Notes under the pieces: model-generated | The model's database searches: none | What the model was told of the DNA's origin: nothing | The model's input: only the letters and a program-made list of their open reading frames with translations | DNA from: an uncultured virus (IMG/VR IMGVR_UViG_3300035698_019702) | Lineage: Duplodnaviria; Heunggongvirae; Uroviricota; Caudoviricetes | Strand: one strand, 5' to 3' | IMG/VR virus record: IMGVR_UViG_3300035698_019702 | DNA: 64,000 bases | Part shown: one piece after another, positions 1 through 64,000 of the stretch | How the letters are laid out: every line of letters starts with the position of its first letter | Position numbering within the stretch: position 1 is the first letter of the stretch | Program-made: the position numbers and the translations under genes

Positions 1-1062
1 TTATTAAGTTCATCGAGAGGTTTGTGGTTATTTGACCGGACTTTAGTTGATGAAGTTCAGAATAACGATTTTATAATCTCATCGGGCACAGCGGAATATC
101 AAGCTTTTCAGAAATTCGATTTACCTTCAAATTCTACTGAGACGAAGTACGGGTTGGTTTTTCGTGATGGAATCACTTTTACTTCATCAACGACGGGGGT
201 GGCACAACTGTCATCTGGTGGTCAATTTTCATTCGCTATTTCTTTTTGGTGGTATTCGCCAGGTGCTGTGGGATATGTTAGAAACGCTCGTACTAGGAAC
301 AATACATCCAAAGTTGCCCCCATTTTGGGTATTGGGACATCAGGTATTTATGGTGATAACCTTGACAGGGAGTATATCAGTGTAGGTGAAATCCTAATTT
401 GTGAAGTTGCGGCTTCTGCAACTCAGAATGCTATCCGATATGAAGTTTGCCAGGACAATAGCAACCCAACACATAGATTTGAATCCTCAGCATACAGCCC
501 AGGTCTCCGACATGTGTTTATAAGTCACCACACAGAATCAGGTGTTTCTGTAGTTAGAATGTTTATTGATGGAAAAATGGAGCAGGAGTTCGTTGGTCCG
601 GCTCAGAATATTAACACCCCAACAAGTTCTCCTGTGAGATTGAACTCATTATATCATGGCCCTACTGCTCATAAAGTAACTCAAGATGGGGCATATATTT
701 CAGAGTTAGTTATTCGAGGGGATGCTTCATCGGGCATAGACTCAAATGAAGCAGGTTCAGTATTTAAGTTTGGCTGGGAAACTTTGCTTGATTCCGATAC
801 TTCTGCTTACCAGTATGATTACTTTGGAGTTAGTTATGAACAACCTTCCACGATAACAACCAACCAAATTTATTCCGAGGGTGGAAGTATCTATGTAGCT
901 CGATCTAACGGTGAAATAATGCGCGGAGAGAGCCCTATCTGGGATAATTCATTCAACTATACTACTGAAGGAAGTCTTCGGCATATCACTATACGAGACT
1001 CGACTAAAGCAAGCCGACTGACAACAGGGTTACAACTTACTGGTACCACCGTGAGGATATAG
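1..1062 (+). CDS. 5'-truncated putative virion protein with LamG/concanavalin-like domain
   Basis: Frame is open back to base 1. FSFAISFWW...RHVFISH...VRMFIDGK...YISELVI pattern resembles LamG-like folds. First gene of the structural block. Confidence 0.55.
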   Translation, partial: LLSSSRGLWLFDRTLVDEVQNNDFIISSGTAEYQAFQKFDLPSNSTETKYGLVFRDGITFTSSTTGVAQLSSGGQFSFAISFWWYSPGAVGYVRNARTRNNTSKVAPILGIGTSGIYGDNLDREYISVGEILICEVAASATQNAIRYEVCQDNSNPTHRFESSAYSPGLRHVFISHHTESGVSVVRMFIDGKMEQEFVGPAQNINTPTSSPVRLNSLYHGPTAHKVTQDGAYISELVIRGDASSGIDSNEAGSVFKFGWETLLDSDTSAYQYDYFGVSYEQPSTITTNQIYSEGGSIYVARSNGEIMRGESPIWDNSFNYTTEGSLRHITIRDSTKASRLTTGLQLTGTTVRI

Positions 1063-1063
1063 C

Positions 1064-4000
1064 ATGGCTCAAATAGGAAACATCAAGGTAAATGGGCTAG
1101 CTGCTGAAACATCTGTTCCAGTAGTAGCACCCCAGCCATATATCACATGGACTTTTGAAGGTGATGCTGGGTCACCAGCACAAGTTACCTATTCGATTAG
1201 GATTAGTTCTGAGTCCACTAACTGGGGTAACAGCCTATTCAGTGGGACAGTCCTATCTATTGACGTGGACAGCAGTGAGAGTTCGTATCACTATGAAGGT
1301 TTTCAACTCTCAAGGGGAGTAACGTATTATGGACAAGTTAGTGCTACTGATATTGACGAGGACTCCTTAGTTTGGACCAAGTTTTCGTTCACAGTAAACC
1401 GATTACCGTTTGTTACAGGATACTCGTTGTCGCCATCAAGCCCTACCTCATCTGATCATGTTGATCTCATCTATACTTTCCAGGATACCGATGGCCATAG
1501 TCAGGGTGGCTCCTTGATTCGGTGGTTCAAAAACAACCTTCCAATGACCGATTACGACAATCTGTGCACTTTACCATCTAGTGCTACAAACCCTGGAGAT
1601 TACTGGAGTACTAAAATTATCCCATCAGATGGGATTGAATTTGGCTCTATGGTGGAAACTATTGCCGTCACTATTGATTCTGTAGATTCAAATATTACAT
1701 TAGTCCAGATATTACCCACAGATGCCAATGTGGATGATGTTTTAAGAGTACAATATTTAATACAAGATGATGAGTATTTCACTTTCACGGGTACCACTCA
1801 AGTAGAGTGGTATGTCAACGATGTGTTATATGCTATAGGCAACGAATATATCAGACCATCGTTGATCGTAGGTGACTCTGTTTATGCAATAGTTAAGTTG
1901 CTAGATGGAGAGTCTGTTATATCACAACAAACGAGTAATACTCTTATTATCGAAGATGTACTATGGCATATTGATGACCTAACAATCAGTGGCCTGGTTG
2001 ATACGGAGAACCTAACTAACCTTGACCCGATCATTGCATGGACCACTCACAAATCCACAGCAGAACCTACTGATAAGCCAACATATTTTAGATTGCTTAT
2101 AACGAAAACCCCATCTTTGGATGGGCCAGTATATGATACTGGCATAATAGAATATGTGAAAGATTCTTATGCTATATTGGAAGGAGTTTTATCCAGAGGA
2201 CAGAGATATTATGTTCATATAGGCGTTAGTGATGAGAGTTCTATCCCAGACTCGTCGTTTATTACTAAAGAAGTTCGTATGGCGGGTTCAAGTTGGTCCG
2301 AAAACGTAAGTAATGAGACCGGGTGGACCATCGAATTCAAAGCAGGTCTAGTTTTGGATAAGTCTGATGGAACTCCCATGAACCAGCAAGAGATAGAAGA
2401 GTTAGATTATGTTCCTAACTTAGGAGTGTATATCCATGATGGATCAAGATTCTGTGCCATAACAGTTGGTTTACGATCGGTTACTTTCCTATCAGACAAC
2501 GCAGCAACATACACATTCGGCCAGAAACTCAGTAGTACTCAAATCACTTCGGCTTCCAGTGGCAAAACTTTCAGGGTTGCTGCTCAAGGTGACAACATTC
2601 GTATCTTCATGAACAACGAATTAATCATTGAAGGTGCTGGTACACTTACTAACCCATCTCTTCTGAAAATGATCGAGTATGGTGACATCGATAGCAAGAA
2701 CGAGAACACCTGTTTATTCAAATCGTTTAGATATACCACAGGTGGTGCTTATCTATTAGATAAAAGCCTGGCCGATACCAATATTTATTACTTCTCACAG
2801 ATAGGACAATTAGAGGGTGGTAGTGTAGAGTTTGTCTTCGGTGATTTTTTGTCATGGACACCAACAGATGTTGCCGAATCCAGTAAACTCATTCAGTTCA
2901 ATGAGAACAACGAGGTAACACGATTAGCCACCGTCAGTAGAAATTTCTCTCCTATCACTGCAATATATATTGATGAATCCCGTACAAAATATATCGGAAC
3001 TGCGAATGGGGTTACACAAATTAGCGGTGAAAAACATGACCCAGATTATGAGTTCCTAACAGACGATCTAGAGATAGAAATACCACCTGAAGATTTTGAC
3101 AGGATGAGTACTGTCCCCTCAGATAAGATTGCTGCTGTAGAACCGAATTATAGGCAAGGGTGGTTCACAGTTGATACTACGTACAGGAGTCTTGGTGCTG
3201 TTGAGACCCAGACAGGTTTCTTCAGTGGTGACCCATATGATCCCTATAAATTTGCTATCTCTAGCCACGCGATTCACTACTACTCTCAAAGAACTCATGG
3301 TCACTCGTGGTATGACAACGTAGATAATGAAAAGGGGTGGCAAGTATCCTTTGGATTTGATCTAGAAGTATTGGAGGCAGATGACTATGAGGATCAGAAT
3401 CTAGATAAGACTGGTTTCGGCATATATATCAATGATGGAGCAAGACAAGAAGTACTCTACTTCTACGAGGATCGTATTCGTTTGTTTTATGCCAATGTCT
3501 ATATCCCTATATCAACAGCAAATGCTCGTGACTATGTTATCGCTGGCAAAGGTGACAATCTTCTGATCTACCAGAAGTTGCAAAGTAGTTCGTCATCAAG
3601 TTATAGCCTCGTGATGAACGCTTCTGGTCTATTTACAACTCCTGCTTCGATTTCAGGGAATAGTCGCAAACCAGTGGTCGCTGTTGATAGCAGTGGAATA
3701 TATCATGCAGTGTGGCACGATGACGGTAATGGTCGATCTCAGATACTATATAGTTTCTTTGATGGGCAATCATGGAGTAACCCAGAAGTTCTTACGGAGT
3801 CGATACAATTTTCTATGAAAAACCCATCGGTCGCCATAGACAGTCTAGATCGAATCTGGATTGCATATGAAGATACATCTTGGGGTCAAAGTGAAATATC
3901 TGTAAGCGTCAAAGATTCTGGTGGGTGGAACCCAAAAACCAGGGTAACTAATACTCAAAGTAACAAGGGAAGGCCCGATATACAGGCTGATACAGAGGAT

Positions 4001-7000
4001 AATATTCATTTAGTATGGGAAGATGATAGGGATGGACATTACAAAATCTTCTGGGCACAATGGAATAACGCTGATAGAGCTTGGGAATCTTCTGGGCAGT
4101 TTGGTGAAGACTCGCCAATTATGCAATTCAGCTCCTATGATGAATATCAAGTTGATGAGGCCGTAGAGTTCAAAAACCCAAAACTAGGGCTAATATACCC
4201 ATATATTTATGTAGTATGTGAAGGGCATTATCAAAACAGCCTTACTTCTGCTATATATATGGGTTTTCGTGATCTAGTAGAGAAGTTTTGGAATACCTCT
4301 GGAGCAGTTTTAACGGATGACAGTGCTGAGTTTAGTGGGTTTGGTCAACCAGTGCTTGTAAGTGATTCTGCCAGAAATGCATGGAACCCTTCTATATCCA
4401 CTACATCCTCGTATAAGCAGTATGTGATAGCCTGGGAGGATAGGACTGAACCGATATCGCAGATTTATGGCGCTTCATACTATTACACTGGGTTGCCTCG
4501 CGAAAATGCCCAACCATTAACTAGCTATAGTTCAGATTGCTCAAACCCTTCGGTCGGGTTTGCAGGGATGCAGGGAGTTGTTGCGTTTGAAAGAAACAAC
4601 AGTATCTACACATGTTCGTATAACCCACTATCAAGTGAGTTTAGTTCTTCTTATAATGGTGGTACAGACTCACTTATAGATACTGGCACACGATCAGTAT
4701 CTAATCCTGCTTTGTCAAAAATATCCGTAGCTTCGACGCTTGTATTGTTATACGATTTTAACTTAGTAAGAACTGATGGCACATTATCGAGCAAAGAGTA
4801 CCCAGAGTATCAGTTAATTGGTGATGCCACTGTAGATCACATAGTAACTCAGACTGACATAGATCCTGGACCAGCTCAAGTCTTTGAACATGCCTATGCA
4901 ACTACTACACTAGGCATTGACACCGTTAGCAACGTTGATACCAAAGAGTTTGCTTTTGGTGACTTTGCTGAAAATGTTGGATTGGTTGCTCATTGGCAAG
5001 ACATGAGAATGTACTTTGGGTACGATGCTCGGCCTCAGAGTATAGTCTTTTACAATAGTGACACTGTACAAAACTGGCCAGACCCAAGGATCAACGACTT
5101 GTTTGTAGACACTTTCGGCAATGTGGTCGCAGCCACTTTTGGTGGATTAGTGTATTACAACATAGGTACTGGTAAATTGCTGCAAATTGAAGGGCATACC
5201 AGCAGTTACAATGGCACCTGTGAGGCTGCTACTTGCCTGTTAATGGAAGTTGATACTGATTCAGGTGATGCTCGTGGCATATTAACTACAGCAGTCAAGT
5301 GGGGTGGCAACGGAATCTGGTATGTAGGTACTACTAACGGAGTGATTGTATCACAGAATGCTGGTAAGGAATGGGCCACTCTAGACGCAGTAGCTAGTGG
5401 CGATACTGCAACTGGAACAAAGATCGTTAACGATATTGCGGTAGATCGGGATGGCAAGGCTTATATTGCTGCTCATGAGGAAGGAGCGACGACTGGCTAT
5501 GTTTATATAGCGATGCCTAATACTAGCACTGTCGAAATTATAGTTGATGAGATAATCAAGACTATTGAGGTAGACGATAACTATATCATATGGGCTGGAT
5601 CGGATAAAGGGTTGTGGCGTATTGAGAATGCTAGAAACAAGCTCAAGTTTGATCGTAATAGCGGAATGAAATCTGCTCACATCAACGACATTGCTATAGT
5701 TAACAAACATTTAAGATATTTGGCAACGGCTAACGGTGTTGAAAAGATGATCGGGTTAACGTTTAGTAATCTTAACGTTGACACACATGGTTTTATTAAC
5801 AACAACGTCAACTCAGTCAGATGGGACGCAAGTACTAACAGTTTATGGGTTGGAGCATTGCACACCCTGCATGAGATTGTCTTCAGGGATGAATCTCATG
5901 AGATAATTGAAAATGAGATTGTTCACTATGACAATTCTGAGATATCAACTGAAGATTCATATGATAAGAACATATACTACATCATTGACCCCGATACGAT
6001 TGAGTCTAAGAATTTAACTACCGAATCTGCCACAGTGTTTATCAATCGCAACCCGATTGATTTTGGGTATGTAGTATCAGAATCATCTGTTTTCTTCTTG
6101 ACGGATTTATTGACAAGTGACCAGGTTGAAGTTGAAGTTTCGGAAAGGTTTATTGAGTTCCACGATTTCAACCAGAAGTCTATTGAGAAAGAGGTGTTAG
6201 GTACTAAAAGATCAGTTATCACCAAGGTTGATAAAACAAGTCAGGATCAGTTTATATTCTTGTCGGGTGGGGACAAGAACTCTGTTTTACTCTATTCAGG
6301 TGAAACCAGTTTACCGTTCACCACAATCACCTTGGATACCAGGCCACCTGAAGGATGTATCGAGAAACTTGAGACACTTAGTAGAACCAAGATAAGATTT
6401 CGCATCTTTGCAACTGATGATTTGTCAGGTGTAGATGGGTTTATGCTATCTAACTATCCTAACTTTACCTCTGATGGTGAAACTCCACTAGATTTCCAAT
6501 CCGCACAGACCATCTATGAGCATGATATTGGCGAGGGTATAAACAACGTATTTGATAGTTTAACAATACCTAGCACGGTCACCATTGGGCCTACTACATA
6601 TGATGTTGGTACTGGTGCTGCTATCTCGCCTTGGTTTGATGAAAGAACCGGAATAACATACCTATTCATGGCAACTAGTGCCCCAACAATTGTGTTCAGG
6701 TACGACCCCACCACAGACGAGTGGACCGGCGTACAAGCACTGGACACTACAGATATCAATCGTATTGTAACTGGAATGAAAACAATAGATAACATAGTCT
6801 ACCTGACAACAGGGTCTCCAACCACTGATGCTGAAGGCAATATATGGCGATGCACTGATGGAATAGCAGAACAACCATTCGGAAAATTGGGTGGCACAGC
6901 AAGTGCACAGTATGCAAGAGGCATTTCCTCTGGATCAGATCAAACGGTTTATTTCGGAGCCAGCAACGGTACTATTTATCAAATTAAGGACAATAACCTG

Positions 7001-9349
7001 TCGATTCTATATCGGAATATTGGTGAAGAGGTTAATGATTTGGATGTATTTGCCACCACTATGATTGTGGGCACTGGAAATGCTGGACGAATCTACTCTA
7101 TCAACCTTGAAACCAATGACAACCTAATCATATTTGATTCGTCGGATAACGATATCAATAAGATTCATATCAAGGATTCAAAGACGGTTGGCTCGCCGGA
7201 TCAAGCATTGTTATATGTAGGCTCTAGTGATTCTACTACTGTCTATCGCACTAATCTAGATTCGTTAGATTTTGTTAAGAGTTACAGTTCATTTGGAAAT
7301 GACATTAACTTGATTGATAGCCCGGAAAATATAGTTTTCGAGTCAGATCAGTCTCAGCGTGCAAGTGGAACATCCACAGTAGTGGCCATCGGAGATTCGC
7401 TATTTAAGCACATTATACCTGCTTGGGAGTTTTTCTATAGACATGATGAGTCTATTAGAGATTTCACCCAATACGTAACGAACGGCGTTGAAGGTCTTTG
7501 GCTAGTCTCTGACACCAAAGTTACAAAATGGACCGCTGAATTCACGGAGAAGACAGTTTATCTACGATTACGAGACAATGCTGGGAATATTAGTGCTCCA
7601 CCAGCATTATATGATGCACATGGGAATGCCATAGTCTGTCCAGATGAGGCTGCTAGTCCTCCAGTGACATGCTGCTCTGCATACTCAATCAAGATTGAAG
7701 ACTTGGCAGATTTTGTTAACGAAGGACGTATTGTAGATGTGGATAACCAAGGTAACGTTGGCTATGCTTATGAGTCTCCGAATAACCAAGTATTTTATGC
7801 AGCAGATCAAGTTGATCAGGAGATCGGAATTTACACCTCGGAAATTTTGAATGGGTCTAATGATCTCGTTTCTTGGAAATCGATCACTTGGGAATCAGAT
7901 GAGCCTATTAGCACAAGTGTTAATGTACAAATTAGAACTGGGGTTACAGAGGATAATGTTGAGGACTCGGATTGGAGTGCAAATGTAATACTTGAGTCAA
8001 GTGGTTTAGCATCACTTGAACACATAACTGACCAGTATTTACAGTTTAGAGTAACTCTAGCTAGCCAAGTACGTGACTTGTCTCCAACTCTGTCTTCTGT
8101 CACTTTAAGGAACCTGACTTCGCAAGCAAGCCACTTTTTCACGACCAACTTTGTTCTACCTAGTAGACCTGTTAAAGGTGTGTTGACTGCTAATACTTAC
8201 ATACCAGTGTCATCAGACATTGTATTTGGTATTAACACAAAGGATAGTGTTGACTTTGGTGATTATCAAATTGTAGAGACTAACCGTCTCTTTACAACGA
8301 CTCAAGGGCAATTTGGTAGTAACTTACGTGTTGGAGCTAAGCTATTATCTCCTGGGTTACCACAGTTACAAGCCACTAACGATCCTGGTGATCCGTATGA
8401 TGCAGCATCGTTTATATGCAATATTGAATTCGACTATGAGAACATTAGTCCTGCGAGCAAAGATTATGATTTCAGGATTAGATTCTATAGTGATCGGTAT
8501 AGAACACAACTAGGTTATACATTTTTTACAGGTAATGACCAGACTGGATGGTCACATGAAGGTGGCGCAGATAATATATTCCCGGCATCTGGGCTAACTC
8601 TAGCAAGTGGTGAGTCTAAATCTGTTTATTTCGCACCACTAAGCCAAGTGGATCGTAATCAAAAGTGGTATATTACAGTTGAGACGAAAAGCACGGATAT
8701 TGGATCAGAGTATGAGTTGTTAATTACAGACAAATCATACATCTGTTCTGCTTGTAACATAACCTATGTGGCAGGTCTGATAGCTGAGTATTACGATATT
8801 ACGGGGTGCGTATATGAAATTCCGAATTTCGGTCCCATTACCCCAGACTATATTCTGACTGACACTCATATAAACTTCCCTGAGATACCAGGTATCACAC
8901 CTTGGACAACTAGTCAAGGACAAGTACTGTCCAATTTCAGATATGGTTGGGTTGCGAGATGGCGCGGATCAATCTATGCTCCCGTGGCAGGTGAGTATGG
9001 GTTTGTGCTCACATCCGACGATGGGTCCAAACTGTTTGTTGATACTGCTGTTGTAATAACTAACGACGGAGAACACTCAAATATGACATCAGCATATGGA
9101 ACGATAGAATTGTCGGCAGGGTACCACGATATAGAAGTCCACTACTTCCAGGGAGGAGGAGAGAAGGGTATTATCTTAGAGTGGGTTCCTCCAGGCGAAT
9201 CACAAAGTGTTGTGCCTGAAGCAAACTTAGCTCACCCTGTTACAGACGAATATTGCGAGCTAAATGTTCCACAAATTTTCAACTTTATTGTACAGTTCGA
9301 TTTAGATAATGGCGAGACAGTTCAGGTTAATTTGACACCACCATCGTAA
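1064..9349 (+). CDS. Giant putative tail/adhesion protein (2761 aa): Ig-like repeats, LamG-like domains, beta-propellers, C-terminal PA14 domain
   Basis: Propeller repeats (HAVWHDD, WIAYEDT, HLVWEDD, IAWEDRT; IWYVGTTNG, IWAGSDKGL). PA14 motif ARWRGSIYAP...GFVLTSDDGSKLFVD...NDGEH...GYHDIEVHYFQGGG at about 8770-9235. Confidence 0.7.
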   Translation: MAQIGNIKVNGLAAETSVPVVAPQPYITWTFEGDAGSPAQVTYSIRISSESTNWGNSLFSGTVLSIDVDSSESSYHYEGFQLSRGVTYYGQVSATDIDEDSLVWTKFSFTVNRLPFVTGYSLSPSSPTSSDHVDLIYTFQDTDGHSQGGSLIRWFKNNLPMTDYDNLCTLPSSATNPGDYWSTKIIPSDGIEFGSMVETIAVTIDSVDSNITLVQILPTDANVDDVLRVQYLIQDDEYFTFTGTTQVEWYVNDVLYAIGNEYIRPSLIVGDSVYAIVKLLDGESVISQQTSNTLIIEDVLWHIDDLTISGLVDTENLTNLDPIIAWTTHKSTAEPTDKPTYFRLLITKTPSLDGPVYDTGIIEYVKDSYAILEGVLSRGQRYYVHIGVSDESSIPDSSFITKEVRMAGSSWSENVSNETGWTIEFKAGLVLDKSDGTPMNQQEIEELDYVPNLGVYIHDGSRFCAITVGLRSVTFLSDNAATYTFGQKLSSTQITSASSGKTFRVAAQGDNIRIFMNNELIIEGAGTLTNPSLLKMIEYGDIDSKNENTCLFKSFRYTTGGAYLLDKSLADTNIYYFSQIGQLEGGSVEFVFGDFLSWTPTDVAESSKLIQFNENNEVTRLATVSRNFSPITAIYIDESRTKYIGTANGVTQISGEKHDPDYEFLTDDLEIEIPPEDFDRMSTVPSDKIAAVEPNYRQGWFTVDTTYRSLGAVETQTGFFSGDPYDPYKFAISSHAIHYYSQRTHGHSWYDNVDNEKGWQVSFGFDLEVLEADDYEDQNLDKTGFGIYINDGARQEVLYFYEDRIRLFYANVYIPISTANARDYVIAGKGDNLLIYQKLQSSSSSSYSLVMNASGLFTTPASISGNSRKPVVAVDSSGIYHAVWHDDGNGRSQILYSFFDGQSWSNPEVLTESIQFSMKNPSVAIDSLDRIWIAYEDTSWGQSEISVSVKDSGGWNPKTRVTNTQSNKGRPDIQADTEDNIHLVWEDDRDGHYKIFWAQWNNADRAWESSGQFGEDSPIMQFSSYDEYQVDEAVEFKNPKLGLIYPYIYVVCEGHYQNSLTSAIYMGFRDLVEKFWNTSGAVLTDDSAEFSGFGQPVLVSDSARNAWNPSISTTSSYKQYVIAWEDRTEPISQIYGASYYYTGLPRENAQPLTSYSSDCSNPSVGFAGMQGVVAFERNNSIYTCSYNPLSSEFSSSYNGGTDSLIDTGTRSVSNPALSKISVASTLVLLYDFNLVRTDGTLSSKEYPEYQLIGDATVDHIVTQTDIDPGPAQVFEHAYATTTLGIDTVSNVDTKEFAFGDFAENVGLVAHWQDMRMYFGYDARPQSIVFYNSDTVQNWPDPRINDLFVDTFGNVVAATFGGLVYYNIGTGKLLQIEGHTSSYNGTCEAATCLLMEVDTDSGDARGILTTAVKWGGNGIWYVGTTNGVIVSQNAGKEWATLDAVASGDTATGTKIVNDIAVDRDGKAYIAAHEEGATTGYVYIAMPNTSTVEIIVDEIIKTIEVDDNYIIWAGSDKGLWRIENARNKLKFDRNSGMKSAHINDIAIVNKHLRYLATANGVEKMIGLTFSNLNVDTHGFINNNVNSVRWDASTNSLWVGALHTLHEIVFRDESHEIIENEIVHYDNSEISTEDSYDKNIYYIIDPDTIESKNLTTESATVFINRNPIDFGYVVSESSVFFLTDLLTSDQVEVEVSERFIEFHDFNQKSIEKEVLGTKRSVITKVDKTSQDQFIFLSGGDKNSVLLYSGETSLPFTTITLDTRPPEGCIEKLETLSRTKIRFRIFATDDLSGVDGFMLSNYPNFTSDGETPLDFQSAQTIYEHDIGEGINNVFDSLTIPSTVTIGPTTYDVGTGAAISPWFDERTGITYLFMATSAPTIVFRYDPTTDEWTGVQALDTTDINRIVTGMKTIDNIVYLTTGSPTTDAEGNIWRCTDGIAEQPFGKLGGTASAQYARGISSGSDQTVYFGASNGTIYQIKDNNLSILYRNIGEEVNDLDVFATTMIVGTGNAGRIYSINLETNDNLIIFDSSDNDINKIHIKDSKTVGSPDQALLYVGSSDSTTVYRTNLDSLDFVKSYSSFGNDINLIDSPENIVFESDQSQRASGTSTVVAIGDSLFKHIIPAWEFFYRHDESIRDFTQYVTNGVEGLWLVSDTKVTKWTAEFTEKTVYLRLRDNAGNISAPPALYDAHGNAIVCPDEAASPPVTCCSAYSIKIEDLADFVNEGRIVDVDNQGNVGYAYESPNNQVFYAADQVDQEIGIYTSEILNGSNDLVSWKSITWESDEPISTSVNVQIRTGVTEDNVEDSDWSANVILESSGLASLEHITDQYLQFRVTLASQVRDLSPTLSSVTLRNLTSQASHFFTTNFVLPSRPVKGVLTANTYIPVSSDIVFGINTKDSVDFGDYQIVETNRLFTTTQGQFGSNLRVGAKLLSPGLPQLQATNDPGDPYDAASFICNIEFDYENISPASKDYDFRIRFYSDRYRTQLGYTFFTGNDQTGWSHEGGADNIFPASGLTLASGESKSVYFAPLSQVDRNQKWYITVETKSTDIGSEYELLITDKSYICSACNITYVAGLIAEYYDITGCVYEIPNFGPITPDYILTDTHINFPEIPGITPWTTSQGQVLSNFRYGWVARWRGSIYAPVAGEYGFVLTSDDGSKLFVDTAVVITNDGEHSNMTSAYGTIELSAGYHDIEVHYFQGGGEKGIILEWVPPGESQSVVPEANLAHPVTDEYCELNVPQIFNFIVQFDLDNGETVQVNLTPPS

Positions 9350-9367
9350 CATTTTCGGGAAGATACC

Positions 9368-9766
9368 ATGACCGATATCAGACAATTAGGAAAGACAATT
9401 TCCGCAAATGCTTTTCAATGTTATATACGAAGACATATAAAACTGCTAGGAGAATTTTCATCTCTATCCCGATCACATTACTTTCAATGTGTCATATGTA
9501 GTAACCTTTGGCAAACTAACGCAGTAAATATATGGAATGGTAGAGGATGCAGGATATGTTCTGTAAACAGAAAAAGAACATCAATTGATGACTTACATAA
9601 ATTAGGGACAGAGAGAGGTTTACGACTGTTGTCTGATAAATGTATGGGAATAAGTACACAACACACCTGGCAATGTATGTCATGTAGTAGAACTTTGCAT
9701 ATTAAACCATCTAATGTCAGGCGCGGAACTACTTGTAAATGTAAAAAGCATGCCAATTCGAACTGA
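9368..9766 (+). CDS. Small basic protein with two zinc-ribbon repeats, resembling homing-endonuclease DNA-binding modules; no nuclease domain seen
   Basis: Two similar units: KLLGEF...FQCVICSNLW...NIWNGRGCRIC and RLLSDK...WQCMSCSRTL...NVRRGTTCKC. Confidence 0.55.
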   Translation: MTDIRQLGKTISANAFQCYIRRHIKLLGEFSSLSRSHYFQCVICSNLWQTNAVNIWNGRGCRICSVNRKRTSIDDLHKLGTERGLRLLSDKCMGISTQHTWQCMSCSRTLHIKPSNVRRGTTCKCKKHANSN

Positions 9767-12700
9767 ACATTTTTTGTTAGAGGCTTTCTTGGATGGCGAC
9801 TCCTATTCTTCGTTGGCAGACCGTCGAAGATTTTCGACCATCGATAACCAGATGTATCGCGTGGCAGAGATTGTGGGTGATGGAGTGATTGATGGTTGGG
9901 AAATCACATCTCAGACATTCCCAGATGTGCTTGTTACTGCTGGCGGTGGGTTAGTTGATGGATATTATGTTAATACTTTTGATGATCAGCTTTTCACTTT
10001 GTCTGACAACGGAACATTCTATTTCTACGCTCAACGCAAGGTGGGCATCATTGGGTCTGAAGGGCCGAAATCTGATCTGGCTTCCGTAACTTACGTAGAT
10101 ACAGGCCCACCTGCTGATCCAACTAGTTTAATTATTTCCACTCCTGCGCAATCGAGCACAAGGTACAAATTTGATATTTCCCTTCAATGGACCGGAGTGA
10201 GTGACATTGATCTAAGTCATTACCAAATACAACGCAGTAAAGATGGGGGTGTATATGAGATAGCAGGTACTGCGTATACTATTTATTATGAAGACAAAGT
10301 TGATGAGAATGCTGTATATGATTACCGTATATATGCTGTAGATCAAAGTAGTAACTTATCAACAGGTTCCGCAGATGGTTTGGTTTCGGTCACTTTGTCC
10401 GACAGCCTTCCTCCTAACCCGATAGAAGTTGAGATGCATCAATCGGAAGCTGCTATCAACGTCTTATGGAATCGACCACCGGCAATAGATTTTACTTACA
10501 TAGATCATTGGTTGATAAGTTACATCGAACTTGATACTGACAATGAGCCTATCCTGTCCACTATCTTATCGTTTGTTACCAACAAAGCATTGTATAACGA
10601 CAGAATTGATGATCTGTTGATTGGCAGAACTTATCAAGTGACGCTGCAATCTGTAGATGGACAGAACAGACATTCCACCGGTGTGGTACGCAACGTTGTA
10701 CCACAACCATCACCGGCACCACGAGACCCAGAAGGAGTAGCGTATACCCTTGATGCTGGTGAATTCGGGGTCAGAGTTAGTTTATCTTGGACCAGTGGTG
10801 ATACTCCTTATGATCCTGCTCTCAGTTATAGATATAAGATATACCCACGTATAGGAGACCTAGTAGAAGCACAATCTATAGACATTCCTCCTGGTTTAAC
10901 TGAAGAACAAGTATCGTTATATACATTCAATGGTTCTGAGTATTTCTCCATACCGGAAAACACTTTAGTTACTTTCAGAATAACCGCCTTAGATGTTAAT
11001 GGGTTTGAAAGTGTTGGAACATATATAAGACTTATTACTGCCCAATTCACTCTACCAAAATCTTTGGGAAATGCACAAACGGAATTCGATTTTGATACAA
11101 GTGATCTGGTTATTACCTGGACTAACCAGGATGATACCGATGATGTGAATGTAAGAATTGTTGTTGAAGAACTGGATGCAGATGACGCCCCTATAGAAGT
11201 GGTTAACGAAAACGTGGGACGAGCAAATCGATACGTCTATGATTCTGCTGAAACCGACAAAAAGTATACTGTTTATCTTACCCCAATCAATAGTGATGAC
11301 GTTGAAGGCTCCCCTTCTGTAAGTGTTGAGATAACGTTGGGATCGGGTAATTTACCGTTGCCTGATCCTCCTAATAGTGTTGAATCCAAGGCTAGTGATA
11401 AACAAATACTGCTAACTTGGGATCGCAGTGACACTAACTATACTAACTACTACAATCTATACCGGAAAACAGGTGATGTCACTTTTAATACCGAGGATTG
11501 GTTACTGCTTGATATTATGCCAGTTGCCGTAACAAGGTTTATCGACTTTGGCCTAGAGAATGACCAAGCATACTCGTACTACATCACGGCTACCGATGTT
11601 TATGGTAGAGAGTCTGACAACTTAGGTGATGGGGCAGTCAACCTTAATTTTACCACTGCTGTACCGCGTGCGGAAGGTGCTTTGACAGAGCCTACGGCTG
11701 TTGCTGCTCTTGTGGGAAAAAATATCGAGATAAGTTGGGACGCGTTATTGGAAGAGTTTGATTCATATACAATATACAGAACTATTAACAACTTGCACAC
11801 TTGGGAATCGATTGCTCATGTGGATAGAAACACTTTTACATATTTGGATGAGAATGTCCCGTTAGTTGATGGAACAACGTTCTACTACGTTATAGACAAA
11901 ACTATTAACGATGCAGACATTGTTGTACAAAGTACTGGTGTTAGCCCACCGAATTCAGTCTGTTTAGGTCATATTGCGCTGGCATCAGGTGTGTTTGGTA
12001 CTCCAGATACTGACTGTCGTCGAGACATCCAAGATATGGCCGACCCTCTGGGAGAGTACACTTTTTCGTTTATACTCGATCACAAGCATCGTGGCATTAA
12101 ACCACTTGATCCAGATCGTGTTGATCTAAACGCTGAAATTATCGTCACTGATTGGACGACAGTAGACGGTCGCATATGGTTTACTCAGGAGAATATCCAA
12201 GGTGGCACTCATATTGTTAAGGTTAATAACAGGTTTCCTAAAGAGTTTTTTGAAGTAGATGAGGTTACTGGTCGAATTATCTTCTCGGAAGCAATCAATA
12301 TTAGTTCTGCAATAGAAATGAGGGTATTAGGCATAGAAGAAGTTCAAAACGTACTAGATGAATTCCGATTTGATGAAATACATGCTAAGCAAATTCAATT
12401 TGGTGAGTTAAATTTTGAACAACTTCCAGATTTAAACCATGAAGGTCGGGTACGTGAATTAATGTTCCCTAAAAGATATCTTCTTGAGAGGTACAACAAC
12501 CATAATTTCATTGTCCCTCAAGGCAACACGGACGCAACAAAAACGTTTGGCAATGGAACTACTTTCTATGCTACCATTGATAGTGATGGCAGAATCAAAG
12601 AAATTATAGACTTTGACACCTACGATGATAATCTAATGGTGGGATTTCAAACACCATCTTATTCAACTGATACTATATTGCATCTGAAGCAGAGCACAGC

Positions 12701-15700
12701 AGCCAGTGCCGATCTAGAGAGTGGGAATGATATCTCTAACATTTATGAGTTTGTATCTGATACTGTGTTTTGTTTTACTCAGAGTTATAATAAAGTGCTA
12801 CAGGCTTATGATTGGTCTACCAACACATTTAATCAAATACGTGATATGGGTGGTGATCTGACGGCGGCAAATAACCGCGTAATTTCTGTCGATATTTCAA
12901 GAAATAGCATGTATATTGGAGGAACAACAGACGGGAATCAAGGACTGATCTATACTGTTGACCCTGCTACTGGGCGTATTTTACATACTCAGATAATTGA
13001 AGGTATATTTGATACTATATCTCATATGCACGAAACAGTCTACAACGAAGATGAAGATATTTTTTACGTTAGAGACGACTCTATTTGGGCCGCTGCTGGT
13101 GAAGTTAAATATTGCGGTGAAAGTACGGACTGGGTGTTGATGTCTTTCGGTACACCTATCTATAACAGTCTTCTTAAATCAACATATGTTTCATCAACTC
13201 AGACCATCATTGATCAATCTGATTCTAGTAACTTAAACCCTGGAACTTTTAGTTCAAGAATATCGCTGCTATACCGATCTATCTATCATCTGACAGGTGC
13301 TCATGATATATCTCAAATATGTCAATTAACAAGTAGCTCTGCAATATTAACATATGACCCTGACAATCAGGGGTTTATCTCTACATCGGCTGGCGGTGAC
13401 TTACTGAGCCTGACCAACTTTAATACGACAGGAGCTGGATCATGTACAGAGACTTCGTTGTCTACACCTGCTGAGACTCTGACTGCTCTACTCAGAATGC
13501 CCGAAGATTCCTGGTGGGTTAGTAACCCTGATACCATGAAAGTTGGACATTTTGGTGGACTAGTATCGCATTCATATTTACGGTTTCCTGTGGATATTGC
13601 GACAGAGAATACTATATCGACTGCTATTTTAAATCTAACTGGATATGCCTCCAGTGGTGGCAGTTTTAGCATGAGAGTTTCAGTGCTTGATCCATCTGAG
13701 TACGTCGATTCTATTGATGCTAGTGATGATGCTTTGTCAACGATTTCTAGCTTAGCGTCTATAGTTATATACCCGGATACCATTGTCGATGGTAGTCAGG
13801 TTGAGATTAACGTTTACAACTTAATTAACGAGTTTGTTAACAACAACGCATACTACCCAGGCAGACATGTAGTTTTCAAATTTGAAGCATTAGGGCCTCC
13901 CGCAGCTTTAACCTATCGTGAATATTATGCATATAATAGTGGTAGTGATCCTAGACTTAATTTATCGTATGTAGTCGATACTGCGGAAGTCAATAGTGAT
14001 CCCGGTGGTTACCAAAGCGAGAAGGCATATAGACTGCAATGGGAATTCGAGGATACGGCTGCAACAAGATGGGTGCGTATATCTACCAAAGAGACTGCGT
14101 TAAAACCTAACCCGGTGATCGATTTAGTTAAACGACTTCGATTTAAAGTCAAACTCAATACTGGATCACTGTACATGGGATTTGGAATCAGGGAAATCAC
14201 ACAAACAGGATTAGAAACTGGAGAAAACGGCGGCATCGTTGGACCAATCGAATGGGTTAATGTTAATAATCTGCTAACTGATGATAATGGAAATATTACA
14301 CCTATAGGCTCAACACTAATTACAGCTAGCGATGAGTGGCAAGAAGTTGATATTGATTTGCAGAAAGCTACAGCATTTAGTTTGCAGGATGGTGATGGTG
14401 TGATTGGTAGGGGATTAGGGGTTCTTGAGCATATAGCATTTACTGTCAACCCGGATAATCCGCCTACTGAAGCAGTTGATGTCTTCATAGACAAACTGGA
14501 GCAGGTAGATGACTTACTAGTAGCAGGTACTAGCCAGGGCATTCAAACATCCGGTGATTTCGGAGTTAATTGGCGTGTCTCCAGGCTAACAGATACTCCT
14601 GTTCACTCTTTCTATAGAGCCGAGAACAATAACTTTATGTGGGCCATCACTGGTACGGAAGTTTTATTTGCTGTAGATCCAGAGTTTTGGTTTGCTACAG
14701 GTGGTACTACAGGTGTTCAGTTCATCAAGGATATCACCGAAGATGCAGAAGGAAATATGTATGTGTCTACAGACAAAGGAGTATATTTCTTAGAAATTGG
14801 GTTGATATATAGATTAGCTAACTTTAAGCAAACAACACCCATAAACGCTTTTACTACTGATTGTTATGGTATGTTCCATTACCATGCTTCATCTGGCCAA
14901 GATGAAATATGGGCATCAACGGAAATTGGAATCTTCAAGACCGTGGACCACGGAGATACGTGGATAGATTCTGGACTAAACACAAGTGGATTGGTGGCTT
15001 ATCAATTCATGGACGTTAGTGACAGTCTCACCAACCCAGTCATTATATGCATTACTCGAAAACATGTAATGCGTAAACGACTATCAGATGCAGACTTTGA
15101 GGTTATCGCCAATTTTGAAGCGCAGCATGGTATTTTTGATATCTGGAAAATGGAGTACTTTGGTGGACGACTTTATATCTCAACTGGTGATGGGTTATAT
15201 GCTAACCTATCAGGCTCGATATTCAACGACAGTGAGATAGAGTTTGAGAAGGTTTTTACAGACCTCAATATGAACAACGATGTTCTTGTGTGTTTTGGTT
15301 TAGATAAAGCTAGAATTGAGGAAGATGTCTACCAGATGTTTGTCGGGCAGGAAAATCGACTGATGATGATTACTGAGGATTTGGTATTATCAACAAAAAA
15401 GGAATACAGGAACCGTGAATTACCTTCATTCTACGTAGATAACAACGTAGTTACTATCGGTTATGTCTATAATGCTTTCAACGGTGTTGTCACTTTTAGA
15501 GAACCTCAGAGTGTTGTGGATGTTGTATCGGCAGCTCATCTGCCGCGAAAAAGCTTTGTTGCCAATGAGGGTGGTTGGGCAATGACTAACCCGGAATCAG
15601 AAATATTCCTGTACAGAAACGGCTTTCCTACTTGGTTGTACTTTAAGTTAGATGAAAATGAAGTAGTAGCAGAAGTACAACTTATTGGATCACGGATTAA

Positions 15701-17399
15701 TAGTCTTCCAGAACTAACTACTTTTAACAGCCTATATCCTGAATCATCGGAGTTAAAAACTGCAACTCTTAGCAACATAACAACCATAATAAGTGGTGGT
15801 GAAAATGAAACCTCACTTGTAAATAACGCAACAGTAACAGCATTTTTGGCTAATTACATCCGGTTTTTATCTGTAATAACAAACACACTTAAGTCTGGTA
15901 GTAGTTTGACTGATCCTGAAATCATAGTTTCAGGAATCCGGCGATTTGACGGTGATATAACTAGCCGATCAGCTCTTCTGGAAGCACAGGAGGATTTTGA
16001 GTCGGAAGAATCGTTTGGGATTACCGTAGATGCTTTTGCAGGGGAAATAGACTTTCTTCAAGCATTCACTACCACTACGGACCCTGAAGAAAGAGAGAAA
16101 TTATCATTCGACAAATTTGATCGTCTTGAGATAACACTTTTTAATACTCAGATTGCCAATACTGGCGAGTTTACTCACAGAGAGATAGAAGATAATCTGG
16201 AAGATTACAATACTGGCATGACTTCGCACATGGGTAGGGTATTTAACACTAACTTAATTAAGACTGGAATCTTCTTAGAACAACAACACAACTATGTCTT
16301 CGACCGATATAATGCTTCCAATGTACAAAGTAAGTTCTATGCGGCCCACACAAACTCATGGTACGATCAGTTAAATTCTACAGTGGATTATGTCACTTTA
16401 GTACGAGTTTTAAACCATCCTGAACCTCGGTATGTTTATGATTCGTATCTGTTTATTAACGACCCGTACTTCGGTGGCAGATTATGGATTGCAACAGACA
16501 ACGACATTATTCAGTACGTGTTTGATTCTAACGGTGAATTGGTGGTAGAGGATATAGTTCGCCCAGGTGGTGGTGTTCATCCTATGACCGTAACAGACAT
16601 ATATGTTACTTCGTCTAACTCGGTATATGTTGTTGCCTCAGAGCAAGCAAGTGGTCGTAGCCACATATATTTGACCTACAACTTTGGGGTAACGTGGGAA
16701 GACTTGGAAACAATTAACCTGCCTAGTGAATTTGAGACATTCGTCATCATCAACAACAACAAAGTGGTACTCTCAGAGGAGGGAACCTTTTACAGCGACA
16801 ATGATTTTGGTACATGGTATCCTTCCAACGTAACTAGAGCATTCACTGTGGGGGAGGATGCAGAAAGAGCCTTCAAGGAGCGTGTAAGGAAGGTTGAAAA
16901 AGATACATTCCTAATTCTGGAATCTGACAGATATTTCTATACCTCTGGATCAGGTATTGAGTTTTTGGCGGTGGGGAGGATAAAGCAAAATACAACTGTG
17001 GTCAACACTATGGCTCGATTTAAGAGTCTTTTATGGGTAGGAACAGATCACGGTCTGTATAATGATGGTAACTCTGCTCTATCCGATAGTATCCAATTTG
17101 GTTTGGCTAATAACCTGGAAGAGACAGCAACTGAAAGTGCCGCTGTTGTTATTAACGATATTACCTCAAGCACAGACATATTATATTGCTGTTCTGCTGA
17201 AGGCAAGATTTATCGATTCTGGAATAACCCAGACGACGAGTCGAATGAAAATGAGTGGAGTAGATATAAAGTTCATGGTTTTGACTCGATACACAAACTG
17301 CATATATATGAAACAGCTAGTAAAACTTACCTAGTTGTAATGGCTTACAACCAAATAAAATCAGTTGATGTAACACCAGGAGAGGGAGTATTCGGATGA
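9750..17399 (+). CDS. Giant putative tail/virion protein (about 2550 aa) with FN3 repeats and propeller/BNR-like repeats
   Basis: FN3 motifs (ISLQWT...YQIQRS...YDYRIYAVD; ILLTWD...YNLYRK...YSYYITATD). BNR-like TSGDFGVNW, KTVDHGDTW, YSDNDFGTW. Start ATG 9750 preferred over 9714. Confidence 0.7.
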   Translation: MPIRTEHFLLEAFLDGDSYSSLADRRRFSTIDNQMYRVAEIVGDGVIDGWEITSQTFPDVLVTAGGGLVDGYYVNTFDDQLFTLSDNGTFYFYAQRKVGIIGSEGPKSDLASVTYVDTGPPADPTSLIISTPAQSSTRYKFDISLQWTGVSDIDLSHYQIQRSKDGGVYEIAGTAYTIYYEDKVDENAVYDYRIYAVDQSSNLSTGSADGLVSVTLSDSLPPNPIEVEMHQSEAAINVLWNRPPAIDFTYIDHWLISYIELDTDNEPILSTILSFVTNKALYNDRIDDLLIGRTYQVTLQSVDGQNRHSTGVVRNVVPQPSPAPRDPEGVAYTLDAGEFGVRVSLSWTSGDTPYDPALSYRYKIYPRIGDLVEAQSIDIPPGLTEEQVSLYTFNGSEYFSIPENTLVTFRITALDVNGFESVGTYIRLITAQFTLPKSLGNAQTEFDFDTSDLVITWTNQDDTDDVNVRIVVEELDADDAPIEVVNENVGRANRYVYDSAETDKKYTVYLTPINSDDVEGSPSVSVEITLGSGNLPLPDPPNSVESKASDKQILLTWDRSDTNYTNYYNLYRKTGDVTFNTEDWLLLDIMPVAVTRFIDFGLENDQAYSYYITATDVYGRESDNLGDGAVNLNFTTAVPRAEGALTEPTAVAALVGKNIEISWDALLEEFDSYTIYRTINNLHTWESIAHVDRNTFTYLDENVPLVDGTTFYYVIDKTINDADIVVQSTGVSPPNSVCLGHIALASGVFGTPDTDCRRDIQDMADPLGEYTFSFILDHKHRGIKPLDPDRVDLNAEIIVTDWTTVDGRIWFTQENIQGGTHIVKVNNRFPKEFFEVDEVTGRIIFSEAINISSAIEMRVLGIEEVQNVLDEFRFDEIHAKQIQFGELNFEQLPDLNHEGRVRELMFPKRYLLERYNNHNFIVPQGNTDATKTFGNGTTFYATIDSDGRIKEIIDFDTYDDNLMVGFQTPSYSTDTILHLKQSTAASADLESGNDISNIYEFVSDTVFCFTQSYNKVLQAYDWSTNTFNQIRDMGGDLTAANNRVISVDISRNSMYIGGTTDGNQGLIYTVDPATGRILHTQIIEGIFDTISHMHETVYNEDEDIFYVRDDSIWAAAGEVKYCGESTDWVLMSFGTPIYNSLLKSTYVSSTQTIIDQSDSSNLNPGTFSSRISLLYRSIYHLTGAHDISQICQLTSSSAILTYDPDNQGFISTSAGGDLLSLTNFNTTGAGSCTETSLSTPAETLTALLRMPEDSWWVSNPDTMKVGHFGGLVSHSYLRFPVDIATENTISTAILNLTGYASSGGSFSMRVSVLDPSEYVDSIDASDDALSTISSLASIVIYPDTIVDGSQVEINVYNLINEFVNNNAYYPGRHVVFKFEALGPPAALTYREYYAYNSGSDPRLNLSYVVDTAEVNSDPGGYQSEKAYRLQWEFEDTAATRWVRISTKETALKPNPVIDLVKRLRFKVKLNTGSLYMGFGIREITQTGLETGENGGIVGPIEWVNVNNLLTDDNGNITPIGSTLITASDEWQEVDIDLQKATAFSLQDGDGVIGRGLGVLEHIAFTVNPDNPPTEAVDVFIDKLEQVDDLLVAGTSQGIQTSGDFGVNWRVSRLTDTPVHSFYRAENNNFMWAITGTEVLFAVDPEFWFATGGTTGVQFIKDITEDAEGNMYVSTDKGVYFLEIGLIYRLANFKQTTPINAFTTDCYGMFHYHASSGQDEIWASTEIGIFKTVDHGDTWIDSGLNTSGLVAYQFMDVSDSLTNPVIICITRKHVMRKRLSDADFEVIANFEAQHGIFDIWKMEYFGGRLYISTGDGLYANLSGSIFNDSEIEFEKVFTDLNMNNDVLVCFGLDKARIEEDVYQMFVGQENRLMMITEDLVLSTKKEYRNRELPSFYVDNNVVTIGYVYNAFNGVVTFREPQSVVDVVSAAHLPRKSFVANEGGWAMTNPESEIFLYRNGFPTWLYFKLDENEVVAEVQLIGSRINSLPELTTFNSLYPESSELKTATLSNITTIISGGENETSLVNNATVTAFLANYIRFLSVITNTLKSGSSLTDPEIIVSGIRRFDGDITSRSALLEAQEDFESEESFGITVDAFAGEIDFLQAFTTTTDPEEREKLSFDKFDRLEITLFNTQIANTGEFTHREIEDNLEDYNTGMTSHMGRVFNTNLIKTGIFLEQQHNYVFDRYNASNVQSKFYAAHTNSWYDQLNSTVDYVTLVRVLNHPEPRYVYDSYLFINDPYFGGRLWIATDNDIIQYVFDSNGELVVEDIVRPGGGVHPMTVTDIYVTSSNSVYVVASEQASGRSHIYLTYNFGVTWEDLETINLPSEFETFVIINNNKVVLSEEGTFYSDNDFGTWYPSNVTRAFTVGEDAERAFKERVRKVEKDTFLILESDRYFYTSGSGIEFLAVGRIKQNTTVVNTMARFKSLLWVGTDHGLYNDGNSALSDSIQFGLANNLEETATESAAVVINDITSSTDILYCCSAEGKIYRFWNNPDDESNENEWSRYKVHGFDSIHKLHIYETASKTYLVVMAYNQIKSVDVTPGEGVFG

Positions 17400-19624
17400 G
17401 TTCAGTAGTTCGTTGGGACAGTCAAGAGGGATGGCAGGACTGGGTCAATGAATCCGCTTCAGGGCGTTTGCCACGTTTAATAGGCAGCGCCCTGAAGCTA
17501 CCTTTTGCTCGCATACCCCATTTAGGCACTAGTGAATTGCATGATGGTGAGTTTGTTGCCCGATGGAGTTGGGGACAGAGACAGCGCACAGAATTCAATC
17601 AACCATATCTCTTAGAAGCAGACTTGCTAAATGATGATGACACTTTGAATCCGATAGTTGGCGGAAACCTTGGACACACCACTATAATAGATGGAACAGT
17701 CGAATTGTCGGAATATGGATTTAATACGGTCAACCGTAATAGCCATCTAAACGTGTCAAATGCATCTGATTTCAATTACCCTGATAATGCCAATGCTGTA
17801 TACATGAGCTGTTGGTTTAAAAGTCATTTAGTCAATTATTCGAGCGGTTTAGCCATCATTGCTGCTGGACACTCTGGAGTCGTGGGAGATACACTACAAT
17901 TCGCCATCATTATTGACACGGATAATAAGGTAAAAGGCATGACCGTAAATTCTGATTCATATACTATACCACCTGTAGGTGGTGATGTTGTGATCGACGG
18001 GAATTGGCACCATGCCCTGTTTGTGCTTAATAATCGAGGTGCCACAAGCTCTGTTGCTGTGTTTGTGGTGGACAACGAGTGGGGTGATGGCCCCACTCCT
18101 AACAGTGAATACACTTTCGGATATGATGCTGGCAATATAACTAGGTTTGATATTGGATCATCTAGCATAAGTGGAGAATCAGCTTATGGATTCTCTGGTA
18201 TTATCGATGAGTTAGTTATATCTAAATGGGCAGAGATAGCATCTCTTAAAACAACCATAAACAACGCCACATCCTCGTTAACTCAAACAGAGATATTTGG
18301 CGCATATCTGCCGAGCTATAGATTTGAGTCAAACGTGCTTGTCTCGCCAATAGTTGACACCGAAAGAGATAATAGCCTCTTTACAGGGTTGTATGCAGAA
18401 TACGAAAACCCTAATGGTTCGTCAGTACAATTTTCATTCAGAGCTAGTGACGCCTTGTTTGATCAAGATGACACCTCTGTTGAGTGGACTGGATTCACAG
18501 CACCTAATAAGGTATTACATGCTACATCGATCGGACATGAAGATTTAGGTATTTGGATGTCTGGAAGATACCAGCAAGTCCGCATAAGGGTAAATCCATC
18601 TACCGTTAATTCCCCAATAGCCGACGATTTACAACTCGAAACTCCGGTAGTTCATATTATAGAATTAAGTACAGGGGTTGCTACGAAAGTTCTTGGTGCA
18701 ACCCAACCATCATTTGAGCCGGGGCTCGTACTTGGGCAAATATTTACTTTTGAAGGGGAGAAAAACATAGATAAAGTATCCCTTAATTTGACTGTAAACA
18801 CTCAAAATCGACAATCATTCGTTATAGGTGCTGCTGGGCATGTTGCTTTCCAAGCAGCTAATTGGCAAGATTCCAGAGATGATTGGGTCTTTCAGCCCAT
18901 TCCTCACTGGGTTGCAATTGATGATGCAGGGTATGAAGATGCTTATGGTTTAACTTGGGAGACAAGTGGAGTTACGATCCGTAATACAAGACAGTTGGAA
19001 AGTTGGCCAGTTGCGGAAGAATCCATAGCAAATGCTCCTTATCTCAAATACCAAATATTTTTTCCGTCAGGTGGAACTTATCAACTGTGGGGATATGGCT
19101 ATACTAGTAATGGCATCTTTTACACATTCGATGACGATGAAACCGATCTAAGACAACTAACACTAGGAGAGGATTTAATGCCCAGGTGGACCAGATTTGG
19201 TTCATTCTTCTTGGAAGAAGGTGGCTTGCATGCTTTTTCAGTATACTTAGCAGATATTAACACAACCATTCTGGATCAGTGGCTTTTCACTCAAAATCCA
19301 AATATGGACGCAGAATTAGCGAACGACGAGTATGCTTCGCCTCAGCCGAACTCTATGGCACCGTTTAACACGGCAGTGAGATTGCGAAGTCTATATAATG
19401 GGGAACTAGACGATCTAGTAAATCCGCAGTCTTCTCCAGCAAACAACGTAACTATGTGGCTGCCTTCTCGTATTATATCTGCCTCTGGTAAGTTTAATTA
19501 TGAGGTAGTAGATGACAATGGCAATATTGGAGTTGTGTTTATCGACGGTGTATCTCTAGAATTTTGGCAGGTTGGTGGTACTTCTTCTCACTTTGCATCT
19601 TGGGATTACAGTGAGGCAGAATAA
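17396..19624 (+). CDS. Putative virion protein with LamG-like domain (742 aa)
   Basis: YMSCWFKS...DGNWHHALFV...FSGIIDELVISK. ATGA overlap with the upstream gene. Confidence 0.65.
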   Translation: MSSVVRWDSQEGWQDWVNESASGRLPRLIGSALKLPFARIPHLGTSELHDGEFVARWSWGQRQRTEFNQPYLLEADLLNDDDTLNPIVGGNLGHTTIIDGTVELSEYGFNTVNRNSHLNVSNASDFNYPDNANAVYMSCWFKSHLVNYSSGLAIIAAGHSGVVGDTLQFAIIIDTDNKVKGMTVNSDSYTIPPVGGDVVIDGNWHHALFVLNNRGATSSVAVFVVDNEWGDGPTPNSEYTFGYDAGNITRFDIGSSSISGESAYGFSGIIDELVISKWAEIASLKTTINNATSSLTQTEIFGAYLPSYRFESNVLVSPIVDTERDNSLFTGLYAEYENPNGSSVQFSFRASDALFDQDDTSVEWTGFTAPNKVLHATSIGHEDLGIWMSGRYQQVRIRVNPSTVNSPIADDLQLETPVVHIIELSTGVATKVLGATQPSFEPGLVLGQIFTFEGEKNIDKVSLNLTVNTQNRQSFVIGAAGHVAFQAANWQDSRDDWVFQPIPHWVAIDDAGYEDAYGLTWETSGVTIRNTRQLESWPVAEESIANAPYLKYQIFFPSGGTYQLWGYGYTSNGIFYTFDDDETDLRQLTLGEDLMPRWTRFGSFFLEEGGLHAFSVYLADINTTILDQWLFTQNPNMDAELANDEYASPQPNSMAPFNTAVRLRSLYNGELDDLVNPQSSPANNVTMWLPSRIISASGKFNYEVVDDNGNIGVVFIDGVSLEFWQVGGTSSHFASWDYSEAE

Positions 19625-22600
19625 TGGCTGATAGTATAGGTAAACAGTTTGTTAGTGCTGATTACGGACAGAATTATACCCTGTCTTCAGCCAGATGCGT
19701 GACAGAGTTTAATTACTCATTTGAATTACATGAATATAACGAGGCTCTAACACCTTATGGCACTATAGAGACTCGTCCACCTGATTTGTCTACTATCACT
19801 ATAGATGATTTTAATGCCGGCGAGCACTTTCGTACTGGGCCAGAAGATAACACTAATCACTTGCAACTAGAACTTGAAGATAGGTTGTTAACTATTATTC
19901 TTGATGAATCCGGGTCTATGACTTGGAATGATAATAACGGTGACAGGTATACCTATATTAAGCGGTTACTTACCAAGCTCGATAATACTTATCCTGGTGG
20001 CATCACTGCCAATCTGTTGACGTTTGGTGGATCACTCACGAGGACATCTCTTTTTGTGGCTCCATCAGGAGTAGATTTCCTGGCAGATGAGGATCAAAGT
20101 TTTGAACAACTAATCCAAGCGAGCTTCCAGGACAGTGTATTTGATTTTTCTGGTGTCAGAGTGGTACGCCGTACCGACCGATTTCCTGAACATCCTGCTG
20201 ATGGAATAGTTGTTGGAGAGGGAATCTTTGAGGCAGTCAAAGATGAGGACTTAATAGAAGGACAAACTTACTATTATGGAGTTTGGACCTTTAATAAAAA
20301 TAAGCATTTCAGCAGAGGGAAATTCGTTAGTGGAACTCCTTATGATCGCATTCTGCCGAGTGGGGTTAATTTTGCTAGTGGCACTCAGAGAATTCTGCCC
20401 GGTGTCGAACGATCTGATATTGCTACTTTGATTTATAACTTTGTAGAAAGGTCAGGATCACTCACTTTTGACTCGTCAGGTAGTGGCTTGCACGGAATGT
20501 TGGGTTCAGAGGTTGTTGAAAGCAATTTCTGGGAAGGTACACCTACCGCAGCAGTTGGAACGACCAGATATATTCCCGTAGGTGTTAATTTTGACGGTGA
20601 ATATGATATAATTGAAACTGACATTACTGCCCAAGAAGAAGACTTTAAGCAAGACACGTCTGGGATTATAGTTAATTTGTGGGTGAATCCTAACACTAGA
20701 ACAACAAACCAATGGCTAATAGGCACTTCAACAGAAGAACCCTCCAATTATGTAGGATGGATGCTTGGACTTAACTCTACTGGACAACTCATAATCCAAG
20801 GATCAAACTCGGGTATTTTAACTACTGGATTAACTGTGACAGATGATGTGTGGTCAATGATCACTGTAAGATTAGTTGCAAGCACTCCTGATAATCTCTA
20901 TTTTTGGTTATACCTAAATGGGGAATATATCGAAGAACAAAACTGGGTGACTGATCCCTTAGTAACTGGATTGAACAGGTTGTATATTGGTGGCAAACCA
21001 GTGTCTAGTGGTGCCATTTGGAGCGGAGAAGATTACTTTGGTGCTATAGCTCAGTTAAGTGTTCATTCTGGAGGTGTGACGGGATGGAATCATAATGGTG
21101 TGACATGGGTTTCTACATTATACGAAAGAGAACTTTCGATATTCACTCAAACTGTTACCTCTGCTTCCCAGACGCCTCCTGACAACAATCAAAGAGAAGT
21201 GCTGTTAAACTGGGACATAGGAAGAGATTTCGATTTTGAAGGTGGCAGTGTTTATATAGTACGCAAGTATAACTCCTTACCGTCTCACATCAATGACGGA
21301 GACACCGTTGTTAATGTGAATGCTGAACCTGGTGAGTTCTTCTATCTTGATACTTTTAACTTTATTCATGGTGGAGATTACTATTATAGGTTCTTTACGA
21401 TTAACAGTATTGGCAACATATGTGACAGAGAAGAGGCCAGGGCAGTGGCCATTAGGATATCATACTCTATCGAAATGCTTAATACTAACCCTGATCTCCC
21501 AGTAGTAGAAAACGAACTTACAACACCCGGAAATAAGAAGTTGCTTCTGCAATGGACAAACCCAAGTGAATTCCAGTGGAGAGGTACAAAAGTATTCTAT
21601 AGTCCTGATGAGTTTCCTACCATAAAAGTCTCTAAATCTGGTATCTCTTCTAGTGGCACTGAGATTGTGGATACAACTGAAGAGTTTTTTGCTCATAGAG
21701 TACTGGGGCAGTCAAGGGGTGGTGACGTACCGCTGACAAACGGTCATATCCATTATTATACGATAGTTACTTATGATACTTACGGGCGATTATCTGAGGC
21801 AAGATTACTTCAAGCAGTACCTTCTGCTCTATTAGATACGGTATTTGACTCAGATGATGTTGCAGATTTGCATCTTACTATACTGAACCCTACCTCCTTG
21901 TCAGTGCAATGGAGCAACCCAACTCTCTCGACGGAGAAACTGGAGTTATATTTCGGCGAATCTGCTGTGATTTTCGTTGGAGTGCGGGACATTTTCGGCG
22001 GCGATTTGGAAGATATAGATAACCTGGAAATTCAGGTATGTACATCGTTTCAAGTTAACTCTATAATCGCTGGCTCACAATCACTAGGCAATGACAGAGG
22101 GCCACAGCCCGGATCGGTAGGTGGCCCAGATTTAGACGGATATGGTGATTCAGGCACAACATGGCCCAAGGCAAGTAGATGCTTTTCACCCGAAGGGGCT
22201 AAAGCGGAAACCATCCTATCGTATGCGCCCGTAAAAAGTGGACTTATTAAAGGTTTGCTTTCACATACTGATGAAAGAGATGTACTCGCTCGCAGAAAGT
22301 CTTACACGATGTCTTTGCGAGCCCAATACAAAGTGGAAGACCCCGAAACTAAAGATACTATATTTGAATTCAATACATCGGCCACAACCGTTGAGTTTCA
22401 GCATCCCCTTAAGATGTCTCTAATTAACAAACTTAATAAGAGAGCAAGCTTAACACCCGGTGCTAGAGGCTTAATTAGAGGGTATGAGATTTGTTCATGC
22501 TCATGGTCCGATTATGCAGAACCACATGAAACTGAAGTGTTTGATGGTGGATATATTAATGCTACCGAACCATATGTTGTTCGATGTGAAGTAATGTACA

Positions 22601-25600
22601 AAGGTGAGGGCTTACCTGCTGGAACTCCTGTTACAGTTTCACTGTTTTCGCATCGTGATTCAGATGACCCAGAGTTTTTGTCAGTAAAGTCAAGCATCAC
22701 CTCTATAACAGAGGGAACCTACCTAACTCAAAACGTTTTTGAAGGACAACTAGATTATCTGGGCAATCCAACTGGTGATTTAGTTTCAAAAAGCGTGGTA
22801 GAGGTCTCTATCCAACATCCTTCTGAGCCGGATTGGGTTGATATATATGTGTCACTAGACTACCTGGGTTTCCTTGTTGACGGAGTGCATTCAGCACGAT
22901 TTGTGGGCACCCTTTTCTTGACCGCTGATATCTCATATCCCAATGACAACGGTATTGATATTTCTGAACAATTTGCAACTGCTTGGATGCGCCACCCAGA
23001 CTTTCCAAAAGACCCTTCACGAGCCATATCTGTACCTGATGGTACGTTAATTAAATGGGAGCTAATTAAAGGACAATTTGGTAAAGAACGTCCGTTCTAT
23101 AGTACAGAAGAGCTACCTAATGCTGTGAGTGGAGTATACTCAACAACTCGCGATGGTGTGGCTCGTGACGTGTTCTTTGGTCCAGTCGGTAATATAGAAT
23201 CTCATCACATTGTTACAAATTGTGGTGGTGACACACCTTCAATAGAGTGCTGTGTTGGTGAAGAATATACGATTAAAGCCAGTATTATATCCGGGGATCA
23301 ATCCGCTTTTGATGGGTTTATATTCAATTACGCATGTGATGCTCAAACGTTTACGGATAAGCGGTTCTTTGTCAATGCAGCGACAAGCCAGCCTGGCGAT
23401 GGCCCTCATTGGATTACATGGGGAGATGGTGAGCATTTGCTGAAGTTCCAGATAGCCAGCAACCCTGTTGAAGTTGAGGTTAATCTTGATCTTGATATGC
23501 TCAAAATAGAAGAATACAACGACTGTGTCGATAATATTGTCGGTGGTCAAAACTTTAACCTGCCCGAAGGGCATGTTGTCCAAATAACCTCACCTGGAGA
23601 GATATTGTGGGATGTTAGTTTCGATGAAGACCCGTATACTGGTGAATTGACCCCCATATCGTATCAATCGATCTCTCCCGAGATTGCAATTAACTTAGGA
23701 ATTCCACATATCGCTAATATACCACTTAGGGGCACGATAACAGATTTTTACGTGCGGTATAACGTGTTTGTTAATACTCGTAATCCTAAGCCATCTAAAT
23801 GTCACGGTGGTGGAGGAGGAGGGGATATAGATTTACTGGACTGCCAATATAGGAATATTTGTGCTGTAGATGGAGGTACTATTGGACAACGTTGGGACAA
23901 CGTTGGGACGATGTATGGTACTACAACGTTCATAGTTAATAACAAGCAAGTAACTTTACGAGGTGGTGGTGATTACGAAGATGGAATACATCCGATTAAA
24001 CTTGGGTTTAAGGAGCCGTTAAATGTGCGAATCATTGAGGCACGAGACCCTAGTGGAGGTATCGTTCGAGAGTTAGTCGTAGATGGGTCTACTCGATTGA
24101 CGTTTGTAGTAGAAGTTAAATTTGCTAATGAGCCTGTTCCGGATGGAACTCGGGTTGAATTAGAGATAAGTGGCGCAGGACAAGAAGTTGTACTCCTGTC
24201 TAGTTGTGCGGGATCGCCCCCTGGTTGTAATCCTGTAACTAACGGCATCATTTATACTCGACAAATTAACGATTTCCGACTTAATCCTGAAAATGATAAG
24301 CGATCATTTGCGTTCTTTACCATCGAACCAATTCCTAATGTATCTTTTGATGCTCGTATTAACGTAACCTGTCGATACGATAAGTTGGGTACGGTAGATC
24401 GCGAAATAATGCGGTGTATACAAGTACAGAATAGTCTTCACGTACCCGGTGATCCTGGTCCAACTCCAGAGCCAGAGGAACAAGAAGAAATTGTTATCCA
24501 ACAGAAGGTTACTTCTAAAGAAAGTATAGTCTATGACACTGTACAGGATTTATACGAGTCTACTCGCGCATCTCAAATTGGTCGCATGGGCCAATTTATG
24601 ACTGCATCGTCATTTAGCACAGTCGATGAGATATACATTATGGGTGGCTACACTGGCCTCGGACTAGATATAGCTAATGAAGAAGAACTTTCGAACGCTA
24701 ACATTACGCCTTACTGTGAAGTATTTAACTCTAGCACACAAGAGTGGACGTTTGTTGCTAACATGCCTACTGCAAGATGTTGCGGCTCTGCTATAGAGAG
24801 TGACGGTAAAATTTATTGCATAGGCGGGTTAGAGAAAGACCCTGGACCTGTAGATCAGTACATTGTTTCAAGAAAGATTGAATCATACAACATACGGACT
24901 GGAGTGTGGAATAGCACTCTTGCTCCTATGCCCGAAGACTACGGAATGGCATTCGGTGATGCTCAGGTAGCTCATGGAAATATCTATGTTGTTTGTGGGA
25001 TAACTACAATCTTGGGTAATTCGAGACCTGGAAACTTGAATAACAAAATTCTACGGTACTCGATCGATGATGATGAGTGGATTGTGATAACTCCATCTGA
25101 TGAACAAAAGTATCAACGGCTCTCTCCATTTGGCTTTTATAGAAGTTCGCCACATGTGGATAGTAACCTGATGAACTATTACATATATAGTGGTTCGATA
25201 CCAAAAGAACCTTCTGAGATTGAGGCAGAGCAAGCATCTGAAGTTAACAGGTTGCTTAATCAATTTAGATCGTTCATCTTAACATCGAAGTACTATCTCA
25301 ATCTACCTCCGGAACAGCAGGAAATCTTTGTAGAAGAGGAAGAGGAAAAAATTCGCGAGGGAGTCATTGTCTCCCCATTTATTTATCTAGGTGATGGGTT
25401 TGTTTTCCATCCAGGTGCAGAAGTGGAATCTAGTGGTGAATGGGCTATAGACATCTCAACATCTCTAGAAGATTCATGGCCAGTTCTTCCCAAAGCAAGA
25501 GATAGAGGTAAAGCGGTTTACATTCCACTTCAAGATGTTGCTTACTTTATAGGTGGTGCCAATCTAAACCAGTCTACCACTCTAAATAGAGTGGAAAGCA

Positions 25601-28600
25601 TTGATCTCTCGGATGGCGGCACATATACCCAACTTACTTCCATGAACAGAGGACGTGCCCTATTTGGCACTGCTGCTGTGGCTGACGATATATACTTGTC
25701 TGGAGGTTTAACCAGTGGACATAGACAAGGCTGGACCCAAATTCAAATTACTCAATCGCCATCGGAGATATTGGCTACTGGTGTTGAGAGTGGTGGTGTC
25801 TTGATACAACTTACCAACGATTCGGGTGAAATTATTGATGCCGATGTTAGAATTGATGTCAGAGGTAGACTCAGAATTCTAGAACTTGATAGCATCTTAA
25901 TAAAGTTCTTAGCGAATAGGGCTGCCGACCGTGCTTTGGGAGGTGATGGCTCTGGCTCTGCAACTGATTTGCCTGGCGAAGATGATGAGACCGATGTTGG
26001 TAGGTTAATTGAGTCTCAAAATACGATCATAAACCCCAATAGTGATCAGTTCCAGTTTAATGCTGCCCGCAAACTTGGTGAAGAGGTCACTTTGTTTCCA
26101 GTGTTATATAGTTCCAATGAAACTTCACTCGTTGGTGGAGTAGGTGCGGTTGTGTTGAAACCACGATCCGAAGACCCACTAGCCAACTTGGATACTCTGG
26201 CAGAGTTTATCAACCAACAGCTCACAGGTACACCGGAAGACTCAGATGAAAGGTTTGAGGGCGATCTCACTCGTGAAGAACTAGCAGCGCTTGGCGAGGT
26301 TCTTAATACAATTAAATTGCCACCCACTGTTATAGAATCAGGATCATTACGTAATTTGTATAAAATTGAAACAGTTGTCACTGTTTTGGATGATTACTAT
26401 TTTGGGCAAACGATCAGTGATTTTGATCTTAACCTACAAGATTTAATTAATAGCCGAATAGAAGATTTGCTGACACCTCCTTTGCCTCCAGAAGAAGACG
26501 ACGAGGAAAACCCATCCAACCCTGTTCCTGGTATTGACTATGGCGGATTCAGAGATTTTAGTAAATCAGGATGCTTGGTGTTAGAGCATTCTGCACAACC
26601 CGACATACCACCTGAAGACACGGCAGGGGACAGTGACATAAGACGAGGAAGTGGCTCTGGCAATGGTGGTATTCCTGGTGGCCCTGGCAGTACTGGGCAA
26701 TGCTTATTCTGTGATACTATTTTACCCCTGAAGCCCGAACATAGAGAGCAATTTTTAAACCCATCAGTACAATTCTATAATTACTTTGACTGGATTCCAC
26801 AGGTTCGTAAAAGGATTACAGGTAACACTGCATCGCTCTCGGATGTGATTGATTCTATAGACACCATAGATCATGAGACACCGTTTGGTGGTAGTCAGCT
26901 ATATGGTGCCATGTTTGAGACTGGACGTATTATGTCCGGGGATGATTTTGATACCATTAAGAAGGTTATTTATATTTGTTCAGATAACTCACAAAATTTG
27001 TCTCTCAGAACTAGGCGAGATGCCATTGATGAAATCAACTCAATAGACGGTGATCAAAACGTACCTGTAGTTTATACTGTACTTAGCACTTCCTTTCCAC
27101 TTAGTTTAGCTGCACAATTACAACGAGCAGACACCGGCGATGTAGTAAAAATCACCGATGATACTGGTGGTCAATCAAGCACTTTAGTAGCGACGAGGTT
27201 TTTGGATAACATACTTAACCTCACTCTTGGCGCTGCTGTAGGAGGCTTGGGGTACGGGGTATATCAAAGAGTGCTGATATTTGATGAGTTAAGTGCAATT
27301 ACTAGCATGACAACAGACTTCTACTTACCACAAAACACTCAGGGATATGTCCGATTCAGACATAGTTCTGATGGTTTCAACTATTCGGACTTTACTGAGC
27401 GGTTTGAGGGTAGCGGGTATGTGGATTTCGTTGATTTTTTTGCCAAGTCCGTTGATTTTGAAGTGACCTTAACTACAGGCTTTACTAAAAGTATCGAAGA
27501 GGAATATGATGCAGATCCAACCGGAATACCTAAGCTGCGTAGTATCGTACTTGACACTTCTGGTGAACGAGAAGATTACATCTATCTAAACAAGGAAGAT
27601 GTCTTGACAAACGCTCAACAAGTGGCTGCTTCTTTTGAGGGAAGCATTCCGACTAGTGCTATAGTAGAAGTTGGGGCTGCAACATCTGAATCACATGATT
27701 GGAGAGATTTCTCAACTCCAGCACGCCCCGCTGTTAGAGAGTTTGGCAAGATATTTATGCTAGATCGAACAGATAGTCCAAGTTCAATTATCCCGATAGA
27801 GCCAATAACAAGCAAAGATCAACTACTTTATACCTCAACTTATGGAGCCTGGAGTCCTGACGCGGCTGTTAGAGTTTATGAGATTAGAGAAGGTGATACA
27901 GAAGTAGAGGTTTTGGGCGGGTTTAGGTTGTATCCCCGCTATGGACAAGTGCTGTTTAGTACTCGCCAAGACCCTGACAAGATATTCAAACTCACTGTCG
28001 TCAATGACGACTCGGTACGAGTGGGAGTAAAACTACGTAACAGACTACATTCGGATAGCATCACAATGGAAGGCATAGGGTATATCTATAGTACTAACGA
28101 TGAGAAACCTGCTGAATTGTCTCAGGTGGCACCAAGAGCAACTAACGTAGCTATTTCACCTACGGAACCTAATTCTAATGATACCTTATTCGCCATTTAT
28201 GATTATATAGACCTGAATAATGACACAGAGCAGGGCACCTTAATATCTTGGTTCAATAATGGCAAGCAACTACTTGAGATACAGAATAAGACAAATTGGA
28301 GCGATGCCGATTTACTGCCGTCTAACAAACTCCAACCTAACGATAAACTATATTTCACGGTAACTCCTAGTGATGGCAGAGATTTCGGTTCTACTGTGAT
28401 ATCACCAACAGTTGTGGTGACACCACAAGAACCTGGTGTATCTGATGTGCGGTTGATTCCTACTAGGGGAGGGGTTGTTAGTGCTAGATTTGATACTTCT
28501 AGTACGATCACACTTGAATATGATTTTGAGACGGACGATGTGGGCTCTGCTTCCTACCAGAGCGGAACTATTATACGATGGTTTGTTAATGGTATATTGT

Positions 28601-29130
28601 TCAAAGAAGGGGTATTTACAGAGATCGTCTCTCCCGATATGGACAAGGATGAACTACAGGCTATCCAGGATGCGAATGAGTATGCGACAATCTTGAAGCC
28701 TGAAGAAATCGTAGGCGGGGTTTCCGCTTATGAAATTGGTAATCAGCTTTATGTGGAAGTCACACCACGCACTCTTCTTGTGACAGGGTCAACTGTTCGC
28801 AGTAACACTATCGCTATAGAAAATAGCCTACCTATCGCAAGTGATGTATCTATTTCTCCTGAGTTTCCGACCACATTATCTACTCTTGTTGTTTCGTTTG
28901 TAATAGATGATGTGGACATTCTTAGAGGAATACAAACAGACCAAACTGAAATACGTTGGTTTCGTTCTATTAATGGGACTGATTTCCTCGAACAAGATGC
29001 CTTACGTGATAGTACGACTGTTACACCAACCTCTTTAACAAGAGGAGATTATTGGCATGTCGAGATAACCCCATTTGATGGCTTGGAGGTTTCTGATACT
29101 ATAAGAAGTCGCACAGTGACCATACTATGA
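19624..29130 (+). CDS. Giant putative virion protein (3168 aa): vWA, LamG, FN3-like, Kelch repeats, three C-terminal Ig-like repeats
   Basis: MIDAS IILDESGSM. LamG VNLWVNP...WSMITV...YFGAIAQL. Kelch IYIMGG, MPTAR, IYCIGG, AYFIGG, IYLSGG. C-terminal Ig units (ISPxxP...W[FY]xNG...VTPSDG) also present at the N-terminus of the 1064 protein. Confidence 0.7.
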   Translation: MADSIGKQFVSADYGQNYTLSSARCVTEFNYSFELHEYNEALTPYGTIETRPPDLSTITIDDFNAGEHFRTGPEDNTNHLQLELEDRLLTIILDESGSMTWNDNNGDRYTYIKRLLTKLDNTYPGGITANLLTFGGSLTRTSLFVAPSGVDFLADEDQSFEQLIQASFQDSVFDFSGVRVVRRTDRFPEHPADGIVVGEGIFEAVKDEDLIEGQTYYYGVWTFNKNKHFSRGKFVSGTPYDRILPSGVNFASGTQRILPGVERSDIATLIYNFVERSGSLTFDSSGSGLHGMLGSEVVESNFWEGTPTAAVGTTRYIPVGVNFDGEYDIIETDITAQEEDFKQDTSGIIVNLWVNPNTRTTNQWLIGTSTEEPSNYVGWMLGLNSTGQLIIQGSNSGILTTGLTVTDDVWSMITVRLVASTPDNLYFWLYLNGEYIEEQNWVTDPLVTGLNRLYIGGKPVSSGAIWSGEDYFGAIAQLSVHSGGVTGWNHNGVTWVSTLYERELSIFTQTVTSASQTPPDNNQREVLLNWDIGRDFDFEGGSVYIVRKYNSLPSHINDGDTVVNVNAEPGEFFYLDTFNFIHGGDYYYRFFTINSIGNICDREEARAVAIRISYSIEMLNTNPDLPVVENELTTPGNKKLLLQWTNPSEFQWRGTKVFYSPDEFPTIKVSKSGISSSGTEIVDTTEEFFAHRVLGQSRGGDVPLTNGHIHYYTIVTYDTYGRLSEARLLQAVPSALLDTVFDSDDVADLHLTILNPTSLSVQWSNPTLSTEKLELYFGESAVIFVGVRDIFGGDLEDIDNLEIQVCTSFQVNSIIAGSQSLGNDRGPQPGSVGGPDLDGYGDSGTTWPKASRCFSPEGAKAETILSYAPVKSGLIKGLLSHTDERDVLARRKSYTMSLRAQYKVEDPETKDTIFEFNTSATTVEFQHPLKMSLINKLNKRASLTPGARGLIRGYEICSCSWSDYAEPHETEVFDGGYINATEPYVVRCEVMYKGEGLPAGTPVTVSLFSHRDSDDPEFLSVKSSITSITEGTYLTQNVFEGQLDYLGNPTGDLVSKSVVEVSIQHPSEPDWVDIYVSLDYLGFLVDGVHSARFVGTLFLTADISYPNDNGIDISEQFATAWMRHPDFPKDPSRAISVPDGTLIKWELIKGQFGKERPFYSTEELPNAVSGVYSTTRDGVARDVFFGPVGNIESHHIVTNCGGDTPSIECCVGEEYTIKASIISGDQSAFDGFIFNYACDAQTFTDKRFFVNAATSQPGDGPHWITWGDGEHLLKFQIASNPVEVEVNLDLDMLKIEEYNDCVDNIVGGQNFNLPEGHVVQITSPGEILWDVSFDEDPYTGELTPISYQSISPEIAINLGIPHIANIPLRGTITDFYVRYNVFVNTRNPKPSKCHGGGGGGDIDLLDCQYRNICAVDGGTIGQRWDNVGTMYGTTTFIVNNKQVTLRGGGDYEDGIHPIKLGFKEPLNVRIIEARDPSGGIVRELVVDGSTRLTFVVEVKFANEPVPDGTRVELEISGAGQEVVLLSSCAGSPPGCNPVTNGIIYTRQINDFRLNPENDKRSFAFFTIEPIPNVSFDARINVTCRYDKLGTVDREIMRCIQVQNSLHVPGDPGPTPEPEEQEEIVIQQKVTSKESIVYDTVQDLYESTRASQIGRMGQFMTASSFSTVDEIYIMGGYTGLGLDIANEEELSNANITPYCEVFNSSTQEWTFVANMPTARCCGSAIESDGKIYCIGGLEKDPGPVDQYIVSRKIESYNIRTGVWNSTLAPMPEDYGMAFGDAQVAHGNIYVVCGITTILGNSRPGNLNNKILRYSIDDDEWIVITPSDEQKYQRLSPFGFYRSSPHVDSNLMNYYIYSGSIPKEPSEIEAEQASEVNRLLNQFRSFILTSKYYLNLPPEQQEIFVEEEEEKIREGVIVSPFIYLGDGFVFHPGAEVESSGEWAIDISTSLEDSWPVLPKARDRGKAVYIPLQDVAYFIGGANLNQSTTLNRVESIDLSDGGTYTQLTSMNRGRALFGTAAVADDIYLSGGLTSGHRQGWTQIQITQSPSEILATGVESGGVLIQLTNDSGEIIDADVRIDVRGRLRILELDSILIKFLANRAADRALGGDGSGSATDLPGEDDETDVGRLIESQNTIINPNSDQFQFNAARKLGEEVTLFPVLYSSNETSLVGGVGAVVLKPRSEDPLANLDTLAEFINQQLTGTPEDSDERFEGDLTREELAALGEVLNTIKLPPTVIESGSLRNLYKIETVVTVLDDYYFGQTISDFDLNLQDLINSRIEDLLTPPLPPEEDDEENPSNPVPGIDYGGFRDFSKSGCLVLEHSAQPDIPPEDTAGDSDIRRGSGSGNGGIPGGPGSTGQCLFCDTILPLKPEHREQFLNPSVQFYNYFDWIPQVRKRITGNTASLSDVIDSIDTIDHETPFGGSQLYGAMFETGRIMSGDDFDTIKKVIYICSDNSQNLSLRTRRDAIDEINSIDGDQNVPVVYTVLSTSFPLSLAAQLQRADTGDVVKITDDTGGQSSTLVATRFLDNILNLTLGAAVGGLGYGVYQRVLIFDELSAITSMTTDFYLPQNTQGYVRFRHSSDGFNYSDFTERFEGSGYVDFVDFFAKSVDFEVTLTTGFTKSIEEEYDADPTGIPKLRSIVLDTSGEREDYIYLNKEDVLTNAQQVAASFEGSIPTSAIVEVGAATSESHDWRDFSTPARPAVREFGKIFMLDRTDSPSSIIPIEPITSKDQLLYTSTYGAWSPDAAVRVYEIREGDTEVEVLGGFRLYPRYGQVLFSTRQDPDKIFKLTVVNDDSVRVGVKLRNRLHSDSITMEGIGYIYSTNDEKPAELSQVAPRATNVAISPTEPNSNDTLFAIYDYIDLNNDTEQGTLISWFNNGKQLLEIQNKTNWSDADLLPSNKLQPNDKLYFTVTPSDGRDFGSTVISPTVVVTPQEPGVSDVRLIPTRGGVVSARFDTSSTITLEYDFETDDVGSASYQSGTIIRWFVNGILFKEGVFTEIVSPDMDKDELQAIQDANEYATILKPEEIVGGVSAYEIGNQLYVEVTPRTLLVTGSTVRSNTIAIENSLPIASDVSISPEFPTTLSTLVVSFVIDDVDILRGIQTDQTEIRWFRSINGTDFLEQDALRDSTTVTPTSLTRGDYWHVEITPFDGLEVSDTIRSRTVTIL

Positions 29131-29199
29131 ACTACCCAAGGGCTAAAGACATAGGGGATTTCTTGGCATAATTCTCTTTTAAAACCATTCGGCAACCCG

Positions 29200-29214
29200 G
29201 TATAATAGAGTATG
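29200..29214 (+). promoter_or_regulatory. Putative -10 element (GTATAATAGAG) 5 nt before the ATG; candidate leaderless promoter
   Basis: TATAAT at 29201-29206, ATG at 29212, no SD. Same 11-mer at 42206-42216. Confidence 0.45.
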
Positions 29215-29970
29215 CATCCTAAAACGGATATTATCTGTCTAGTACATAACCAAATGAACATAACAAAGGGGTTTGTGCTTCACTTATTTGCGAATACAAA
29301 AAACTTTAACTTAATCTTTGTCGATAATAATTCAACAGATGGAACATCCGAATGGTTACGGGAGGGGATGCAAAACCAGCAATGGCAAGTAGTTACCGCC
29401 ATGAAGGGAAACGAGCCTACAAATTTAGGAGTCATTGGCGGTCGTAACCTTGGGGTCCGATATGTTACATCTGACTACTTTTTGAACATTGATAACGATC
29501 AGTATGTCGAGGAGGGCTGGTTGGACGTATTGCATCAGCGGCTGTCAGAGGGTTATGATATTGTGGGTTGTGAGGCATGGAAATTGGTTCCCCCTAGCAA
29601 GGGTGAAGGGGTGGTGGTAGTTGGAGGACAGGCCCATAAAAGAAGCTACTTCCCACATAAACGATGTGTAAACCGGAAGGATGACTGGACCTATATTGGT
29701 TGTGGAGGTATGCTTATTAAGAAGGCAGTTTATGAGAAGATAGGTCTATTTGATGAACGATTTAGCCCTGCTTATTTTGAAGACCCAGATTTTTGCTTTC
29801 AGGCTTTGCAAGCTGGATTCAAATTATGTTGGTGTCCAGAATGTAAGATTACTCATCTAGCACACCAGACCTTTAATTCGCAGAAGTTATTTGAAAAGAA
29901 TGATCAATTTGTCCAAAGTTGGACACGTTTTAAGGACAAGTGGAACGGTTGGTTCCCAAGAAGGAGATAA
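29212..29970 (+). CDS. Glycosyltransferase family 2
   Basis: IFVDNNSTDGT, GRNLG, NIDND (DxD), GLFDERF...YFEDPDFC. Confidence 0.9.
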   Translation: MHPKTDIICLVHNQMNITKGFVLHLFANTKNFNLIFVDNNSTDGTSEWLREGMQNQQWQVVTAMKGNEPTNLGVIGGRNLGVRYVTSDYFLNIDNDQYVEEGWLDVLHQRLSEGYDIVGCEAWKLVPPSKGEGVVVVGGQAHKRSYFPHKRCVNRKDDWTYIGCGGMLIKKAVYEKIGLFDERFSPAYFEDPDFCFQALQAGFKLCWCPECKITHLAHQTFNSQKLFEKNDQFVQSWTRFKDKWNGWFPRRR

Positions 29971-29974
29971 TTGA

Positions 29975-30262
29975 ATGAGACTTAAGCCTCTATTTGACAA
30001 AGTTGTTATTGAACAGCATAATGCTGAAGAAAAACTCGGTGGTACAGGGCTCTATGCCCCGGACAGCAAAGAGAAGCCAAAGCAAGGGACGATTGTGGCT
30101 ATTGGCGAAGGTTTGTTAATGAACGATGGTACTGTTAAAGCAATACCGATGACGATCGGTGACGCCGTTGTGTTTACGCCTTACGGTGGCAGTGAAGTTG
30201 AAGTGGATGGGAAGAAGTATTTGGTGATGGCAGCCACAGAAGTGTTAGCCATCCTAGAGTAG
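29975..30262 (+). CDS. groES: Co-chaperonin GroES (Cpn10)
   Basis: MRLKPLFDKVVI...KEKPKQGTIVAIGEG...GDAVVF...YGGSEVEVDGKKYLVM...EVLAIL. No groEL in the window. Confidence 0.95.
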   Translation: MRLKPLFDKVVIEQHNAEEKLGGTGLYAPDSKEKPKQGTIVAIGEGLLMNDGTVKAIPMTIGDAVVFTPYGGSEVEVDGKKYLVMAATEVLAILE

Positions 30263-30266
30263 TGTA

Positions 30267-30524
30267 ATGCCCAAAATACTGATAGACAGCCCTCCTATCC
30301 GTCGTATTGGGTGGGAGGGTTCACCTTATACCCCAGGGGACTTATACAATTCAGTTAGTGTAGGATCGGACGGGGTAACCCTGATTGATGCCGAGGAACA
30401 GTATTTAGGTGAATACAGCATTATATGGCTGCGAGTTTGGAAGAATGACCGACTAACCGCACGATACAATGCTCGCAATATAGATTCAATTATATATAAT
30501 GAGGAACCTTATGAACCCACATGA
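30267..30524 (+). CDS. Hypothetical protein
   Basis: ORF tightly packed in the operon. Confidence 0.55.
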   Translation: MPKILIDSPPIRRIGWEGSPYTPGDLYNSVSVGSDGVTLIDAEEQYLGEYSIIWLRVWKNDRLTARYNARNIDSIIYNEEPYEPT

Positions 30525-30804
30525 TGAAAGAGCAAAGATTGAAGGGTTGCTCCAATGGCTGCATCCCGATAACACGGACCTTACCTTACCGGTTGACAAG
30601 ATACAGACAATACTGCAAAAAGTGTCTATCCAGGTATTACTTGATATACGTGATACCATGTATCAGATAGCCCAGAACCAAGGGATCGACAAGTGGGGTC
30701 CGAAAATAGCTATTGAGCAACAATCTGGGGCTAAAACTACGAAGGCCGAGGCCGATTCTGAGCCTAAGAAGCCTGTTGTATCAGTGATTGGTAACAAGGA
30801 ATAA
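30511..30804 (+). CDS. Hypothetical protein
   Basis: GAGGA SD at 30501-30505 before ATG 30511. Confidence 0.6.
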   Translation: MNPHDERAKIEGLLQWLHPDNTDLTLPVDKIQTILQKVSIQVLLDIRDTMYQIAQNQGIDKWGPKIAIEQQSGAKTTKAEADSEPKKPVVSVIGNKE

Positions 30805-30833
30805 TCGACCTTTGTTCCAAGATTGAGATAAAT

Positions 30834-31931
30834 ATGTCTCTTAGAATTGCTATTTGCACTAATTTTTACCAGCCGTCAGTAGGCGGTTGTGAAATAGTCA
30901 CTCAGAAAATTGTAGAGAGCCTTCATGACCACGATGTGTATGTTCTGACTCGTAGAATGCCAGGACGTAAAACGGCATCACTAGATCACGTTGTTGAATA
31001 TGACCCAAAAGATGTACAGCATTTCTTTGCTAAGCTGAATAAAGTTAAACCTGATGTAGTTTTTGTGTATTCTGATGTCTTTGATTTTTTCAGACATATT
31101 ATCAAGAACGTTACAAAGCCACGGCTGATTGTTGCACTTTGTGGAGCCAATTATCTCTATGGTCATAAGAACTATGCGATACAATTTCACCGACAGTCTG
31201 GAAATATAGAATCTCTTATTTGCCATTCTGAGTATGATAGGGATTACAAGTTCTGTGGTGGGAAGTTAAAAGATAAAACTGTAATAATTCCTAATGCCGT
31301 TGCTCTTGATGAGTTTGATTCCAATACAACCTCTAGAGAGGAACTATCTCATAAATATGGCCTTGATAGCAACCAACATTGGGTTATAAATGTTGCTAAT
31401 TTCTTTCCAGGTAAGGGACAAGAGCATATGATCGATGTTGTGAAACAATCTATGCCCGGAAACTTCCTTTACCTACAGATTAGCAATGAGATAGAGTCTC
31501 CTATCGGGCGACAACTAGAAACACTGTGGAAAAAGAAACTCCACACCTCGCGGGTCTCCAATGCTCAACTGTTGAAAAACATCCCTAGAAAAGATGTGAT
31601 CGCCTTTTTCAAAGCCAGTAATCTGTTCGCATTAACCTCTGAAAAAGAAGTTGCTCCTCTAGTTATACTGGAAGCCATGGCTGCTAGAACACCTTGGGTG
31701 TCATTTGATGTGGGTAACGTGCGAGGATTATCCGGTGGCAAGTTTGTGACTTGTAGAAAAAATCGCAACCATCAATGCATGGTTGGCGGGAGAGAAATAA
31801 ACCTCTTCCAACAGAACATGCAGGAGTTATGGGATATCCCATCGTTAGGTGATCTAGGTCGTAGACAAATAGAACAAGAGATGACCTGGGACAGGGTTCT
31901 CCCTCGATATCGAGATTTGATTGAGAAGTGA
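30834..31931 (+). CDS. Glycosyltransferase family 4 (GT-B)
   Basis: PSVGGCE, VIIPNAV, GKGQEH, SEKEVAPLVILEAMAARTPWV (Ex7E motif). Confidence 0.9.
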   Translation: MSLRIAICTNFYQPSVGGCEIVTQKIVESLHDHDVYVLTRRMPGRKTASLDHVVEYDPKDVQHFFAKLNKVKPDVVFVYSDVFDFFRHIIKNVTKPRLIVALCGANYLYGHKNYAIQFHRQSGNIESLICHSEYDRDYKFCGGKLKDKTVIIPNAVALDEFDSNTTSREELSHKYGLDSNQHWVINVANFFPGKGQEHMIDVVKQSMPGNFLYLQISNEIESPIGRQLETLWKKKLHTSRVSNAQLLKNIPRKDVIAFFKASNLFALTSEKEVAPLVILEAMAARTPWVSFDVGNVRGLSGGKFVTCRKNRNHQCMVGGREINLFQQNMQELWDIPSLGDLGRRQIEQEMTWDRVLPRYRDLIEK

Positions 31932-31937
31932 AGTTGA

Positions 31938-32001
31938 CAGTCACCGCGCTGAAAGAGAGGCACTTGTGCCTAGGTTGACTGCAAGGGCATTGGTGCCCTG
32001 C
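31938..32001 (+). other. Small structured intergenic element (three stems)
   Basis: CAGTCACC/GG(T)TGACTG encloses AGGCA-CTTG-TGCCT, followed by AGGGCA-TTGG-TGCCCT. Confidence 0.4.
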
Positions 32002-32039
32002 ATGTGGAAAAGTAGAAATGTGGAAAAAGGAAATTTCCA

Positions 32040-32819
32040 GTGCGAGTTAGCGTCATTACGACAGTCTACAATGCTGAGCAATACTTGAGAGAAAGTCTCG
32101 ATTCAGTATTTAACCAAACTTTTCAAGATTTTGAACTTATACTTGTAAATGATGGTTCCACCGATGGAAGCCGAGAGATCATACTAGACTATTTTAATCA
32201 GCATGACAATGTACGTTTTTTGGAGAACGCCGAGAATGAAGGGATTCCCCTGAGTAGAAACAGGGCACTACTTGTTGCCAAAGGAGATTACATTGCTATT
32301 CATGACGGCGATGATGTTAGCCTACCGGAAAGATTTAAGAAAGAAGCCACCTTCCTAAATAATAACCCTGATGTTGATTTTGTTGGCTCACATGCATTCA
32401 AAATCAACTATGCAGGCACTTTTCAAGGAATGATGTCGTATCCTCCACAAACTACACGGGAAGCATTTCGTATTATCAAACAGCACAAATTAAACCCTAT
32501 TATAGACCCGTCGAGTATGTTTCGCAGAATCGATGCATTAAAAATCGGCGGATATTCAATGGACCCATTTATTCGGACGGCATTGGACTTGCATTTGTGG
32601 TGCCGACTGTTGTTAAAGGGCAGTAAACTGTATAATTTCCAAGAGCCGTTGATTAAATACAGAATTAACCCCGAAGGTGTTACTCGCACACATAACGATA
32701 AAATGGTCGAGGCAACCGATACCATCGTAGCCACGTTTGTTCGACGAAACTTTCCTAAAGTTGTTCTGAGACCATCCCTTTTTCAGCAGGATTCCTTTAC
32801 CGAGATTAGGAAAAATTAA
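32040..32819 (+). CDS. Glycosyltransferase family 2
   Basis: VSVITTVYNAEQYLRESLDSVFNQT...ILVNDGSTD...SRNRAL...IAIHDGDD. GTG start. Confidence 0.92.
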   Translation: MRVSVITTVYNAEQYLRESLDSVFNQTFQDFELILVNDGSTDGSREIILDYFNQHDNVRFLENAENEGIPLSRNRALLVAKGDYIAIHDGDDVSLPERFKKEATFLNNNPDVDFVGSHAFKINYAGTFQGMMSYPPQTTREAFRIIKQHKLNPIIDPSSMFRRIDALKIGGYSMDPFIRTALDLHLWCRLLLKGSKLYNFQEPLIKYRINPEGVTRTHNDKMVEATDTIVATFVRRNFPKVVLRPSLFQQDSFTEIRKN

Positions 32820-32832
32820 ACGGAGATTGATA

Positions 32833-35067
32833 ATGATTATCGAGACTAACGACAATAGCACTGGCGGCAAATGGACTACTGAAGAAATGCTAATGCTATA
32901 TCATCTAAAAGTTGCTAAAAACACTCATAAACAAATCACTGACATTATGGGCGAGAAGATTGGTAGGCGAGAATATAGTGAGAATCTTATTCACAAAAAA
33001 TGGCAGCAAACTGACTGGGTGAAGTTCTTAGAAGTTCAGGGAGAAAAGGAAGAACTTTTGGCCGAGATCAAAGGCCGAGAATCTGAAAAGCAGAAGGTAA
33101 TTGAGACGACTTTAAGTAACCAGGAAAGGTTGGTTAAGAGGGACCAGGCCAGAACTCAGCTCATTATAGACGCTATTCAGAGTTCTATACTCAGACTTCC
33201 GAAGCCAAAGCTCTCTGACCTGAAATATAATCCTAATCCGAAATTGACGTATAGAGATGAACATATGGGGGTAATCCTTAGCGACTTGCATTTAGGAGCA
33301 AGCTACACCAAAGAAGACACCGGTGGCTTATCGGAATTCAATATTGACATAGCCAAGAAACGACTATCCATACTACGTGACACGACTATTAGTATCGCAG
33401 AACGACATCGACACGTTTGTAATATTCCTGAACTTCATGTTTTTTGCTTAGGTGATATTGTGGCAGGAATGAATGATGCAGGCGCTTGGTCGAGTAGCTA
33501 CATTGATTTAGATATCTACGATCAAATGATTGAAGGAGCTGCAGCTTTAAGAAATGTGCTATCTACGTGGGCGAAATCGTTTGACAAGGTAAATTTCTAC
33601 GGTGTGTACGGGAACCACGGTAGGTGTTTGCCTATAACAACTAAAGTTTTAACCCCTAATGGATATAAAAACGCAAACGAAATCATCGAAGGTGACTTAG
33701 TGGGCACTCTTAATGTAGAAACAATGATGCACGAATTCCAACCAGTGCTTAGGAAGATATATATAGATAATGAACAAAATATGATTAGACACGAAAGTTC
33801 CAATTTTGTGTACGAAGCAACTGAAGACCATGACATATTATATCTTGACAAAAAGAAAAAAGTACTACGAAAAAGAAAATATAAGACACTTACTGGTATA
33901 AATGATAAATTCCCTATTCCCATTTGCTCTCCCTCGGGAATGGATGAATACGATGTTTCTGATAATGTGCTTGCTTTTCTCGGGTGGATGATGACGGATG
34001 GCCGATACCTTCCTAAATGTAAGACTTTACAAATATACCAATCTAAGCCAAAAAATGTGGATTACATAAGGCATCTTTTAGATGATTTAGAAGTTGAATA
34101 TTCTGTCAAAAGTCGAAACAGAGAAATCAAAGAGATTAAGTCCTCACTCACTTCATTTTGTTTCACTATATTCTCTTCCGATTTTACTCGGAAAATCAAA
34201 GAATACCTTCCTGTTAGAGAATCCATCCCATCATGGATGTATAAGTTATCAGACAGACAAATATCAGTGTTATTGCAACATATTGCTATGGGGGATGAGG
34301 TATTCAGGCAAAAAAGAACTCTATGTACCAGCCAAGCAAAGATCGAATGTATTTGGGGGAAAAAAGAATTTCTAGAACAATTAGCAGGGTTGTTAGCAAC
34401 ACATGGAATTGCATCTAGTATTAACATTCATAAAAACGGCAGTGATAGAGTAAACTACTATCTATATATTCGCGTCAACAGATACTACTCACTTGATACT
34501 ACAAAAACATCTAGGATTATACACAACAAGCCTGTTTGGTGTGTCGAAGTAGAGAACGGCACAATATTCGTGCTAAACGAACATGGTGATTCTTTTATTA
34601 CTGGCAACTGTGGCAAAAGAGGCAGCCATAAAGATGGTGCTAACTGGGATCGTATTTGTTACGAGTTCGTTAAGACTTCTATGTCTGAATACGACAATAT
34701 CCATTGGGAGATTCCCCGAGCTTGGTGGTTACAGAAAAAAATACAGAACCATAACTTCTACATGACTCATGGCGACGGCATTCGTGGAAGTCTAGGCGTA
34801 CCTTACTATGGTGTAGAACGAGCAGAAAGGTTGATTCTTGGTCTCATGAAAGAGAAGCCAGACTATCTGCTGTTAGGACACTTTCATACTCCAGCAGAGT
34901 TGCAGACAAACAGCGGTCGTATTTTGATGAATGGCTCGTTTATGAATGGCGACATGTACTCTTTGAGAGACCTTCGTAGAAAAGATCGAGCCGAGCAGAA
35001 ATTATTTGGTATTCACACTAAAAAAGGTGTTACATGGTCTTACAATATACAGCTTGACCAAGAATAG
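32833..35067 (+). CDS. Calcineurin-like metallophosphoesterase (phage nuclease-type) containing an intein
   Basis: SDLHLG, LGDIV, GNHG, THGD, GHFH motifs. GGAG SD before ATG 32833. Confidence 0.85.
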   Translation: MIIETNDNSTGGKWTTEEMLMLYHLKVAKNTHKQITDIMGEKIGRREYSENLIHKKWQQTDWVKFLEVQGEKEELLAEIKGRESEKQKVIETTLSNQERLVKRDQARTQLIIDAIQSSILRLPKPKLSDLKYNPNPKLTYRDEHMGVILSDLHLGASYTKEDTGGLSEFNIDIAKKRLSILRDTTISIAERHRHVCNIPELHVFCLGDIVAGMNDAGAWSSSYIDLDIYDQMIEGAAALRNVLSTWAKSFDKVNFYGVYGNHGRCLPITTKVLTPNGYKNANEIIEGDLVGTLNVETMMHEFQPVLRKIYIDNEQNMIRHESSNFVYEATEDHDILYLDKKKKVLRKRKYKTLTGINDKFPIPICSPSGMDEYDVSDNVLAFLGWMMTDGRYLPKCKTLQIYQSKPKNVDYIRHLLDDLEVEYSVKSRNREIKEIKSSLTSFCFTIFSSDFTRKIKEYLPVRESIPSWMYKLSDRQISVLLQHIAMGDEVFRQKRTLCTSQAKIECIWGKKEFLEQLAGLLATHGIASSINIHKNGSDRVNYYLYIRVNRYYSLDTTKTSRIIHNKPVWCVEVENGTIFVLNEHGDSFITGNCGKRGSHKDGANWDRICYEFVKTSMSEYDNIHWEIPRAWWLQKKIQNHNFYMTHGDGIRGSLGVPYYGVERAERLILGLMKEKPDYLLLGHFHTPAELQTNSGRILMNGSFMNGDMYSLRDLRRKDRAEQKLFGIHTKKGVTWSYNIQLDQE
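33625..34608 (+). mobile_element. Intein (328 aa) with LAGLIDADG-type endonuclease region, second motif degenerate
   Basis: GNHGR|CLPITTKVLTPNG...ATEDH...LGWMMTDGRY...VWCVEVENGT...ITGN|C. Confidence 0.9.
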
Positions 35068-35550
35068 ATGCGATGCAATGAGAGGACTAATATGGACGAG
35101 AAGCAGCCATTATATACGTGTATCCCGCAATGGATCGCCGGCATTGTCGAAACTAAGAAATGTTATAAGTGCAAAAACAAAGTTAGCAGGAAAGATATTT
35201 GTGCTATCGGGATAAGGACATTCAGAGAGGATCAGAACACTGTTTACGTGGAACATTTATGTCCTAAATGCAAATCTCGTACTGTTACTAGCTTTGCCAA
35301 AGAAAAACTAGCTTCTGTCGAAGATTTATGCTATATGTTAATAGAACAAATTCATAACAAACGTCGAATTCGCAAATCGCAACATCTAGAAGGACGTTGC
35401 TATGGTGATCGGATTGAGGATAAAGAGGTTGAATCACTAATCAAGTTTATGGAGGAGGCCAAGTCATTTGAAGAGGTGTTGAAGTATATCGGTTCCCCTG
35501 ATCTGCCTCCAGGCATGCCTACTAACCCAGAGAAAAAAGATGAAAGTTAA
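35068..35550 (+). CDS. Hypothetical zinc-finger protein
   Basis: CYKC...CPKC. The start may be the later ATG (MDEKQ). Confidence 0.6.
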   Translation: MRCNERTNMDEKQPLYTCIPQWIAGIVETKKCYKCKNKVSRKDICAIGIRTFREDQNTVYVEHLCPKCKSRTVTSFAKEKLASVEDLCYMLIEQIHNKRRIRKSQHLEGRCYGDRIEDKEVESLIKFMEEAKSFEEVLKYIGSPDLPPGMPTNPEKKDES

Positions 35551-36685
35551 GGACTTACAATTTGCTAAATACTTCTTAACCCAAGAGGTTGATCTAGATG
35601 CTACGATTATCGCACAAATGCTCAACCGTGATATTCAAGTGCACAATTTTCAAAAACCTGATACGGTGACATCGCAAGGTAATACCGTGATAATCCATCA
35701 ACCATCTTGTGTAACGATGTTTATTTTTCGGATTCTGCAACACCTATTATCTGAACGAATAATTGACGGTGTACAACGGGATAAAATGGGTGTTGCACTA
35801 CTGCATATGTGTAGAGATTACGTCTATAAAAACGAAGAACTGCATGCAGAAGGACCGCCTGTTATTTTGGATGTAAATAAGATTCCTGTCCCTTCTTCAG
35901 TGATTTGTGAGATTATCGAGCCTCTGGTTGGTACTATAGAACTTCCATCCGTTCTGTTTGCTCCTTGTCCTTTCACAGACGCAGCCAGAATAATAGAATC
36001 CTCCACTCAGCTTGAATCCGAGTATAATGTAGATCGGCTAGGAATTGGCCACCATGAATATCCTTTGGTCCTATGTAATTCTGTTGTGCATAACGAAGCA
36101 GCACAACATTGTCATATGACAATTAAGTTGCTTGAATCCGCTGTAGGAGAGGATCGGACCAGAAAGATCGTTCATAATATTTTATTGAACGAACAGGATG
36201 CAATACTACCGCTAGTAATCTTGATTCTAAAAACTCTAATTGGTAGACCTGATTATGTTATTGAATTTTTAAGGTTGTTAGAATCTTACTTAACTCTTAC
36301 CGAGGATGAACATAAGAACGTTATTGAGAGACAATCAGAACTAATTAATGGTGATAAGTTCTTGAACCAGCATATTAAAGTAGCTCAACAAAGTCAAACT
36401 CAGCAATCTGCGCGCCAATGGAGTCAATGGTCTATGTTGATGGGTCTGATCGAGAAACAACTTGAACCAATGAGGGGTTCTATGTGGCCTGCTACAGAAA
36501 ACATAAAACCGCATGAAGATCGTTTACGATTGATGATCAAAGAAAGAACCAAGGAAAAGGGTAAAACCCAATCAAACTTCGAGGAACTGCTTGAAACTTC
36601 AAGAGATTTGTACAACCATAATACAGTTGAGCCTGGACAATTAATTGAAGTGTTATTGAAGGAAAACAGAGTATGGAAACAATAG
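35540..36685 (+). CDS. Hypothetical protein (381 aa)
   Basis: Long ORF overlapping its neighbours; no motif recognised. Confidence 0.7.
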   Translation: MKVKDLQFAKYFLTQEVDLDATIIAQMLNRDIQVHNFQKPDTVTSQGNTVIIHQPSCVTMFIFRILQHLLSERIIDGVQRDKMGVALLHMCRDYVYKNEELHAEGPPVILDVNKIPVPSSVICEIIEPLVGTIELPSVLFAPCPFTDAARIIESSTQLESEYNVDRLGIGHHEYPLVLCNSVVHNEAAQHCHMTIKLLESAVGEDRTRKIVHNILLNEQDAILPLVILILKTLIGRPDYVIEFLRLLESYLTLTEDEHKNVIERQSELINGDKFLNQHIKVAQQSQTQQSARQWSQWSMLMGLIEKQLEPMRGSMWPATENIKPHEDRLRLMIKERTKEKGKTQSNFEELLETSRDLYNHNTVEPGQLIEVLLKENRVWKQ

Positions 36686-36918
36686 TTGATCTAGAACAGA
36701 TGGACCTTGCCCTGCAAGATATCTTAATTCGTATTGAAGAATGCAGGAATTTACTCGATAATGGTCGTATTCTACGATGCGATAGGAAATTGCAAGGAAC
36801 GATTGTAAAGTGTAACACGATTCGATCCTATATTATCGAACTTCGTACCTTAAGGATAGACAATGGAGTCGTGGTTAACGAAAGCGATCAGACGACTGAG
36901 CCAAAAGCAGCAGAGTAG
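36673..36918 (+). CDS. Hypothetical protein
   Basis: Short ORF overlapping the upstream stop. Confidence 0.5.
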   Translation: METIVDLEQMDLALQDILIRIEECRNLLDNGRILRCDRKLQGTIVKCNTIRSYIIELRTLRIDNGVVVNESDQTTEPKAAE

Positions 36919-37093
36919 AGGTACTCCTGGTTCGCCGGGTGGAGGAGAAATAGGAACTCCTGTTTTACCTGATGCTCAATGTGACTTATTTATCCCTCCA
37001 AAGAGCAAAAAAAGGCGTAAACGACATGATGATCAAGAGAAGCAACCCCGTCAACCAGCGGGTAGAGCTTGGAACGACACTGCTCAAATGTAG
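36863..37093 (+). CDS. Hypothetical small basic protein
   Basis: AAGGA upstream of the ATG; overlaps both neighbours. Confidence 0.35.
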   Translation: MESWLTKAIRRLSQKQQSRGTPGSPGGGEIGTPVLPDAQCDLFIPPKSKKRRKRHDDQEKQPRQPAGRAWNDTAQM

Positions 37094-37220
37094 TTGCTGT
37101 GGCAAACCTATGGTTGGTGGATCGGCAAAACTAGGAAGCGCAGGTTGTACATGCGCTGAGTGTAAATTGAAGATGACTAAGACTGTTGAGGAATCTGATG
37201 CTGGAATTGAGGGTAGGTAA
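37026..37220 (+). CDS. Hypothetical small Cys-rich (Zn-binding) protein
   Basis: KCSCCGKP...CTCAEC. Confidence 0.45.
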   Translation: MMIKRSNPVNQRVELGTTLLKCSCCGKPMVGGSAKLGSAGCTCAECKLKMTKTVEESDAGIEGR

Positions 37221-40200
37221 CGTATTTGTCGATATTATAGGCGACCTGAAAACTTCCCAGTGGCAAGAAATCGAGAAACAGCTTTCGTTTAGACCCCAAG
37301 GATTTAACTTCAGCCCTCTGTATAACCGTTGGATTTACAGGACTGATAAAGATGGTAAGAAGGTAAAAGTTAAGCGCATTTGGGATGGCTGGAAGCGCCA
37401 AGCCTGGAAGAATAAGAATCGTACTTACTTCCCTACTGGCTTATACTCAATAGTCGCATCTTACCTGAAGGAAGAAAACATCCCCTTCCGCGCTCGTGAT
37501 TTGCGCGTCAAACCTGAGCAGAACATTGTCTTTACCTTATCAGATGATTTTATAGAACGAGACTATCAGACCAAAGTCTGCGACGATGCTGCTAACCAAC
37601 AACGAGGTATTATTCAAGCCGCAACGGGGTCAGGAAAATGCATTCGATATGACAGCTTAGTAATAACTGACAGTGGTATCCTAACTTTTGAAGAACTTAT
37701 TGATAAAGAACTGCCTGAATGCGATCTTGATATAGGAGAATATCATAAACATAAATCTGTTATCTCTACTCCAGACTCAGAAGATGGTACTGATGTGTCA
37801 TCTTATATTTACTACGATGGGGTGGTTAAGTCTATAAAGGTAACCACTCAATCGGGATTTGAAATATGTGGTACTCCATCTCATAGAATTAAGGTATTAA
37901 CAAGTAATGGGCAACAATGGCGATGCCTCAAGGACATCGCAAAGGATGATTTTTGTGTAATATGTAAAAATCAAATGATGTTTGGGAAAGATGTCTCTTT
38001 GACCCGATCTGATGGTTATTGGATTGGTTTGCTTATTGGCGATGGGTGCTTAACTAGCAAGGTGACCGTTCGGCTCACAAACGAAGATGAACATATCATA
38101 CGTTTTGCTGAAACTTACTGTAAGGAACGAGGACTCAGACTGCACAATAGGAGTCATAAAACATCTGATAAATGTCGAGAACTGTTTATTCACAATAAAA
38201 GATATCGAGAAGAATTATATGATTTAGGCTGTGATTATTCCTTGTCGATAAACAAGGAAGTTCCTATACTAATTCGACAATCTCGGGAAGAAGTTGTTGC
38301 ATCTTTTCTGCGTGGACTATTTGAATCCGATGGATGGGTAGAAAAACATGCAGTTTGTTTAGCAACATCGTCAGAGCGTTTATCTGTGCAAGTTCAAGTT
38401 ATGCTTCTTAATTTTGGAATAGTTTCTACGCGACACGTTAGACAAACATCTTGCCACCCTTCATATCACATTTCTGTATATAGAGACTATATTCCAATCT
38501 TTGTACAGCGTATTGGGCTAGATGCTAACGGACATAAGTATCGAAAACTTAACCAAACCATGAAAGAAATGTCGCCTCAACCGAACAGTAACCTGGATGT
38601 GATACCACATCAATCACAATTTATCAAGAACAACATTTGTAGTGACCAGTTTCATTACGATGCTGTTGCAACAACAACAGACGATATGAGTAGAAATTAT
38701 GATTTTGTGGTACCTGATTCCCAATCGTTTTCTGCTCAAGGGTTTGTGAACCATAATACAGCAATTTGCGCGGCGCTGATTAAGCGACTTCAAGTATCGC
38801 CTTTCCTATTCTTTGTCACATCAATCGACCTAGCCCATCAAGCCAGGACCGAGCTACAAAAGTTCCTGCGTATCAATAGTATGCCCTTCACGGTTGGCCA
38901 AATTGGTGGAGGAGTAATTGAGTTTGGGGATGTTAACGTTTTAACTGTGCAAACAGTAGTTAGAGTCTTAGGTAAGCAATGGAACGCCAAAACCAGATTT
39001 GATAACGATGATGCTGATGATCCCACACCTATCCAAAAGCACAGGGACGAAATCTTAGAACTTTTGCATGAAGCTAAAGGTGCAATCTGTGACGAGTGTA
39101 TTAGTGGTAATAGTCTTATAGTCACTAAGAATGGTCCTGTTAAAATGAAAGATTTAAGTAATTTTATTGGGAAGAAAATTCTTAGTTTAAGTGGTAATAG
39201 TGTTGTATGGAAGAAAATAACTCATTTTTATCCTAAAGGTAAAAAAGAGACTTTGACAGTTGTCCTGTTAAATGGAAACACTATCACATGTACAAACGAT
39301 CACCCAATAATGACAAAGACAGGATGGAAACTATCAAAACAACTGAGTCAAGAAGATGCTATTTTATGCTGTGCAAATACAGGTGCAGGTGACACAAACT
39401 ATGTAGAGATTGAATCAATATCAAGAACTGGTGAGGAAGAAGTATTTGATATAACGGTAGAAGATACTCAATGCTTTTTTGCTAACAACATCCTAGTACA
39501 CAATTGCCAGCATTGGCGAGCAGATACTTGTCAATTAGTTACTAGAAACTTACCAAGTTGCTATTATATCTACGGTATGTCCGCTACTCCTTACCGAGAT
39601 GAAGGCGATGATCTAATGATTCAGGCTTGTTTTGGTAAAAAGGTAGCAGAAATTACTGCCAGTGAGCTGATTACTACTATCGATCCGACAACAGGAAACT
39701 CCTTCTTGATGAAACCGTATATTAAGATGGTCCATCTGCGTGAAAAGAAAACTCTTTACCGACAGTGGCAGTCGATCTATAAGGATCAGGTTGTCGAAAA
39801 CGAGTTCTACAACAATGCTATTGCTAACATTGCCAATGCTTATATAGAACAAGGCCGTTTATTGCTTATTCTGGTAACTCAAGTCAAGCATGGGAAATAT
39901 TTAGAGATGATGGTTCCAGGTGGACACTTCTTGTCGGGGAACAGCCCGAAGAAGAAACGTATAGAGGCAATCGATAAACTCCGCAATAAAGATATAAAAT
40001 GTATTATTAGTACGGTGATCTTTGACGAAGGTATCAACGTCAAACCCTTAGATACTTTGTTATTAGCTGGCCAGGGCAAAAGTAAGGTGAGAGCTATGCA
40101 GCGAATTGGCCGAGTTTTAAGACCGTGTGAAGGTAAGCCCAATCCTACCGTTATTGATTTTCACCTGCATCAAACATACTTAGACGTTCATGCTAAGTCA

Positions 40201-40281
40201 AGGGCAAAGATGTATGAAACTGAGCCTGAGTTCGATATCGAACATATCGATCCTGACCCAAAAAGGATTTTCACATCATGA
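37198..40281 (+). CDS. Superfamily 2 DNA helicase (UvsW/XPB-like) with two inteins
   Basis: RDYQ, AATGSGK|T, DE|CQH, GMSATPYR, FDEGINV, MQRIGRVLR. GAGGA SD before ATG 37198. Confidence 0.9.
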   Translation: MLELRVGNVFVDIIGDLKTSQWQEIEKQLSFRPQGFNFSPLYNRWIYRTDKDGKKVKVKRIWDGWKRQAWKNKNRTYFPTGLYSIVASYLKEENIPFRARDLRVKPEQNIVFTLSDDFIERDYQTKVCDDAANQQRGIIQAATGSGKCIRYDSLVITDSGILTFEELIDKELPECDLDIGEYHKHKSVISTPDSEDGTDVSSYIYYDGVVKSIKVTTQSGFEICGTPSHRIKVLTSNGQQWRCLKDIAKDDFCVICKNQMMFGKDVSLTRSDGYWIGLLIGDGCLTSKVTVRLTNEDEHIIRFAETYCKERGLRLHNRSHKTSDKCRELFIHNKRYREELYDLGCDYSLSINKEVPILIRQSREEVVASFLRGLFESDGWVEKHAVCLATSSERLSVQVQVMLLNFGIVSTRHVRQTSCHPSYHISVYRDYIPIFVQRIGLDANGHKYRKLNQTMKEMSPQPNSNLDVIPHQSQFIKNNICSDQFHYDAVATTTDDMSRNYDFVVPDSQSFSAQGFVNHNTAICAALIKRLQVSPFLFFVTSIDLAHQARTELQKFLRINSMPFTVGQIGGGVIEFGDVNVLTVQTVVRVLGKQWNAKTRFDNDDADDPTPIQKHRDEILELLHEAKGAICDECISGNSLIVTKNGPVKMKDLSNFIGKKILSLSGNSVVWKKITHFYPKGKKETLTVVLLNGNTITCTNDHPIMTKTGWKLSKQLSQEDAILCCANTGAGDTNYVEIESISRTGEEEVFDITVEDTQCFFANNILVHNCQHWRADTCQLVTRNLPSCYYIYGMSATPYRDEGDDLMIQACFGKKVAEITASELITTIDPTTGNSFLMKPYIKMVHLREKKTLYRQWQSIYKDQVVENEFYNNAIANIANAYIEQGRLLLILVTQVKHGKYLEMMVPGGHFLSGNSPKKKRIEAIDKLRNKDIKCIISTVIFDEGINVKPLDTLLLAGQGKSKVRAMQRIGRVLRPCEGKPNPTVIDFHLHQTYLDVHAKSRAKMYETEPEFDIEHIDPDPKRIFTS
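37639..38757 (+). mobile_element. Intein (373 aa) with LAGLIDADG homing endonuclease, in Walker A
   Basis: GSGK|CIRYDSLV...GTPSHRI...WIGLLIGDGCL...FLRGLFESDGWV...NYDFVV...FVNHN|T. Confidence 0.92.
39097..39504 (+). mobile_element. Mini-intein (136 aa) in Walker B
   Basis: ICDE|CISGNSLI...CTNDHPI...VFDITVE...ILVHN|CQH. Confidence 0.93.
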
Positions 40282-41702
40282 AGATGAGACGTTTCACAAA
40301 CGAACCTGATGTTTATGAGAATGATCTCTCTATACCGATCAAACGTATAGAAAAGTTACCACTTCCGTATACAGGGAACAAAAAGAAGCTGCTCTATCGT
40401 ATTCATCGAGCCATCGAAAAGCGAGGGCTTGAGTTTACTACAGTTTTAGACGCTTTCTCAGGCAGTGCGTCCGTATCAATGCTGTTCAAGTTAATGGGGA
40501 AGAGGGTAGTTGCTAATGATATATTAACATCTTCTTATCTTAACGCCGTAGCTTTTGTAGAAAACCCCGGACTAAAATTAAGCGATGAAGATAAGGACTT
40601 CCTTCTTAATAATGTCAACCCAGATAAATCAACGTTCGTAGAAGATAACTATCTTGGAGGAACAGAGTCAGATGTGCGTTTCAAGAAGTTTACTTTGAAG
40701 GAATGCCGCCAACTTGATAATTTTCGAGCTAACATAGACGATCTATGTAACTACTATCTCCAGAGCCTTAGCCTGGCTGCAAATGCAGCAGTTATTATGA
40801 GACTTCCGTTTGGAAATGTCGATGCGAGCCATGATATTCTACTCCACAGGCGTAAACAGCAAAAAACGTATGGAGAAGGAACCTCCGGGCATGACCGACG
40901 GATCGGTATTTACTATGACGATGATCTCAACCTAAAGTTTGACAAATGGTTCCGCAAATACGTAGATGACTTCACCATCGGGTGCTGTGTAGAAAAGCCA
41001 GAACCCAAAATTAAGAGGGCAACCTTTCTAGCTAATCTACAGCAACATGTACTCAGAGATTGTATGGTGCAGGGAAGAATGCATGAAGGACAGGCACTTG
41101 CTGAAATGAACGTCCGCATGGCTCATCAGAAAAACCAACTCAAAGCGTCTTGGGACAACGAGGGGTCAACTGAAATGGACTTCCACACCAAGGCAGGAAC
41201 AGGGGATATGGACGGATTGCCAGGGCAAGGTTTGAAATGGTGGACTTTCGCAGACCTGAGCATGCCCGGCGACTGCATCGCAACAAATATGGATGTCGTA
41301 GACCTTCTGGAGAGTGGACTGAAGGTTGATTGCGCGTATTTTGATCCACCTTATGGCGGACAGTCATCCGACTACGCCACTATTTATAGGTTTTTCGAGG
41401 AATTTATCTACGGACAACCAATGGAGGATTTGCCTCATTTACAGAGAGCAAAAACGTTCGTAGGTAAACGAGACTACGAGGAATATTTCCTCAAGATGCT
41501 CAATGCGGCGAATCACATACCGATATGGCTTTTCTCATACAATGACACCTCCTGGAGGGATATCAACTACATCGTTGAGTTGATCAAACAGTTTAGAGCC
41601 GATGTCGATGTTGAAGTATTATCCGATGAGTACCGATATCTTTATAGACGGCAACAAGGCAGAACTGAACGGAGTTCTGAATACCTGATTGTTGCACAAT
41701 GA
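40278..41702 (+). CDS. Adenine-specific DNA methyltransferase (D12/alpha-class, extended)
   Basis: PYTGNKKKLL, LDAFSGSASVS, VAND, YFDPPY, WLFSYN. Confidence 0.85.
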   Translation: MKMRRFTNEPDVYENDLSIPIKRIEKLPLPYTGNKKKLLYRIHRAIEKRGLEFTTVLDAFSGSASVSMLFKLMGKRVVANDILTSSYLNAVAFVENPGLKLSDEDKDFLLNNVNPDKSTFVEDNYLGGTESDVRFKKFTLKECRQLDNFRANIDDLCNYYLQSLSLAANAAVIMRLPFGNVDASHDILLHRRKQQKTYGEGTSGHDRRIGIYYDDDLNLKFDKWFRKYVDDFTIGCCVEKPEPKIKRATFLANLQQHVLRDCMVQGRMHEGQALAEMNVRMAHQKNQLKASWDNEGSTEMDFHTKAGTGDMDGLPGQGLKWWTFADLSMPGDCIATNMDVVDLLESGLKVDCAYFDPPYGGQSSDYATIYRFFEEFIYGQPMEDLPHLQRAKTFVGKRDYEEYFLKMLNAANHIPIWLFSYNDTSWRDINYIVELIKQFRADVDVEVLSDEYRYLYRRQQGRTERSSEYLIVAQ

Positions 41703-41704
41703 CA

Positions 41705-42165
41705 TACTATTGAGACAGGTTTCTGAGCACCGTCCCCTGACAGTAATGACGGGATCGTTGGCATTTCAGATAGCGATATCTGGGCACCTATGTCTAGAAA
41801 CTTGGTGACGATATAGCCCGAGAGAAAACTCGTACAAAACAGGAGCTTATAAGGGGCGAGCGCCTTACCAGCGCTTGGAGTAGGCCCTGAAATCCCGGCA
41901 ATGGGTGAGTAGTTGTCTCACGTTACACGGCGACATCCTGGGTCCAATGTGGTTAAGAATGAGTCTCCTATCTACTTCACTATTCTCAATGGGTTTAACT
42001 CTGAATATGTGGAAATGAGTATGAAAGTGATCATCTTGTACCCGGACGCTCTTGGGTTGGTCTGCCACCTGGCGGATTAACCCGTGTGTTCGGGAACTAC
42101 GGATGAGGATTACTCAACCACAAGGAATGCCGTTGCGCGAATTGGGTCTGTGGATTCTTTTGTTT
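41705..42165 (+). ncRNA. Candidate large structured non-coding RNA (family not recognised)
   Basis: Only long non-coding gap in the window, GC-elevated. Many stems with G-U pairs on the + strand, two GNRA loops and long-range helices (see findings). Confidence 0.55.
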
Positions 42166-42205
42166 AAGGGGTGGTTTCGTTGAGGGAGTTGGTGGCTGAT
42201 CCGCT

Positions 42206-42221
42206 GTATAATAGAGCTATG
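42206..42221 (+). promoter_or_regulatory. Putative -10 element (GTATAATAGAG) 6 nt before ATG 42219
   Basis: Identical 11-mer and near-identical spacing to the 29200 site. Confidence 0.45.
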
Positions 42222-43025
42222 AATGATACTGATCTGATACTTTCTGCTCTACAGATGGGTGCACCCCCGAAGCGTAAGCAAGGTCGGATGAAGCCGATTT
42301 TCGAGTCTGGGTTTACTGTAGGGCCTGACCCGATTTTCAGGGTTTCTCGGACGAAGTGCTCTACTCCTAAGAGGGGGAAGAGTATCGCCGCATGGGCGTC
42401 TGTCGATTTTGTGCGATATTTTCGGCAATGCTTGTCGCATTTTGGGATCGAGCCTGATCTGGTCGAAACCAGGGACTCGGACGGGGCTAAGAAGATCTAC
42501 GATATGTTTGTAGATGAGTTAGGCGGTAGCATGACTAACTATGTTTTGCGCGACTATATCGATTGGTGGGTAGGTATATATGCAATTGCCAGGGCTTCTC
42601 GACCAATCGGTGTCTTCAGCCTGATACGAGAAAAGGATATTCTTAGGTTTCTCAAACAGTATGATCGCAATCTTGCCACTACTCCACGGAGTTTAGATCA
42701 ACCGGTTCAGACGGCTGAGATAACCCCAGGAGAACTTTATAGCATGTCCGGCATTAGTCTGGTGGTAATGGGCTACGGAATCGTGGAGGCGTATAAAGTC
42801 CTTGTTGCTGGTGGGGAGAAGAACGTCTATGCTCAGTTATCAGATGTTTTGAAAGGTTATTCCAAGCAGGTCTTGACGAAAGTTATTGACATTACTGTTG
42901 CAAAACGGTATAATAAGAAGGATGTTGTGGACTTCATGTCGGTTGCTCGACCTGCATTGAAGTTCCACGGTGTAGAGAAGCAGTTTGACCATCTCGATTA
43001 TACCCGATATTTTATGGAGGGATAA
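42219..43025 (+). CDS. Hypothetical protein at the head of the replication cluster
   Basis: ORF open from 42171; ATG 42219 preferred. Confidence 0.65.
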   Translation: MNDTDLILSALQMGAPPKRKQGRMKPIFESGFTVGPDPIFRVSRTKCSTPKRGKSIAAWASVDFVRYFRQCLSHFGIEPDLVETRDSDGAKKIYDMFVDELGGSMTNYVLRDYIDWWVGIYAIARASRPIGVFSLIREKDILRFLKQYDRNLATTPRSLDQPVQTAEITPGELYSMSGISLVVMGYGIVEAYKVLVAGGEKNVYAQLSDVLKGYSKQVLTKVIDITVAKRYNKKDVVDFMSVARPALKFHGVEKQFDHLDYTRYFMEG

Positions 43026-43034
43026 CAAGTACGC

Positions 43035-43520
43035 ATGAGTGTAGGAACTACGTTCAGGAAAGATGTTTTTGTAGTAGATGAGGACGGGAATAACTTGGGC
43101 TCTATGCCCTTTCCTGATGCCAGGAGATTGGCATCAGAATCGAACCTTGACTTGGTCGAAGTCGGCAAGCAAGGTAAAGACCCAGTTTATCGGATTATGG
43201 ATGAGGGAAAGTGGAAGTATGAGCAGAAAAAGCGTGCTCACAAAAACAAGCAGCATTCGCTTCCTCTTAAAGAGATGCGATTTCGATTGGGAATCGATTC
43301 TCACGATCAGGCGACTAAATTAGGAAAAATCAGGAAGTTCCTAGACAAGGGGCACAGCGTTAAGTTGTTGGTCCAATTGCGAGGTAGAGAAAAAGCAACC
43401 CCTGACTTGGCAAATCAGAAGTTATCCTCTATAATAACTGAGATTGGAGATGTGAAACAAGACCAGGTGAAACGTTCACAGGGTCAGGTGCATGTTATTG
43501 TACATCCTAGTCGAAATTAA
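43035..43520 (+). CDS. infC: Translation initiation factor IF-3
   Basis: VFVVDEDGNNLG...ARRLA...LDLVEV...RIMDEGKWKYEQKK...KEMRFRLGIDSHD...KFLDKGHSVK...RGRE. Confidence 0.92.
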   Translation: MSVGTTFRKDVFVVDEDGNNLGSMPFPDARRLASESNLDLVEVGKQGKDPVYRIMDEGKWKYEQKKRAHKNKQHSLPLKEMRFRLGIDSHDQATKLGKIRKFLDKGHSVKLLVQLRGREKATPDLANQKLSSIITEIGDVKQDQVKRSQGQVHVIVHPSRN

Positions 43521-43541
43521 AAAACTTGAGAAGGGCTAAAG

Positions 43542-45707
43542 ATGAGTCAGGAAATAACCCTTACCACTAAGGCGAGGAAAGAGTATCGACAACAACTACT
43601 GGCTTTAGGTGATGGCCATATCGGTCGTGAACTCTTTTACCATATCAAAAGTAGATATCGTATACTGTATATCCGTAGTCCTGAAGAGCGAAGAGTCATC
43701 AGTGCCTTCAAGCTGGTTGCCTACTCTGAGGGTTCTAGTTTGTTTCATTGGGATTTCAGTAGAGGCATGTTGGATGCTTTTACGATGCAACAAACCTCAG
43801 CAGAAGATAGTGAGGTGCATAGCGATGCTGAAGCTGCCCTACATTATATCATAGATCAGGCTAAATCGGCTAATGAAAAGACTCCGGCAACCGGTGGTTC
43901 AATCTTTATGTTGCTGGACTTTCATCATTTTTTGGAAGGTGCACCAGTAATCGAGCGTCTTTTCAAAGAGTTTGCCAGTTTCACGTCAATATGTTATATT
44001 GTGATTGTTTCGCCAGTGTTTGTTTGCCCGGTAGCATTGGAGAAGGAATTCACTCTCATTGATTTTCCTCCACCATCTCGCGAAGAAGTCGAAGTTTCTT
44101 TCACGAAGATGTGCAAGCATATTCCTGCCCGTTTCCCAGATGCCTTGAAGTCTGCCAGGGATAATCGAGAAGAGATATTGCATTCCACGACCGGGTTGAC
44201 TATCACCGAGGCAGAGAACGCTTACGCCAAGTCGCTAGTCAAGACGAAAACATTTGATATTCCCACTATCCTTGACGAGAAGAAGCAGATTATCCGCAAG
44301 GGAGGTATCTTGGAATACAGGGATAGTAGGTTCTCGTTTGATCAAATAGGTGGGCTAGATCATCTGAAAGAATGGTTGGGTATGCGCCGATTGGCTTTCA
44401 AATCTGATGCTCGTGACTTTGGGTTGGACAGTCCCAAAGGGGTTCTCCTTGTGGGTATACCTGGTTGTGTTTTGGGTGATACAAAAATCAGAGTAAAAAA
44501 AATTTCTGATGAAGATAAGGAACAGGAAATTGCGATAGAAGAGTTTTTTACTTTATGCGAAGAAGGTGGCTTCTATCAAGTTGAGACACCTGATGGATGG
44601 CAAGATATTGGAAGTTTAGTACGGAAGCGGAATAAAGAGTGTTATAATTTGATTCTGGAAAATGGTCGAGAGCTGGGGTGTTCGTTTGATCACTATGTTT
44701 GGGTGACAGATGATGTTAGTGATCCGTTTTCCTATGTGTGGAAACGGGCCGAAGATATTGACATACGAACCGATCTAGTACTCGTGAGAGCTGGTGTTGA
44801 ATGTTATGACACGGGATGGGAAAGGGTTATAGCTAAGGAGTATGTTGGAGAAAAAGACACTTTTGACCTGGAAGTAAAAAATCTAAATCATAGGTACTAT
44901 ACGAACGGTATTCTATCTCACAACACAGGAAAATCTATGATCTCGGATGCGGTAGGAGTACAGTTTGGGATGCCGCTTCTGAGACTAGACATTGGAGCTT
45001 TGTTCTCTGCTCATATCGGAGAAAGTGAAGAGAATACCAGGCTTGCCATTCAGACAGCAGAAGCCATTGCTCCGTGTGTTCTTTGGATTGACGAAATTGA
45101 AAAAGGTATTGGTGGTGTCCAGAGTTCTAATGCTACCGATGGTGGTGTAACTAACAGAGTCTTTGGGACTTTGTTAACGTGGATGCAAGAAAAGGAAGCA
45201 CCAGTTTTTGTTATTGCTACGGCAAATAACCTTAACGGTATTCCACCTGAGTTCCAGAGGGCAGGCCGGTTTGATGAAATCTTTTTTCTTGACTTACCTG
45301 ATAAAGATCAGCGTATCGAGGTTACGGAAGTTCTGCTGAAGCGCAAAAGTCGAGACCCGGCCGATTTCGATTTGGAACAAATTGCTATTGCCGCAGAGAA
45401 TTATAGCCCCGCGGAAATTGAAAAAGGAATAAATAATGCGCTATTCCTCGCATTTCAAAGAGAGGGAGATCGCAAGGTGACCACTCAGGATATTGTTAGT
45501 GAGATAGGGAGATTCCAACCATTGTATAATACAAGGTATGAGGAAATTGCCGACATGCGTGAATGGGCTAAAGGCAAAGACGGCAAGGGTGGTCGCGCCC
45601 GCCTCGCCAATTCTTCTGGTTCAGGAAAATCATATGCTGTTGCAGCCCACGATCGTACCTTTGATTTGGCTGGTGATCTGGGAGATTTGACGGAAGAAGA
45701 CTTATGA
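43542..45707 (+). CDS. Ycf46-like AAA+ ATPase with intein
   Basis: EERRVI, LLDFHHFL, EKKQIIRKGGILEY, IGGLDHLKEWL, GIPG|TGKS, VLWIDEIEKG, LLTWMQEK, RAGRFDEIFFLDLP. Confidence 0.9.
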   Translation: MSQEITLTTKARKEYRQQLLALGDGHIGRELFYHIKSRYRILYIRSPEERRVISAFKLVAYSEGSSLFHWDFSRGMLDAFTMQQTSAEDSEVHSDAEAALHYIIDQAKSANEKTPATGGSIFMLLDFHHFLEGAPVIERLFKEFASFTSICYIVIVSPVFVCPVALEKEFTLIDFPPPSREEVEVSFTKMCKHIPARFPDALKSARDNREEILHSTTGLTITEAENAYAKSLVKTKTFDIPTILDEKKQIIRKGGILEYRDSRFSFDQIGGLDHLKEWLGMRRLAFKSDARDFGLDSPKGVLLVGIPGCVLGDTKIRVKKISDEDKEQEIAIEEFFTLCEEGGFYQVETPDGWQDIGSLVRKRNKECYNLILENGRELGCSFDHYVWVTDDVSDPFSYVWKRAEDIDIRTDLVLVRAGVECYDTGWERVIAKEYVGEKDTFDLEVKNLNHRYYTNGILSHNTGKSMISDAVGVQFGMPLLRLDIGALFSAHIGESEENTRLAIQTAEAIAPCVLWIDEIEKGIGGVQSSNATDGGVTNRVFGTLLTWMQEKEAPVFVIATANNLNGIPPEFQRAGRFDEIFFLDLPDKDQRIEVTEVLLKRKSRDPADFDLEQIAIAAENYSPAEIEKGINNALFLAFQREGDRKVTTQDIVSEIGRFQPLYNTRYEEIADMREWAKGKDGKGGRARLANSSGSGKSYAVAAHDRTFDLAGDLGDLTEEDL
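44466..44924 (+). mobile_element. Mini-intein (153 aa) in Walker A
   Basis: GIPG|CVLGDTKI...CSFDH...TFDLEV...YYTNGILSHN|TGKS. Confidence 0.93.
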
Positions 45708-45708
45708 T

Positions 45709-46575
45709 ATGCCACAACCTTTAATATCTTACTCAGAATATAAGGAACATTACGCATCAAAATGCCCTCGTTGTAAGGGGGTGAAGCGTGTGCTTAGGGA
45801 TCATGTCTGGACAGCTTGTGGATGCCAACATTTAGCTGCGGTGAAGTGGCGTTTTGAGCAGATCAAGCTGAAACCATCAGAACTTAAGTATTACAACTGG
45901 AGCGACTTTAATGGCTCTTTGCGGACTCGTTATCCAAACGGCAGAACCGAGGTAATCGGCTGCATTGAAGGAATGAACGAGAATACTGCTGCTACGGTCG
46001 CAATTCGCGCTCGGTCGCAGGCAATGCGATGGTGTTTTGATACTGATGATATCAACTTAGTATCAACTCGTGAAAAACGACAGAAGCACTCGTTGATTCA
46101 TACAAAGTCAGTATATGGGGGGAACGTTGTTATTGCGGGTGGTCATCGAAGTGGTAAGTCATTGCTTGCTGCGTTGCTTTTGAAAGAAGTTGTCCGAGCC
46201 TCGATAGACAGTGGTAAAGACTATACGTTTGGATGGGTTGAAGGTTCTGTTCTAGTGGATGCTGCATATGGATTTGGTAAATATGTTGATTTTGAGCAAC
46301 TGGGTGAGTGGGCTGATCTTCACTTTCTTGTTATAGATAATTTTAACGTATCTAATACCAAAGTATCTGATCTAGATAAGTTGTTCTATGATCGTAGTTA
46401 TAACCGTCGCCCTACTATTGTTACATGTAGTACAGAGTTTCTCTTCGGTTGTCAAGGCAAACCAATGCGAGGTGTGACCTCTGGTCGTGTTAAGCAGATG
46501 CTTGGTGAGGGAGCTTTGCAGTTTATGCTCGATCCATCCAACGTAGAAATCAAACTATGTATGGAAGGGTTATAA
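45709..46575 (+). CDS. DnaC/IstB-like ATPase (putative helicase loader)
   Basis: N-terminal CPRCKG...CGC, IAGGHRSGKSLLA, FLVIDNF, RRPTIVT. Directly upstream of DnaB. Confidence 0.7.
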   Translation: MPQPLISYSEYKEHYASKCPRCKGVKRVLRDHVWTACGCQHLAAVKWRFEQIKLKPSELKYYNWSDFNGSLRTRYPNGRTEVIGCIEGMNENTAATVAIRARSQAMRWCFDTDDINLVSTREKRQKHSLIHTKSVYGGNVVIAGGHRSGKSLLAALLLKEVVRASIDSGKDYTFGWVEGSVLVDAAYGFGKYVDFEQLGEWADLHFLVIDNFNVSNTKVSDLDKLFYDRSYNRRPTIVTCSTEFLFGCQGKPMRGVTSGRVKQMLGEGALQFMLDPSNVEIKLCMEGL

Positions 46576-48068
46576 TGGACAATATTCAACCTATTGAATA
46601 TCATCTTGAAGTAGAGCGTAAGATAATTCATCTGATGCTCAATCACCTACACGTTATCGAAGAGATGTTGGAGGGAGGTTTTTCTCCCGATTTTTTTGAG
46701 GGAACGCATCGTCCGATTGTAGATGCTGCTATCGGAGAATTTGCTGATAGTGGGCATAAGCGTCTTTTAACACGGGAGGGGTATAAACACTACCTCGGCA
46801 GTAAAGGGATACAGCAAGGTAATGTATACATTGCAGTTCAACTCCATGATAAATGTTTTGTGGGGACTGATGCTGACGTGGATGATCTTGGTTCTCTCAA
46901 GAAGCAGCTGATTGAGTCATATGTGGCGCGAAAAAGCCAAAGGTATCTAGCTAACTTTGCTGACACTTGTAAAAAGAAGGGGTATCTTGAAGCTGCCCAA
47001 GAACTGAGCCATAGTCTACATAACGCCATCAGTGTGACAGAAACTCGCAGAGCATTCTATGGTTCTGGTGAGGAACTAAAAAGCGACTATATGAAAGAGT
47101 TGGAGTTGTTGCGGAAAGAGGACTTGAGAATTAGATGTGGTATAGAGGCGATTGATACCCCAATAACGTATGGATTCAAACCTCAGCATTTAACCCTGTT
47201 TGTAGCAGATACGGGTGGGCATAAAACGAACATGATGCTGAATGTTGGATTAAATATTGCTGATAGTGGTCATGGTGTTTTATTCATACCGCTGGAGATG
47301 AGTAGGTTCGATCTAATGAACCGTGTTGTTTCTAACCGGACAGGGATTCCACTTGAAGGTTTAACTAGCCCTAAAGAGAAGTTGAGTGACAAAGATATTG
47401 AGAAGATTGCTAACGATGAGTTATGGACTAAGTCTTGTCGGTACTTTCACATCCTTGACGCTGATGAGCGCACATCCGTTATTACCTTGAAACATGAGAT
47501 TGAGAGTAAAGCAGCTCAGTTCAAGCCTAAAGTGGTCATCATTGACTATGTTGATACTTTGGAGGTGGATTCTCACAATAAGTATGGACAGAGACATATT
47601 GAGATAGGTGCTATACTTAAAGATTTGCGGTCCCTAGGCAAGCGTCATGGCTTTCATATTATCTCGGCAGCCCAAATGAACAGATCTGCTATTCGTGCTT
47701 GGAAGGATGGCAAAAACGATGCTATAGATTCAACTTCCATTCATGGTTCTCATCAGTATTCAGCGGACAGTGACACGATCTTTGCACTCTTGCCCCACAA
47801 AGATGAAAACGACAAGATCAAGATTCACGTCATCAAAGCTCGTCACGGTCCTTCAGGCCAGACATATGAGGTTCGCATTGATCCTGCTTGTTGTTTGATA
47901 ACAAACGTTAGCGAGATAGAGCATATGGCAATGGCAACTGAGTTTGATACAGATGCCATCTTAGATACACCCGAGGATGAAATTAAACAAGAAATATCGT
48001 CTGGATTGAATTTTGCTGGTGCTCCTGACTTGAATTTACCTGATGATGAGGTGGCTCAATGGGGTTAA
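46575..48068 (+). CDS. dnaB: Replicative DNA helicase, DnaB family
   Basis: VADTGGHKT, FIPLEMS, VIIDYV, SAAQMNR, SADSD, IKARHGP. TAATG overlap supports start 46575. Confidence 0.85.
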   Translation: MDNIQPIEYHLEVERKIIHLMLNHLHVIEEMLEGGFSPDFFEGTHRPIVDAAIGEFADSGHKRLLTREGYKHYLGSKGIQQGNVYIAVQLHDKCFVGTDADVDDLGSLKKQLIESYVARKSQRYLANFADTCKKKGYLEAAQELSHSLHNAISVTETRRAFYGSGEELKSDYMKELELLRKEDLRIRCGIEAIDTPITYGFKPQHLTLFVADTGGHKTNMMLNVGLNIADSGHGVLFIPLEMSRFDLMNRVVSNRTGIPLEGLTSPKEKLSDKDIEKIANDELWTKSCRYFHILDADERTSVITLKHEIESKAAQFKPKVVIIDYVDTLEVDSHNKYGQRHIEIGAILKDLRSLGKRHGFHIISAAQMNRSAIRAWKDGKNDAIDSTSIHGSHQYSADSDTIFALLPHKDENDKIKIHVIKARHGPSGQTYEVRIDPACCLITNVSEIEHMAMATEFDTDAILDTPEDEIKQEISSGLNFAGAPDLNLPDDEVAQWG

Positions 48069-48751
48069 ATTATTTAGTCATTATGAACGATGTGGAGACT
48101 GAACTAGACAAGGGTGGGCTGTTGATTGGGGCTAGAGAAGTACCCGTGACTCAGCAGGGAATGCGTGATTCAGTTAAGTTTGCTAGGCATGTGCTCGCAA
48201 ATGTGGAGAATGTTGGGCAGGTATTGTCAAGTGATTCTGCTAGAGTATCACGTATCCTCCATTATCTACGACTTGAATTTAAACACCCGCTGCGAGTTCG
48301 AGAAACTGATGTCTTACGTGAGCGAGATTTTGGAGTGCTGAATGGTACTAGTATTAAGTTGCTACGAGGTTTTCAGTCTGATTTATTTCAGCATACTCGT
48401 ATTTGTGCTGAAAATGGTGAGTCAGTGTCACAGTGTGCTGCTAGAGTTGTCCCATTTATAAAAGAGGCGGTGAGTAGTAGAGATGACAATATAGTGATGT
48501 TATCGCATCCAATGGCGTGCAACATAACATTCAATTCGTTGTTAGGTCGAAAGCTGACTGATATATATCCATTCTGGTTGAAGAAGGGGTCATATGTAGT
48601 ATTAAGCAGAGGTGATGATCTGTCCCCTTGGTTCGGTTTTGAGACAGCATTTAATGTGATTGAAGATAAAGAATATTCTGTGGATGAGATTCAGGATGAG
48701 TTCGATACAATCAATAATCTATCAAGTCCTTCGCAAGAAACCAATTCTTGA
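48059..48751 (+). CDS. Histidine phosphatase (PGAM)-fold protein lacking the RHG motif
   Basis: SSDSARV, LRERDFGVLNG, GESVSQCAARV, VMLSH. N-terminal YLVIMND sits where LxRHG is expected. Confidence 0.65.
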   Translation: MGLNYLVIMNDVETELDKGGLLIGAREVPVTQQGMRDSVKFARHVLANVENVGQVLSSDSARVSRILHYLRLEFKHPLRVRETDVLRERDFGVLNGTSIKLLRGFQSDLFQHTRICAENGESVSQCAARVVPFIKEAVSSRDDNIVMLSHPMACNITFNSLLGRKLTDIYPFWLKKGSYVVLSRGDDLSPWFGFETAFNVIEDKEYSVDEIQDEFDTINNLSSPSQETNS

Positions 48752-49343
48752 TTATCTTGAGAAAAGAGGACATCAACCGGTTAAATCCTTACCGGGCGGT
48801 AAGTATCAGTTCGTGTGTCCTTTCCCAGATCATAATGAAACAAGACCTAGTTTCATAGTATACACTCAGTCTGGGGATTTCGAGAATTTCCATTGTTATG
48901 GGTGCCAACGATCTTACAATATCATTCACCTAGTTGCTGGATTGGAAGGACTGTCCTTTAAAGAGGCACTTGCTCGGCTTAGCGAAGGCATGGAGATCAG
49001 CCTCTCGGATGGTGTGGATATTGAGTTAGAGAGGATAGCAAAAGATTTTGAGCGTCCTCGTGAGGTAGTACAATTACAAGACGTGCTGATGGCGATAAGT
49101 TCAATGGCACGTAGTTATCTGGAGAGCGTTAATAATGATCCGGCAGAATGCTGTATAATAGATAGTCTGTATGCATCGGTTGATAATGATATCGCAAGCT
49201 GTTGCTTTGAGAATATATATGAAACCTTCTCATTTCTGAGTGCCACACTAATGAAGCGACGGCGACTTCTTAAGAAGACTCAATTGGAAAGAGTACGAGA
49301 AGAATGCAAGTCACAAATAAAGGGAAGTAATGAGACTAAATAA
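48696..49343 (+). CDS. CHC2 (primase-type) zinc-finger protein without TOPRIM domain
   Basis: CPFPDHNETRPSF...FHCYGC...EGLSFKEALARL. Confidence 0.8.
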   Translation: MSSIQSIIYQVLRKKPILDYLEKRGHQPVKSLPGGKYQFVCPFPDHNETRPSFIVYTQSGDFENFHCYGCQRSYNIIHLVAGLEGLSFKEALARLSEGMEISLSDGVDIELERIAKDFERPREVVQLQDVLMAISSMARSYLESVNNDPAECCIIDSLYASVDNDIASCCFENIYETFSFLSATLMKRRRLLKKTQLERVREECKSQIKGSNETK

Positions 49344-50340
49344 TCCTATAAAAGCGAAAATGAATTCAGCCATAGGTTGGCTTGGTGGCAAAACTCGTTT
49401 GCGTCCGACAATTATCAATTGCATGCCGAAGCATGATTGCTATGTAGAAATATTTTGTGGTTCAGCTACAGTATTTTTCGGTAAGCCTCCGGTTAAGATT
49501 GAAATTATTAACGATATTAATCATGAGCTGATCAACCTGTTTAAGGTAATCTCGGGGACATACTTCGATGAAGCGGTACGCCAAGAGTTTGTAGAGTATG
49601 TTAAATGGATGCCTGCTGCCCGTGAATCGTTCGTAGAATGGCAGAAGTGGCCAGCGAAGAAATTAGATGAATTGAATCCTGCACAGCGAGCGTTTGTTTA
49701 TTACTATTGTATCAAAAAAGGTTTCTCGTCGATTAAGCAGGGAGGATATGAGGCTTCTCCATTGTCTAAAAGCCGATACAATATGAACACGGATTTTGAG
49801 AAGTTTAGAAGACGATTTAGTACTACCAACGCTCAGATTGAACAGATGGATTTTAGAAATCTCATTGAGAAGTATTCTGATCCACGAGCACGAGTTTTTT
49901 TCTTTGGTGACCCACCTTACTTTGTTGCAGATGGAACCAACTACTATGAGTTTGTTTTTGGCACTCAAGATCATCAGGAATTCAAGGAGTGCTGCGACAA
50001 AATTCATGCCAACGGAAATCAATTTCTAATAACGTATGATGACGTACAAGGTGTGATAGACTTGTATGCTGACTACTATATTTATCGCACTGATCCAATA
50101 ATCTATAGTGCATCCGAAGAATCGGTTGAGAGAACAAATGAGAAAACCGAGTTGTTTATTACTAACTATGACTTACATGCAATGCTTAGGGATAAAGAAG
50201 TCGAGAAATCTAAAGGTGGTCCAGGTAGAGGTGATATGTTTGTAAAAGATAGAACAGATGCGTATGCGGGAGATAATATTCGACTAACTGATAAGGAGAT
50301 CGTTGTTGAGGGTTGCATAGGTTTGCAGAGGATTAACTAG
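49330..50340 (+). CDS. Dam-like (D12) DNA adenine methyltransferase
   Basis: GWLGGKTRL, YVEIFCGSATVF, IINDIN, DPPY, ELFITNY. Confidence 0.92.
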   Translation: MRLNNPIKAKMNSAIGWLGGKTRLRPTIINCMPKHDCYVEIFCGSATVFFGKPPVKIEIINDINHELINLFKVISGTYFDEAVRQEFVEYVKWMPAARESFVEWQKWPAKKLDELNPAQRAFVYYYCIKKGFSSIKQGGYEASPLSKSRYNMNTDFEKFRRRFSTTNAQIEQMDFRNLIEKYSDPRARVFFFGDPPYFVADGTNYYEFVFGTQDHQEFKECCDKIHANGNQFLITYDDVQGVIDLYADYYIYRTDPIIYSASEESVERTNEKTELFITNYDLHAMLRDKEVEKSKGGPGRGDMFVKDRTDAYAGDNIRLTDKEIVVEGCIGLQRIN

Positions 50341-50970
50341 ATGTCTACGTATGTTGATAAAGAAGGGAATACAGTTGCCCATTTCGATAGGGAGTATTGG
50401 GCAAAATATGATGATTTTGGCAAAAGGCAGGCGGCAATGTACTTTGCTTGTAAAGGTGGTGAAGTTAAACCTTTCGATGCTATACCTAGCAAGGATTGCC
50501 AAGAGCCTGATCTAGAAGTTCATATGGTTGGCAAAAACACACTCTTGGTTGATGCGGAAGTCAAGGAAGATTACGATTGGCAGTTTATACACTTAGGTGC
50601 TCATATACCTGCGCGAAAAATCAAGATGATATATAAGTATCCGAATCATCTATTTATGGTTTGTCTAGTCAAGGGGGATGGCAAGCAGTTATTACTTGTG
50701 CCAAGGCGGGCTCTGTTGGAATCTCATAATGTAGTCGGTCACCGTGGTTCATCTTTTGGGGGGCACTCCACTACTAATAGTGATAATTACAGTGGCCCAG
50801 GACCAAATGGAGCAGATAAAGTATACAAGTGGACTAATCGGGGAGACTACGAACATTTCCTAGAAGTTCCTGAAAGGTGGACCAGCCTTATTGAAGTGAA
50901 AGAGACTGGAGTAGACTACGTATCACGACGGAATGCCGACATGAGAGAATGGGTCACTGATGGTAATTAA
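50341..50970 (+). CDS. Putative PD-(D/E)xK nuclease
   Basis: EPDLEV...LVDAEVK followed by HIPARK. Confidence 0.55.
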   Translation: MSTYVDKEGNTVAHFDREYWAKYDDFGKRQAAMYFACKGGEVKPFDAIPSKDCQEPDLEVHMVGKNTLLVDAEVKEDYDWQFIHLGAHIPARKIKMIYKYPNHLFMVCLVKGDGKQLLLVPRRALLESHNVVGHRGSSFGGHSTTNSDNYSGPGPNGADKVYKWTNRGDYEHFLEVPERWTSLIEVKETGVDYVSRRNADMREWVTDGN

Positions 50971-51820
50971 GAGAGTTGGTGGTAAATCAAAACTTGCTAA
51001 CTGGATCAAGTTTCATACTCCACCACACAAGATATTCGTCGATGTCTTTGGTGGTTCAGGCGCAGTGCTTGACGCTGTTTTGCGTCCAGGCAAGGATGCC
51101 CGTTATGTCTACAATGATCTTGACAACAAGTTGTACTCGTTCTTCAAAGTGCTCCAGGGGAGAGCACTAGAGTTTGCGGAGCTTGTGAAACTCACTCCGT
51201 ACAGCCGTAGATTCTTCGACGAAGCTCTTGAGATCATCCAAGACAAGGATAAATTAGAGTCGCTCGACATGCTGGATCAAGCTCTTGCTTTTCTGATTGT
51301 GAATCGTCAGAGCTTTGGTGCTAAGATGATGCCACCGTGGAGTATTACACGAGATGGTGAAATTAATTATGATACTTGGAGCAAATTGTCGAATTTGATC
51401 CTACGAGTACATGAACGGTGGCGCTCAGTATTCCTTGAGAATCTAGACTACCGCAAAATTCTACAAAAGTGGGATGATGAATCAACAGTATTTTACCTTG
51501 ATGCTCCCTATGAGGGTGTTGAATCTGACTATTATGATGTCAACAAAGAGGATGGGTTTGATCACAACGAGATGTGTGGTCGTCTTAAGTGTATCAAAGG
51601 CTCTTACGTTGTGAGCTACTATGAAGATAGTGAAGTAGTAGATTTGTATAAGCAGGCTGGATGTGAAGTAGTGACACAAAATGTTAAGATGCATCTTGCT
51701 GGCTCTGAGACAAAGTCATCCAAGACAGAAATCTTGCTCGTGTCTGCCAACGAATGGGCCAAAAAGCAACAAGGACAGAAAGCAATCAAAGGGCGACAAA
51801 CAGGTGATATCTTCCAATAA
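50960..51820 (+). CDS. Dam-like (D12) DNA adenine methyltransferase
   Basis: RVGGKSKL, FVDVFGGSGAV, VYNDLD, FYLDAPY. Confidence 0.9.
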   Translation: MVIKRVGGKSKLANWIKFHTPPHKIFVDVFGGSGAVLDAVLRPGKDARYVYNDLDNKLYSFFKVLQGRALEFAELVKLTPYSRRFFDEALEIIQDKDKLESLDMLDQALAFLIVNRQSFGAKMMPPWSITRDGEINYDTWSKLSNLILRVHERWRSVFLENLDYRKILQKWDDESTVFYLDAPYEGVESDYYDVNKEDGFDHNEMCGRLKCIKGSYVVSYYEDSEVVDLYKQAGCEVVTQNVKMHLAGSETKSSKTEILLVSANEWAKKQQGQKAIKGRQTGDIFQ

Positions 51821-51843
51821 ACAGGAGCAGAACTAGGGTTGTA

Positions 51844-52827
51844 ATGTATATTAAGAAAAAGACTTATGAGATCGGATTGGGTGATTCTGCTGAACTCATC
51901 CTTCAACACCTGGAAGAGAATTCAATTCATGCGGTTATCACTGACCCCCCCTATGGTATTCATGCACTAGGGGCGGATTGGGATAGAGTATTGCCTCTAC
52001 CAGAAATCTGGCAGGCTTGTTTTAAGGCACTGAAGCCGGGTGGTTTTTTACTAGCATTTGGGCATCCACGGTTGTATCACCGGCTTGGTATGCAATTGGA
52101 AGATGTTGGTTTTGAAATTAAAGATTGCTTATGTTGGGGGTTTGCTACAGGTTTTCCTCGTGCTTTAGATATCAGTAGATGTGTTGATAGAAGTGAGGAT
52201 GCTCAAACTTGGGAAGGCTGGAAGACTGGGTTGAAACCTAGTTGGGAATCAATCATTATGGCTCAAAAACCATTAGAGGGAACTTATGTTGAAAATATCT
52301 TGAAGTGGCATGTTGGGGCGCTTAATATAGACGCTTGCCGAATTCCCTATGAGTCTGAAGAGGACAAGAAGTCAATTGAGACGTTTCTTAATTTTGCAGG
52401 AAAAGAACATGGTGATGCCCAGTATTTCTCGGCGAATGAAGGGGGCAAAAAGCAGGTGAATGTACATCCAGGCGGCAGATGGCCAGCGAATTTAGTGTGG
52501 CTTGATCCTCTCATAGCTGATTATGATCGCTTTTTTATGGTACCAAAACCTAGTAAGCAGGAGAAACGCTCGTATAATACTCATGATACTGTGAAGCCGG
52601 TTAGGCTGATGGAGCGGTTGGTGAAGTTGGTTACTCCGAAGCCAGCTAATGTAGAAGAGACTGTTAATGTGCTTGATCCTTTTATGGGGTCGGCATCGAC
52701 AGGTAAAGCGTGTAAAAAACTGCGCCGTCGCTTTATCGGGTATGAGAATGACCCGAAATCTTTTGAAATTGCTCAAAAGAGGTTGAAGGAAACGACTTAC
52801 ATAGATATATTTGAGGGGAGAATCTGA
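51844..52827 (+). CDS. N4/N6 DNA methyltransferase (beta class)
   Basis: ITDPPY precedes HDTVKP and VLDPFMGSASTG. Confidence 0.92.
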   Translation: MYIKKKTYEIGLGDSAELILQHLEENSIHAVITDPPYGIHALGADWDRVLPLPEIWQACFKALKPGGFLLAFGHPRLYHRLGMQLEDVGFEIKDCLCWGFATGFPRALDISRCVDRSEDAQTWEGWKTGLKPSWESIIMAQKPLEGTYVENILKWHVGALNIDACRIPYESEEDKKSIETFLNFAGKEHGDAQYFSANEGGKKQVNVHPGGRWPANLVWLDPLIADYDRFFMVPKPSKQEKRSYNTHDTVKPVRLMERLVKLVTPKPANVEETVNVLDPFMGSASTGKACKKLRRRFIGYENDPKSFEIAQKRLKETTYIDIFEGRI

Positions 52828-53147
52828 TGACTGAATGGACAAAGATCAAAGAGCGTAAGTGGGAGTTGAAGCATAACGATGTTGTGTTGGCCACTATCTT
52901 CCAGAAGCCTAATCATCCTAAAGTAAAGCATGGCGATCAATTCTCTTTGTATGTTGCTTCGCCTAAGATTTATCAAACATATTCCGAAGTGTCACGTACT
53001 TACTTGTTTGACACATTTGATGAGGCAGTGGAAGCATTTGATAGACTAACTGAAGAGCAGGCATTGCCGTGGGCTGAAGCTTTATTAGATTATTTCGTCC
53101 AGAAGTTGGAGGATGAGGTAGTGGTTGACGATCCTAACCTTGTATAA
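52827..53147 (+). CDS. Hypothetical protein
   Basis: TGATG overlap with the upstream stop. Confidence 0.6.
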   Translation: MTEWTKIKERKWELKHNDVVLATIFQKPNHPKVKHGDQFSLYVASPKIYQTYSEVSRTYLFDTFDEAVEAFDRLTEEQALPWAEALLDYFVQKLEDEVVVDDPNLV

Positions 53148-53151
53148 TTGG

Positions 53152-53958
53152 ATGGATATGGATATTAACCAAGTAATCAAGAGAAATTTTACTGAGATAA
53201 CTCCAGAGTATGAACAGTTTGTAAAAGAAAAGGGTGCTTGCCGCCAGTGCTCAATTTATGATTGTTATAAGCGGGTAGTATATGGTGAAGGTAATGCAAA
53301 AAATCCCACTTTCATGTTCATTGGCGAATGTCCTGGCGCAGAGGAAGTTGAGCAGATGCGACCGTTTATTGGTCGAGCAGGACAGAGATTGCGTCAGGAG
53401 CTTCGTAAATATGTTAAAACGTTTGATCGTACAAACACCCTAATTAGCAACGTTTTGGCTTGTAGACCTCAAAATAACGTTTTTCCGAGGGATTCTGACG
53501 GTCCCTATATAATCCGTGAGGGGAAACGGCAGGGGAAAACTGTCAAAGCTCGTGAGATTATTAACTTCTGTGCAACCAATTGGTTGAGAAGAGAAATTGA
53601 GATTGTTCAACCTAAAGTCATTATTACTTTAGGGGCAAAATCGCTTGATTATGTGAGAGGTGATACAGGAGTTGGTGCTCATAGGGGTAGTTGGAAGTTT
53701 CTTGACAAGTATAGAGCTTGGTCTTTGGCGACTTATCACCCCTCATATGTGTTGAGGTGTCAGAATGATGATAACAAGTTCTACATTATCGAGGATTTTG
53801 CAAACGACATCAAGAAGGTGGCAACTACGTGGGTTGAGATAGTCCATGATGATCCTCGTATGTCGATGCCGGTTGAAGAATGGCGTCGAGAGAAAGCTTT
53901 GAACGTAGCCGCTGAAAAGTTTCAGCATGTGTTTGCAGGTTCGCAGGATGTAATATGA
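53152..53958 (+). CDS. Uracil-DNA glycosylase family 4 (Fe-S type)
   Basis: CRQC, VYGEG, FIGECPG, PFIGRAG, NVLACRP, YHPSY. Confidence 0.9.
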   Translation: MDMDINQVIKRNFTEITPEYEQFVKEKGACRQCSIYDCYKRVVYGEGNAKNPTFMFIGECPGAEEVEQMRPFIGRAGQRLRQELRKYVKTFDRTNTLISNVLACRPQNNVFPRDSDGPYIIREGKRQGKTVKAREIINFCATNWLRREIEIVQPKVIITLGAKSLDYVRGDTGVGAHRGSWKFLDKYRAWSLATYHPSYVLRCQNDDNKFYIIEDFANDIKKVATTWVEIVHDDPRMSMPVEEWRREKALNVAAEKFQHVFAGSQDVI

Positions 53959-54401
53959 TAGAGTTTTCTGATTTAACTTTACGAGAAGGGGGAGGCAACT
54001 ATCTCCAAGTTAAAGAAATTATGGAGAATGAAGGCCCACCGGTTTGGATGTTGAGTTCGGAAGCATCTGTGATTACTCCTGCGATTGCTAGTACTTTTAC
54101 TCTACGTTTTTGGAATGATGGGAAAGTCCATATTGCTGGGACGACTCATCCACCGACAATGGAAGCCCCGGATGAAGATTTGCGTTTTCTGAGGGAGTGG
54201 TGTGAATTAAATGGGTGGCAAATCCCGACTGTTAAACAAGATTTACTTGGCACACCTCTGGAGTTTGATTTCTGGTTGCGTATTTTTTACATTGGCCTCA
54301 TTAAAAGCGAAGTTTTGGAAAAACACGAATTGGCGAACATGAAAAGGATGAATGAGGCATACCAGATAGAGCTACAAGAGGAGGATAAAGATGTCTATTA
54401 G
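53955..54401 (+). CDS. Hypothetical protein
   Basis: Overlap-coupled ORF. Confidence 0.6.
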   Translation: MIEFSDLTLREGGGNYLQVKEIMENEGPPVWMLSSEASVITPAIASTFTLRFWNDGKVHIAGTTHPPTMEAPDEDLRFLREWCELNGWQIPTVKQDLLGTPLEFDFWLRIFYIGLIKSEVLEKHELANMKRMNEAYQIELQEEDKDVY

Positions 54402-55056
54402 AGAAAAATCTGTATTAAAGAAGGCTGTCTTGGAATATGAAAGCCCTGACGGCGATATCTGGGAAATCACGATTGCTGATTCAGGTGGTGATCGTGCATA
54501 TGTCCAATGCCAACAGGTGGGTATTAAACAGAAAAATGATGAGGATAAAGAGGAAGTAGTTCAAGTGGACAAGGAGATTTTCACCATCGACTGTGATATG
54601 CTTCTAGAAGTGGGAGATGCTTATCGCCAGATGACAGGCAAGAGCCCAGTCGCATTTTCGGGTGTGGATCGCCGATTCCTGCATAGCCCGCAGATTATAG
54701 ATCATCGAGGTTTAGAGCAGAGCAATGACATTCAACAGCAAGTGGACAAAACAATGGCAAATCACGATGATAACATTGAACCAGTGCAGTCATTCTCTCC
54801 TGTGCCTGGTACTGGGGCAGTAGTGCAAGATTTTACTCACTTTCGATCTGGTGTAGCCCCGGAATCAGCAGCTGAGGCACCTCCTGAGACTCCAGAAAGA
54901 TGGAAGATGGATCAGACCCAACAGGGTTTGTCAGAATGGCAAAAAGATGCTAAACTTAGACAAACAGTGTCTCGACCGATGGCTCCTGGCAGAGTAGGTG
55001 GCCACGATAGACCAAAGTTCAAACGTGATCTACCTGCTGCTGAGGATATTATCTGA
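54391..55056 (+). CDS. Hypothetical protein
   Basis: GAGGAGG SD; overlap-coupled. Confidence 0.65.
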   Translation: MSIREKSVLKKAVLEYESPDGDIWEITIADSGGDRAYVQCQQVGIKQKNDEDKEEVVQVDKEIFTIDCDMLLEVGDAYRQMTGKSPVAFSGVDRRFLHSPQIIDHRGLEQSNDIQQQVDKTMANHDDNIEPVQSFSPVPGTGAVVQDFTHFRSGVAPESAAEAPPETPERWKMDQTQQGLSEWQKDAKLRQTVSRPMAPGRVGGHDRPKFKRDLPAAEDII

Positions 55057-55316
55057 TGGATTATGAGTGTCATCTAGTGCCTGCTGATAGACTTATTGTC
55101 AACCCAATTGGGATTCAGGAACCTTTATGTAACGATTGCCGTTGTCCAGATTGTACCAATCCAATAAAAGACCAGATGGTGTCAGTTGTAGGAGTGAACA
55201 AAAAACTTCGACTTTGGGTAGTGAATAACCAAGTTCGTATAGTTGTTGCTTGTAAAGGTTACATAGGGGATCAAGATGTACAAGTGGGGCGTGATCCGAA
55301 GCCAGGCGAAGCGTGA
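55056..55316 (+). CDS. Hypothetical Cys-rich protein
   Basis: CNDCRCPDC. Confidence 0.55.
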   Translation: MDYECHLVPADRLIVNPIGIQEPLCNDCRCPDCTNPIKDQMVSVVGVNKKLRLWVVNNQVRIVVACKGYIGDQDVQVGRDPKPGEA

Positions 55317-56160
55317 ACATGATCGCATTCGTAAACAGATGATGCGTGAGCTTAAGCTTCAAGTAAATCGCATTATCAAGCATCCTGATACCATTCAGAA
55401 GTCGGTTGAAGACTGGCCTGATATACATCAGTTTATAGATAACACATTCCCAAATGCTGACATATCTAGCATCCCTATTTACGAGACTACTCCTGGTGTG
55501 ATGAAGAGGAATGGTTTCGATGAATGTGGCGGCTGTTATATAGATGAACTTCAACTTATCTTAGTTAAAGATCGTATCACTTCCCACAGCCCAGGCAAGG
55601 GTAAGTTTAGTCGGAAGATGAACGAAGCCGCTGCTTCCGAAATGGCAACGGAAGATGTTGTGGTACATGAGCTATTGCATGCTGTCTCTCATCGAGTTAG
55701 AGGCATGGGAAGTGCACGAATGAAATGGTATGAGTCTGTCGGTGGTGGGATTAAGTATCGGATGGCTGAAGAAGAGTTTGTGTATACTAATTGTATGCCC
55801 TATTATCGTTCCAAAGGTATGACGGATCAAGAAGTGATCGACTCAATTTTCTTGCCATTCTGCATAAGCGATGTGATGTCAGATCGATCGTATATGTTGA
55901 AGCTATTTGCATCTCTTGATGTTGAGATACCTGATCGTGATACATGTGGTCCGAAAGAGTTTCGGTCGAAGATCAGACGTATTATGAACTCCTGTGCTGA
56001 TGATATAGTACCTCTGGTGGTACAGGAGGCGAAAGATCGTGCTGCTAAGATGATTGATCTTTATCAGAAGTATGGTAAGTCAATACTGCACAGCAACACC
56101 AATCCCGTGGATGATCCTGGCCAGCGGGTTAACATGTTTGATCTAGATGATGACTTCTAA
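55276..56160 (+). CDS. Putative zincin-like metallopeptidase
   Basis: VVVHELLHAV (HExxH) with downstream EEEF. Confidence 0.6.
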   Translation: MYKWGVIRSQAKREHDRIRKQMMRELKLQVNRIIKHPDTIQKSVEDWPDIHQFIDNTFPNADISSIPIYETTPGVMKRNGFDECGGCYIDELQLILVKDRITSHSPGKGKFSRKMNEAAASEMATEDVVVHELLHAVSHRVRGMGSARMKWYESVGGGIKYRMAEEEFVYTNCMPYYRSKGMTDQEVIDSIFLPFCISDVMSDRSYMLKLFASLDVEIPDRDTCGPKEFRSKIRRIMNSCADDIVPLVVQEAKDRAAKMIDLYQKYGKSILHSNTNPVDDPGQRVNMFDLDDDF

Positions 56161-56168
56161 GGGATGAT

Positions 56169-56558
56169 ATGCCTACCTATGACTACGAGTGCGAGAGATG
56201 CGGTCTTATAGAAATTGTCCATTCGATTATGGATGATGCATGGGAAATTTGTCCAAATTGTGAAGGTAGTATTATTCGGTTGATTTCTTCTGGTGGTGCT
56301 GTTATAATGAAAAATCGAGAGGCCAACCAATACGATGATATCCGACAAGCCAAGTTTTGGCGGGATAAGAATGGGATTCGCCATAAAGTAACACCTGCTG
56401 ATGGGTATAGCAAAGCCCCCACCGTTTCTGAACAATCTGTTTCTCCAGAAGAAGCCCAATCTCGCAAAAGGGCAGCAAGAGAGCACAACAAGAAAAAACG
56501 TTCTAAGGACTCGTATCGTAAGTATGTACAAAACGTTATCAAGGCCAAATCTCAATGA
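56169..56558 (+). CDS. FmdB-family zinc-ribbon protein
   Basis: MPTYDYECERCG...CPNCEG...RLIS. Confidence 0.8.
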   Translation: MPTYDYECERCGLIEIVHSIMDDAWEICPNCEGSIIRLISSGGAVIMKNREANQYDDIRQAKFWRDKNGIRHKVTPADGYSKAPTVSEQSVSPEEAQSRKRAAREHNKKKRSKDSYRKYVQNVIKAKSQ

Positions 56559-56908
56559 ATTATACTTGCTACAAGAAAACTGTTTCTAAAGTTGTTGATC
56601 AAGAGATCACTGATCTAGAAGATATTAAGGCGATCCTGGCGGTGATTTGCAATCATGAACTGACTTGTTCTATGCAGATTAAAGACTTGCATGGTGTATT
56701 GCCATATAAAAAAGTTCGGGTCAGAAGTTTGGGTGATGAGACTTTCCGCTATGTTACGTTCACTTCTTCTTCGACCTTGAAGCGCGAAGCCAAGTTCGTG
56801 GATATTCTGAGTTTAGAGATGACAACTGTCGATCAGATATTAGCTGTTCTTAAGCCTAATATAAACCGTTGGAATCTGCTAGAAGCGGATGACATTGATG
56901 ATGACTAG
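56555..56908 (+). CDS. Hypothetical protein
   Basis: ATGA overlap; acidic C-terminus. Confidence 0.6.
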   Translation: MNYTCYKKTVSKVVDQEITDLEDIKAILAVICNHELTCSMQIKDLHGVLPYKKVRVRSLGDETFRYVTFTSSSTLKREAKFVDILSLEMTTVDQILAVLKPNINRWNLLEADDIDDD

Positions 56909-56932
56909 GTTTGACTCGATGGAGGCTAAAGT

Positions 56933-57379
56933 ATGTTTTTCCCTATTTTTCTGTCGGCACAGAATAAAAAACCAGAAACTAAAAATCTTTCTTTCATTGG
57001 AATGAGCCCTACCAGGGTGATCGAAGTATGTTCTAAAACTATTGATCACATTAAGGTGGTTCGTGAGAAGAAGAAGAAAGCATACATTGAAGCAGAGCAG
57101 ACGAAGTTGAATAATCGCCGATGGTTTAAGCGAGCTGTCCGGTGGTTCCCAGACCGATTCAAGCTTTATACCTACGAGTCCACCGTCGAGTATATCGAGA
57201 AGTGGATGAAGAAATCTGACTTACGATCCGTGCTTCGCATGTATTACACTGACTATTTCTCAACATATGGTGATGGTAGTATGGGAGTAGCGACAAAGTT
57301 ATTAGCATTGGCGAAAGAAGCAGATCGAGAAGGGGTTCAAGTCATGGTGACAGCAAAAGATTGGGACTGGATCAAGTAA
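56933..57379 (+). CDS. Hypothetical protein
   Basis: GGAGG SD. Confidence 0.6.
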   Translation: MFFPIFLSAQNKKPETKNLSFIGMSPTRVIEVCSKTIDHIKVVREKKKKAYIEAEQTKLNNRRWFKRAVRWFPDRFKLYTYESTVEYIEKWMKKSDLRSVLRMYYTDYFSTYGDGSMGVATKLLALAKEADREGVQVMVTAKDWDWIK

Positions 57380-57394
57380 GAAGAAGAGAATGAT

Positions 57395-57712
57395 ATGGGG
57401 GATCAAGAAACTGATCTAAAGAAAAGCAATAACAGGTTGACAGTGGTAGATAGTTGGCCAGTACGGCGATGTCATTACTGCAAGGATCAAGGTTTGCCGA
57501 ATGATTTGTTTATGCTTCTTGCCCAACAGAATCATAACGAAGAATTTGATTGGGAAAATCGTGTCGGATGTGTCATAGAAGTTAATAAACGACATCGTCT
57601 TCGAACAGGAATAGTGTATGAATCTCTTGGTGAATTTGAAATTCTCCGTAAGGAGAGTGACGAAATTTTACTCACTGTACTCGCTCGTGCAGTTGAAACG
57701 ACGATCAAGTAG
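57395..57712 (+). CDS. Hypothetical protein
   Basis: ORF in operon; CHYC motif. Confidence 0.55.
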   Translation: MGDQETDLKKSNNRLTVVDSWPVRRCHYCKDQGLPNDLFMLLAQQNHNEEFDWENRVGCVIEVNKRHRLRTGIVYESLGEFEILRKESDEILLTVLARAVETTIK

Positions 57713-57719
57713 ATAGCGA

Positions 57720-57802
57720 TCATAGATCAGGCATCTATGAGGCAACTTGTGCAAGAGTATAAACATCTGATCCCAAAGTGGGAGTCGGATTTCCCTGGTT
57801 GC
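57720..57802 (+). other. Structured leader upstream of dnaE
   Basis: TCATAGAT/ATCTATGA 8-bp stem, then GCAAC/GTTGC enclosing ATCTGATCCCA-AAG-TGGGA(G)TCGGAT. Confidence 0.4.
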
Positions 57803-57814
57803 AAGGATTGAATT

Positions 57815-59746
57815 ATGGCTGATTTTGTTCACATACATAACCATTCGCAATATTCAAAATTCGATGGCTTTTCTTCTATCAAGGGCATGGTAGCAAAAGC
57901 CAAAGAGATGAACATGCCCGCACTTGGATTGACAGATCATGGCACTATAGCGGGTGTTATTACTTTTCTTAAAGAGTGCCGTGCTCAAGGTATTAAACCA
58001 ATCCTTGGAGTTGAGGCTTATCTGTGTAGGGATCATCGTTGTCATTCTAAGGATGGTCAGCCGGATGGGCGACGAGGTAACCGACATATCAATGTGATTG
58101 CCAAAAATTTCAAGGGGTATCAAAATCTATGTGCTCTTGCTCAGAAATCGTCGTTGGAAGGTTACTACTATGATCCTCGGATTGATCTGGAACTCTTAGC
58201 ACAGCACAAGGATGGGTTGGTTGTTACTTCGGCATGTCTAAGCAATATTGTGAACTGGCATCTTGTTTGTGACAGGTATAAAGAAGCCAAAGAGGCTGCT
58301 GGGATATTCCAAGATATCTTTGGTGGTGATTATTATTTGGAAATGATGTTCCACGGCATAGACTCTGAGGCTAAGATTTTGCCGAGCATACAGAGGCTCA
58401 GCAGTGAACTTGGCATTAAGACTATCATTGCTAACGATTCTCATTACATCAACAAAGATGACGCTGAGTTTCACGAATATTTAATGTGCTTAAGTAGCAA
58501 AAGATCAATACGTGATCCCAAGCGGCTGAAATTTCCCTTTGATGAATTTTATCTGAAGTCTGAAGAAGAAATGTTGAAGCTCTTTAGACACTGCCGTCAA
58601 TCAATGTACAATACTCTGGAGATTGCAGACAAATGTGATTATTCGGAAATTGTTTTTGGTTCTATGCGATTGCCAGTATTTGAGTTGCCAGAAGGGTTTA
58701 CTGATCCACTGGTTTATTTAAGGAAATTAGCCTGGGAGGGTCTAAAAAAAGAGAGGTTGAATCAGTCGAAACCTCATGTAGATCGACTTACTAAAGAGAT
58801 AGATGATGTCACTCTGATACGAGATACCAAGCAGTTTGATTTTGCGACTTATTTCTTGATTGTCGAAGATATGATGCGGTTTGCTAGGGATCGGAAGATT
58901 GCCTCTGGTGTTCGTGGGTCTGGATATGGGTCATTATTGTTAAAGTGTTTAGGTATTACTGAAGGTGTTGATCCACTTGAACAAGACTTATTGTGGGAGC
59001 GTTTTATAAGTTCTGAGCGTATTAGTTTTCCAGACGTTGATATGGACTTTGACTATGCCCGGCGACATGAGATTATAGAATATCTACAACAGAAGTATGG
59101 CGATGACAGAGTTGGCAGTATTGGAACAGTTCTTACTCTGAAAACGAAGGCCGCAGTTCGTAAAACAGTAGAAGTACTTGACCCAGAGAACTCAATTGAC
59201 TACTCTGACTCCAAGCCAGACAGGAGCAGGAACTATGCTCTACAGAATGAGATTTTGAATACCTTGCCGAAGTCTCAATCTGCTTTCAGAAAACGGGACG
59301 GTTCACCCATCAAATGTATTGATGATGCCTGTGAGACTTTCTCTGACTTCGCTCGATATATGAAGCAATATCCTGAAGTACACAGAGTAGCTAAGAAGTT
59401 AGAAGGTTCAGTGTCAGCATATGGGTGTCTGGCGAAAGATACTCTAATAAAAACAGACCAAGGATGGGTTCGCATAGACCAGATTGATGATGCTTGCAAA
59501 GTGTTACATATCGACAAATCAGGTAAAGAACAGTATACGTCGGACTTTCATCCTCATTGTACTGGCGTTAAAAAGTGCTATAAAATGCGATTATCTAATG
59601 GGACTTGGATTAAGGTTACTGATGAACATCTAATATTTACAGATCAGGGTTGCGTAGAATTTGAGAAAATAAGAAAAAATCCTGAAAAATACAAGGTCTG
59701 TTCAGTAAAAAGAATACGCGTATCTAGCAGTGTTAAATACTATTGA
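57815..59746 (+). CDS. dnaE: DNA polymerase III alpha, N-terminal part (PHP + part of palm, 537 aa) fused to a split N-intein
   Basis: FVHIHNHSQYSKFDG, LTDHG, GVRGSG, FPDVDMDF; ends SAYG|CLAKDT... Confidence 0.93.
   Translation: MADFVHIHNHSQYSKFDGFSSIKGMVAKAKEMNMPALGLTDHGTIAGVITFLKECRAQGIKPILGVEAYLCRDHRCHSKDGQPDGRRGNRHINVIAKNFKGYQNLCALAQKSSLEGYYYDPRIDLELLAQHKDGLVVTSACLSNIVNWHLVCDRYKEAKEAAGIFQDIFGGDYYLEMMFHGIDSEAKILPSIQRLSSELGIKTIIANDSHYINKDDAEFHEYLMCLSSKRSIRDPKRLKFPFDEFYLKSEEEMLKLFRHCRQSMYNTLEIADKCDYSEIVFGSMRLPVFELPEGFTDPLVYLRKLAWEGLKKERLNQSKPHVDRLTKEIDDVTLIRDTKQFDFATYFLIVEDMMRFARDRKIASGVRGSGYGSLLLKCLGITEGVDPLEQDLLWERFISSERISFPDVDMDFDYARRHEIIEYLQQKYGDDRVGSIGTVLTLKTKAAVRKTVEVLDPENSIDYSDSKPDRSRNYALQNEILNTLPKSQSAFRKRDGSPIKCIDDACETFSDFARYMKQYPEVHRVAKKLEGSVSAYGCLAKDTLIKTDQGWVRIDQIDDACKVLHIDKSGKEQYTSDFHPHCTGVKKCYKMRLSNGTWIKVTDEHLIFTDQGCVEFEKIRKNPEKYKVCSVKRIRVSSSVKYY
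59426..59743 (+). mobile_element. Split intein, N-fragment (106 aa)
   Basis: CLAKDTLIKTDQG...KVTDEHLIFT (blocks A and B), then TGA. Confidence 0.9.
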
Positions 59747-59759
59747 GGGCTAATCAATC

Positions 59760-60077
59760 ATGGAAAAAGTAAGTATAGTTAACACAAATCTAAGAAATTC
59801 TTTTAATGAACACAGAAATAAATTATCGCAAACAGAGATGAGTCTCATTGAAGACTATCTTTCAAACCTAGATGAGTCTTTCCACCAATCGCCGCAAAAA
59901 CCAAATTCTCCCGAGTCTTCTTCGGATATCGCACGTGCTATTCTTAGTTTATGTGCCATAGATGGAAACAAGTCAAGATGGCACGTAGGAGACCACAAGC
60001 CTCAACTTAGTGCTGAGGCACGAAGTAAGATTGATTTAGCTCTCAGGAAAGTTGAAGAATTGCTTGGAGAGTTATAA
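59760..60077 (+). CDS. Hypothetical protein (105 aa) inserted between the split-intein halves
   Basis: GAGGG upstream; its TAA overlaps the ATG of the C-intein (TAATG). No nuclease motif. Confidence 0.7.
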   Translation: MEKVSIVNTNLRNSFNEHRNKLSQTEMSLIEDYLSNLDESFHQSPQKPNSPESSSDIARAILSLCAIDGNKSRWHVGDHKPQLSAEARSKIDLALRKVEELLGEL

Positions 60078-60208
60078 TGAAATGTTATACAATAGAATCT
60101 ATTGAAGAATGCGGTGAAGAAGAAGCATGGGACATCACCATGACAGGTGATGACTCATTTTATCAGAATGAGCCTAATTTCATTGCTCAAGACATACTCG
60201 TTCACAAT
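60077..60208 (+). mobile_element. Split intein, C-fragment (44 aa)
   Basis: MKCYTIESIEECGEEEAWDITM...NFIAQDILVHN|S. Confidence 0.9.
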
Positions 60209-62695
60209 TCTCATGCGGCGGGAATCGTAATATCACCTGTTCCGCTTGAGCAAATATGTCCACTGCATATTACTCACGGTGCGGCTGATGAGCAGGATCG
60301 ATCTAAGAAGACAGTGGCAACTCAATACTCAATGGAAGATGTCGAGTCTCTTGGTTTGATTAAATTCGACGTGTTGGGTTTGTCTACCAAGACTGCTTTA
60401 GCATTAGCCGTGAAACTGATTAAAGAAAATCATGGGGTTGATGTTGATTTATCTCGTTTGCCTTTGAAAGACAAGCAGACGCTGACACTTCTTACCAAAG
60501 GTGATACGGATGGATGTTTCCAGGCCGAAAAGACCGGAATGAAACAAGCCTTTCGGCAGATCGGCATTGACTCTTTCGATGATTTGATTATCGCAATTGC
60601 GATGTACAGACCTGGTCCGAAAGACTATATCCCTGAACTGTCAAATCGTAAAAAGCAGCCAAGTTCAGTAAAATACGTTCATCCAGTTATTGAGAAGTTT
60701 ACTAAACGTACTCAGGGAATTATCGCGTATCAAGAACAAGCGATGCAGATTTTTGTAGCATTGGCGAACTTGACTGCATCAGACGGATATATGTTTATTA
60801 AAGGCTCAGCAAAGAAGAAACCTGAGTTGTTCCAGTCAATGAAGGATCGTTTTATTAAGGGTGCTACCCTTAAGGCAAATAAAAAAGTGGCTGAAGAGGT
60901 TTGGAGTCAGATGGAACCGTTCCAGGGTTACGCGTTCAACAAAAGTTTACACTTTTCTGAAAAAGTTGCAACCTCGGAAAAGGACATTTCTATCCAAGAG
61001 TTGTATAATAGAAAGAGAAGAGGAGACAATTTGCCTTGTGTTTATTCGCCTGAAGGTGAGCTGCTTAAGATTGTGGATGTTTATGATCATGGTGTAATAC
61101 CAGTCTGGGAAGTTCGGTTTAGTGATGGTAGTAAGCATAAGTGTACTTTAAATCATAAGTTTATGACTGATCACGGTGTGTTTCCTCTTCACAAGATTGT
61201 AGAATACAATCTTTTTGTTGTACAAAATTGGAGAACAGGAAATGCCAAGAAGGAAGGATTGGATTTGTCAGGGATGTCGGAAAGTCCTCTTGACTCGAAG
61301 AGAATACGAACTTCACAAGAGAGAATGCGAAAAGTACAGCTTAAGCAAAAAGAATTTTGTTTGTCTAGGCTGCAACCAGAAATTCACCAAAAGAGGTCTT
61401 TGCACTCACAAGAAGAAATGTCAGCAATGGCGAAATTTGAAATCACAACATTATTCGGAATCAAATGGAAAAACGTCAAGAAAATTTTGGAAAGAAATCA
61501 AAAACGATTCAGAGAAGTTATCTCAGTACAAAGAAAAGATGTCAAAAGCAGTCTCATCAGTAATTCTATCCAACGAAAAAGAAATTCGACTCAAGACATC
61601 TTCTCGATTAGATATTCAGCAAGCAAGGGCAAAAGTTTTGGCAAAGTGGAGAGAAGACAATCCGAAACTTTTCCAAAATATCGTCAAAAAACTAATGGAA
61701 CAGAATGTTTGGCATTCTCAGGCCGAGAGATTTCTGAGGCCACTTTTAGAACAAATCGGTTTCAAATTCAATCAGTCGGTTTTCAGCAAAGAGTTCAGCA
61801 CGAAAACCCACCGTCGTCAAATAGATTTTTTGGACAGAGATCGAAAGGTAATTGTGGAATACGATGGGGGTCATCACTTCAGAGATGGCTGGGGGAAAGA
61901 TTGGAAAGACCAACATCGGAAAGATTTGGAATTAGATTTTGTTATGACTCGGAAGGGATATCTTATGATCAGGATATCTTGCGATACATGGATATCGGGC
62001 AAGAAGAGAAGATTCAAAATCAGACCGCTAGAGCAACTTCTGCTAACTGCTGCTTATTGTTTGGATCGAGGTATTGTGAAAAGAATTGGCAAAAGGTACG
62101 AATCACAGGAATACAATACGTTGGGTTAGAGCAATGTTACGATCTTGAGGTTGACAGTGATGATCATCTCTATTGTTTGTCATCGGGCATTGTAAGCTCA
62201 AATTCCCATGCGACTAGCTATGCTTATGAATGTTGGAAAACAGCATATCTCAAAGCCTATTACATGCTTGAATTTATGTCAGCACGTATGTCTGTAGAAG
62301 CTTTGCGTCGAGATTTTGAGTTTGTACAAAAGTGCGAGGAAGATTTACAGAGACATGGTTATAAGATTTTATCTCCTGATATAAATAGATCAAAGTTGCA
62401 CTATGTGAAAGTTGGGGAGACGGAGTTGCTTCGTCCGCTCATTATCAAGGATGTAGGTGAGAAGGCTGCTCATGAAATTATTGAGAATCAACCTTATAAG
62501 GGACATGATTTGATGTATGCTTTTGCTAGCAAAGTTAGTTCGATTGTCAATAGTAAAGTAGTAGAGGCACTATGTGATGCAAAGCTATTTGGTACAGAAA
62601 AGAAGAAGTCCCAGTTGCTTCGAGACTTTGACACCATTAAGGTGGATCGTAAACGAAGTTGTGGGCGTCAAAAGGGCAATTTGTTCGCCACTTGA
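60077..62695 (+). CDS. dnaE: DNA polymerase III alpha, C-terminal part, preceded by the split C-intein and containing a second intein
   Basis: VHN|SHAAGIVI, IKFDVLGL, AMYRPGP, IIAYQEQ, GYAFNK|...|SHATSY, PDINRS. GGAGAG SD at 60066-60071. Confidence 0.93.
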   Translation: MKCYTIESIEECGEEEAWDITMTGDDSFYQNEPNFIAQDILVHNSHAAGIVISPVPLEQICPLHITHGAADEQDRSKKTVATQYSMEDVESLGLIKFDVLGLSTKTALALAVKLIKENHGVDVDLSRLPLKDKQTLTLLTKGDTDGCFQAEKTGMKQAFRQIGIDSFDDLIIAIAMYRPGPKDYIPELSNRKKQPSSVKYVHPVIEKFTKRTQGIIAYQEQAMQIFVALANLTASDGYMFIKGSAKKKPELFQSMKDRFIKGATLKANKKVAEEVWSQMEPFQGYAFNKSLHFSEKVATSEKDISIQELYNRKRRGDNLPCVYSPEGELLKIVDVYDHGVIPVWEVRFSDGSKHKCTLNHKFMTDHGVFPLHKIVEYNLFVVQNWRTGNAKKEGLDLSGMSESPLDSKRIRTSQERMRKVQLKQKEFCLSRLQPEIHQKRSLHSQEEMSAMAKFEITTLFGIKWKNVKKILERNQKRFREVISVQRKDVKSSLISNSIQRKRNSTQDIFSIRYSASKGKSFGKVERRQSETFPKYRQKTNGTECLAFSGREISEATFRTNRFQIQSVGFQQRVQHENPPSSNRFFGQRSKGNCGIRWGSSLQRWLGERLERPTSERFGIRFCYDSEGISYDQDILRYMDIGQEEKIQNQTARATSANCCLLFGSRYCEKNWQKVRITGIQYVGLEQCYDLEVDSDDHLYCLSSGIVSSNSHATSYAYECWKTAYLKAYYMLEFMSARMSVEALRRDFEFVQKCEEDLQRHGYKILSPDINRSKLHYVKVGETELLRPLIIKDVGEKAAHEIIENQPYKGHDLMYAFASKVSSIVNSKVVEALCDAKLFGTEKKKSQLLRDFDTIKVDRKRSCGRQKGNLFAT
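60944..62203 (+). mobile_element. Cis intein (420 aa, Ser1...Ser-Asn) hosting an out-of-frame endonuclease gene
   Basis: FNK|SLHFSEKV...KCTLNHKFMT...[about 285 aa non-conserved-looking]...CYDLEVDSDDHLYCLSSGIVSSN|SHA. Confidence 0.88.
61242..62129 (+). CDS. Zn-finger + Vsr/DUF559-like endonuclease overprinted in the +1 frame inside the DnaE intein (295 aa)
   Basis: GGAGA SD at 61230-61234, ATG 61242. CxxC-x12-H-x3-C twice. SQAE...QIDF...VIVEYDGGHHF...RKDLELD...GYLMIRI. Confidence 0.82.
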   Translation: MPRRKDWICQGCRKVLLTRREYELHKRECEKYSLSKKNFVCLGCNQKFTKRGLCTHKKKCQQWRNLKSQHYSESNGKTSRKFWKEIKNDSEKLSQYKEKMSKAVSSVILSNEKEIRLKTSSRLDIQQARAKVLAKWREDNPKLFQNIVKKLMEQNVWHSQAERFLRPLLEQIGFKFNQSVFSKEFSTKTHRRQIDFLDRDRKVIVEYDGGHHFRDGWGKDWKDQHRKDLELDFVMTRKGYLMIRISCDTWISGKKRRFKIRPLEQLLLTAAYCLDRGIVKRIGKRYESQEYNTLG

Positions 62696-62783
62696 TCTGT
62701 GTGCAAAATATTTTCAGATTTCTACTCAATCTCGCCGAATCTGTTGTATAATTAAAGTGATGTTTTTGATATAGGAGTATTTG

Positions 62784-63134
62784 ATGGCTAATGGGAAGTT
62801 ACAGGCTGAAATAGACACGTCTACTAAGTCACATCGTAAAGGTCGATTACAAATAGGTTTACAGCGAACTCTTTCAACTGAGAAATATCAATCTCTAGTT
62901 ATTAACTATCACATTGACGAGGAAATTGAATGGCAGACACTTTCTGAGCGTGAAAAGAAAGTAATGAACTGGCAGACGGTACTTACGAGGGAATTCCAGC
63001 AAATTCATGATCGAGTGCTTGATGAACTCAAGTTATCCCACAAGAAGGCATACTTCGTTGACAACCTGGATAAAGATGATCGACCAGAGCCAGGACAAGG
63101 CTTAGACAACTTAGACAACTTAGATACTCTATGA
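62784..63134 (+). CDS. Hypothetical protein
   Basis: AGGAG SD; TATAAT at 62747-62752 upstream. Confidence 0.6.
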   Translation: MANGKLQAEIDTSTKSHRKGRLQIGLQRTLSTEKYQSLVINYHIDEEIEWQTLSEREKKVMNWQTVLTREFQQIHDRVLDELKLSHKKAYFVDNLDKDDRPEPGQGLDNLDNLDTL

Positions 63135-63207
63135 ACTACTCAATATACAGTGTTTTCCAACAAAATTAAAACTTCTTTCGTAAATAAGAAATAAATAGGG
63201 CAAAGTC

Positions 63208-64000
63208 ATGGATGCTGCGGCGATGGCGAAGTTATTTGATGTGATCGAGGTTAAAGAGGTAGTTGATGCTTCCGATGCTTCCGATCGGTCTTTTGATGAA
63301 CGTTGTGAAGATGTTAAAGATATGATGATAGAGGAAGAAGTGACTAAGAAACTTGATTCTGATTCTGGGAATGAGCATCGTGAAATTATTGCAGCGGCCC
63401 TTGAAGAAGCGGAAAGCAGTTCCTCACCATCTCAAGAGGTTGAGGTTGAGGTTGATACTGAGTCTCAGGACTCACTTTTAGTCGAGGGTGGCGAGCAATA
63501 TGAGAGTGAAGTATCGCGGGATATGGCAGAGTTTGAGTTTAAGGATGGTGAGGAGGATCAGAAGGGTGTAAAGACAGAAGATGGGGATAACCTTCCTTTG
63601 ATTTCTGATCCTCTAGATATAGTTGAAGAAGATGAAGTTTTTACCAAAGACAGCGGAGATAATCCTTTAGGGCTGCGGGGTTATGAGTTGCAATTTTACA
63701 GAGAATGTCTTAAAAAGTATCCGCAATTCACTCTTTATGATGGCAGCGTAAGCTTTAAGGAATTCTATCGTTACAAAGTGCATATGCTCAATATGGTTCT
63801 TACGAAATATCCTGTCTTAGATACTGCTGATATCCGTGATGAGATAGCCAAGTTAAATACAGACCACTTTCTTGGAGAGAAAACGGTCATCACTCCAAAT
63901 GTGATTCGTTACAAAATAGATGAATCGTACAAATGGAGAGCTCGACTTAGTGCAATTATACTCCGAGTCATTCCACAATTTTATATTTGGGAGCGATGGG
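63208..64000 (+). CDS. 3'-truncated hypothetical protein with long acidic N-terminal region
   Basis: My translation from ATG 63208 (MDAAAMAKLFDVIEV...) has no stop to the window end. Absent from the ORF track. Confidence 0.75.
   Translation, partial: MDAAAMAKLFDVIEVKEVVDASDASDRSFDERCEDVKDMMIEEEVTKKLDSDSGNEHREIIAAALEEAESSSSPSQEVEVEVDTESQDSLLVEGGEQYESEVSRDMAEFEFKDGEEDQKGVKTEDGDNLPLISDPLDIVEEDEVFTKDSGDNPLGLRGYELQFYRECLKKYPQFTLYDGSVSFKEFYRYKVHMLNMVLTKYPVLDTADIRDEIAKLNTDHFLGEKTVITPNVIRYKIDESYKWRARLSAIILRVIPQFYIWERW

Follow-up and report, generated by a model that had tools for sequence, protein, structure and literature searches.

Large RNAs with complex folds are rare, and to our knowledge nearly all of their classes are ribozymes, riboswitches, cores of RNA-protein particles or RNA-only assemblies. 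The L20 leader is located upstream of infC in Bacillota, and RNA II is a structured transcript that primes replication in ColE1 plasmids. GOLLD and ROOL are reported to be phage-associated and to form RNA-only complexes (PMC12286853). The element described here was found in a 64-kb window, by which we mean the whole stretch of DNA that was analysed. Like GOLLD, ROOL and OLE, it appears to be large, multi-helix, pseudoknotted, phage-encoded and recognisable only by comparative analysis. It differs from them in being shorter, at ~430 nt, in the failure of the Rfam models on it and in the lack of tRNA genes nearby, ARAGORN having detected neither tRNA nor tmRNA genes in the window. The comparison with GOLLD and ROOL, already drawn in a sequence-only reading of this DNA, thus holds as an analogy only, since their models do not match. 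A tmRNA or tRNA-like RNA was also rejected, as ARAGORN found no tRNA-like domain in the window.

We estimate at about 0.6 the probability that positions 41703 to ~42133 (+ strand) are the gene for a structured RNA of ~430 nt, made as a separate product and belonging to an undescribed family. As supported by covariation, the body of this RNA is closed by a helix between 41762-66 and 42125-29, with several hairpins inside. A second long-range helix (41948-54/42116-22) wraps a variable domain, and the pairings 41841-45/41965-69 and 41879-83/41972-76 cross other helices. As judged from a small sample of sequences, the element is new at the level of the RNA family. A keyword search of the literature returned no description of it, although a word search falls short of proving that it is unpublished.

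The gap and its neighbouring genes

Every long ORF of the 64-kb window lies on the + strand. As annotated, the gene content is that of a huge phage, with intein-bearing helicase and AAA+ genes, IF3, a DnaC-like loader, a DnaB helicase and also an exonuclease; the window further contains three giant ORFs of 2561-3168 aa. Its DNA recurs in 18 runs, and all 18 are salt-lake metagenome DNA. The element is located in the early replication/translation module (helicases, IF3, AAA+ ATPase, DnaB loader, DnaB helicase), between two genes:

40278-41702, + strand: upstream neighbour, a D12-class N6-adenine DNA methyltransferase gene, complete with its own stop codon
42219-43025, + strand: downstream neighbour, encoding a helical protein of the P0002 family, 3' of the RNA in 6/6 examples

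Pfam matches the methyltransferase (40278-41702) in its N-terminal part only; the DPPY motif and the C-terminal part are present, and the protein is 68-84% identical across five loci. The downstream ORF was listed from 42171, and the members of its family align from the ATG at 42219, which is probably the start of the gene. With the start set at this ATG, the gap would measure ~516 nt. The order methyltransferase, element, P0002 protein, IF3 and AAA+ ATPase is kept in the window and in three related metagenome loci (L007, L011 and L008); in L011 an additional gene, for an HNH endonuclease, separates the methyltransferase from the element.

The sequence-only reading had pointed to ~500 nt devoid of a credible ORF, and this description was borne out. 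No + strand ORF of at least 100 aa is present between 41702 and 42171, and the longest + strand ORF overlapping the gap, flanking genes aside, has 55 aa. TAA, TAG and TGA are all present in each frame of the gap, and an alternative genetic code was rejected since the three codons all break each frame. The indels observed between the window and the related contig L001 measure 1, 2, 4, 5 and 8 nt and are not multiples of three. A protein-coding gene or pseudogene was likewise rejected, no frame being open in the gap and none being kept among the relatives. The window has two further gaps of ~500 nt, but these are occupied by ORFs of 76-95 aa, so that 41703-42170 is its sole long ORF-free gap. 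The G+C content of 41703-42170 reaches 48.5%, against 41.5% in the window. A likeness of the stretch 41829-45 to the 3' end of 16S rRNA was considered and dropped, no SSU model having matched.

Homologues and known families

Contig L001, from IMG/VR, was found by a search with the methyltransferase. The P0002 protein has eight close clusters in a set of 5.8 billion proteins, and the alignment of these eight clusters retrieved ten metagenome loci, some of which are redundant: L003 is the window itself, L005 is the same region as L001, and L008 equals L009 over the element. A homologue of the element is located directly upstream of the P0002 gene in L001/L005, L007, L006, L011 and L008/L009. The element is known from five distinct full-length sequences and a partial one, all on metagenome phage contigs; the partial one, L006, covers only the last 124 nt before the contig end, corresponding to the 3' part. 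The P0002 gene is found behind another ORF, without the element, in L004 and L010, and L012, which has just 10 nt upstream of this gene, is uninformative on the element.

In a blastn comparison, the gap matched L007 with an E-value of 4.7e-37, and nhmmer recovered L006 (3.7e-13), L011 (4.6e-12) and L008 (1.3e-6), none of the three being included in the profile. In L011 and L008 the identity of the P0002 protein falls to 30-38%, yet the core blocks of the element are still recognisable there. A blastn search of 41600-42300 against 50,697 phage records gave no match. Two degenerate DNA patterns led to 7 + 7 loci in viral contigs and 38 in species genomes, among which nhmmer detected no new homologue; the best new pattern locus, L034, had an E-value of 0.001 with a match confined to the pattern itself. 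Three more protein-guided scans of viral contigs returned only a contig already known.

Long blocks are nearly identical between the window and L001 (41705-65, 41815-905, 41925-75 and 42105-40), and the segments 41766-805 and 41990-42100 are swapped in L001 for unrelated sequence of other length. In such variable parts of the element, other hairpins take the place of the missing ones and no decay is seen.

The sequence-only reading had not recognised the family, and our search of Rfam 15 agreed with it, giving no relevant match for the window and four homologous loci. With the 4227 models of this release, the whole window had no match at gathering score; the set includes GOLLD, ROOL, OLE, raiA, HEARO, RNase P, tmRNA and the group I/II introns, as well as the L20 leader and riboswitches. 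When the threshold was relaxed to E <= 10 on 41500-42400 (901 nt), a single 17-bit match to a gammaretrovirus model appeared, mostly in the upstream gene. At the same threshold, L007, L011, L008 and L001 together gave three weak matches, none inside the element body. The nearest of these, to a snoRNA model (L008 1367-1449, 24 bits against a gathering score of 50), spans the promoter region of L008 and the first ~30 nt of the 5' leader.

Covariation and the proposed fold

Eleven helices (52 pairs) were placed by eye from invariant anchors in the five full-length sequences before any counting, and were then counted by a script that uses coordinates only. The proposed parts of the element are as follows, in window coordinates:

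41703-41729, + strand: 5' leader, beginning right after the methyltransferase stop codon
41730-34/41748-52, + strand: hairpin Ha, 25/25 cells paired, 4/5 pairs changing on both sides
41762-66/42125-29, + strand: long-range helix Pz, closing the RNA body, 24/25 cells paired, two pairs changing on both sides
41767-41807, + strand: hairpins Hb1 (41767-72/41777-82, GNRA loop) and Hb2 (41785-88/41804-07), with compensatory changes
41819-22/41829-32, + strand: hairpin Hc, 20/20 cells paired, stem invariant and without covariation signal either way
41841-45/41965-69, + strand: pseudoknot K1, 25/25 cells paired
41853-56/41885-88, + strand: candidate helix P4, enclosing Hd, weakly supported, 19/20 cells paired and nearly invariant
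41857-63/41871-77, + strand: hairpin Hd, two pairs changing on both sides
41879-83/41972-76, + strand: pseudoknot K2, 23/25 cells paired, two pairs changing on both sides
41894-41905, + strand: hairpin He, with a GNRA loop in the window, inner three pairs kept, one pair changing on both sides
41906-09/41917-20, + strand: hairpin Hf, 20/20 cells paired, 4/4 pairs changing on both sides
41927-30/42130-33, + strand: candidate helix Px, invariant in 5/5 sequences, crossing Pz
41948-54/42116-22, + strand: long-range helix Py, 33/35 cells paired, two pairs changing on both sides
41977-42115, + strand: variable domain, with a small hairpin and a long imperfect hairpin that includes a 13-bp stem in the window
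42116-42133, + strand: contiguous 3' strands of Py (42116-22), Pz (42125-29) and Px (42130-33), the most conserved block

Across the 11 helices and five sequences, 247 of the 260 cells are canonical. In this sample of five full sequences from three lineages, with self-chosen helices, a bias that slid controls correct only in part, and with a relatedness that inflates the counts, 18 of the 52 pairs change on both sides while pairing is kept in at least four of the five sequences. When the 3' partner was slid by 1-3 nt, 99-124 of the 260 cells were canonical and only 1-3 pairs qualified. The covariation among homologues that the sequence-only reading had proposed as a check of its candidate was recovered, with 18 of 52 pairs against 1-3 in the slid controls.

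A second count, free of hand-set coordinates for the distant members, was based on the MAFFT alignment A8 with six helices and 26 pairs. In this alignment 91.5% of the cells are paired (36-47% after sliding), eight pairs change on both sides (0-2 after sliding) and the covariation score is 0.346 (0.035-0.127 after sliding). For the covariation score, the share of paired cells and the count of cells changing on both sides, none of 500 shuffles attained the observed value; the number of pairs with a change on both sides was reached by 33/500 shuffles and the number of further pair types by 85/500. In L011 and L008, the 5' part and the two K1 strands are misaligned by MAFFT, so Ha, Pz, K1, Px and Py were counted from the set coordinates only. 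The best-supported helices are Hf, Ha and Pz, together with Hd, K2, Py and K1. No variation is seen in Hc and Px and hardly any in P4, so that covariation is silent on these three.

The individual hairpins differ in their distribution and in their loops. Hb1 and Hb2 are found in the window, L001 and L007 only and are missing from L011 and L008, two sequences in which Hd is much longer. The loop of Hc is variable in sequence and length, and that of Hf is nearly invariant, with 7 nt (8 nt in L007). A kissing interaction of the Hf loop with the 5' leader was discarded, the two being complementary in the window and L011 and this complementarity being broken in L001 and L008. Six nucleotides of the 5' leader (41718-23) form a motif without any variation in 5/5 sequences, for which no partner was found among the pairings considered; its pairing with the tail or with 41889-93 was dropped as not conserved. 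Population SNPs across other salt-lake runs affect only two sites of the element, both in loops: 41742 (A>C) in the Ha loop, and 41774 (C>T) at the second base of a GNRA loop, with the GNRA kept.

The long-range helices define the overall architecture that we propose. Pz, for which four different strand pairs are observed among the five sequences, encloses nearly the whole RNA. Py, which is also predicted by RNAalifold, encloses the 3' strands of K1 and K2 (41965-41976) plus the variable domain. This domain differs among relatives in length and sequence, and its closing helix (42035-40/42108-13) is kept in the window, L001 and L007. K1 and K2 cross Py since their 5' strands are located upstream of Py and their 3' strands inside it; K2 also crosses K1 and P4. 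K1 has one change on both sides, in L008, and one A-U to G-U change, in L007. K2 can be extended in the window to 41877-84/41971-78 and requires a 2-nt register shift in L007. By these comparisons at least one pseudoknot (K1 or K2 with Py) is required, each helix involved having compensatory change, and the element is predicted to be a multi-pseudoknot fold with conserved unpaired junctions. The contiguity of the Py, Pz and Px 3' strands further suggests a stacked three-helix core.

We could compare this fold with the nine helices that had been drawn by eye in the sequence-only reading, which we checked in the window, L001 and L007 (counts are given in this order) and across the five full-length sequences. 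Support was obtained for four of them, another four are not conserved, and the remaining one is particular to the window. The helices 41730-34/41748-52, 41767-72/41777-82 and 41857-63/41871-77 were recovered in full, and 41894-97/41902-05 in three of its four pairs, its outer pair (that of He) being broken in 3/5 sequences. The 13-bp hairpin at 42054-83 is real in the window (13/13 pairs) and is lost in L001 (4/13) and L007 (6/13). The pairings that did not survive comparison were 41711-17/41914-20 (7/7, 6/7, 2/7), whose 3' strand belongs to the covarying hairpin 41906-09/41917-20, 41718-24/41796-802 (7/7, 2/7, 3/7), 41936-43/42040-46 (7/7, 5/7, 4/7) and 41956-64/41979-86 (8/8, 6/8, 3/8). Both suggested pseudoknots, 41841-45/41965-69 and 41877-84/41971-78, exhibit compensatory changes, and the two GNRA loops exist, at 41773-76 and 41898-901.

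In the 11-helix count, G-U cells outnumber A-C cells (13 against 3) and all genes of the window are on the + strand, so that a + strand RNA is favoured. The candidate put forward from sequence alone, a large structured + strand non-coding RNA, was thus upheld by its conservation in related phages, by covariation far above the slid and shuffled controls and by the excess of G-U over A-C. For 41703-42170, the comparison of folding energy with shuffles, a check suggested in the sequence-only reading, is not significant (z = -1.57 on the + strand, -0.97 on the - strand) and speaks neither way. The one exception is the distal domain 41977-42115 (z = -5.25), and this in the version present in the window only.

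The folding energy of the whole region and the small number of sequences are the points that could be raised for a locus without function, either a decayed gene or a neutral spacer with helices arising by chance. We find this reading hardly credible and disfavour it: blocks of the element are near-identical where the flanking protein is only 30-66% identical, the compensatory changes are far above controls, and the variable parts are exchanged for other hairpins instead of decaying.

Transcription, rival readings and possible role

The sequence between the element and the P0002 gene bears on whether the RNA would be a separate product or the leader of the downstream operon. It contains the following feature:

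42207-42212, + strand: -10-like hexamer between the RNA and the downstream gene, invariant

This hexamer is shared by the window, L001, L007, L006 and L011 and is found as well in L004, a locus without the element. Its frame relative to the P0002 gene in L004 and L006 is unlike that in the window, L001 and L007. Being read in different frames across loci, the hexamer is conserved as DNA, and it is probably the promoter of the downstream gene itself. A consensus scan of the window revealed no full two-hexamer promoter, the spacing to the -35-like site being too long, and we found no promoter or terminator for the RNA in the window and no convincing intrinsic terminator after the element. The layout of L008 is different. 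The hexamer is absent, an 11/12 match to a sigma-70 promoter ends ~7 nt before the element, and the 3' strand of the element stops 19 nt short of the start codon. The ribosome-binding site lies within these 19 nt, with no promoter or terminator between it and the element. The promoter layout of five sequences is thus consistent with a separate RNA, and that of the sixth with a leader.

The second possibility would make the element a cis-acting 5' leader of the operon encoding P0002, IF3 and the AAA+ ATPase, its fold binding a protein (perhaps P0002 or IF3) or a small ligand and controlling translation or read-through, in the manner of ribosomal-protein leaders or the L20 leader. We consider this unlikely, although several observations speak for it. 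The element is on the same strand as, and directly upstream of, the same gene in 6/6 cases. No convincing intrinsic terminator follows it, and in L008 the promoter match lies just 5' of it and a ribosome-binding site after it. Like the L20 leader and other infC leaders, it is structured and located upstream, on the same strand, of an IF3-containing operon, and in L008 it is located as they are, between a promoter and the first gene. However, in 5/6 RNA-bearing sequences the -10-like hexamer, in differing frames, separates the element from the start codon, a promoter-like site between RNA and operon at most loci that distinguishes it from infC leaders. A size of ~430 nt with several pseudoknots also far exceeds known protein-binding operators and is four to five times that of the L20 leader. 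In addition, an unrelated gene precedes IF3, the P0002 gene family occurs without the element in L004 and L010, and neither the L20 leader model nor any riboswitch model of Rfam matches. We thus favour a separate RNA, sometimes co-transcribed with its neighbours. In the window, it would be transcribed with the methyltransferase gene or just after it; in L008, it would have its own promoter.

An intron was also considered for this separate RNA and was rejected, since the genes on either side, the upstream methyltransferase among them, are complete and independent of each other, and the P0002 gene is found alone in L004. The two flanking ORFs share a frame in the window and L007 and are in different frames in L001, L011 and L008. 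A group II intron was excluded by the lack of any match to RF00029 and of any reverse transcriptase among the neighbours scanned. The comparison with the group I intron core (RF00028) is more complex, as the crossing helices of the element follow the P3/P7 arrangement, a likeness of topology only. The strand order of the element (K1 5', hairpin domain, Py 5', K1 3', variable domain, Py 3') corresponds to P3-[P4-P6]-P7-P3'-P8-P7' in group I introns. The element could be imagined as a ribozyme that stands on its own and either descends from group I introns or has converged on them, its K1/Py crossing reproducing the P3/P7 pattern. Besides the strand order, the HNH endonuclease gene that adjoins the element in L011 is in line with such an origin. 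In contrast to group I introns, the element lacks exons and splice-site helices, it does not match the model, and its J8/7-like strand is not conserved. In the five sequences, Py is without bulge, and the strand before the Py 3' strand differs between lineages. The Rfam model is silent at E <= 10 on the 901 nt and on four homologues, the methyltransferase is complete, the flanking frames differ and the P0002 gene occurs without the element. We consider the ribozyme reading very improbable.

The P0002 protein was examined as a possible source of clues. Its family comprises 137 clusters at 50% identity (E <= 0.001), and it has no match in Pfam, PHROG or PDB sequences. A first structural model had a pLDDT of 59.6 and gave nothing with Foldseek. 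A second one, based on 43 sequences, reached a pLDDT of 87.4 and exhibits a helical body and a basic N-terminal part of low confidence; Foldseek returned no match for it at E <= 0.001. The best VIA Z for the P0002 model was 5.5, within noise for helical proteins, and its residues ~81-164 aligned over 75 residues with the DnaD-type domain 2i5u at a VIA Z of 5.0, which is at noise level. The nearest named Atlas clusters are helicase-loader or DnaD-like, with scores of 0.85-0.89 that are weak and non-significant.

These leads, together with the position of the element inside a replication module (helicases, exonuclease, DnaC-like loader, DnaB), are what could be invoked for a part of a replication origin. 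The element would then be a priming or activating transcript similar to RNA II, or a folded single DNA strand recognised by the neighbouring replication proteins. We judge such a role quite improbable. The protein leads do not rise above noise, and neither iterons nor an AT-rich unwinding region could be seen at the element, whose G+C content is above the genome average; moreover, the pseudoknots, the GNRA loops and the 13 G-U cells suit RNA better than DNA hairpins. The RNA II of ColE1 is likewise a folded RNA of a few hundred nt in a replication region, but there is no evidence that the element has an RNA-DNA hybrid site or an antisense regulator or contains an origin.

Coming back to a separately made RNA, which would be neither a leader nor an intron, it could act as a folded RNA or as an RNA-protein particle together with the P0002 protein in the early module of replication and translation takeover. 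On the sole ground of their adjacency, the RNA and the P0002 protein are probably partners, bearing in mind that L004 and L010 carry the gene without the RNA. A bolder and still doubtful proposal is that the element represents a new RNA class with a group I-like topology without exons, being either a ribozyme in its own right or the RNA component of a particle with the P0002 protein, and would act alongside the phage IF3 to redirect host translation or to start replication. If the RNA stands alone, it would add a new class to a short list and offer a defined structure target of ~430 nt; if it works with the P0002 protein, it would point to a new phage RNA-protein machine.

As a minor observation, the phage clade in which the element is found is one of huge phages with their own IF3.

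Start of the gene downstream of the RNA element

The gene of the P0002 protein family lies downstream of the RNA element (window 42219-43025), and only 6 nt separate the end of the invariant -10-like hexamer from its probable ATG (window 42207-42221). Because this distance is so short, the mRNA of the P0002 gene may, as judged from the sequence, be leaderless or nearly leaderless. The gene that follows is listed here with window coordinates, as are the other listed features below.

43035-43520, gene of the phage's own translation initiation factor IF3; both IF3 domains are present

The position of the IF3 gene is kept in the related loci L011 and L008. IF3 discriminates against leaderless mRNAs, which makes a possible leaderless mRNA beside a phage IF3 gene notable. 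In the related locus L004, from which the RNA element is absent, the conserved hexamer is found inside a short ORF upstream of the P0002 homologue (about 330-395), and the stop codon of this ORF overlaps the GTG start of the homologue.

The P0002 family comprises 137 clusters. The AlphaFold model of the window protein was confident (pLDDT 87.4) and had no significant match in the PDB with either Foldseek or VIA; the modelled structure may represent an undescribed fold.

Methyltransferase and GATC sites

In the methyltransferase (window 40278-41702), the N-terminal D12 region is separated from the DPPY motif by about 200 residues without a Pfam profile match. Its identity ranged from 68 to 84% among the five loci; the gene that follows the RNA element is much less conserved. 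The RNA element, which adjoins this D12-class methyltransferase gene, carries two GATC sites.

41753-56, GATC site, not kept in L011 or L008
42037-40, GATC site

GATC is the usual target of Dam-type enzymes.

Inteins, a likely homing endonuclease and giant ORFs

Intein splicing domains and LAGLIDADG domains were found in three genes of the window.

32827-35067, exonuclease-like ORF with a LAGLIDADG domain
37186-40281, helicase gene with an intein splicing domain and a LAGLIDADG domain
43542-45707, AAA+ ATPase gene with an intein splicing domain

In L011 only, an HNH endonuclease gene (2009-2527) is inserted, with the methyltransferase gene on one side and the RNA element on the other; its product is likely a free-standing homing endonuclease. 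The window also contains a row of giant ORFs.

1064-29130, three giant ORFs in a row, of 2761, 2561 and 3168 aa
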